A stretch of 37,405 nucleotides of DNA, taken from a virus. Taxonomy: Duplodnaviria; Caudoviricetes. The translations under genes and the position numbers were made by a program. Of the stretch, positions 1-37,405 are shown piece by piece; positions within the stretch are counted from its first letter, which is position 1, and each line of letters starts with the position of its first letter. The DNA is taken from the IMG/VR virus record IMGVR_UViG_3300027754_000223, positions 1 through 37,405 of that record; one strand, 5' to 3'. The notes under the pieces were generated by a model. The model was not told the origin of the DNA, did no database searches, and saw nothing but the letters and a program-made list of their open reading frames with translations.

Positions 1-1
1 T

Positions 2-373
2 ATTGTGGTGGATACATTAACAGGGATATGGAAAGCTAAAAAATTAAAGATTAAAATTACATCTAGGAAGTTATCTGCTATAATATCTAAATTAATGCTT
101 TATGAGGTGGCCGTTATTGGTTTCTACCTGATAGATTATTGGATACTTAATGATATTATTTTAAAGTTTTTTTCAGTGCCTCTAATGCTAACAAAAATAC
201 TTAGTCTTATACTATGTAGCATAGAAGTGATGAGCATAAATGAAAACTACAAAGCAGTTAAAGGTATTGATATTTGGCAGGGTATGAAAAACTTATTTGC
301 CAGGGCTAAAGAAATTAAATCAGATATAAATGGAATTAGACATAACGAAGATAGTACAACAGAGACTATCTAA
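2..373 (+). CDS. Holin, 5'-truncated by the window edge (allele of 27733..28224)
   Basis: Hydrophobic segments and a DTLTGIWKA motif typical of phage holin 4-like proteins; directly upstream of the amidase. Confidence 0.75.
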   Translation: MVVDTLTGIWKAKKLKIKITSRKLSAIISKLMLYEVAVIGFYLIDYWILNDIILKFFSVPLMLTKILSLILCSIEVMSINENYKAVKGIDIWQGMKNLFARAKEIKSDINGIRHNEDSTTETI

Positions 374-977
374 AGATCAGTACGTAGATGAGCTTACAGA
401 TAAAAGGCAGATCTATTTACACCATACAGCAGGTGGACCAGATGCAGTATCTGTAGCTAACTTTTTTAATCAGCAAGTAGGAAGGGTAGCAACTGCTTTT
501 ATCATTGGTTCCAAGGGCACAATAGTGCAATGCTTCAGCTCCAAAAATTGGGCTTATCACCTAGGCCTTAAGCAAGAGGTGTTTAGTGAAGCAGGAGTAA
601 CTTACAAGAGCTTGGATAGAATGTCTATAGGCATAGAGATCTGTAACTATGGACCACTAACTAAAAAGAATGGATATTACTATAACTATGTAGGTGGTAA
701 AGTAGATTACACTCAGCTAACTATCTTAGACAAACCATACAAAGGGCACATCTATTGGCAAATGTACACAGATGCACAAATAGAGTCTACCCGACAGCTT
801 CTAGTTTACCTTTGTGATCAGTACAATATCCCTAGAGATTACTTTGCTACCATCTTTGATATTGATAAACGTGCTTTGAGGGGTGAAGCAGGTATATTTA
901 CACACAATTCAGTGAGGCATGATAAGAGTGATATATACCCATGCCCACGTATGATAGCAATGCTAGAGAATTTATGA
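330..977 (+). CDS. Endolysin, N-acetylmuramoyl-L-alanine amidase (Amidase_2 type)
   Basis: IYLHHTAG, WAYH, SIGIEICN and THNSV..DKSDIYP zinc amidase motifs. Confidence 0.9.
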   Translation: MELDITKIVQQRLSKDQYVDELTDKRQIYLHHTAGGPDAVSVANFFNQQVGRVATAFIIGSKGTIVQCFSSKNWAYHLGLKQEVFSEAGVTYKSLDRMSIGIEICNYGPLTKKNGYYYNYVGGKVDYTQLTILDKPYKGHIYWQMYTDAQIESTRQLLVYLCDQYNIPRDYFATIFDIDKRALRGEAGIFTHNSVRHDKSDIYPCPRMIAMLENL

Positions 978-1435
978 GATACATCATACCAATTATAGCA
1001 CTATGCCTATTAGGCTCCTGCTCAGATGCTAAAAAAGCACAGTACCACTACAAAAAAGCTGTTAAGTTTGGCTTAAGTATAGCAAATGATACTATCAAAA
1101 TTAATACTATAGATAGCTTTGCAGTGATACGTAATGATACGCTTATATACGAAAAATTCATAACCACTAAAGATACTATTATAGAGATCCTAGAAATGCC
1201 TAAGACCAGGTATCAGACCAGGATAGAATACAGGTACAAAACTAAGGTGCTAAAACAGGATGTACTGAAATATAAGTACATATATAAGGAAGCTAAAGAG
1301 CAGCGTAAAGAGGTACAGCTAACTAAGGCCAAAACTAATTGGTTATTATTCTTTATAGGATTTGGCTGTGGGATAGCTCTATTTTTTATCCTAAGACTGC
1401 TAGACAAATTATACAACCCCTTTAAAAAACTTTAA
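974..1435 (+). CDS. Lipoprotein with C-terminal TM helix, putative unimolecular spanin
   Basis: Start moved to the ATG at 974 (ATGA overlap with the amidase stop, as in copy 2). Signal peptide with lipobox LGSC and a C-terminal TM WLLFFIGFGCGIALFFIL. Confidence 0.7.
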   Translation: MRYIIPIIALCLLGSCSDAKKAQYHYKKAVKFGLSIANDTIKINTIDSFAVIRNDTLIYEKFITTKDTIIEILEMPKTRYQTRIEYRYKTKVLKQDVLKYKYIYKEAKEQRKEVQLTKAKTNWLLFFIGFGCGIALFFILRLLDKLYNPFKKL

Positions 1436-2310
1436 TGATAAGACACTCAAAAAATGTTCACGAGCTTTCACTAGAAGGCAGTGAAGTAAGGATAGCTATG
1501 CTTAGTGATTTGCACTGGGATAACCCTCATTGTGATAGAGATATGCTAAAGAGACACCTAGACCATTGTGTTAAAGAGAATATACCGGTAATGATTAATG
1601 GTGATATGTTCTGCTTAATGCAAGGGAGGGGAGATAATAGACGTAATAAATCTGATATAAGACCTGAGCACAATAATGCTATGTATTTAGACTCTATAGT
1701 GAACACAGCTGTGGAATGGTTCCTACCCTATGCACATATCATTAAGCTAATAGGTTATGGTAACCATGAGACAAGTATAATAAAATTTCAAGAGACTGAT
1801 ATCCTGCAGAGATTTGTAGATATCCTGAACTTTAAAGCAAAATCTAATATACAAGTAGGAGGCTATGGTGGGTGGTTAGTAGTTAAGCAGGTTTATAGCC
1901 CTGGCAATACTACCTCTTTTACTACTAAAATCAAATACTTTCATGGATCAGGGGGTGGTGGTATAGTTACCAAAGGTGCAATCAATTTAACCAGGGCTCT
2001 AGAAACTTATGAGAACTTTGATGTATTTACAATGGGCCACATACATGAAAATTCATGCAGAAATGATGTTAGGGATACATTAGATCAGCATCCTGTAACA
2101 GGATACACACTTAAGCAAAAACAATTACACTTAATGCTCACAGGAACTTACAAAGAGGAGTATGGTGATGGCTCCCATGGATGGCATGTAGAACGTGGAG
2201 CTCCCATTAAGCCATTAGGTGGTAGGATACTTACAATAAAATGTGGTAGAGAGACTACAGGAGATAGAAAATCTATAAAATTTATTGATAGTCACAAATT
2301 TAATTTGTAA
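1435..2310 (+). CDS. Calcineurin-like metallophosphoesterase
   Basis: SDLH, NGD, GNHE, FHG and GHIH motifs in canonical order. Confidence 0.88.
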   Translation: MIRHSKNVHELSLEGSEVRIAMLSDLHWDNPHCDRDMLKRHLDHCVKENIPVMINGDMFCLMQGRGDNRRNKSDIRPEHNNAMYLDSIVNTAVEWFLPYAHIIKLIGYGNHETSIIKFQETDILQRFVDILNFKAKSNIQVGGYGGWLVVKQVYSPGNTTSFTTKIKYFHGSGGGGIVTKGAINLTRALETYENFDVFTMGHIHENSCRNDVRDTLDQHPVTGYTLKQKQLHLMLTGTYKEEYGDGSHGWHVERGAPIKPLGGRILTIKCGRETTGDRKSIKFIDSHKFNL

Positions 2311-2315
2311 GTTTG
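2285..2315 (+). promoter_or_regulatory. Bacteroidota sigma70-type promoter (TTG-N20-TAAGTTTG) upstream of the hairpin RNA
   Basis: TTG at 2285-2287 and TAnnTTTG at 2308-2315. No ORF lies between it and the terminator. Confidence 0.55.
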
Positions 2316-2319
2316 CAAC

Positions 2320-2386
2320 AGGTTTTGTATTAATAAACTCATAGCCCCCTGTATCTTTGGTTAGTTTGGCAGGGGGTTATTTTTTT
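2320..2386 (+). ncRNA. Candidate ~65-nt small RNA with a single-stranded TTGGTTAGTTTG loop
   Basis: Bounded by a promoter motif and an intrinsic terminator. The loop is complementary to three early-gene leaders. Confidence 0.5.
2341..2386 (+). terminator. Intrinsic terminator with an unusually large 16-nt loop
   Basis: Stem ATAGCCCCCTGT/GCAGGGGGTTAT followed by a T-run. Confidence 0.8.
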
Positions 2387-2649
2387 GTCCTAATTCTACA
2401 AAGATTTGTGACACAATTTTACGGTAAAAGCAAACTACTACCGAGGATTTGTAAAGTTGGTTATAACCAACATAGTAGCTAGAATGGTGGCATAATGTAT
2501 AATATAGCTAACATATTACCCACTTTTTGTCAAGTATATTTAAGGTTATCACCTTACTTCTCATGTATAAATTCAGGCTATTCCTTTACATTACTTATTT
2601 AGAATGATTATTGATAACGTATTTATGTAAACAATTAAATGTTTGTACG

Positions 2650-2657
2650 TATATTTG
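2650..2657 (+). promoter_or_regulatory. Host-type -7 promoter element TATATTTG for the early operon
   Basis: Matches TAnnTTTG, 26 nt upstream of the ATG at 2684. Confidence 0.65.
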
Positions 2658-2683
2658 ACCATTACTAATTTAAACTAACCAAT

Positions 2684-2863
2684 ATGAATGATCAAAAACT
2701 GACAGCTGTTGAGTACCTACTCCAGCAAATTAACACTAACACTGCTTTTACTGACAAGCAATGGGAGAGTATCTGCGAATTAGCTCTAGCTATGGAAAGA
2801 TCACAGCTTATACTTGCAGAAATCAAAGCTACTGACAAAGTTTACAAAATTCAAAGAAAATGA
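2684..2863 (+). CDS. Small early protein, 59 aa (MNDQKLTAVEYLLQQ...)
   Basis: Translated by hand; below the ORF track cut-off. A-rich leader and ATGA coupling to the next ORF. Similar to 36506..36700. Confidence 0.75.
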   Translation: MNDQKLTAVEYLLQQINTNTAFTDKQWESICELALAMERSQLILAEIKATDKVYKIQRK

Positions 2864-2997
2864 GAAAGAAAATATCCGACCTTATCTATTACTTTACACC
2901 CCTCACTGATGAGCATAGAGACATTTTAAGCACTGCTATGGTGTTTATATTGTTTTGGGTGGCAGTCTATACATTTGCATACATTACTAACCTTTAA
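2860..2997 (+). CDS. Small membrane protein, 45 aa
   Basis: MRKKISDLIYYFTPLTDEHRDILSTAMVFILFWVAVYTFAYITNL; ATGA overlap and a C-terminal TM. Confidence 0.7.
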   Translation: MRKKISDLIYYFTPLTDEHRDILSTAMVFILFWVAVYTFAYITNL

Positions 2998-3008
2998 AAC
3001 GCTTTAAA

Positions 3009-3341
3009 ATGAACCTAGAAGACTTACAAGTAGAAAAGTACACAGCATCCATTTGGTATGAAACCTATCACATTGAATTTATCCTTGATTTTGAGTGGAG
3101 CTTTACCTCATTTGATGAGGAAACTAATGAAACCACAGTTAGCATTTGGCTAGATAAGGGTGAGCAGTGGTGTAACAACGTATGCCATCCCTACACCCCT
3201 AACTCAGAAGAGCTAAAAGAATTAAAGACAGCTATAGAGGATAGCATACTAGAAGATCCTGATAGATTTGATGTATGGCAGTGGCACCTAGATAACAAAG
3301 AGTATCAGAACGAACTAAATAATGATAGAGATGATAGATAA
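3009..3341 (+). CDS. Acidic hypothetical protein, 110 aa
   Basis: ORF in the early operon, strongly D/E-rich. Confidence 0.75.
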   Translation: MNLEDLQVEKYTASIWYETYHIEFILDFEWSFTSFDEETNETTVSIWLDKGEQWCNNVCHPYTPNSEELKELKTAIEDSILEDPDRFDVWQWHLDNKEYQNELNNDRDDR

Positions 3342-3498
3342 CACAGCACCAGTACCTACTAACTTTAGCCTACAGACTAAAATAGAGTGGTGGAAAAATA
3401 AAAAGAGCGAAGGAGATAAAGGGGGGAGCTTTAACCTACAGCTTTACCTAGACTACCTCAGCTTACAGGATCATAAACCTAAAGACCAGGAGAAATGA
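3331..3498 (+). CDS. Hypothetical protein, 55 aa (alternative start 3322)
   Basis: Hand translation MIDNTAPVPTNFSLQTKIEWW...; tiles between its neighbours. Confidence 0.65.
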   Translation: MIDNTAPVPTNFSLQTKIEWWKNKKSEGDKGGSFNLQLYLDYLSLQDHKPKDQEK

Positions 3499-3650
3499 AA
3501 CGCTTTAAAGTAACCTATAACTATTTTGATGGTGGTAAAAAGAGGGTAGCTGTCAGGATCTTAGAGGCCCTGGATAGAGACCACGCAATAATGATTATGG
3601 CTATGTGGCCTAAACTAATACTAAAAGTAGAACAGTATGAAAAAATATAG
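3495..3650 (+). CDS. Hypothetical protein, 51 aa
   Basis: MKRFKVTYNYFDGGKKRVAVRILEALDRDHA...; ATGA overlap. Confidence 0.7.
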   Translation: MKRFKVTYNYFDGGKKRVAVRILEALDRDHAIMIMAMWPKLILKVEQYEKI

Positions 3651-3807
3651 AGTATGGATAGATGATAGGATGGAGCCTGAAGGTGGCTTTTGGTGGGAGT
3701 GCTTCCTAGGTAAAGATGGTAAGCTGCATGATTACATCTACACAGATGAGCAAGCAGATACACCACAGTGGTATATTGATAATGGCTATAAAGTAGAAGA
3801 GCTATGA
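3637..3807 (+). CDS. Hypothetical protein, 56 aa
   Basis: MKKYRVWIDDRMEPEGGFWWECF...; its stop overlaps the ATG at 3804. Confidence 0.7.
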   Translation: MKKYRVWIDDRMEPEGGFWWECFLGKDGKLHDYIYTDEQADTPQWYIDNGYKVEEL

Positions 3808-4424
3808 ATGTAAAGATAGAAGTAATTAAAAGGTACCCATTTGAAAGCACTGCTCTATTAGCTAAGGAATTAGGCCTAACAATATCACAGGTGTATAATT
3901 ACGCATGGGCCTATAAGATACATAAGGATCCTATTTACCTAAAGACTGCAGCAAGTGGTAGATATAAAGCAGGGATGAGAAGTGGTGAGGCCTTCCAATT
4001 TAAGCCAGGGCATATCCCAAAAAACAAAGGGGTAAAGATGCCTGCAGAAACTTATGAGAAGGTGAAACCTACCATGTATAAGAAAGGTAACAAGCCAGCT
4101 AACACTCAACCCATTGGAACCATCCACAATAGAGCTGATAAAACAGGTAGACTGTACCAATATATCAAAATTAAAGATAGTCATTGGGAACTCCTGCAGA
4201 GGCACGTATGGACTCAGGCAAATGGTGAGATACCAAAAGGATGTGTTATCAATTTTATAGATGGGAACTTTATGAATTGTGAGCTCAGTAACTTACAAGT
4301 AAAGACCAGGGCAGAAATGGCAATAATGAACAGTATACACAGATACCCTGCAGAGGTTAGGGATCTAATTAAATTAACTAATAAATTAAAAAGTAAAACA
4401 AATGGCAAACAACAAACTAAGTGA
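3804..4424 (+). CDS. HNH-family endonuclease-like protein with N-terminal HTH
   Basis: FKPGHIPKNKG/YKKGNKPAN repeats and an RHVW..NGEIPKG.VI.FIDGN..N...SNL HNH_3-like core. Confidence 0.75.
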   Translation: MNVKIEVIKRYPFESTALLAKELGLTISQVYNYAWAYKIHKDPIYLKTAASGRYKAGMRSGEAFQFKPGHIPKNKGVKMPAETYEKVKPTMYKKGNKPANTQPIGTIHNRADKTGRLYQYIKIKDSHWELLQRHVWTQANGEIPKGCVINFIDGNFMNCELSNLQVKTRAEMAIMNSIHRYPAEVRDLIKLTNKLKSKTNGKQQTK

Positions 4425-4644
4425 TCTAAGAGATCATATATTCATGGCATTAGAAAGATTAGCAGATGAGGGGCTAACAAGTGAGCAGGTAGCTAGTGAA
4501 GTGGATAAGGCTAAAGCAATAGCTCAGCTATCATCTACCATCATAGCCAGTGCAAAGGTGGAGATAGACTATATCAATGCAGTAGGATTAATAGATAGCC
4601 AAAGTGAGCTGTTTAAATCAGTAAACCCTAAATTACTATCATGA
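4402..4644 (+). CDS. Hypothetical phage protein, 80 aa
   Basis: Helical ORF (NKLSDLRDHIFMALERL) overlapping the end of the HNH gene. Confidence 0.75.
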   Translation: MANNKLSDLRDHIFMALERLADEGLTSEQVASEVDKAKAIAQLSSTIIASAKVEIDYINAVGLIDSQSELFKSVNPKLLS

Positions 4645-5003
4645 GTAGACTAGAAGAGGTGCAATATGTTATAGAAAAATATGACTTAAAACAAAAGGGT
4701 AGATATATGCACATGATCTATAAAAGATATTACCTATATAATGTGCTCAAAAAAGATGGTATGACCTTATCACAAATTGGTAGACTGTTTAATCAAAGCC
4801 ACTGTACTGTTTTGAATGGAATTAAAAAGCATGAGGATTACATGGCTTACAAAGATCCTGCTTACATGCTTCACACCAGGGACCTAAGGGAAACATTTGT
4901 ACTACCACAGTACTATAAGCCACTAAAACAAAGGATATTAGAGATATATACCATTGAGAAATTAGAAAAACTTAAAGAGCAGATCAGATGCAATTATTAC
5001 TAA
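4641..5003 (+). CDS. DnaA C-terminal-like helix-turn-helix DNA-binding protein
   Basis: MTLSQIGRLFNQSHCTVLNG resembles the DnaA domain IV signature (SL..IG..F..DHTTV). Confidence 0.7.
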   Translation: MSRLEEVQYVIEKYDLKQKGRYMHMIYKRYYLYNVLKKDGMTLSQIGRLFNQSHCTVLNGIKKHEDYMAYKDPAYMLHTRDLRETFVLPQYYKPLKQRILEIYTIEKLEKLKEQIRCNYY

Positions 5004-5005
5004 TT

Positions 5006-5187
5006 AATGACGCTGTGTCACATTCTCTTATTAACAGCTGCTGGAATAATTTTATTTTTTCAAAAGATTTTTTTTATTTTATTTTGCGTCATTTGCGTCA
5101 TAAAACTCTAATAGTCAATACTAGTATAGTTATTAGCCATGACAAGTGCTTAAAATTTGCGTCATTTTGCGTCATAAACTTGTCATG
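5006..5187. repeat. Iteron cluster and AT-rich tract, putative replication origin
   Basis: TTTGCGTCA at 5083, 5092, 5156 and 5166; inverted AATGACGC at 5006; inverted pair CATGACAAGT (5138)/ACTTGTCATG (5178); T-rich 5046-5085. Confidence 0.7.
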
Positions 5188-5200
5188 TAAAAATAATGAT

Positions 5201-5208
5201 TACATTTA
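5201..5208 (+). promoter_or_regulatory. Variant host-type promoter element TACATTTA before the primase
   Basis: One mismatch to TAnnTTTG, 18 nt upstream of the ATG at 5227. Confidence 0.4.
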
Positions 5209-5226
5209 CAGCCCAACTAACTAACT

Positions 5227-7551
5227 ATGAACATATCTGTATTTAAAAGCCTATTCAATTCTAAAGAAACTCCCTACACACAAGATGTGGTGGATGTTTA
5301 CAATAGGATAAAGGAAGGCTATCCTGAACTAATTGATAAGATAACTGCTCTTAGAGCTATGGATGAGGATGATCCTGCATACAGCAGCCTAAAGAACAGC
5401 CTTAGGGCTATCATGTTTAATGGGACCTTTAATGAACGTAATGATAATGGCCTTATTGAGCACTCAGGGCTTTGTATATTAGATTTTGATGATTACCCTA
5501 GCAGTAAGGTAATGAAAGCTGAGAAGGTTAGACTAATGGAGTGCCCTAATGTGTTTATGATATTTGTATCACCATCAGGTAAAGGGCTAAAGTGCGTGAT
5601 TAAGATACCACCATCTGATAAATTCACGCATAAGAGAAGGTTCAAAGCTTTTCAGGAGTTTATTGATAGTGATTACTTTGATGCATCTAGCTGTAATGTT
5701 AGTAGAGTATGCTTTGAGTCTTATGATCGTGGTGCCTATATAAATTTAGATGCTGAGGTATTTGATTTGATGGAAGAGGAGAAGGGCCACAGCTCATTTG
5801 AAAGGGTGCCAGTGCTACCCATGACTAATGAAGCTAATATCATTGAGAATATAATGAAGTTTAACCATGGAGATATATCAAATGGTAGAAATAATTGGGT
5901 ATTTAAAGTAGCTAACTGTTTTTGTGAGTATGGCATTAGTGAGAATACTGCTAAATTTTACCTTCATCAATATAGTGCTAAGGACTTTACTCAAATAGAA
6001 ATTAATACCTGTGTAGGATCTGCTTATAAAAACCCTAATAAAGGCACTAAGTATTTTGAGGATAAAGAAACTATCTTAAAGGTAAGGTCAAAACTAAAAG
6101 AGGGTATCTCACCTGGTGATATCTCTAAGCAATTAGATATTAAGCCTGATGTGGTAGAGGATGTTAAAAAGGATGTAGCTAATAGTGAGGATGTATTCTG
6201 GTCCATTAGTGATAAGAAAGTAGTTAGTGTAGATCCTATGAGATATCGTGATTTTCTGTACAAGTATGGCTTTAACAAATACTACCCTGAACGCTCAGAG
6301 AAACCCACCTTTGTGAGGGTAATAGAAAATAAAGTTAATTTATCCTCAGTGGACCAGGTAAAAGATTTTGTCTTAGCCTACCTAATGAAGCAGAAGCAGG
6401 TGGATGTATGGAATTACTGCAGTAAGTCACCCTACCTATTCACAGATGGCCACTTATCTATGCTAGAGCCTATTGGATTAATGATGCTGCAGGATACTAA
6501 GGATGTGAGCTTTATACCTTACCGTAATGGAGTAGTTAAGATTACTAAGAATAAGATAGATATTGTGCCCTACATTGATATAGATGGCTACATTTGGGAT
6601 AGGCAAATTATTGATAGGGATTACAAGCCAACTAAGAGCATAGAAAATGACTTTAAGAGCTTTGTATCTAAAGTATCTGCAGATGATGAGCAGAGGGTGA
6701 ATGCTTTAGAGACTACCCTAGGATATCTACTACATACCTACAAAGATAAAACAGATCAGAAGGCAATTATTTTTAATGATCAGGAAATAGATGATAATCC
6801 TAATGGGGGAAGTGGTAAGAGCTTAGTGCTTACAGCTATTGGTAAGATTAGAAATATAGTTAAAATAGATGGTAAAGCATTTAACCCACAGAAGTCAGAT
6901 TTTGTTTATCAGCGAGTAAATTTAGATAGTCAGATCCTGGCCTTTGATGATGTAAAGAAAGCATTTGACTTTGAGCAGCTATTTAGTTTAATATCAGAAG
7001 GGATAACAGTGAACAGAAAGAATAAGGATGAAATCTTTATACCATTTGAACGCTCACCAAAGATTGTGATTACTACCAACTATGTGATAAGTGGTGCCGG
7101 TGGTAGCCATGATAGGAGAAGGCATGAGATAGAGTTTAATCAGTACTTTAATGCACAGCGAAACCCACTAGATGAGTACGGTAGGTTATTATTTGACAGC
7201 TGGAGTGTGGTAGATTGGTTAGTATTTGATAACTACATGATCAGTAACCTGCAGAAATTCTTATCAATGGGCCTTGTTAAAGCTGTAGCAATTAATGCAG
7301 ATCACAAAAGATTTATCTCAGCTACTAATAAGGAATTTTATGATTACGCTATTGAGGGTAACATTACTTTAGATGCTATGCACTATAACAATACTTCTAT
7401 TCAGGACTTTCAGACTTACACAGGTGGATGGCAGGATCTTAATGCTCAAAGGTATTTAAAGATGGTTAATGAGTACTGTAAGTTTAAGGGGTACAATTTG
7501 AAAAAAGATAGGAATGTAGGAGGTAGATACTTTATAATTACTAAGATATGA
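5227..7551 (+). CDS. Primase-helicase (VirE-N/BT4734-like primase, PriCT-like domain, SF3-type helicase)
   Basis: SGLCILDFD and FVSPSGKGLK primase motifs, GRNN PriCT motif, Walker A GGSGKS, Walker B ILAFDD, IVITTN motif C. Confidence 0.88.
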   Translation: MNISVFKSLFNSKETPYTQDVVDVYNRIKEGYPELIDKITALRAMDEDDPAYSSLKNSLRAIMFNGTFNERNDNGLIEHSGLCILDFDDYPSSKVMKAEKVRLMECPNVFMIFVSPSGKGLKCVIKIPPSDKFTHKRRFKAFQEFIDSDYFDASSCNVSRVCFESYDRGAYINLDAEVFDLMEEEKGHSSFERVPVLPMTNEANIIENIMKFNHGDISNGRNNWVFKVANCFCEYGISENTAKFYLHQYSAKDFTQIEINTCVGSAYKNPNKGTKYFEDKETILKVRSKLKEGISPGDISKQLDIKPDVVEDVKKDVANSEDVFWSISDKKVVSVDPMRYRDFLYKYGFNKYYPERSEKPTFVRVIENKVNLSSVDQVKDFVLAYLMKQKQVDVWNYCSKSPYLFTDGHLSMLEPIGLMMLQDTKDVSFIPYRNGVVKITKNKIDIVPYIDIDGYIWDRQIIDRDYKPTKSIENDFKSFVSKVSADDEQRVNALETTLGYLLHTYKDKTDQKAIIFNDQEIDDNPNGGSGKSLVLTAIGKIRNIVKIDGKAFNPQKSDFVYQRVNLDSQILAFDDVKKAFDFEQLFSLISEGITVNRKNKDEIFIPFERSPKIVITTNYVISGAGGSHDRRRHEIEFNQYFNAQRNPLDEYGRLLFDSWSVVDWLVFDNYMISNLQKFLSMGLVKAVAINADHKRFISATNKEFYDYAIEGNITLDAMHYNNTSIQDFQTYTGGWQDLNAQRYLKMVNEYCKFKGYNLKKDRNVGGRYFIITKI

Positions 7552-7751
7552 TACAGATTGGAGATACAATACATGATATTGAGGATGGTGACTGCTATTT
7601 TGAAGGTATAGTTTCTGAATTAATTAATGATAAAGTAACGAAATACATACTAACTAAAATAATTTGGAGTGGAGAGATTGATAATGATGATGAGAGATTA
7701 AATACAGAAATAGATACACAATGGTGGTATATTAATAAAATTGAACTATGA
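7548..7751 (+). CDS. Hypothetical protein, 67 aa (replaced by an MTase in copy 2)
   Basis: ATGA-coupled on both sides. Confidence 0.7.
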   Translation: MIQIGDTIHDIEDGDCYFEGIVSELINDKVTKYILTKIIWSGEIDNDDERLNTEIDTQWWYINKIEL

Positions 7752-8203
7752 ACAAAGAAAACAAAGCTAGACTAAAGGATCTAGAAATTAAGTACATGAG
7801 CTACCGGTACCCATCAGCACCAGGGCACATCATACCACTAACTAAGTACAGTGATGCTACAGCTAATGGATTGACTAAATGTATCAAAGACTTCCTAAAC
7901 TTCTCACAGCACCAAGCTGAAAGGATTAATACAATGGGAGTATTTAGGCAAAGCTACAGAACTGATGGAAGTAAGACTGCAGGGCAGTGGACAAAGGGCA
8001 CAGGCACTCCAGGATCTGCAGATATCTCTGCTACTATTTATGGTAGATCTGTAAAGATAGAAGTTAAGATTGGTAAGGATAAGCAGTCAGTGGTGCAGAA
8101 GGAATACCAACAGATGATTGAAGCTGCAGGGGGTATCTATATCATAAGCAAGACCTTTGATGATTTTGTGCAGTGGTATGATGATTTTAGCACTAAAATA
8201 TAA
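7748..8203 (+). CDS. VRR-NUC / PD-(D/E)XK nuclease, putative Holliday junction resolvase
   Basis: GSADI...KIEVK...QS..Q motif pattern. Confidence 0.8.
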   Translation: MNKENKARLKDLEIKYMSYRYPSAPGHIIPLTKYSDATANGLTKCIKDFLNFSQHQAERINTMGVFRQSYRTDGSKTAGQWTKGTGTPGSADISATIYGRSVKIEVKIGKDKQSVVQKEYQQMIEAAGGIYIISKTFDDFVQWYDDFSTKI

Positions 8204-8234
8204 TTAACGTACAACCTTAAAATATAGAAATGAT

Positions 8235-8438
8235 ATGAAAGCAACCCTAGAATTTAACCTACCTGAAGATCAGGAGGTATTTAACCACGCTAACAATGGT
8301 TTTAACTATTACATGGCACTTGTGGAGATGGATCAGTGGTTAAGAGCTGAGTACAAGTACAATGGTAACGAGGAGATGTATGAGGTAAGGAATAAGCTGA
8401 GAGAAATAATTTCAGAAAATAATGTTAAAATAGAATAA
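8235..8438 (+). CDS. Hypothetical protein, 67 aa
   Basis: Frame conserved with substitutions in copy 2 (36697..36900). Confidence 0.8.
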   Translation: MKATLEFNLPEDQEVFNHANNGFNYYMALVEMDQWLRAEYKYNGNEEMYEVRNKLREIISENNVKIE

Positions 8439-8444
8439 TAATAG

Positions 8445-8452
8445 TATATTTG
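8445..8452 (+). promoter_or_regulatory. Host-type -7 element TATATTTG for the recombination operon
   Basis: Intergenic, 23 nt upstream of the ATG at 8476; conserved at 36907. Confidence 0.65.
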
Positions 8453-8475
8453 TAAATAATTAACAAACTAACCCA

Positions 8476-9027
8476 ATGGAAAAAACAACTACAAAGGCTG
8501 TAAAGCCTCAGGAGGTTGAGCAGCAGTCTGCTCCTTTCTATGTTCGCCTTCACAAGGCAAAACAACTAATCGGTAAAGTACATAAGAATGCTACTAACCC
8601 CCACTTTAAGAAATCTTATGCAGATATCAATAGTATATTAGAAGCTGTTGAGCCTATCCTATTACAGCATGATCTACTTTTATTACAGCCTATAGATGGT
8701 GGTAGTGTTTGTACTCAGCTTGTATGCATTTATACTGGCTTTTCTATCTCTAGCTGTATGGCACTTGATTTAAACCTAGATGCCCAAAAACAGGGTAGTC
8801 AAATTTCTTACTTTCGTAGGTACACCATCCAAAGTCTGCTCACCCTTCAGGCAACTGATGATGATGGCCACGTAGCATCTACTGCGAAGCCTAAGATAGA
8901 TGCAAAGAGATTTGCTGAGGCTGTTAAGACTATAGCAGATGGTAAATTCACAGTAGAGAAGTTAAAGGATAGCTTTGATCTTACAGATGTGCAGATAAAT
9001 TCACTGTTATTATTACCTGTAATATGA
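8476..9027 (+). CDS. erf: ERF-family single-strand annealing protein
   Basis: NPHFKKSYA..I, Q..GS.ISYFRRY and DDDG motifs. Confidence 0.85.
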   Translation: MEKTTTKAVKPQEVEQQSAPFYVRLHKAKQLIGKVHKNATNPHFKKSYADINSILEAVEPILLQHDLLLLQPIDGGSVCTQLVCIYTGFSISSCMALDLNLDAQKQGSQISYFRRYTIQSLLTLQATDDDGHVASTAKPKIDAKRFAEAVKTIADGKFTVEKLKDSFDLTDVQINSLLLLPVI

Positions 9028-9695
9028 AAATAAGATGCTCAGCTATAGGAAAGATAATGACTTCACCCAAGACTAAAGGGGAGGTGCTATCACAAACAAC
9101 TAAGACGTATATCCAGGGCCTAGCCCTGGCACACGTTTATGGGATCAGAAAGGAGTTTACTAGTAAGTATACTGATAAGGGCAATGAGTGTGAGGATATG
9201 TGCCTCAGCTTTGTAATGGATGTAATTGATAAAGGCTTCCTGTTTAAGAATGAGGAGAACTTTAGTAACGATTGGCTAACAGGTACACCGGATGTAATTA
9301 CAGACAAGGTGCTTATAGATGTAAAAAATTCATGGAGTGGCAGCACGTTCCCATGGTTCGATACTGAGTGCCCTAATAAAGAGTACTACTATCAGCTCCA
9401 AGGGTATATGTTTTTATGTGATAAGCAGGAAGCACTGTTATGCTACTGCCTAACCAATACACCACATGCCATAGTAGAGCAGGAGGTAAAGAGTGCTCAT
9501 TACAAGTTAGGGCTAATGGAGGAGAGTTTAGATCTTAGGGACCAGGTGCAGAAGCAACATAGCTTCAACCATATCCCTGATGCTAAGAGGGTGAAGACTT
9601 TTGTAATACAAAGAGATGATGAGGTGATAGAACAGATTAAATTAAGAGTAGAACAGTGTAGAGATTATTTTAACCAACTAATAACACAATTATGA
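9024..9695 (+). CDS. YqaJ/lambda-exonuclease-like nuclease
   Basis: IRCSAIG, GNECE, GTPD, IDVKNSW and YYYQLQGYM motifs; adjacent to ERF. Confidence 0.82.
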   Translation: MKIRCSAIGKIMTSPKTKGEVLSQTTKTYIQGLALAHVYGIRKEFTSKYTDKGNECEDMCLSFVMDVIDKGFLFKNEENFSNDWLTGTPDVITDKVLIDVKNSWSGSTFPWFDTECPNKEYYYQLQGYMFLCDKQEALLCYCLTNTPHAIVEQEVKSAHYKLGLMEESLDLRDQVQKQHSFNHIPDAKRVKTFVIQRDDEVIEQIKLRVEQCRDYFNQLITQL

Positions 9696-9871
9696 ACAGA
9701 ATGCAATTTGAACATGAGGCAGCTATAGCTGCTATGAACGCTCTAATGATAGAGAACTCTAAAACATCTAAGCTATGGATAGCTAAAGAGGCTGTACAGA
9801 TGGCTGAGATATTAGCTAATGAGGTGTATGGTGAAAGGATACAATGGCCGCAAGAAGACCTTATCGTATGA
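9692..9871 (+). CDS. Hypothetical protein, 59 aa
   Basis: Hand translation MNRMQFEHEAAIAAMNALM...; ATGA overlaps on both sides. Confidence 0.7.
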   Translation: MNRMQFEHEAAIAAMNALMIENSKTSKLWIAKEAVQMAEILANEVYGERIQWPQEDLIV

Positions 9872-9951
9872 TTTTGCTACTATCAATACTACTAGCCCCT
9901 GCGATTGTGTGGGGGTGGTATTGTACTATCATGTACTTATTTACTAAATAA
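9868..9951 (+). CDS. 27-aa hydrophobic peptide
   Basis: MILLLSILLAPAIVWGWYCTIMYLFTK; ATGA-coupled, single TM. Confidence 0.5.
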   Translation: MILLLSILLAPAIVWGWYCTIMYLFTK

Positions 9952-9984
9952 CAAGTTATTAACAATTTAAAACAGTAATAAACA

Positions 9985-10230
9985 ATGGAGACAAAGAACA
10001 ACACAGGAGCTATCTTTAAAAATGATAAAAAGACAGCAGAAACTCACCCAGACTACAAAGGGAAGGTAAATGTTAATGGTGCTGACATGGAGGTGGCACT
10101 GTGGTTAAAAGAAAGCAAGTCAGGTATGAAGTACTTTAGTGCTACTTTTCAAGAACCTTATGTTAAGCCAGCAGTACTATCACCACCTGCAGAACCGTTC
10201 AAGTTAGAGGATGATGATCTACCGTTCTAA
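9985..10230 (+). CDS. Small single-stranded DNA-binding protein (DUF736-like)
   Basis: PDYKG and ALWLK motifs, with an SSB-type acidic tail EDDDLPF. Confidence 0.75.
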   Translation: METKNNTGAIFKNDKKTAETHPDYKGKVNVNGADMEVALWLKESKSGMKYFSATFQEPYVKPAVLSPPAEPFKLEDDDLPF

Positions 10231-10239
10231 TTAATTTAC

Positions 10240-10247
10240 TATATTTG
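10240..10247 (+). promoter_or_regulatory. Host-type -7 element TATATTTG, probably giving a leaderless mRNA for the sigma operon
   Basis: Only 4 nt separate the motif from the ATG at 10252. Confidence 0.6.
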
Positions 10248-10251
10248 AGCT

Positions 10252-10500
10252 ATGAATTTACTAGCTCTTATACCTTTAGCTTGGTGGTTTACTAATTTTG
10301 AACCAATACAGGCAACCTTAGACTATTTTTTTAAGTACAATACTAGGTACCCAATAGCCATACATATACACTCTGCACTAGGATGTATTAAATGTGTGGC
10401 TTTTTGGCTTACTTTACTTTTTACCTTTGATTTTATCCTGGCTTGTCAGGCTGCACTGCTTGCTTTTATACTAGATGAATGTTTACAGAAACTGAGATAG
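10252..10500 (+). CDS. Membrane protein with CxxC motif
   Basis: Hydrophobic segments flanking GCIKCVAFW. Confidence 0.7.
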   Translation: MNLLALIPLAWWFTNFEPIQATLDYFFKYNTRYPIAIHIHSALGCIKCVAFWLTLLFTFDFILACQAALLAFILDECLQKLR

Positions 10501-10694
10501 ATCTTATAGCTGAAATAGAGCTGTTACCTGAGAACATCAGGTACTCTAAACACAGCTGTGTGGCTTTATTAAAGATTAGAAATAAGTATGATGGGGTGCA
10601 ACCTAGAGAGTGCTTCTGTGCATCTGTTAGGAGGAGGATATGGTACAAAGATTTTATGATATGGTATGAAAAAAGCCTTAGACAACTACATTAG
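10479..10694 (+). CDS. Hypothetical Cys-containing protein, 71 aa
   Basis: Overlaps its neighbours; HSC...ECFC. Confidence 0.65.
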   Translation: MFTETEIDLIAEIELLPENIRYSKHSCVALLKIRNKYDGVQPRECFCASVRRRIWYKDFMIWYEKSLRQLH

Positions 10695-11208
10695 TAGGGC
10701 TTACCCTGAAGTAAGGGCATACACTGCCTACTTTCTATCTAAGATGGGGAGCTACATAGACGCTGACACAGTCATTAATAACAGTTACATGCATGTGCTT
10801 ACCATAAATGATACTACTAATGATGAGGATAAGATAAAAGCATACCTTCTGAACACTATCAAGTATCAGGTGCTATGGTCCACATCTAAAAGCCATCGGG
10901 ATGATAAGGTAACAGCTATAATAGATAACTCCCCTGATAGAATAGAGGATGATGAGCTAGCAGATAAGATAAGGGAGGACAGAACCTACTCTTTTAACAA
11001 GGGATTGATAGAGATATATAGATCAGAGATAGTAGATCAGGTGCAAAGGATAGTATTTGAGGCATATATTGATAAAGGGTACATCACAAGCAGAGCACTG
11101 GCTACCTATTTTGGTATAACCCACACCTCAGCTTACTACCTGATAAAAGAATTGAAACAAAACTTAAACAAATTACAATATAGGTATGAAACCGAGTCAG
11201 TTTATTAG
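10666..11208 (+). CDS. ECF-type sigma factor-like late transcription regulator
   Basis: 180 aa with a region-2-like DADTVINNSY...KAYLLNTIK and a region-4-like HTH TSRALATYFGITHTSAYYLIKELK. Sits between the replication and packaging modules. Confidence 0.7.
   Translation: MKKALDNYISRAYPEVRAYTAYFLSKMGSYIDADTVINNSYMHVLTINDTTNDEDKIKAYLLNTIKYQVLWSTSKSHRDDKVTAIIDNSPDRIEDDELADKIREDRTYSFNKGLIEIYRSEIVDQVQRIVFEAYIDKGYITSRALATYFGITHTSAYYLIKELKQNLNKLQYRYETESVY
11155..11188 (+). promoter_or_regulatory. Late promoter motif 1 (AAACA-N16-CAATATAGGTATG), inside the sigma gene
   Basis: One of five identically spaced motifs. Confidence 0.75.
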
Positions 11209-11350
11209 TACCTTGTCATTACTTACAGCTCTGAGCTGTGGACTTGCTTTGTTCACACTTGATTGGGTATGGGCTAGTAGGGCAGCAGGAATTTGGATAG
11301 CATTATATTACACTTTTTTAATTTTATTACAATATGAAGACAAAGAATGA
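11186..11350 (+). CDS. 54-aa two-TM membrane protein
   Basis: MKPSQFISTLSLLTALSCGLALFTLDWVWASRAAGIWIALYYTFLILLQYEDKE; the ATG is the end of promoter motif 1. Confidence 0.7.
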   Translation: MKPSQFISTLSLLTALSCGLALFTLDWVWASRAAGIWIALYYTFLILLQYEDKE

Positions 11351-11522
11351 ACACCTAGGTAAGTATATTGTTATGTATAATGGCAATTATGAGACCAGCT
11401 TTACAGTAACAGAAGAGACTGCTAAAGAGCACAAGTATTACACCTCTAAAGGATTAGGCTATCTATTTGAAGAGAGCACTCCTAAGGTAAAGTATAAAGG
11501 GGTAGAGAACGAAGAGAAGTGA
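11334..11522 (+). CDS. Hypothetical protein, 62 aa
   Basis: Tiles between 11186..11350 and terS (GTGA overlap). Confidence 0.65.
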   Translation: MKTKNEHLGKYIVMYNGNYETSFTVTEETAKEHKYYTSKGLGYLFEESTPKVKYKGVENEEK

Positions 11523-11929
11523 GACCTAAGCACATAGAAACCCCTGAAAAAATGTGGGAGTTATTTGAGGGATATAGATCCTGGTGTAAGTCTACACCTA
11601 GATACTCTTACAGCTTATCTACTAAAACAGGTGAGGCTACAGCTATCCCATTAGAGAGACCTTTAACCCAGGTAGGATTTAGGACTTATGCTGCTGATAA
11701 AGAGTGTAGTGTTCAAGATTACTTTGCTAATACTGATGGGCGATATTCTGAGTATGCGACAATCTGCTCGCGCATAGAGGAAGCAATTAGAATGGATCAG
11801 ATAGAGGGTGGAATGGTAGGACAATATAATGCATCCATCACCCAAAGAATAAATGCACTGAAGGAGCACACAGATGTTACCAGTGGTGATGAGAAGATAT
11901 CTGCTATAACTGTTACTATAGTTAAGTAG
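11519..11929 (+). CDS. terS: Terminase small subunit (DNA-packaging gp3-like)
   Basis: TPEKMWELFEGY, RPLTQVG and I..DQIEGGMVGQYN motifs; directly upstream of terL. Confidence 0.8.
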   Translation: MRPKHIETPEKMWELFEGYRSWCKSTPRYSYSLSTKTGEATAIPLERPLTQVGFRTYAADKECSVQDYFANTDGRYSEYATICSRIEEAIRMDQIEGGMVGQYNASITQRINALKEHTDVTSGDEKISAITVTIVK

Positions 11930-11979
11930 TATAATAATAATAATAACTATATAGTATCTAACTAGGTACTAGCTTTGCT

Positions 11980-13128
11980 ATGGATATAAAAGCGACTGCC
12001 ATCTTTGAAAAGAACTATGAGGCCATCTTAGGAGATAAGCGCTTTATCATTAATGAGGGTGGTAGTAGAAGCTCTAAGACCTACAGCCTCTGCCAGCTCA
12101 TGATCATCTACTGCCTGCAGAATAACAATAAAGTGGTGTCAGTGATACGCAAGACCTTCCCTGCCCTACGTGCTACAGTGCTTAGGGACTTCATAGAGAT
12201 ACTAAAAGATATAGGGCTGTACAAGCAGGAGAGCCACAATAAGAGTGAGCACATCTACACCTTTGGCAATGGATCTATGGTGGAGTTTTTCTCAGTAGAT
12301 GATGAGCAAAAGATAAGGGGTAGAAAGAGGGATATAGCTTGGTGTAATGAAGCTAATGAGCTGTACTTTGATGACTTCACTCAGCTTAACATGAGAACAG
12401 AAGACAAGCTCATCTTTGACTACAACCCATCTGATAGTGTATCGTGGCTGTATGAGCTCCCTGCTGAGGAGAGCACCCTGATTAAGTCTACCTACAAAGA
12501 TAACCCCTTCCTACCTGAGAGCATTAAGGCACAGATAGAGGATCTAGCTAGAACAGATGAGGCACTGTATCAGATATATGCCTTAGGTGAGAAGGCAACA
12601 AGCAAGAGTAACATCTACAGCAACTGGTCCTTTGTAGCTCATAGGCCTGCTAGATTTGTTAAGTACGTGTATGGCTTAGACTTTGGTTACAACCACCCAA
12701 CAGCTCTGATGAGGGTATACTACTGTGATAATGATATCTACATTGAGCCTGTCATCTATGAGAGCTACCTAACCACTACCATGCTCATAGAGAAGTTAGC
12801 CACCCTAAACATAGAACAGACTGTAACCATCTTAGCAGATTACTCACGTCCAGAAATCATACAAGAGATGAACATAGCAGGGTATGATGTTCAGAATGCA
12901 AACAAGGTGGTTAAGAAAGGGATAGATAACCTTAAGACCTTTGGAGTTATATGCCAGGATGATAAGGCCATTAAGAGAGAGTATGAGAACTACAAGTGGA
13001 AGAAGATAGGGGACTTCATAACAGATGAGCCAGTCAAATTATTTGATGATGCAATGGATGCAATAAGATATGCCACTACTCACATAAGGCAGGAGTATTA
13101 CACTGATGATAGCTACTATGCATTCTGA
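11980..13128 (+). CDS. terL: Terminase large subunit, PBSX family
   Basis: EGGSRSSKT Walker A, AWCNEA Walker B, DYNP, GLDFGY and DDAMDAIRYA nuclease motifs. Confidence 0.95.
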   Translation: MDIKATAIFEKNYEAILGDKRFIINEGGSRSSKTYSLCQLMIIYCLQNNNKVVSVIRKTFPALRATVLRDFIEILKDIGLYKQESHNKSEHIYTFGNGSMVEFFSVDDEQKIRGRKRDIAWCNEANELYFDDFTQLNMRTEDKLIFDYNPSDSVSWLYELPAEESTLIKSTYKDNPFLPESIKAQIEDLARTDEALYQIYALGEKATSKSNIYSNWSFVAHRPARFVKYVYGLDFGYNHPTALMRVYYCDNDIYIEPVIYESYLTTTMLIEKLATLNIEQTVTILADYSRPEIIQEMNIAGYDVQNANKVVKKGIDNLKTFGVICQDDKAIKREYENYKWKKIGDFITDEPVKLFDDAMDAIRYATTHIRQEYYTDDSYYAF

Positions 13129-13318
13129 TACGCTACATAAGATACAAGTGGTGCAGGCATACATCCACCATAAGACCGGCAAGAATGTTAGGATAGTATT
13201 CAACAACCCCATGAGGGTGCAGCAACATTTAGCCATGTTAGATCATGCCTACCTAATAGCAATGGGTGGCTTTAAAAACAATAATAGTAATGACGCTAAT
13301 ATAGGTAAAGAGAAGTAA
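13106..13318 (+). CDS. Hypothetical protein (~65-70 aa)
   Basis: Fills the gap between terL and the tail gene; start uncertain. Confidence 0.55.
   Translation: MIATMHSDTLHKIQVVQAYIHHKTGKNVRIVFNNPMRVQQHLAMLDHAYLIAMGGFKNNNSNDANIGKEK
13276..13307 (+). promoter_or_regulatory. Late promoter motif 2 (AAACA-N16-TAATATAGGTA)
   Basis: 10 nt upstream of the ATG at 13318. Confidence 0.75.
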
Positions 13319-14796
13319 TGGCATTAGTAGCACAAGCAACCCCACAAGTAATAGTTCCTGCATACAACCCTGTTAAGTACATCTACAGCTCATCTAATGT
13401 AAACCTGCAGGGCTTCAAATTTATCTATGATATCTATCAGAGTGGTACCCTAAATAAGATAGCTGAGTACAGGGTGCTGCCAACTTATGCCACTGGCTTT
13501 GGTGAGATAGATCTATCGAAGCTCTTACAGGCTAAGGTAAGCTATGACCTAAACTTAAATAACACTTCAGTATATAACGCACCTGGATCCCACTACAAGT
13601 ATGATGTAAAGATAGGGGAGGAGTACTTGACTACCACTACTTACATAGCACCACTTACTCAATACTTAACAGCTCCCTATGCAGGAAGGGTACAAATAAA
13701 CGTAGCTAACATATTTTTAGTAGGTGATCAGATTAACATCACTCAAGCACTACCTGGTCCTACAGCCAACCCAAACCTAGAAGGGCTCTTCACTGTCTTA
13801 GTAGCTAACCCTGCTTACATAGTAGTAAACAGCTTATGGTCTTTAGTAACCAATACAGGTACAGGTGGTGCCATCACCTATGCAGATGGTAGAAAGACAG
13901 TCAACAGAAACCTAGCCCAACAGCTTGGTAAGTATGTATTCAATGGTGCTATCAGATGGAGTGAGTGGCCTAGCTACAACTACCAGGATTACATGCTTAA
14001 TGGATTCTTTGATAAGTTTCTTACCAACTATCCTGCAAGTAATCTAAATATGTACGCTACCCTATCTCAGGATATGTGGGTGAATGCAATAGCTAATGGC
14101 TCACCAACGGCACCTGATACCATGGTCTTTGAGAATGATGGTGGTAATGTCTTTGAAAAGAACGTAACAGCTGTAGATCATGTGAGTGGTGTATCAGTAG
14201 GGCCTAACAACTTTGGAGCTCTTACCCTTGTATCAGGATCAGGTAACTTGATAGAGCCTACTACTGAGTTCTATGCATTTCACTATGAACGTAATGGGGT
14301 AGTAAGCTCAGGCAAGTATATTGTAAGCCTAGATAGAAGGATACGCACCACTGAGTACAGCATCTTGTTCTTAGATCGTATGGGATCATGGAACAGCTTT
14401 GCCTTTAGTCTTAACAGCTATGAGAAAGGTAACGTAACACGAGAGCAGTTTAATCAGGATGTAAGAGGATATATCAATGGTAGTAGCCAATGGGACTATG
14501 AGCTAACTGATAGAGGTATGACTAACACCTATATAAGCACTGACACTACCCTAGATCTAGCTACCAACTTCATGACTATGGATATGGCTAACTACTTCAC
14601 TGAGCTCATCAGCTCACCATTCACCTATGTAAAGCTAAGCTCTTATGCAAATGATTGTGATGTGCCTGAGAGTGAGGAGTACATCAGCTGTAACATTGTT
14701 ACTAGTGACTACCAGGTATATAATAATAGGAGTAAGAATTTAATTAAGCAGAACGTAACTATTAAGCTAGCTAATAACAATATCGTAAATGGTTAA
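13318..14796 (+). CDS. Virion tail/baseplate-region structural protein
   Basis: Beta-rich 492 aa with a FLDRMGSWNSFAF motif; first gene of the tail block. Confidence 0.6.
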   Translation: MALVAQATPQVIVPAYNPVKYIYSSSNVNLQGFKFIYDIYQSGTLNKIAEYRVLPTYATGFGEIDLSKLLQAKVSYDLNLNNTSVYNAPGSHYKYDVKIGEEYLTTTTYIAPLTQYLTAPYAGRVQINVANIFLVGDQINITQALPGPTANPNLEGLFTVLVANPAYIVVNSLWSLVTNTGTGGAITYADGRKTVNRNLAQQLGKYVFNGAIRWSEWPSYNYQDYMLNGFFDKFLTNYPASNLNMYATLSQDMWVNAIANGSPTAPDTMVFENDGGNVFEKNVTAVDHVSGVSVGPNNFGALTLVSGSGNLIEPTTEFYAFHYERNGVVSSGKYIVSLDRRIRTTEYSILFLDRMGSWNSFAFSLNSYEKGNVTREQFNQDVRGYINGSSQWDYELTDRGMTNTYISTDTTLDLATNFMTMDMANYFTELISSPFTYVKLSSYANDCDVPESEEYISCNIVTSDYQVYNNRSKNLIKQNVTIKLANNNIVNG

Positions 14797-17674
14797 GATA
14801 CAACTAAGCACAGGCTTCCTAGATGTTAAAGAGGGCACTGCCTTCCCTTTGAATTTTCAGGTAGGAGATATCAGAGATGTGAGCCAAAGGAAGGGTAACT
14901 TCTCTAAGACCATCACGCTCACTGGTAGTAAGAATAATAACAACCTGCTTAACCACTACTACGATGTGAATATAGTGGAGGGCACCTTTAACATAAATGC
15001 TATTACTACCTGTGCAGTTATTCAAGATGGCATACCAATAATGGAGGACTGCACTATGCAGTTAACCGGGGTAGTAAAGACTCAGGTAACAGATGGTTAT
15101 GAAGAGCAGGTAACCTATGAAGTTTTAATTAAAGATAGTAAAGCAGATTTCTTTACAGCCATCACTAACAAGGAACTAACTGATATAGACTTCGCAGATT
15201 ACAACCATCCATACGATGCCTTTAATGTGGTAGCTAGATTTTCTAATACTGTGGTTAATGGTTTTAAGTATTTTTTACCTGCTAACACTGCATACCTTTA
15301 CAGCACCCAAGACTTTAAGCCTGCCATCTTTGCTAAGAGTTACTTTGATAGGATATTCAATGACGCTGGCTTTACCTACAGCTGGCCTACTATGTCATAC
15401 GATAGATTTCAGCAGCTGCTAATACCTTACAATGGAGGGGTAGATAACTTTGATTATAACGATTACCTAGTCAAAGCAGAAAGAACAGCATCCTTAACTA
15501 TCCCTAGCACTCTTGCTAGTCAGGGAGTTACAGATATAGGATCAGGAAGTTACGTAACTCCTGCAAGTAAAGTAAACATAACAGGATGGACTGAGCTAGA
15601 GGATCCACAGAATATCTTTAACCCTGTAACAGGAGTATACACTACACCATTTATTATAAGCTCAGCAAATGCTCAGAGCTATGATTACAGTGTTACTATG
15701 ACCTATCAGATTAATATAGTTAATAGCAATGTTGGTACTTGTTATGGCTCATATAATAATGCAGCAGCTGCTATCTTTTACAAACCTTATCTAGCAGTTA
15801 GTGCAGGTGCTTTGGCTTTGATACCTATTAACCTATACACAAACCCATCACCACCTGCTGGCTTTAACTTTGCACAGAATGCTGTACAATCTCCTTTAAC
15901 TGTACCTGGGCTTAGTACTACCAATATCTTAACACAAACTATACAGTGTACGATACCACTTACCTACCCTTTACTTAACAACGGCTCATTAGGTACTTTA
16001 GGTATTAGTGTACTACAGCAAAATTTACAGACTACTGGTAGTAATCCAACTAACAATTTAAGGAAGTGGAGGCTAGGATCAGTAACAGGAGCTTTCCCTG
16101 CAGCTAATACATTAAGACTACAAGTAGTAATATCATCTATACAACTTAGCATAGTACCTAGTAGTACAGTATATGCAATAGGTGGTACGATAGATGTAAA
16201 TGATTACGTGCCTAAAAAGATAAAGCAGAGTGACTTTATTAAGGGTATCTTTAACATGTATAATATCTATGCTCAAGTAGATCCTGACCAACCTAATAGG
16301 TTACTGCTAAATAATAGGGATGACTTTTACGATAGTGGTGCTGAGGTAGATTGGACTGATAAGCTAGCTAAGGACCAAGAGCAAAACTTATCTTTTCTCC
16401 CTGAGCTTACCTCTAAGAAAATAATACTAACATACGCTGCAGATAAGGACAACCCTAACACCACTTACACAAACGCTACTAATAACATCTATGGCCAAGC
16501 TGAGGTAATCTTTGATAATGAGTATGTAAAGGATATTACTACTAAAGCTGTATTGTTTAGCCCCACTCCTGTTATCAAAACTTTGTTTGGTGCCTTTGTA
16601 CCTATGATAGCAGGTGCAGCACCTGAGACCAATATACGTATCCTATATGATAAGACTACAGTAGGACAGCCACTAGCTACCTGTGGGCAATTCTCTATAT
16701 TAGATTACGGAACTGTAGGCCAAAATAACCTTACTAGCTATCCTTTGGTAGGCCACTTTGATGATCCACTCACTCCTACCTTTGATATTAACTTTTCTAT
16801 CTGTGATTACTACTACTACCAACCTAGTAGCTTGACTAGCAACAATCTGTACAACAGATACTGGAGGCGTACAATGGGCCAGATTAACAATGGTAAGATG
16901 TTGACTGCTATGTTTAATCTTAAGGAGCCTGACATCCAGGCTATGAACTTAAATGATAAGATTAGGATAGATAACTCATGGTGGAATATCAATAAGATAA
17001 TTGACTATGATGCCAATGCTCATCAGCTCACAAAGGTGGAGCTCATCAGTATAGATAGTGAGATTAACTTCACCCCCTTCATGGGACCTAGTGGCCCTAA
17101 CATACCCAACCCTCCTGCAGGGATAGGCCCTATACAAATGTTAGCAATGAGTAATATCAATACTACTAGGATGACTACCACTAATGTATTCTCTAATCAG
17201 GCAACAGCTACAGTAGAGGGTAGAGGTAACGTGATAGTAGGAGGAACTAGATCAGTGGTAGTAGGAGATGATCGTATCATCAGTGAGACTACTCTAGCAG
17301 GTGATAACCTAGTGGTTAATAGTGTTAATGGTGTAGCTGTAGGCACAGTGCCTCAAATATATATTGCTAACTTAACACAGGCAGGAATAACAGATCCTAT
17401 ATCACAAGTTAAAAATAATAGCTTAGGAGGTGTTACCTGGACCAGAACAGGGGTAGGTACATATGAGGGATACTTAGATAACTATGAGCCTTTATCTATC
17501 TCTAGCACTAATGTGCCTACTATAATAATTAACAACGTAGCTTATGATGGAGTGGTCTCTGCTACCTACACAGTGAGCTCAAATACTATCTCAGTAACCA
17601 CCTCACAAATAGGGGTAGGCTTTGCAGATGGATACTTAACAGATACAACAATAGAAGTTAAATACTACATATAA
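14789..17674 (+). CDS. Large tail tip/hub protein
   Basis: 961 aa, N-terminal DIRDVSQRKGNFSKTITLTG, internal beta-rich insert; adjacent to the tape measure gene. Confidence 0.65.
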   Translation: MVKIQLSTGFLDVKEGTAFPLNFQVGDIRDVSQRKGNFSKTITLTGSKNNNNLLNHYYDVNIVEGTFNINAITTCAVIQDGIPIMEDCTMQLTGVVKTQVTDGYEEQVTYEVLIKDSKADFFTAITNKELTDIDFADYNHPYDAFNVVARFSNTVVNGFKYFLPANTAYLYSTQDFKPAIFAKSYFDRIFNDAGFTYSWPTMSYDRFQQLLIPYNGGVDNFDYNDYLVKAERTASLTIPSTLASQGVTDIGSGSYVTPASKVNITGWTELEDPQNIFNPVTGVYTTPFIISSANAQSYDYSVTMTYQINIVNSNVGTCYGSYNNAAAAIFYKPYLAVSAGALALIPINLYTNPSPPAGFNFAQNAVQSPLTVPGLSTTNILTQTIQCTIPLTYPLLNNGSLGTLGISVLQQNLQTTGSNPTNNLRKWRLGSVTGAFPAANTLRLQVVISSIQLSIVPSSTVYAIGGTIDVNDYVPKKIKQSDFIKGIFNMYNIYAQVDPDQPNRLLLNNRDDFYDSGAEVDWTDKLAKDQEQNLSFLPELTSKKIILTYAADKDNPNTTYTNATNNIYGQAEVIFDNEYVKDITTKAVLFSPTPVIKTLFGAFVPMIAGAAPETNIRILYDKTTVGQPLATCGQFSILDYGTVGQNNLTSYPLVGHFDDPLTPTFDINFSICDYYYYQPSSLTSNNLYNRYWRRTMGQINNGKMLTAMFNLKEPDIQAMNLNDKIRIDNSWWNINKIIDYDANAHQLTKVELISIDSEINFTPFMGPSGPNIPNPPAGIGPIQMLAMSNINTTRMTTTNVFSNQATATVEGRGNVIVGGTRSVVVGDDRIISETTLAGDNLVVNSVNGVAVGTVPQIYIANLTQAGITDPISQVKNNSLGGVTWTRTGVGTYEGYLDNYEPLSISSTNVPTIIINNVAYDGVVSATYTVSSNTISVTTSQIGVGFADGYLTDTTIEVKYYI

Positions 17675-19977
17675 TGAACGAAGTAGAAATACCCATAAAA
17701 GTCTCAGGCTTAGGAGAAATAAAAGCAGAACTAAGAGCACTCAAAGGTGAGATTGCTAACGCTACTGACCCTGCAGATATTGCTAGACTGTCACAGGAAG
17801 CAGGTGTACTTAAAGACAAGATAGCAGATGCTAATGAGGCAGTAAATGTTTTTGCTACAGGCTCTAAATTTGAGCAGGTGAGTAATGGTATAGGTGGTAT
17901 TAAGGATAGCTTAATGAGCCTAGACTTTGAAGAGGCAGCCACTAAGTCTAAGAGCTTGGCTATTACTATGAGTAAGCTAAACCCTAAAGAGCTACTAGGA
18001 GGAATGGGACAATTTGTTACTATGCTAGGTACACTAGGTGGTGCATTTGTAAAGCTAGGGATGACTATATTAATGAATCCGATATTTTTATTAGTAGTAA
18101 CTATCATAGCTATTGTGGCTGCGGTAGGTTATTTCCTAGATAAGATAGGGGTGCTAGGTACGATACTAGATTATATAATGATTCCCATTAATGCTATTAT
18201 AGATGCTTTAAAATGGCTAGGAGATGCTCTAGGGCTTACATCATTTGCTGAGGATGAGAGAGCAGAACAAGCTAAGAAAAACTCAGAGGCTGTATTAGCT
18301 CAAATTAAACAAGAGCAAGAATCACAGCAAAGGGCATTTGAACGTAAAAAGAAAATCTATGATGCATCAGATGATGCACTTGGTAGGCAGATTAAGCTAA
18401 TGAAGGCACAGGGTAAAGATACTACAGATTTAGAAAGAACAAGATTAAAGGCAGCTATTGCTTATCAAAGAAGTATAGAATCTGAAACCTACGCAATTCA
18501 CTTACAACTACTAGCAAAAAACAAATTAACAGTAGCAGAGTTAAGAGCAAGTGCTCAGGAAACAGGAGACTATGGTGCGTGGAAAGCCTTTGAGAAAGAG
18601 ATGGCGGCTTCATTAAAAAGTAATTCTGACTTAAATGCTCAAGCTAATAAAGCGAAACTAGATGCTATTAATGATTTAGCTGTCTTTGAGCAGGAGGTTA
18701 TAAATGATAAAAAAAATGCTGAGAAAGAGGCAGCAGAAGACTCTAAAAAGAAGAGTGATACTAAAAAGAAAGATGCTGTCTCATTGGCTAAAACTGAAGC
18801 TGCTAATGCATTAAGTGCTGCTAGAAAAATAAAAGATGGTGAGCTATCTATAATGCAGGAGGGACTAGCTAAAGAGGAGGCGATAACAATTGAAAAATTC
18901 AAAAGACAAAGAGAAGATATAGCATCAGATGCTAAATTAAAAGCAAAAGACAAAATAACTTTAACTGAACAAGCAGATGCAGAGGAGGCTAAACAATTAG
19001 AAGCAAAAAGAGAGGCTGCTAGAAAGATTACAATAGCAGTAGAAAATGAACTAGCTCAGCTTAGATTAGAGGCTATGGCAGAAGGTGCTGAAAAAGATTT
19101 AGTAATACAAAATGAGAAGTATAAAAAACTAAGAGATGCAGCCGTAGCAGATACTAGACTAACAGCAGAACAGCTAAAAGAAAAGCTAGATATTTACAAC
19201 ACTATGCAGATACAAGAAGAAACTGCTAGGATGAAAGATAAGGTAAAGGCTGCAAGTGATTTGCTTACTGAACTTACCACTACAGAAGAAGAGAAGAAAA
19301 TAGCAGAGCTTGATGCTAAGTATCTTAAAGAACAAGAGATGGCTATGGGTAATCATAAGGCTTTAGAGATACTAGAGACTAACCACAAAAAAGCTCTAGC
19401 AGATATTAATACAAAGGCACAATTAAAACAGATAGAGGATGACCAAAAAGAAAGAGATGCTAGGATAGCATTAGCAGGAGATATAGCTAAGGGTATTACT
19501 GATATTGGTGGGATGCTTATTAAAGACCAGGCAAAGTTAGCTAAATTCAATAAGGCATCTGCTCTAGTTCAAATAGGTATTGACACTGCTAAGGCCATTA
19601 GTGCTTTGGTAGCTAACTCACAAGCTAATCCATTGAATGCTGTATCAGCAGGTGCAGCAGGTATTGCTCAATTTGCTACAGGAATTATTCAGATTGCTAC
19701 CAACGTAGCTAAGGCTAAACAGATACTATCATCACCAGGTGCAACCCCTAGCTCAGGAGGAGGAGGAGGAGGCGGTGGTAATACAGGAGCCACTTCTGCA
19801 GCCACAGCTTTACCACAGGCAGCCCAACTATTTGGTAGTGCTAACACAGGTGGAACCATGAGTGCAGGAGGTAGCTCTAGTGAATCATCTATGACTGTAA
19901 CAGCTATAGTATCAGAGACTCAAGTAACATCCACACAACAGAAAATAAACCGTATAAATAAATCAGCAGAACTATGA
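17674..19977 (+). CDS. Tail tape measure protein
   Basis: 767 aa A/E/K-rich coiled coil with hydrophobic segments and a Gly-rich C-terminus. Confidence 0.8.
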   Translation: MNEVEIPIKVSGLGEIKAELRALKGEIANATDPADIARLSQEAGVLKDKIADANEAVNVFATGSKFEQVSNGIGGIKDSLMSLDFEEAATKSKSLAITMSKLNPKELLGGMGQFVTMLGTLGGAFVKLGMTILMNPIFLLVVTIIAIVAAVGYFLDKIGVLGTILDYIMIPINAIIDALKWLGDALGLTSFAEDERAEQAKKNSEAVLAQIKQEQESQQRAFERKKKIYDASDDALGRQIKLMKAQGKDTTDLERTRLKAAIAYQRSIESETYAIHLQLLAKNKLTVAELRASAQETGDYGAWKAFEKEMAASLKSNSDLNAQANKAKLDAINDLAVFEQEVINDKKNAEKEAAEDSKKKSDTKKKDAVSLAKTEAANALSAARKIKDGELSIMQEGLAKEEAITIEKFKRQREDIASDAKLKAKDKITLTEQADAEEAKQLEAKREAARKITIAVENELAQLRLEAMAEGAEKDLVIQNEKYKKLRDAAVADTRLTAEQLKEKLDIYNTMQIQEETARMKDKVKAASDLLTELTTTEEEKKIAELDAKYLKEQEMAMGNHKALEILETNHKKALADINTKAQLKQIEDDQKERDARIALAGDIAKGITDIGGMLIKDQAKLAKFNKASALVQIGIDTAKAISALVANSQANPLNAVSAGAAGIAQFATGIIQIATNVAKAKQILSSPGATPSSGGGGGGGGNTGATSAATALPQAAQLFGSANTGGTMSAGGSSSESSMTVTAIVSETQVTSTQQKINRINKSAEL

Positions 19978-20408
19978 ACAGTCTACAAGCAATAACAGAT
20001 CATATCATTGCATTCTATACAGCACATAAGCAAGTGTTTAAAGTAGGATGTGACTTCAAAGAACAGCTCTATAACTTTGCTACTCAAAATGAGAAGTATC
20101 CGCTAGTGTATATTGTACCTAGTGGAGTGATGCCAACTGAGAACACTACAGAATTTACCTTTGATATATACTGCTATGATATCATCCAAAAAGATAGAGC
20201 TAACATCATCACTATACTAAGTGATACGCAACAGATCCTTAGTGATTTGAATATCTACTTTAATGATAGTAATGACTTCAGCTTTGATGTGGTAGGAGTG
20301 CCTACATTCTCACCCCTCAACAATGATCTACTAGATTACGCTGCAGGGTATCAGATGGGTATCACCTTAACAGTTAATGATTGGACTGATTGTGCTGTGC
20401 CGATTTAA
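19974..20408 (+). CDS. Putative tail terminator/completion protein
   Basis: 144 aa with YPLVYIVP; size and position fit. Confidence 0.5.
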   Translation: MNSLQAITDHIIAFYTAHKQVFKVGCDFKEQLYNFATQNEKYPLVYIVPSGVMPTENTTEFTFDIYCYDIIQKDRANIITILSDTQQILSDLNIYFNDSNDFSFDVVGVPTFSPLNNDLLDYAAGYQMGITLTVNDWTDCAVPI

Positions 20409-20440
20409 ACATTTCACTTTGATAATATAATATAGGTATG
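20407..20440 (+). promoter_or_regulatory. Late promoter motif 3 (AAACA-N16-TAATATAGGTATG)
   Basis: Fills the intergenic gap and ends in the ATG at 20438. Confidence 0.8.
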
Positions 20441-21148
20441 GCTAATGGATGGTGGGGTGATTGGAGGCCCTCTTTACCTGCTCACACAGGAGACTTACAG
20501 GCAACAGATTTAATAGAGTGTACTTCCATTATAGGAGGTGTGCCTACTAATACAGCTATTACCGGTACTCAAATAATAAACGCTGCTAGTGGTGGTGCTG
20601 CTACATGGGGAGCTATCACAGGAACGCTATCAGCTCAGACTGATTTACAAACAGAATTAAATGCTAAGCAGAATAAGACTGTACTACAGTCTATTGCAGG
20701 AGTAACAACAATAACAAATACAACTAATGAAATCAATGTAATATCAGTAGCCATACCTACCTCAATAGTTTATTCAATGCTACGCTGTTCATTCATTGCT
20801 AGGGTAACTACATTAGGTGCAGCTTCTCCTAGGACCAGGATAAGGATGAGTACATTCCCTAACCCTACTAATGCTCAATTAACTGCTGCCACTCAATTAG
20901 CCACTAATGCTATAGGTAGTTTAGGTATGGTATCCATCTATAGGACTATGCCTGTAATAGGAGGCGTATCAGGAAGTATAAAAGCAATACAAATGGCAGG
21001 TAATCTTAATGCTGATTATGGTAGCTCAGCAGCCTTTGATATAGTATCTAAAGACTTTACTACCCAGCAGTACTTACACTTTACAATTCAGAATAATACA
21101 CTAACAGCAGTAACTTCAAGCTATGGGGTGCTAGTAGAAAATTTATAA
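20438..21148 (+). CDS. Putative short tail fibre / receptor-binding protein
   Basis: WGAITGTLSAQTDLQTELNAK linker-coil followed by a beta-rich C-terminal domain. Confidence 0.55.
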   Translation: MANGWWGDWRPSLPAHTGDLQATDLIECTSIIGGVPTNTAITGTQIINAASGGAATWGAITGTLSAQTDLQTELNAKQNKTVLQSIAGVTTITNTTNEINVISVAIPTSIVYSMLRCSFIARVTTLGAASPRTRIRMSTFPNPTNAQLTAATQLATNAIGSLGMVSIYRTMPVIGGVSGSIKAIQMAGNLNADYGSSAAFDIVSKDFTTQQYLHFTIQNNTLTAVTSSYGVLVENL

Positions 21149-21150
21149 TA

Positions 21151-21603
21151 ATGGGTATATACGCAAACACTGGAGAATTTAATGTGCTATATCCTACACG
21201 TAGGAGGATGGCTACTATATTGAAAAGGATATTAAGGAATGATATAGTAGATGGTGAAGGCACCCTAGTAGAAAGTATACGTATCAATGCTAAGATTACA
21301 GGCTTTGAGAAATTAGAGATACAAATAGTAGCCATGTATTATTTTATATTTCTCAACAATGGAGCTTTCTTATGGAATGGTGGTGTAATTACCCCTAGAG
21401 ATTATGTAGCACAATTCACAGCTGAGCTAGCTAGTGCAGGTATTACTGCTGAAATATACTCACAATATACTGAATGGCTTACTAAGAGATATCCTTTAGT
21501 AGAAGCTGTAGAAGTGCTAGAAAGAAATCAAAAACTAGTATACACATTTGAGGCACTAGATCCACCTGCAGGATTTACACCTGGTTACCCCTTAGATGTC
21601 TAG
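21151..21603 (+). CDS. Putative neck/virion morphogenesis protein
   Basis: 150 aa; G.LVESI and YYFIFLNNG resemble tail-completion proteins. Confidence 0.45.
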   Translation: MGIYANTGEFNVLYPTRRRMATILKRILRNDIVDGEGTLVESIRINAKITGFEKLEIQIVAMYYFIFLNNGAFLWNGGVITPRDYVAQFTAELASAGITAEIYSQYTEWLTKRYPLVEAVEVLERNQKLVYTFEALDPPAGFTPGYPLDV

Positions 21604-22329
21604 CTCTTTTTTCATACCCATCATATTGAATACATAGGTAAGGGGTAGAGCTCCTATCTTATCAGACTTAGTAAGATCATTATTGCATAGGCCGTAGATC
21701 ATACGCTCCCAACTCCACTTACTATCTTTCTTAGTATCCTCCTCCTCTTTCAACTCATCAGGTGTGAGCTGTGATTTCTCTTCTGCTGTTAGCTCAGGTA
21801 ACTCCTCACCTTGAAATAAGTTTTGGTAGGTCTTTAGAAAATTATCTCTAAACTTTAAAAAATCACTAATGATACCATACACATCTGTGATGGGTACATC
21901 TAAGAACTTATCAGCTCTGATAGTACAATCATACTCATACGGTTCTATTATCTCTTCACCCCACTCATTAATTGTACTTTGCCTGTACAGCACCCCACAG
22001 ATATTAGCTAGATTAGTGATGTAGTTATTAGTAAAATAATAGTCCAGGTCTATGTACTCATAGAGGCACAGCTTATTAAAGGGCTTTACCTTCATACCTA
22101 GAAGCTCTGATTTATAATTATTAGATGGCTGTGAGAGTGCCCATTTACACTGCTTAACTATATTAAACATCTCATCAACATCAAGCTCATCTATTACCTC
22201 AGTAGACTCATCACAAATAATAGATAATATCTCAGTATTATAGTAGTAAGCTCCTTGCGCTTTATCTATCTCAGATATCTCTAGAAACTGCTCTACAGTT
22301 ATCTCACTCCACTGCTTCGGTAGGTACAT
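21592..22329 (-). CDS. Putative tail assembly chaperone-like protein
   Basis: Long minus-strand ORF, PKQWSEITVEQF; related to 22304..22870. Confidence 0.5.
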   Translation of the reverse strand: MYLPKQWSEITVEQFLEISEIDKAQGAYYYNTEILSIICDESTEVIDELDVDEMFNIVKQCKWALSQPSNNYKSELLGMKVKPFNKLCLYEYIDLDYYFTNNYITNLANICGVLYRQSTINEWGEEIIEPYEYDCTIRADKFLDVPITDVYGIISDFLKFRDNFLKTYQNLFQGEELPELTAEEKSQLTPDELKEEEDTKKDSKWSWERMIYGLCNNDLTKSDKIGALPLTYVFNMMGMKKELDI

Positions 22330-22870
22330 TTTCTATTGTTTCTGTAGGTGCATTCTCTACTTGTTTTTTTATTTTGTTAGCAACAAACATAATGTAAGGG
22401 ATGCATATCTCTGCTTTCAGTTTTCTTATGTGCTTAGACTTTAACTTAAGATGTGCTTCTGCATAGTGCTCTGAAATAGTAAGGTGATCTGCTTTAAACA
22501 TTACAGCCATCATATCTGAGATGTACCCCTTCTGCTTATGGATAGCAATCTTTTCTATTAGCTTAGTTTCACGTACTGTTAGTTTAAGCTCTGCTGTATA
22601 TGTAAAGCCATCTAGCTCTAATGTACCTACAGGCTCCATATGATTTGTAAGCTCAGGTGCTGTATTAAACTCTTTAACAATATCAATAAAATCAGAGATG
22701 TCAAAGTCAAAAAATTCCTTCTCAGGTATTCCTAGATACTCAAAGATTTGCAGATGCCTATCCACAGGATCTATCTCTTTATTATTGTTAATATCTGTAA
22801 TTGCTTCGAACTGCTCAATAGTCAGCTCTTCAATTTTGTTGGGGATCTCCCTTCCTAAAATAGTTACCAT
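22304..22870 (-). CDS. Putative tail assembly chaperone-like protein (paralog of 21592..22329)
   Basis: PNKIEELTIEQF; host-type promoter upstream. Confidence 0.5.
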   Translation of the reverse strand: MVTILGREIPNKIEELTIEQFEAITDINNNKEIDPVDRHLQIFEYLGIPEKEFFDFDISDFIDIVKEFNTAPELTNHMEPVGTLELDGFTYTAELKLTVRETKLIEKIAIHKQKGYISDMMAVMFKADHLTISEHYAEAHLKLKSKHIRKLKAEICIPYIMFVANKIKKQVENAPTETIENVPTEAVE

Positions 22871-22881
22871 AGTTAATTTTT

Positions 22882-22915
22882 TTACAAATATATGAATAAT
22901 TATAATATAGGTATG
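22882..22915 (+). promoter_or_regulatory. Late promoter motif 4 (TTACA-N16-TAATATAGGTATG)
   Basis: Ends in the in-frame ATG at 22913. Confidence 0.75.
22885..22892 (-). promoter_or_regulatory. Host-type -7 element TATATTTG driving the minus-strand pair
   Basis: Reads CAAATATA on the + strand, 14 nt from the start at 22870. Confidence 0.6.
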
Positions 22916-23866
22916 GCAAAAGATAATTTACCTATTTACAAAATTACTATAGACCCTGAATACTCTGAAAATGGGGAGGACTTAGGCATTGAACAAATTG
23001 CTTTTACATCCACTCCTGCTATCAAAGTAATGGGTATGGCTTTCAATAGCCAGGTTAAGCCTATGGTGTTTAAGGATGCTGTAAAATATCGTATTGTAGC
23101 ACCTGCTCTTATCCCTATGGAAATCTATAGGAAGGATGATGAGGATGGTAAAGAGTACTATGTTAGTTTTTCAGTTGAAGAGATAGAGAAAATTCACTCT
23201 AAGTTTATGCGTGATATGTCTAATAAGGATCTGTTTAATTTAGAGCATGATACTACTGAGACTGTACCAGCTTACATACTTGAGGCATGGATAGTAGAAA
23301 ATCCTACAAAAGATAAGGCATACTCTAGCTTTGGTATAGAAGTACCTACAGGTACACTAATGGTAACAGCTCAGGTAACTGATGTGGAGTACTATAACCA
23401 TCTAGTAGATAATGACCAGGTAGGCTTCAGCATTGAGGGATATCTAGGTATGAAATTAAAAGCAGAAACACAATTAAAAACCAAAATAAATATGAACAAA
23501 TTACCCGACGGAGAACACACGATTGAAGGTAAAATCTATGTCGTAGTAGACGGAGAGATTACAGAGATACGTGATGCAGAAGTGGTTGAGGCCACACTAG
23601 CAGATACAGTAGTAGAAGAGGAAGTAGTAACAGAGGAAGAAACTATGGCTGTAGATCCTGCTTTAGATGCTGAGGCAATACTAGCAATAGTAACGCCATT
23701 AGTAACAGAACAAGTAGATATGCTTGTGGCTATGATAGCTGATTTAAAAAATCAATTAGAAGAGGCACTTGTAGCAGAGACTGCAGAAGAGGCAGTAATG
23801 GAAGAGGCTGTAGCTTTAAGCGTACAACAAAGACTAAGTAACTTTATTAAATTTAACAATCAATAA
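22913..23866 (+). CDS. Prohead protease fused to an acidic scaffold domain
   Basis: FNLEH and GFSIEG serine protease motifs (XkdF/HK97-like), E/A-rich C-terminus, precedes the capsid gene. Start moved from 22892 to 22913 on the promoter motif. Confidence 0.8.
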   Translation: MAKDNLPIYKITIDPEYSENGEDLGIEQIAFTSTPAIKVMGMAFNSQVKPMVFKDAVKYRIVAPALIPMEIYRKDDEDGKEYYVSFSVEEIEKIHSKFMRDMSNKDLFNLEHDTTETVPAYILEAWIVENPTKDKAYSSFGIEVPTGTLMVTAQVTDVEYYNHLVDNDQVGFSIEGYLGMKLKAETQLKTKINMNKLPDGEHTIEGKIYVVVDGEITEIRDAEVVEATLADTVVEEEVVTEEETMAVDPALDAEAILAIVTPLVTEQVDMLVAMIADLKNQLEEALVAETAEEAVMEEAVALSVQQRLSNFIKFNNQ

Positions 23867-23879
23867 AAAAAACAAAACA

Positions 23880-24800
23880 ATGAGAAAACTAAGATTTGAT
23901 TTAAACAATGGGCCTAACGCCCAATTAACACCTAATGCTGAGGCATTCTATGCACAGGCTTATTTAGGATCATCTGATATCGTAGATAACTTTCGTACTT
24001 TGCCATCGGTAAAATTTGAAGTAGCTCTAGGAGCTGTCACTTTTGGAGACATCCTACAGGCTTCTAACTGTTCTTTCACTGCACCTACAGATACTTTATC
24101 TGCAAAGATTATGAGTGTATGTGCTCTATCTGCAATGGCTCAGATTTGTCAGTTTGAATTAGAGCAGTCTTTTGTATCTTTACAAATGGCTCAAGGTTCT
24201 AATGGTGATTTCACTGTAGCTAACTTTATGAACTTCTACTGGTCTGAGATGGCTAACTCTATCAATGGATCTATTGAGTCATTAAGATGGCAAGGTGATA
24301 CTACTTTAATATCTAACCCATTGAACTTATGTGATGGTTATGAAGTGCAACTTGCAGCAGATGTTGATGTTATCCCTTACCATATGACATCATCCCCTAC
24401 TTTTGCTCAGTTATTAACTGACTTAGAGGCTGCTTTTGCTTTAGTACCAGCTAACATTGCATCACGTACTGCTGATCTACGTATCTACTTACCAACTCAA
24501 TTGGTTAATATCTACCGTTTAGGTGTAGCTTCAGGTAACACTAATGCTTATATCACTCAGGATCTATCTTTGACTTACTTAGGTATTAAAATTGTACTTT
24601 GCCCAGGTATGAGTAATGACCATTTGGTTATCACATTGAAAGATAATCTTATCTATTTGTTTGATGCTGAGTCTGATCCATCTGATCTACGTGCTGTTAA
24701 CTTATCTGATACTGTTGCAGAGCCTTACTTAAGAACTCGTGCAAATATGAAGGTAGGTTTTAACTATGTTAATCCAACTGATATAGTTTACGGATCTTAA
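23880..24800 (+). CDS. Major capsid protein
   Basis: 306 aa after the protease, WQGD..CDG motif, strong A-rich leader, downstream hairpin. Confidence 0.78.
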   Translation: MRKLRFDLNNGPNAQLTPNAEAFYAQAYLGSSDIVDNFRTLPSVKFEVALGAVTFGDILQASNCSFTAPTDTLSAKIMSVCALSAMAQICQFELEQSFVSLQMAQGSNGDFTVANFMNFYWSEMANSINGSIESLRWQGDTTLISNPLNLCDGYEVQLAADVDVIPYHMTSSPTFAQLLTDLEAAFALVPANIASRTADLRIYLPTQLVNIYRLGVASGNTNAYITQDLSLTYLGIKIVLCPGMSNDHLVITLKDNLIYLFDAESDPSDLRAVNLSDTVAEPYLRTRANMKVGFNYVNPTDIVYGS

Positions 24801-24814
24801 TTATTAATTCATAG

Positions 24815-24832
24815 AGGGGGGTAACCCCCTTT
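24815..24832 (+). terminator. GC hairpin with GTAA tetraloop after the capsid gene (partial terminator or mRNA stabiliser)
   Basis: AGGGGG-GTAA-CCCCCT followed by a short TT. Confidence 0.55.
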
Positions 24833-24850
24833 ATATAAAACATATAAATC

Positions 24851-25393
24851 ATGCCAACAACATGTCAAGCCCTCGAGGCTATTTTAAAAAGTTGCGATAA
24901 CAACAGTGGGGGTATCTATGGTATATGGATTAACCAACAGGATGAGATCGCATCTATCACACCAGCTGATCCTTCTGCAGGTGCAGGATGGGCTATCACA
25001 GCTATCACTTTAGCTACTCCTACTTTATTTGAGAACTATTACATCCGTAGAAATACATCTAGCTTTACAGAAGAGGCTGCTATTGACTTAATCAATGGTT
25101 CATCTTTTGTTACTTCTACTATCTCTTTGATGTTTCAACGTAGAGAAGCTGATAAGTCTAGATCTATCAAAATTTTAGGATCAGGACAGCAGTATCTTAC
25201 TGCAATTGTTTTGGATGCTAATGGTCTTTATTGGTACTTCCCATACCTACAAGTTACAGGTGTAGCTGAAGGATCAGGTACTGCTCGTGCAGATGGTTCT
25301 AAATATGCCGTTACTTTGTTAGGTGAAAATGAGTACTTAGCTTATGAGGTACAAATGACTGCAGGTGCTTTAGCTGCTATCGGAGTATCTTAA
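24851..25393 (+). CDS. Major tail tube protein
   Basis: 180 aa, C...SCDNNSGGI N-terminus and SGTARADGSKYAVTL; follows the capsid gene. Confidence 0.65.
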   Translation: MPTTCQALEAILKSCDNNSGGIYGIWINQQDEIASITPADPSAGAGWAITAITLATPTLFENYYIRRNTSSFTEEAAIDLINGSSFVTSTISLMFQRREADKSRSIKILGSGQQYLTAIVLDANGLYWYFPYLQVTGVAEGSGTARADGSKYAVTLLGENEYLAYEVQMTAGALAAIGVS

Positions 25394-25415
25394 TAGACTT
25401 AACACTATCAAAATT

Positions 25416-25442
25416 AGCCCTGCATATTGTGGGGCTTTTTTT
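25416..25442 (+). terminator. Intrinsic terminator
   Basis: AGCCCTGCA-TAT-TGTGGGGCT stem followed by a T-run. Confidence 0.8.
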
Positions 25443-25448
25443 ATTTCT

Positions 25449-25482
25449 AAACATTTGACTAACATCATATAATATAGGTATG
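25449..25482 (+). promoter_or_regulatory. Late promoter motif 5 (AAACA-N16-TAATATAGGTATG)
   Basis: Directly after the terminator; ends in the ATG at 25480. Confidence 0.8.
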
Positions 25483-25830
25483 ATATACATTGAACAGGGA
25501 ACTATTAACCAGGTAGTGCTAACCTTAACAGAGGTTACTACTGTACCCACCCCTCATTATCTATTTGCTTTCACTAATGAAATGAATACTCTATCAGTTA
25601 CTCAGCTATTTACTACTGCAGATATTAGCTTATATCCTGAAAGATACAATCTTTTCGTGTTAAATGAGCCTGTAGATATTACTTTATTACAAGGGCAGTT
25701 TATATATCAAATTTATCAAAGCTCAGTACCCTATGTACTACCTTTAACTATTGCACAATCCACAGGAGTGGTGATAGAAGAGGGTAGGATGGTGGTAAGT
25801 GGGCCAGTAGGCACCTCAATATACGATTAA
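25480..25830 (+). CDS. Small structural protein, 116 aa
   Basis: Beta-rich; lies before the portal gene. Confidence 0.55.
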   Translation: MIYIEQGTINQVVLTLTEVTTVPTPHYLFAFTNEMNTLSVTQLFTTADISLYPERYNLFVLNEPVDITLLQGQFIYQIYQSSVPYVLPLTIAQSTGVVIEEGRMVVSGPVGTSIYD

Positions 25831-25832
25831 CT

Positions 25833-27170
25833 ATGGCATGGTATAACAATTTATTTAAGAAAGAAACTAAGACAGTAGAAGTATTGGAAGGTTATCAATC
25901 TTTTAGCACCCCCTTCCTACCTGTAGGTAAAGGTAACTTAACACTCCCTTATGTAAATGGTAGGTACTCTACCAATATGTGGGTGAGATTTGGTGCAGAT
26001 AACCTGTACCCTGAAATGCTTAATCAAATGTATTTTGCTAGCCCCTTACATGGTGCCATAGTAGACTTTAAAACAAATGCAGTTATTGGTGGTGGCTTTG
26101 CTTTAGAAACTGATAAGCTAACTACCCCTGAGAAACTTAACCTTTACATGTTTGAAAGGAAAATTAAAATAAGACAAACAGTTAAGGCAGTAACCAGGCA
26201 GTTAATTGTGCACAATAGAATTTACTTTAAGCTGTTTTTTGATAATGATAAGAAACTTGTTAAGATAGATAATGTATCACCTGAGAAAGTAAGGATTTCA
26301 AGGTATAAAGATATGTACTATATCTGTGATGACTGGAGTACTAACATTGATATTAGAGAAATCAAGCCTTATCATATTGCATGCTCTGACTATGAGCAAT
26401 TATATTGCTATGAGATTAAATCACTAGGGCAGGATTACTATTCTTTGGCCCAGTACACTTCGGCACTAAATTTTGCGTTTCTCTCAGGCGAACTTTCGTT
26501 TTTTGCTAAATCCAATATCCAAAATAGTATTTTCCCTAGCTTTGCTATGATGTTTCCAAAAAAACCACAGTCTGAGGAAGAGAAACATATGATAAAAGAG
26601 ACGCTTGAGCGGCTAAAAGGAGCGTCCAATAGTGGGAAAGCTGTCGCATTTTTTGCTAATAGTCAAGACCAACTGCCAAAGATTGAGGCATTACCAAACA
26701 ACAATAATGATAAGTTATTCCAGGAGGCCTCACAGCTTAACACAGAGCAGATTTGTTTTGCTCATACTATTGACCCAATTTTAATGGGAATTAGAACTAC
26801 AGGTAGCTTAGGTGGTGGTGCAGATATTAAGCAGGCGTATGTTATATTTGAAAAGAATGTAGTAATGGAGCTTAGATCATGTATACAGCATATCTTTCAG
26901 GAGCTATTAACTATAGCTAAGATACCTGCAGATTTCACTATTAATAACTTTCAGATAATTAATGAGAATATAGTAGAGCTTGAGGGTGATACATCTAAAA
27001 CTAATGACGCTCTTAACAGCCTTAGCCCATTGGTAGCTACTAAAGTATTAGAGACTATGACTATTAATGAGGTAAGAGCTTTGGCTTCCCTTCCTCCTAT
27101 AGAAGGTGGTGATATGACTCAGAGTGCAGCAGCTGCCGTAGTAGTAACCCCAATAACACCAACTGTATAA
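25833..27170 (+). CDS. Portal protein
   Basis: 445 aa with FGADNLYP, SPLHGAIV, LKGASNSGK, AHTIDPILMGI and MTINEVRA portal-like motifs. Confidence 0.85.
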   Translation: MAWYNNLFKKETKTVEVLEGYQSFSTPFLPVGKGNLTLPYVNGRYSTNMWVRFGADNLYPEMLNQMYFASPLHGAIVDFKTNAVIGGGFALETDKLTTPEKLNLYMFERKIKIRQTVKAVTRQLIVHNRIYFKLFFDNDKKLVKIDNVSPEKVRISRYKDMYYICDDWSTNIDIREIKPYHIACSDYEQLYCYEIKSLGQDYYSLAQYTSALNFAFLSGELSFFAKSNIQNSIFPSFAMMFPKKPQSEEEKHMIKETLERLKGASNSGKAVAFFANSQDQLPKIEALPNNNNDKLFQEASQLNTEQICFAHTIDPILMGIRTTGSLGGGADIKQAYVIFEKNVVMELRSCIQHIFQELLTIAKIPADFTINNFQIINENIVELEGDTSKTNDALNSLSPLVATKVLETMTINEVRALASLPPIEGGDMTQSAAAAVVVTPITPTV

Positions 27171-27736
27171 TGCTATATTTCATAACAGAAACTTATTTAA
27201 AAGTTAATACACCCATCACTGCAAATGTGGATGTAACAGATGTAACACCATACATAGCTACTCAGGCAGCACTAAGAGTACAGCCTATACTAGGTACTAC
27301 TTTCTATAACCACATGCTTACAGCTTACAATGCTCAGACGCTTACACCTGATGAGGTAGATCTAGTAGAATTTATACAGCCTGTAATAGCATGGAGAAGT
27401 GCTGAGGATGCTGTATTCGGATTGACCTACCAACTTAAGAACAAAGGACTACAAACACAGTCAGGTGATTACTCTGCTAGTGTATCACGTAATGAGGTGG
27501 CCTTTGGTATGGAGCATTATGCACAGAAGGCTAGCTTCTTTGAGCAAAGATTAATCAGATGGCTACTAACTAACAGAGCACTCTTCCCTATCTTTATTTC
27601 TACCACTAATTTAGATACTGATTTACGGCCTATGTTTAATAACTGCAGCTGCATTAATCAATATAACAATGTATGCACTGGCTTATGTGGTAACTTTAGA
27701 GAAAATGGGTATAACAACGCCATCCTAATACTATGA
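27170..27736 (+). CDS. Putative head-tail adaptor
   Basis: 188 aa helical protein immediately after the portal. Confidence 0.55.
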   Translation: MLYFITETYLKVNTPITANVDVTDVTPYIATQAALRVQPILGTTFYNHMLTAYNAQTLTPDEVDLVEFIQPVIAWRSAEDAVFGLTYQLKNKGLQTQSGDYSASVSRNEVAFGMEHYAQKASFFEQRLIRWLLTNRALFPIFISTTNLDTDLRPMFNNCSCINQYNNVCTGLCGNFRENGYNNAILIL

Positions 27737-28224
27737 GACTACAGTTAGCAATCTTATTAGCCTCAATAAAACAATATATAATACAATTATTAACAGTGAT
27801 AGGAGCTTTCTTTTTACCTATATCAGGGATATTATTTTTAATTGGTTTTGCTATTGTGGTGGATACATTAACAGGGATATGGAAAGCTAAAAAATTAAAG
27901 ATTAAAATTACATCTAGGAAGTTATCTGCTATAATATCTAAATTAATGCTTTATGAGGTGGCCGTTATTGGTTTCTATCTTATAGATTATTTTATTCTTA
28001 ATGATATTATTTTAAAGTTTTTTTCAGTGCCTTTAATGTTAACCAAAATACTATCACTAGTGCTTTGTAGTATAGAGGTTATCTCTATCTCAGAAAATTA
28101 CAAAGCTGTAAAAGGCATAGATATATGGTCAGCATTTAAGAATTTATTACAGCGTTCAAAAGAAATTAAACAAGATATAGATGGAGTTAGATATAAGCAA
28201 GATAGTACAACAGAGACTATCTAA
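27733..28224 (+). CDS. Holin (full length)
   Basis: Multiple TM segments upstream of the amidase. Confidence 0.78.
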   Translation: MRLQLAILLASIKQYIIQLLTVIGAFFLPISGILFLIGFAIVVDTLTGIWKAKKLKIKITSRKLSAIISKLMLYEVAVIGFYLIDYFILNDIILKFFSVPLMLTKILSLVLCSIEVISISENYKAVKGIDIWSAFKNLLQRSKEIKQDIDGVRYKQDSTTETI

Positions 28225-28828
28225 AGATCAGTACGTAGATGAGCTTACAGACAAAAAACAAATCTATTTGCATCATACAGCAGGTGGACCAGATGCAGTA
28301 TCTGTAGCTAACTTTTTTAATCAGCAAGTAGGAAGGGTAGCAGTTGCTTTTATCATTGGTTCCAAGGGCACAATAGTGCAATGCTTCAGCTCTAAAAATT
28401 GGGCTTATCACCTGGGGCTTAAGCAAGAGGTGTTTAGTGAAGCAGGAGTAACTTACAAGAGCCTGGATAAAATGTCTATAGGCATAGAGATCTGTAACTA
28501 TGGACCATTAACTAAAAAGAACGGTTACTACTATAACTATGTAGGTGGCAAAGTAGATTACACTCAGCTAACTATCTTAGACAAACCATACAAAGGGCAC
28601 ATCTATTGGCAAATGTACACAGATGCACAAATAGAGTCTACCCGGCAGCTTCTAATCTACCTTTGTGATCAGTATAACATCCCTAAAGATTACTTTGCTA
28701 CCATCTTTGATATAGATAAGAGGGCACTAAGAGGTGAACCAGGTATATTTACACACAATTCAGTGAGGCATGATAAGAGTGATATCTATCCCTGCCCTAG
28801 GATGATACAAATGCTAGAAAATTTATGA
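28181..28828 (+). CDS. Endolysin, N-acetylmuramoyl-L-alanine amidase (allele 2)
   Basis: Same motifs as 330..977 with a few substitutions. Confidence 0.9.
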   Translation: MELDISKIVQQRLSKDQYVDELTDKKQIYLHHTAGGPDAVSVANFFNQQVGRVAVAFIIGSKGTIVQCFSSKNWAYHLGLKQEVFSEAGVTYKSLDKMSIGIEICNYGPLTKKNGYYYNYVGGKVDYTQLTILDKPYKGHIYWQMYTDAQIESTRQLLIYLCDQYNIPKDYFATIFDIDKRALRGEPGIFTHNSVRHDKSDIYPCPRMIQMLENL

Positions 28829-29271
28829 GATATATCCTACCAATTATAGCACTATGCCTATTAGGCTCCTGCTCAGATGCTAAAAAAGCACAGTACCACT
28901 ACAAAAAAGCTGTTAAATTTGGATTAGAGGTAGTGCAGGATAGTGATACCATCAGAATAATATCAATAGACAGCTTTGCAGTGATACGCAATGATACGCT
29001 TAGATACGAAAAGGTAATAAGAACTAAGGATACTGTTATCTTTTTTAAGAATATCTATGTACCTAAGACCAGGTGGCAAACAAGGATAGAGTACCGGTAT
29101 AAGACTCAACTTGTAAAGCAGGATGTGCTTAAGTATAAGTACATATATAAAGCAGAAAAAAAGCAAAAGGCAAAAACTAATTGGTTATTATTTATAATAG
29201 GATTTGGCTGTGGGATAGCTCTATTTTTTATCCTAAGACTGCTAGACAAATTATACAACCCCTTTAAATAA
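28825..29271 (+). CDS. Putative unimolecular spanin (allele 2)
   Basis: Lipobox LGSC plus a C-terminal TM. Confidence 0.7.
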   Translation: MRYILPIIALCLLGSCSDAKKAQYHYKKAVKFGLEVVQDSDTIRIISIDSFAVIRNDTLRYEKVIRTKDTVIFFKNIYVPKTRWQTRIEYRYKTQLVKQDVLKYKYIYKAEKKQKAKTNWLLFIIGFGCGIALFFILRLLDKLYNPFK

Positions 29272-29276
29272 CTTTA

Positions 29277-30152
29277 ATGATAAGACACTCAAAGAATGTT
29301 CACGAGCTTTCACTAGAAGGCAGTGAAGTAAGGATAGCTATGCTTAGTGATTTGCATTGGGATAACCCTCACTGTGATAGAGATATGCTAAAGAGACACC
29401 TGGACTATTGTGTTAAAGAGAATATACCGGTAATGATTAATGGTGATATGTTCTGCTTAATGCAAGGGAGGGGAGATAATAGACGTAATAAATCTGATAT
29501 AAGACCTGAGCACAATAATGCTATGTATTTAGACTCTATAGTGAACACAGCTGTGGAATGGTTCCTACCCTATGCACATATCATTAAGCTAATAGGTTAT
29601 GGTAACCATGAGACAAGTATAATAAAATTTCAAGAGACTGATATCCTGCAGAGATTTGTAGATATCCTGAACTTTAAAGCAAAATCTAATATACAAGTAG
29701 GAGGCTATGGTGGGTGGTTAGTAGTTAAGCAGGTTTATAGCCCTGGCAATACTACCTCTTTTACTACTAAAATCAAATACTTTCATGGATCAGGGGGTGG
29801 TGGTATAGTTACCAAAGGTGCAATCAATTTAACCAGGGCTCTAGAAACTTATGAGAACTTTGATGTATTTACAATGGGCCACATACATGAAAATTCATGC
29901 AGAAATGATGTTAGGGATACATTAGATCAGCATCCTGTAACAGGATACACACTTAAGCAAAAACAATTACACTTAATGCTCACAGGAACTTACAAAGAGG
30001 AGTATGGTGATGGCTCCCATGGATGGCATGTAGAACGTGGAGCTCCCATTAAGCCATTAGGTGGTAGGATACTTACAATAAAATGTGGTAGAGAGACTAC
30101 AGGAGATAGAAAATCTATAAAATTTATTGATAGTCACAAATTTAATTTGTAA
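29277..30152 (+). CDS. Metallophosphoesterase (copy 2)
   Basis: As 1435..2310, with one H/Y change seen. Confidence 0.88.
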   Translation: MIRHSKNVHELSLEGSEVRIAMLSDLHWDNPHCDRDMLKRHLDYCVKENIPVMINGDMFCLMQGRGDNRRNKSDIRPEHNNAMYLDSIVNTAVEWFLPYAHIIKLIGYGNHETSIIKFQETDILQRFVDILNFKAKSNIQVGGYGGWLVVKQVYSPGNTTSFTTKIKYFHGSGGGGIVTKGAINLTRALETYENFDVFTMGHIHENSCRNDVRDTLDQHPVTGYTLKQKQLHLMLTGTYKEEYGDGSHGWHVERGAPIKPLGGRILTIKCGRETTGDRKSIKFIDSHKFNL

Positions 30153-30161
30153 GTTTGCAAC

Positions 30162-30228
30162 AGGTTTTGTATTAATAAACTCATAGCCCCCTGTATCTTT
30201 GGTTAGTTTGGCAGGGGGTTATTTTTTT
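30162..30228 (+). ncRNA. Candidate small RNA/terminator hairpin (copy 2)
   Basis: Identical to 2320..2386. Confidence 0.5.
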
Positions 30229-30525
30229 GTCCTAATTCTACAAAGATTTGTGACACAATTTTACGGTAAAAGCAAACTACTACCGAGGATTTGTAAAGTT
30301 GGTTATAACCAACATAGTAGCTAGAATGGTGGCATAATGTATAATATAGCTAACATATTACCCACTTTTTGTCAAGTATATTTAAGGTTATCACCTTACT
30401 TCTCATGTATAAATTCAGGCTATTCCTTTACATTACTTATTTAGAATGATTATTGATAACGTATTTATGTAAACAATTAAATGTTTGTACGTATATTTGA
30501 CCATTACTAATTTAAACTAACCAAT

Positions 30526-31649
30526 ATGAATGATCAAAAACTGACAGCTGTTGAGTACCTACTCCAGCAAATTAACACTAACACTGCTTTTACTGACAAG
30601 CAATGGGAGAGTATCTGCGAATTAGCTCTAGCTATGGAAAGATCACAGCTTATACTTGCAGAAATCAAAGCTACTGACAAAGTTTACAAAATTCAAAGAA
30701 AATGAGAAAGAAAATATCCGACCTTATCTATTACTTTACACCCCTCACTGATGAGCATAGAGACATTTTAAGCACTGCTATGGTGTTTATATTGTTTTGG
30801 GTGGCAGTCTATACATTTGCATACATTACTAACCTTTAAAACGCTTTAAAATGAACCTAGAAGACTTACAAGTAGAAAAGTACACAGCATCCATTTGGTA
30901 TGAAACCTATCACATTGAATTTATCCTTGATTTTGAGTGGAGCTTTACCTCATTTGATGAGGAAACTAATGAAACCACAGTTAGCATTTGGCTAGATAAG
31001 GGTGAGCAGTGGTGTAACAACGTATGCCATCCCTACACCCCTAACTCAGAAGAGCTAAAAGAATTAAAGACAGCTATAGAGGATAGCATACTAGAAGATC
31101 CTGATAGATTTGATGTATGGCAGTGGCACCTAGATAACAAAGAGTATCAGAACGAACTAAATAATGATAGAGATGATAGATAACACAGCACCAGTACCTA
31201 CTAACTTTAGCCTACAGACTAAAATAGAGTGGTGGAAAAATAAAAAGAGCGAAGGAGATAAAGGGGGGAGCTTTAACCTACAGCTTTACCTAGACTACCT
31301 CAGCTTACAGGATCATAAACCTAAAGACCAGGAGAAATGAAACGCTTTAAAGTAACCTATAACTATTTTGATGGTGGTAAAAAGAGGGTAGCTGTCAGGA
31401 TCTTAGAGGCCCTGGATAGAGACCACGCAATAATGATTATGGCTATGTGGCCTAAACTAATACTAAAAGTAGAACAGTATGAAAAAATATAGAGTATGGA
31501 TAGATGATAGGATGGAGCCTGAAGGTGGCTTTTGGTGGGAGTGCTTCCTAGGTAAAGATGGTAAGCTGCATGATTACATCTACACAGATGAGCAAGCAGA
31601 TACACCACAGTGGTATATTGATAATGGCTATAAAGTAGAAGAGCTATGA
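30526..31649 (+). other. Cluster of six small early ORFs, copy 2 (30526-30705, 30702-30839, 30851-31183, 31173-31340, 31337-31492, 31479-31649)
   Basis: Matches 2684..3807 at offset 27842. Confidence 0.7.
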
Positions 31650-32266
31650 ATGTAAAGATAGAAGTAATTAAAAGGTACCCATTTGAAAGCACTGCTCTAT
31701 TAGCTAAGGAATTAGGCCTAACAATATCACAGGTGTATAATTACGCATGGGCCTATAAGATACATAAGGATCCTATTTACCTAAAGACTGCAGCAAGTGG
31801 TAGATATAAAGCAGGGATGAGAAGTGGTGAGGCCTTCCAATTTAAGCCAGGGCATATCCCAAAAAACAAAGGGGTAAAGATGCCTGCAGAAACTTATGAG
31901 AAGGTGAAACCTACCATGTATAAGAAAGGTAACAAGCCAGCTAACACTCAACCCATTGGAACCATCCACAATAGAGCTGATAAAACAGGTAGACTGTACC
32001 AATATATCAAAATTAAAGATAGTCATTGGGAACTCCTGCAGAGGCACGTATGGACTCAGGCAAATGGTGAGATACCAAAAGGATGTGTTATCAATTTTAT
32101 AGATGGGAACTTTATGAATTGTGAGCTCAGTAACTTACAAGTAAAGACCAGGGCAGAAATGGCAATAATGAACAGTATACACAGATACCCTGCAGAGGTT
32201 AGGGATCTAATTAAATTAACTAATAAATTAAAAAGTAAAACAAATGGCAAACAACAAACTAAGTGA
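31646..32266 (+). CDS. HNH-family protein (copy 2)
   Basis: Same translation as 3804..4424. Confidence 0.75.
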   Translation: MNVKIEVIKRYPFESTALLAKELGLTISQVYNYAWAYKIHKDPIYLKTAASGRYKAGMRSGEAFQFKPGHIPKNKGVKMPAETYEKVKPTMYKKGNKPANTQPIGTIHNRADKTGRLYQYIKIKDSHWELLQRHVWTQANGEIPKGCVINFIDGNFMNCELSNLQVKTRAEMAIMNSIHRYPAEVRDLIKLTNKLKSKTNGKQQTK

Positions 32267-32486
32267 TCTAAGAGATCATATATTCATGGCATTAGAAAGA
32301 TTAGCAGATGAGGGGCTAACAAGTGAGCAGGTAGCTAGTGAAGTGGATAAGGCTAAAGCAATAGCTCAGCTATCATCTACCATCATAGCCAGTGCAAAGG
32401 TGGAGATAGACTATATCAATGCAGTAGGATTAATAGATAGCCAAAGTGAGCTGTTTAAATCAGTAAACCCTAAATTACTATCATGA
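32244..32486 (+). CDS. Hypothetical phage protein (copy 2)
   Basis: Same translation as 4402..4644. Confidence 0.75.
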   Translation: MANNKLSDLRDHIFMALERLADEGLTSEQVASEVDKAKAIAQLSSTIIASAKVEIDYINAVGLIDSQSELFKSVNPKLLS

Positions 32487-32845
32487 GTAGACTAGAAGAG
32501 GTGCAATATGTTATAGAAAAATATGACTTAAAACAAAAGGGTAGATATATGCACATGATCTATAAAAGATATTACCTATATAATGTGCTCAAAAAAGATG
32601 GTATGACCTTATCACAAATTGGTAGACTGTTTAATCAAAGCCACTGTACTGTTTTGAATGGAATTAAAAAGCATGAGGATTACATGGCTTACAAAGATCC
32701 TGCTTACATGCTTCACACCAGGGACCTAAGGGAAACATTTGTACTACCACAGTACTATAAGCCACTAAAACAAAGGATATTAGAGATATATACCATTGAG
32801 AAATTAGAAAAACTTAAAGAGCAGATCAGATGCAATTATTACTAA
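32483..32845 (+). CDS. DnaA C-terminal-like HTH protein (copy 2)
   Basis: Same translation as 4641..5003. Confidence 0.7.
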   Translation: MSRLEEVQYVIEKYDLKQKGRYMHMIYKRYYLYNVLKKDGMTLSQIGRLFNQSHCTVLNGIKKHEDYMAYKDPAYMLHTRDLRETFVLPQYYKPLKQRILEIYTIEKLEKLKEQIRCNYY

Positions 32846-32847
32846 TT

Positions 32848-33029
32848 AATGACGCTGTGTCACATTCTCTTATTAACAGCTGCTGGAATAATTTTATTTT
32901 TTCAAAAGATTTTTTTTATTTTATTTTGCGTCATTTGCGTCATAAAACTCTAATAGTCAATACTAGTATAGTTATTAGCCATGACAAGTGCTTAAAATTT
33001 GCGTCATTTTGCGTCATAAACTTGTCATG
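32848..33029. repeat. Iteron cluster / putative origin (copy 2)
   Basis: Matches 5006..5187. Confidence 0.7.
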
Positions 33030-33068
33030 TAAAAATAATGATTACATTTACAGCCCAACTAACTAACT

Positions 33069-35393
33069 ATGAACATATCTGTATTTAAAAGCCTATTCAA
33101 TTCTAAAGAAACTCCCTACACACAAGATGTGGTGGATGTTTACAATAGGATAAAGGAAGGCTATCCTGAACTAATTGATAAGATAACTGCTCTTAGAGCT
33201 ATGGATGAGGATGATCCTGCATACAGCAGCCTAAAGAACAGCCTTAGGGCTATCATGTTTAATGGGACCTTTAATGAACGTAATGATAATGGCCTTATTG
33301 AGCACTCAGGGCTTTGTATATTAGATTTTGATGATTACCCTAGCAGTAAGGTAATGAAAGCTGAGAAGGTTAGACTAATGGAGTGCCCTAATGTGTTTAT
33401 GATATTTGTATCACCATCAGGTAAAGGGCTAAAGTGCGTGATTAAGATACCACCATCTGATAAATTCACGCATAAGAGAAGGTTCAAAGCTTTTCAGGAG
33501 TTTATTGATAGTGATTACTTTGATGCATCTAGCTGTAATGTTAGTAGAGTATGCTTTGAGTCTTATGATCGTGGTGCCTATATAAATTTAGATGCTGAGG
33601 TATTTGATTTGATGGAAGAGGAGAAGGGCCACAGCTCATTTGAAAGGGTGCCAGTGCTACCCATGACTAATGAAGCTAATATCATTGAGAATATAATGAA
33701 GTTTAACCATGGAGATATATCAAATGGTAGAAATAATTGGGTATTTAAAGTAGCTAACTGTTTTTGTGAGTATGGCATTAGTGAGAATACTGCTAAATTT
33801 TACCTTCATCAATATAGTGCTAAGGACTTTACTCAAATAGAAATTAATACCTGTGTAGGATCTGCTTATAAAAACCCTAATAAAGGCACTAAGTATTTTG
33901 AGGATAAAGAAACTATCTTAAAGGTAAGGTCAAAACTAAAAGAGGGTATCTCACCTGGTGATATCTCTAAGCAATTAGATATTAAGCCTGATGTGGTAGA
34001 GGATGTTAAAAAGGATGTAGCTAATAGTGAGGATGTATTCTGGTCCATTAGTGATAAGAAAGTAGTTAGTGTAGATCCTATGAGATATCGTGATTTTCTG
34101 TACAAGTATGGCTTTAACAAATACTACCCTGAACGCTCAGAGAAACCCACCTTTGTGAGGGTAATAGAAAATAAAGTTAATTTATCCTCAGTGGACCAGG
34201 TAAAAGATTTTGTCTTAGCCTACCTAATGAAGCAGAAGCAGGTGGATGTATGGAATTACTGCAGTAAGTCACCCTACCTATTCACAGATGGCCACTTATC
34301 TATGCTAGAGCCTATTGGATTAATGATGCTGCAGGATACTAAGGATGTGAGCTTTATACCTTACCGTAATGGAGTAGTTAAGATTACTAAGAATAAGATA
34401 GATATTGTGCCCTACATTGATATAGATGGCTACATTTGGGATAGGCAAATTATTGATAGGGATTACAAGCCAACTAAGAGCATAGAAAATGACTTTAAGA
34501 GCTTTGTATCTAAAGTATCTGCAGATGATGAGCAGAGGGTGAATGCTTTAGAGACTACCCTAGGATATCTACTACATACCTACAAAGATAAAACAGATCA
34601 GAAGGCAATTATTTTTAATGATCAGGAAATAGATGATAATCCTAATGGGGGAAGTGGTAAGAGCTTAGTGCTTACAGCTATTGGTAAGATTAGAAATATA
34701 GTTAAAATAGATGGTAAAGCATTTAACCCACAGAAGTCAGATTTTGTTTATCAGCGAGTAAATTTAGATAGTCAGATCCTGGCCTTTGATGATGTAAAGA
34801 AAGCATTTGACTTTGAGCAGCTATTTAGTTTAATATCAGAAGGGATAACAGTGAACAGAAAGAATAAGGATGAAATCTTTATACCATTTGAACGCTCACC
34901 AAAGATTGTGATTACTACCAACTATGTGATAAGTGGTGCCGGTGGTAGCCATGATAGGAGAAGGCATGAGATAGAGTTTAATCAGTACTTTAATGCACAG
35001 CGAAACCCACTAGATGAGTACGGTAGGTTATTATTTGACAGCTGGAGTGTGGTAGATTGGTTAGTATTTGATAACTACATGATCAGTAACCTGCAGAAAT
35101 TCTTATCAATGGGCCTTGTTAAAGCTGTAGCAATTAATGCAGATCACAAAAGATTTATCTCAGCTACTAATAAGGAATTTTATGATTACGCTATTGAGGG
35201 TAACATCACAATGGATGTACTTCACTATAACAACGTATCTATTCAGGACTTCCAAACTTACACAGGTGGGTGGCATGATCTTAATGCTCAGAGGTATCTA
35301 AAGATGGTTAATGAGTACTGCAAGTTTAAGGGGTACAATTTGAAAAAAGATAGGAATGTAGGAGGTAGATACTTTATAATTAGTAAGATATGA
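33069..35393 (+). CDS. Primase-helicase (copy 2, divergent last ~60 codons)
   Basis: As 5227..7551. Confidence 0.88.
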   Translation: MNISVFKSLFNSKETPYTQDVVDVYNRIKEGYPELIDKITALRAMDEDDPAYSSLKNSLRAIMFNGTFNERNDNGLIEHSGLCILDFDDYPSSKVMKAEKVRLMECPNVFMIFVSPSGKGLKCVIKIPPSDKFTHKRRFKAFQEFIDSDYFDASSCNVSRVCFESYDRGAYINLDAEVFDLMEEEKGHSSFERVPVLPMTNEANIIENIMKFNHGDISNGRNNWVFKVANCFCEYGISENTAKFYLHQYSAKDFTQIEINTCVGSAYKNPNKGTKYFEDKETILKVRSKLKEGISPGDISKQLDIKPDVVEDVKKDVANSEDVFWSISDKKVVSVDPMRYRDFLYKYGFNKYYPERSEKPTFVRVIENKVNLSSVDQVKDFVLAYLMKQKQVDVWNYCSKSPYLFTDGHLSMLEPIGLMMLQDTKDVSFIPYRNGVVKITKNKIDIVPYIDIDGYIWDRQIIDRDYKPTKSIENDFKSFVSKVSADDEQRVNALETTLGYLLHTYKDKTDQKAIIFNDQEIDDNPNGGSGKSLVLTAIGKIRNIVKIDGKAFNPQKSDFVYQRVNLDSQILAFDDVKKAFDFEQLFSLISEGITVNRKNKDEIFIPFERSPKIVITTNYVISGAGGSHDRRRHEIEFNQYFNAQRNPLDEYGRLLFDSWSVVDWLVFDNYMISNLQKFLSMGLVKAVAINADHKRFISATNKEFYDYAIEGNITMDVLHYNNVSIQDFQTYTGGWHDLNAQRYLKMVNEYCKFKGYNLKKDRNVGGRYFIISKI

Positions 35394-36019
35394 TACAGAT
35401 AACAAACGAGGATAACATGGAGCTAATGGCTAGGTATCCTGACAAGTATTTTGATTTAGCTATAGTAGATCCCCCTTATGGGATTGGAGAAGGTTCTAAA
35501 AAAATACATTCAAGAGGAAAGTCACAACTAAAATATACAGCTAAAGATTGGGATAGCTCAACACCAAGTAAAGAGTATTTTGATGAATTATTTAGAGTTA
35601 GTAAAAATCAAATTATTTGGGGTGCAAATCATTTTATTGAAAGTATTAATAAAAATTCAAGTTGTTGGCTTTTTTGGGATAAAGATGGTTATGGAGATTT
35701 TGCTGATGGGGAGCTTGCTTGGTGCAGTTTTAAGACGGCCGTTAGAAAGTTTAAGTTTACTTGGAATGGATTTAGAAAACAAATTCCACAAGATAGAATA
35801 CACCCTACTGAAAAACCTTTTAGTTTGTATAAATGGCAATTAGATAATTATGCAAAGAAAGGCGATAAAATACTTGATACACACTTGGGTTCGGGAAGTA
35901 TAGCAATAGCTTGTTATGACTATGGATTTGAATTGACGGCTTGCGAAATTGACAAGGAGTATTTCGATAAGGCAATGCAAAGAATAGAAAACCACAAAGC
36001 ACAACTAAAATTATTCTAA
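35390..36019 (+). CDS. Orphan N6-adenine/N4-cytosine DNA methyltransferase, beta-class order
   Basis: DLAIVDPPY catalytic motif, HPTEKP, then the ILDTHLGSGS SAM-binding motif. Confidence 0.92.
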   Translation: MIQITNEDNMELMARYPDKYFDLAIVDPPYGIGEGSKKIHSRGKSQLKYTAKDWDSSTPSKEYFDELFRVSKNQIIWGANHFIESINKNSSCWLFWDKDGYGDFADGELAWCSFKTAVRKFKFTWNGFRKQIPQDRIHPTEKPFSLYKWQLDNYAKKGDKILDTHLGSGSIAIACYDYGFELTACEIDKEYFDKAMQRIENHKAQLKLF

Positions 36020-36474
36020 TGAACAAAGAAAACAAAGCTAGACTAAAGGATCTAGAAATTAAGTACATGAGCTACAGGTACCCATCAGCACCAGGGCACA
36101 TCATACCACTAACTAAGTACTCAGATGCTACAGCTAATGGCTTGACTAAATGTATCAAGGACTTCCTAAACTACTCACAGCACCAAGCTGAAAGGATTAA
36201 TACAATGGGAGTATTTAGGCAGTCATATAGAACCGATGGCACTAAGACTGCAGGGCAGTGGACCAAGGGCACAGGCACTCCAGGATCTGCAGATATCTCT
36301 GCTACTATTTATGGAAGATCTGTAAAGATAGAAGTAAAGATTGGTAAGGATAAGCAGTCAGTGGTGCAGAAGGAATACCAACAGATGATAGAAGCTGCAG
36401 GGGGGGTGTATATAATCTCTAAGACCTTTGATGATTTCGTGCAGTGGTATGATGATTTTAGCACTAAAATATAA
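36019..36474 (+). CDS. VRR-NUC nuclease (allele 2)
   Basis: Near-identical to 7748..8203. Confidence 0.8.
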   Translation: MNKENKARLKDLEIKYMSYRYPSAPGHIIPLTKYSDATANGLTKCIKDFLNYSQHQAERINTMGVFRQSYRTDGTKTAGQWTKGTGTPGSADISATIYGRSVKIEVKIGKDKQSVVQKEYQQMIEAAGGVYIISKTFDDFVQWYDDFSTKI

Positions 36475-36505
36475 TATACGTACAACCTTAAAATATAGAA
36501 ATGAT

Positions 36506-36700
36506 ATGAAAGCAACAGCAGTAGAATGGTTATTAGATAGTTTAGATTACAACCAAAATATGTTAGGTATAAAAGAAATTATTGAACAAGCCAAAGAAAT
36601 GGAGAAAGAGCAGATAATTGATGCGTATGAATATACAGCAGCAGGAACAAGCCATTATGGTGAACAATACTACAACGAAACCTTTAAACAAAAACAATGA
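36506..36700 (+). CDS. Inserted 64-aa protein (MKATAVEWL...AKEMEKEQIIDAY)
   Basis: Start moved from 36428 to the ATG at 36506, which uses the leader that precedes 8235 in copy 1. Absent from copy 1. Confidence 0.75.
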   Translation: MKATAVEWLLDSLDYNQNMLGIKEIIEQAKEMEKEQIIDAYEYTAAGTSHYGEQYYNETFKQKQ

Positions 36701-36900
36701 AAGCAACACTAGAATATAACCTACCTGAGGATCAGTATGATTTTAACCATGCAACCAATGGCTTTAACTATTACATGGCACTTGTGGAGATGGATGAGTG
36801 GTTACGAAGTGAGTACAAGTACAATGGTAAAGAGGATATGTGGGAGGTAAGGGAGAAGCTGAGAGAAATAATTTCAGAAAATAATGTTAAAATAGAATAA
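36697..36900 (+). CDS. Hypothetical protein (allele of 8235..8438)
   Basis: Same length with several substitutions. Confidence 0.8.
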   Translation: MKATLEYNLPEDQYDFNHATNGFNYYMALVEMDEWLRSEYKYNGKEDMWEVREKLREIISENNVKIE

Positions 36901-36937
36901 TAGTAGTATATTTGTAAATAATTAACAAACTAACCCA

Positions 36938-37405
36938 ATGGAAAAAACAACTACAAAGGCTGTAAAGCCTCAGGAGGTTGAGCAGCAGCCTGCTCCTTTC
37001 TATGTTCGCCTTCACAAGGCAAAACAACTAATCGGTAAAGTACATAAGAATGCTACTAACCCTCACTTTAAGAAATCTTATGCAGATATCAATAGTATCC
37101 TAGAAGCTGTTGAGCCTATCTTATTACAGCATGATCTACTTTTGCTACAGCCTATAGATGGTGGTAGTGTTTGTACTCAGCTTGTATGTATTTATACTGG
37201 CTTTTCTATCTCTAGCTGTATGGCACTGGACTTAAATCTAGATGCACAAAAGCAGGGATCACAAATTAGCTATTTTCGCAGGTACACCATCCAAAGTCTG
37301 CTCACCCTTCAGGCAACTGATGATGATGGCCACGTAGCATCTACTGCGAAGCCTAAGATAGATGCAAAGAGATTTGCTGAGGCTGTTAAGACTATAGCAG
37401 ATGGT
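36938..37405 (+). CDS. erf: ERF-family annealing protein, 3'-truncated by the window edge
   Basis: Allele of 8476..9027. Confidence 0.85.
   Translation, partial: MEKTTTKAVKPQEVEQQPAPFYVRLHKAKQLIGKVHKNATNPHFKKSYADINSILEAVEPILLQHDLLLLQPIDGGSVCTQLVCIYTGFSISSCMALDLNLDAQKQGSQISYFRRYTIQSLLTLQATDDDGHVASTAKPKIDAKRFAEAVKTIADG

Follow-up and report, generated by a model that had tools for sequence, protein, structure and literature searches.

The DNA between positions 2285 and 2386 of a 37,405-nt viral sequence (the whole stretch analysed, hereafter the window) is likely, judged from its letters and their conservation, to be the gene for a small RNA of ∼67 nt. We consider it rather probable that this RNA pairs in trans with the leaders of early phage genes and thereby caps or times early translation. 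Comparison with related phages establishes, at the level of the DNA, the complementarity between an RNA seed and short tags in the leaders, a conserved layout of promoter box, hairpin and terminator, and a joint change of seed and tag across clades. It is very likely from these properties that RNA–RNA pairing takes place in one way or another, be it for timing, for immunity or by late transcripts. For small phages in which no repressor, sigma factor or polymerase can be recognised, it is largely open how genes read from host promoters are turned off, and this holds above all for Bacteroidota hosts, where Shine-Dalgarno sequences are ignored by the ribosomes. An RNA of 40–70 nt that reads the tag of each early leader would, if true, be a simple answer.

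The phage genome and its likely host

The window consists of a phage genome of ∼27.8 kb and a partial second copy with 93–97% identity; the contig combines two variants, possibly by chimeric assembly. The second copy differs ahead of the ERF gene (36246–36696) and carries a DNA methyltransferase gene (35390–36019) at the place of a 67-aa gene in the first copy (7548–7751). Searches of 44 proteins against PHROGs named an amidase, an HNH nuclease, ERF, an exonuclease, SSB, terminase, a virion protein and portal, and Pfam assigned PriCT_1 and BT4734-like_N primase-type domains to the gene at 5227–7551 and a metallophosphoesterase (MPE) to the gene at 1435–2310. Neither PHROGs (44 proteins) nor Pfam (26 proteins) yielded an integrase or a CI-type repressor, and no partition genes were recognised among the 44 proteins compared with PHROGs. 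The first-pass annotation had likewise seen no recognisable repressor or integrase; this holds for the integrase, but for the repressor a caveat has to be made for an HTH-like gene at 4641–5003 (DnaA_C with E = 2e-5, below the Pfam cut-off).

Promoters of the Bacteroidota type have the −7 consensus TAnnTTTG. Boxes of this kind together with A-rich leaders make a Bacteroidota bacterium the likely host. Among 14 matches in genome collections, 5 were binned with Flavobacterium or Flavobacteriaceae and the remainder in unrelated or other bins; no integrated relative was seen among the 14, every one of which is found on a MAG contig no longer than 34 kb. No cultured close relative was found among 50,697 phage records, with no DNA match for positions 1500–9000, and the best protein matches among cultured phage records reached 35% and 38%. 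On the plus strand, two −7 boxes (10240–10254 and 11970–11982) lie 4 and 2 nt ahead of an ATG, which suggests transcripts that lack a leader, including that of the large terminase gene; such messages, if made, would escape the loop RNA described below. On the minus strand, two overlapping unannotated genes (21592–22870) lie amid structural genes behind a host-type box and are kept in six of the seed classes introduced below.

A candidate small RNA gene behind the metallophosphoesterase gene

A promoter-like site of the Bacteroidota type at 2285–2315 (plus strand) is composed of a TTG (2285–2287), a spacer of 20 nt and the −7 box TAAGTTTG (2308–2315), whose TAA is the stop codon of the MPE gene. 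The predicted RNA begins with a 5′ hairpin, P1 (2320–2339, plus strand), which is weak in this genome (−0.4 kcal/mol) and varies in sequence among relatives. It ends with a terminator hairpin (2341–2386, plus strand) in which the stem 2341–2352 pairs with 2369–2380 and is followed by a U-tract at 2380–2386; the predicted fold has −20.6 kcal/mol (z −4.6). The loop of this hairpin (2353–2368, plus strand) is predicted to be exposed, with an opening cost of 1.6 kcal/mol, and represents the predicted seed. On sequence and conservation, the unit thus has a promoter-like box and an intrinsic terminator of its own and no conserved open reading frame, as is expected of a small RNA gene. A second copy of the unit (30127–30228, plus strand), with target copies at 30514, 33057 and 36926, is 100% identical over 116 nt and therefore gives no independent support for the unit itself. 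Contigs from one RNA run were <90% identical to the window and left 2271–2538 uncovered, and no relative locus closely matched this run.

Predicted pairing of the loop with early leaders

The loop is complementary to tags directly ahead of three early start codons on the plus strand. The leader of the first early gene (2650–2686) has a −7 box, a tag at 2672–2682 and its ATG at 2684, and can form 11 Watson-Crick pairs with the loop (−13.7 kcal/mol). At the primase-type gene (5201–5229) a variant box precedes a tag at 5215–5224 and the ATG at 5227 (10 pairs, one of them G-U; −9.8 kcal/mol), and at the gene of the ERF annealing protein (8445–8478) a −7 box is followed by a tag at 8464–8473 and the ATG at 8476 (10 pairs; −13.8 kcal/mol). 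A probable, weaker fourth target is the −7 box and leader of gene 22870 on the minus strand (22868–22892; −9.0 kcal/mol). We also note an uncertain minor site on the plus strand (2970–3011; −9.1 kcal/mol) where a box (2970) is followed by a tag of 7 nt (2986), which lies 17–23 nt ahead of the ATG at 3009 and varies among the closer relatives (class A, see below).

The coordinates given for promoter, loop and targets in the first-pass annotation were all correct on recheck, and the 8464 site is indeed kept in the second haplotype at 36926–36935. The three targets named there are also those that the loop prefers: among 42 annotated starts they hold ranks 1–3 in pairing, and the gene at 22870 is weaker at rank 5. 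Apart from the hairpin itself, the only places in the window with 10 or 11 nt complementary to the loop are sites 2672 and 8464, each with its second copy. The leaders are predicted to be unstructured, with an opening cost of 0.1–0.9 kcal/mol as compared with −9.8 to −13.8 kcal/mol for the three main duplexes. In the control with shuffled loops, the sum of the top three pairings was reached in 55 of 2000 trials that preserved mononucleotide and in 68 of 2000 that preserved dinucleotide composition; at p ∼0.03 the match within the window alone is only suggestive, and the case therefore rests on the relatives. The concern that the tag might be just as common before host genes was not borne out: in four Flavobacteriaceae-type MAGs (2.4–4.5 Mb; these may not be the host) it precedes an ATG 5–10 times per MAG, less often than the reversed control, versus 2 times in 27.8 kb here.

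Conservation of the unit among related phages

A search of IMG/VR yielded 289 relative loci, some of them the same contig twice. The end of the MPE gene is contained in 239 sequences including the window, 184 of which are distinct over 510 nt. We defined nine seed classes from the unit alone, by which 199 of the 239 loci could be classified; the unit of the window belongs to class A. A classed box-to-terminator unit follows the MPE gene in 151 of the 184 distinct sequences, spread over all nine classes, and 33 are without one at this place. When distinct sequences were chosen solely by an MPE identity of at least 79%, the core 12-mer of the loop was present in 49 out of 50, while its flanks differ. 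Over 23 distinct rows (uncorrected for kinship), 93.7% of the cells in the terminator stem are paired, and double-sided changes occur in 4 of its 11 pairs; pairing and covariation score exceed those of all 500 shuffles and of all slid controls. Since P1 could not be aligned column by column, it was assessed by folding each sequence: the 31 distinct variants have a mean folding z of −2.9, and 29 of them lie below −1. In distinct class A leaders the tag is found at ERF in 24/24, at the primase gene in 23/23 and at the first early gene in 38/42.

The −7 box lies on the stop codon in 46 of the 70 class A loci, and it overlaps the TAA in most other classes as well, so its TA comes free; departures from the consensus are frequent among the boxes of classes other than A, B and H. 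These observations would fit a hairpin that is the 3′ end of the late lysis transcript, with no separate small RNA at all, which pairs with early leaders late in infection or, on read-through RNA, hides the leader of the first early gene. We regard this reading as quite unlikely, because the other 24 of the 70 class A loci have a separate canonical box, TATATTTG, 9 nt after the stop codon, and the distance from box to RNA is constant across the 70 loci whichever arrangement they have. Moreover, the units of L275, L188, L268 and L269 sit away from the end of the MPE gene, each with its own box, and targets 3–6 kb off speak against a purely intramolecular effect.

The unit is dispensable in this phage group, since two types of relatives are without it: in the complete genome L121/G001, nested in clade A, the scan detected neither the unit nor the class A tag, and in the L137/L292 type the unit was not detected. 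L121/G001 represents a natural loss or replacement and is worth comparing.

Two further elements of the early region deserve mention. Relatives carry a second kind of promoter-to-terminator unit of 75–110 nt, which was not found in the window: it is seen in L200 (1561 nt past the MPE stop codon), at L188:1743, L280:1554, L269:13829 and L295:2193 and further at L138:11042, L292:14008 and L293:11723. In several of these the loop of a 5′ hairpin appears complementary to a later segment, as in a pseudoknot, and L200, L138 and L147 gave no Rfam match at gathering score. In the window, the stretch that separates the terminator from the first early promoter contains a perfect 16-bp palindrome (2456–2471, plus strand) and weaker inverted repeats (2417–2429, 2500–2518 and 2541–2556); these are possibly DNA-binding or origin sites. 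The palindrome was also considered as a relative of the tag and rejected: it is tag-like, yet it occurs in class A (11/43) and class C (9/30) alike and does not track the seed.

Seed and tag change together across classes

At the same position, more distant phages have a terminator preceded by a box and a short single-stranded stretch, with different words. We compared each seed with target leaders that had been chosen by orthology or position and not by match; the automatically picked first early leaders of L023, L027 and L055 look mis-called and were retained. For seven of the nine classes, the strongest predicted pairing of the seed is with own-class leaders of the first early, primase and ERF genes (F and I are the exceptions), a result equalled by only 2 of 362,880 permutations, or by 1 of 720 when just the six most distinct classes are kept, without the mutually similar D, E and F. 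By gene, the own class is best in 6/9 for the first early gene, 4/5 for the primase gene and 6/7 for ERF. Leaders of late and other non-target genes served as a control and preferred their own class in 2/30 comparisons (capsid 1/7, protease 0/7, portal 0/7, amidase 1/6, SSB 0/3); for the minus-strand gene at 22870 the own class is best in 3/6. The suggestion of the first-pass annotation that one trans-pairing RNA serves the promoter-led early starts has thus passed a test across clades, and its non-target control came out as it should.

With respect to the direction from box to terminator, the seed is antisense in all nine classes, and its predicted probability of being unpaired is 0.46–0.94 on average (eight classes). 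In class A the terminator loop provides the seed, which spans roughly −12 to −2 of the target; in classes B–H the seed is part of the 5′ tail and usually extends across the AUG. A conserved seed, accessible by prediction, that is complementary to several translation start regions is what is expected of a small regulatory RNA.

Could the match be due to chance, with U-rich terminator flanks meeting A-rich leaders, or to a relic, the seed being the leader of a tiny minus-strand gene? The leaders are A-rich, the p-value for the single genome is only ∼0.03, and seven extra units (six new to the test) placed their own leaders at ranks 1, 1, 2, 9, 11, 12 and 19 of 19 genomes, so that four show no preference, each unit being scored on 2–6 partly doubtful leaders from partial loci. 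The class-specific matrix and the negative late-gene controls largely refute this explanation, which we find hardly credible. A minus-strand mini-gene starting from the seed was discarded as a candidate: its reading frame is absent in 47 of 70 class A loci and elsewhere has 2–71 codons with no conserved length.

Alternatively, a phage protein might bind the tag as a DNA operator, of which the terminator would contain a single inverted copy. Every tagged gene is promoter-led, the HTH-like gene at 4641–5003 could supply the protein, and 64 target sites show no bias towards G-U-compatible changes (C>T 0.092 versus T>C 0.068; A>G 0.013 versus G>A 0.171). However, among class A loci with the same loop the identity of the HTH protein goes from 100% down to ∼28–35%, and class E has several HTH types, one of them common to class C; the operator model is weakened because this protein varies freely under a constant tag. 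In addition, the copy in the unit is inverted and single-stranded in position in every class, and in classes C, E and G, and trivially in B, the distance of the tag from the ATG varies less than that from the box; in class A the ATG is no tighter an anchor than the promoter (SD 4.2 versus 4.3). Taken together, an operator is very improbable. The lack of a G-U bias also speaks against the pairing of RNA and leaders, as do uncompensated pairs seen for the seed of L170 and the leaders of L163 and L164.

In an MPE tree of 54 representatives the seed labels require 11 changes for 10 groups. The seeds thus follow the phage tree, and the independent switches number a handful, not hundreds. First early leaders of the class B type are found in L203 and L229 (class C) and in L069 (class G), which suggests an exchange of modules. 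In the window, the leader of gene 3009 (2993–3011, plus strand) has a class B-like tag word beside an incomplete class A tag, perhaps a remnant from an earlier type of seed.

Seeds and tags that diverged jointly into at least nine types resemble repressor–operator pairs, which likewise diverge together, and the RNA may be thought of as a protein-free repressor for immunity or a carrier state. A resident, non-integrated genome would then make the RNA constantly and silence its own early genes and those of incoming kin, the seed classes being immunity types. The unit has its own host-type box, and neither an integrase nor a CI-type repressor emerged from the scans described above. Still, this explanation is unlikely in our view: no partition genes were recognised, no integrated relative was among the 14 genome-collection matches, and the specificity would be poor, since seed G pairs nearly as well with B leaders and seed D with C leaders as with their own.

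A model for the control of early translation

We favour the action of the small RNA as a timer of early translation, which may proceed as follows. The host sigma factor would transcribe the RNA from the start of infection, just as it would transcribe the targets. The stable hairpin RNA would build up, and late lysis transcripts that end at the same terminator would add more of it. The loop would then pair with the 8–11 nt tag just ahead of the promoter-led early start codons and block ribosome loading. In Bacteroidetes, initiation depends on upstream nucleotides such as A-3 and on low structure, not on Shine-Dalgarno sequences (PMC6847099). Given this mode of initiation, open leaders and a seed that is cheap to open, a helix at −12 to −2 should hinder loading of the 30S subunit. 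The first cistrons, i.e. the first early gene, the primase gene, ERF and probably the minus-strand gene, would be turned down, and the genes behind them would fall by coupling or decay. As the RNA and its targets share one promoter type, the simplest circuit is delayed negative feedback, and the net effect would be a protein-free ceiling and timer on early and replication genes. In most other clades an RNA of 40–55 nt, with the seed in its 5′ tail and usually over the AUG, would do the same job.

A more far-reaching version, which we offer as possible but doubtful, is an RNA address code: the tiny RNA would be the master repressor of all host-promoter-led operons in place of a protein repressor, the lineage-specific seed–tag pairs would define immunity types, and the seed would have moved between 5′ tail and terminator loop. 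The naturally orthogonal seed–tag pairs allow reporter tests without phage culture and, if the model is true, would be compact translational repressors for Bacteroidota genetics.

Comparison with known phage RNAs

The literature covered, mainly that with open access, did not reveal an RNA in Bacteroidota phages that reads tags on several targets, and in the three supplementary files covered, out of six in PMC10690425, the three seed words do not occur. The region 1–30600 of the window gave no Rfam match up to E 1, c4 (RF01695) included, and nine loci of other classes gave none at gathering score.

The P4 CI RNA is a small phage RNA that controls genes of its own phage by pairing and is involved in a life-cycle decision; the c4 and P4 CI RNAs are processed from a precursor by RNase P. 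The analogy to P4 CI drawn in the first-pass annotation is sound in principle but does not extend to membership: besides the missing Rfam match, the one-operon layout of c4 and P4 CI, with the RNA ahead of icd/ant or kil, is not found here, as the unit has its own terminator and its targets head separate promoter-led operons. The same likeness exists to c4 of P1 and P7, a phage small RNA that controls own genes by pairing in a life-cycle decision (PMC8198154); RF01695 is listed in PMC2864571. c4 shares an operon with its targets icd and ant and acts under the protein repressor C1, whereas the unit studied here comes with a box and a terminator of its own and would act on three or four separate operons 0.3–7 kb away. 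No homologue of ant or icd was found in the PHROGs or Pfam scans.

The RNAs sar, OOP and aQ are encoded on the strand opposite their target and have long perfect complementarity to it. For the present unit such a cis-antisense arrangement is not found, the targets being 0.3–7 kb away and the longest perfect match 11 nt. P22 sar, lambda OOP and aQ block or degrade phage mRNA at or near the translation start (PMC12197685), and the action proposed here would likewise be at phage translation starts; they have one target each, in contrast to a unit encoded elsewhere with a seed of 8–11 nt and several targets. PreS of lambda, VpdS of VP882 and 24B_1 also pair briefly and imperfectly from a separate locus (PMC12197685), but these act via Hfq and largely on host genes or on one antirepressor, and none is described there with a shared tag in the early leaders of its own phage or with seed and tag swapped between clades. 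In its proposed manner of working, the unit is like P1 c4 and P22 sar, yet it is a member of neither.
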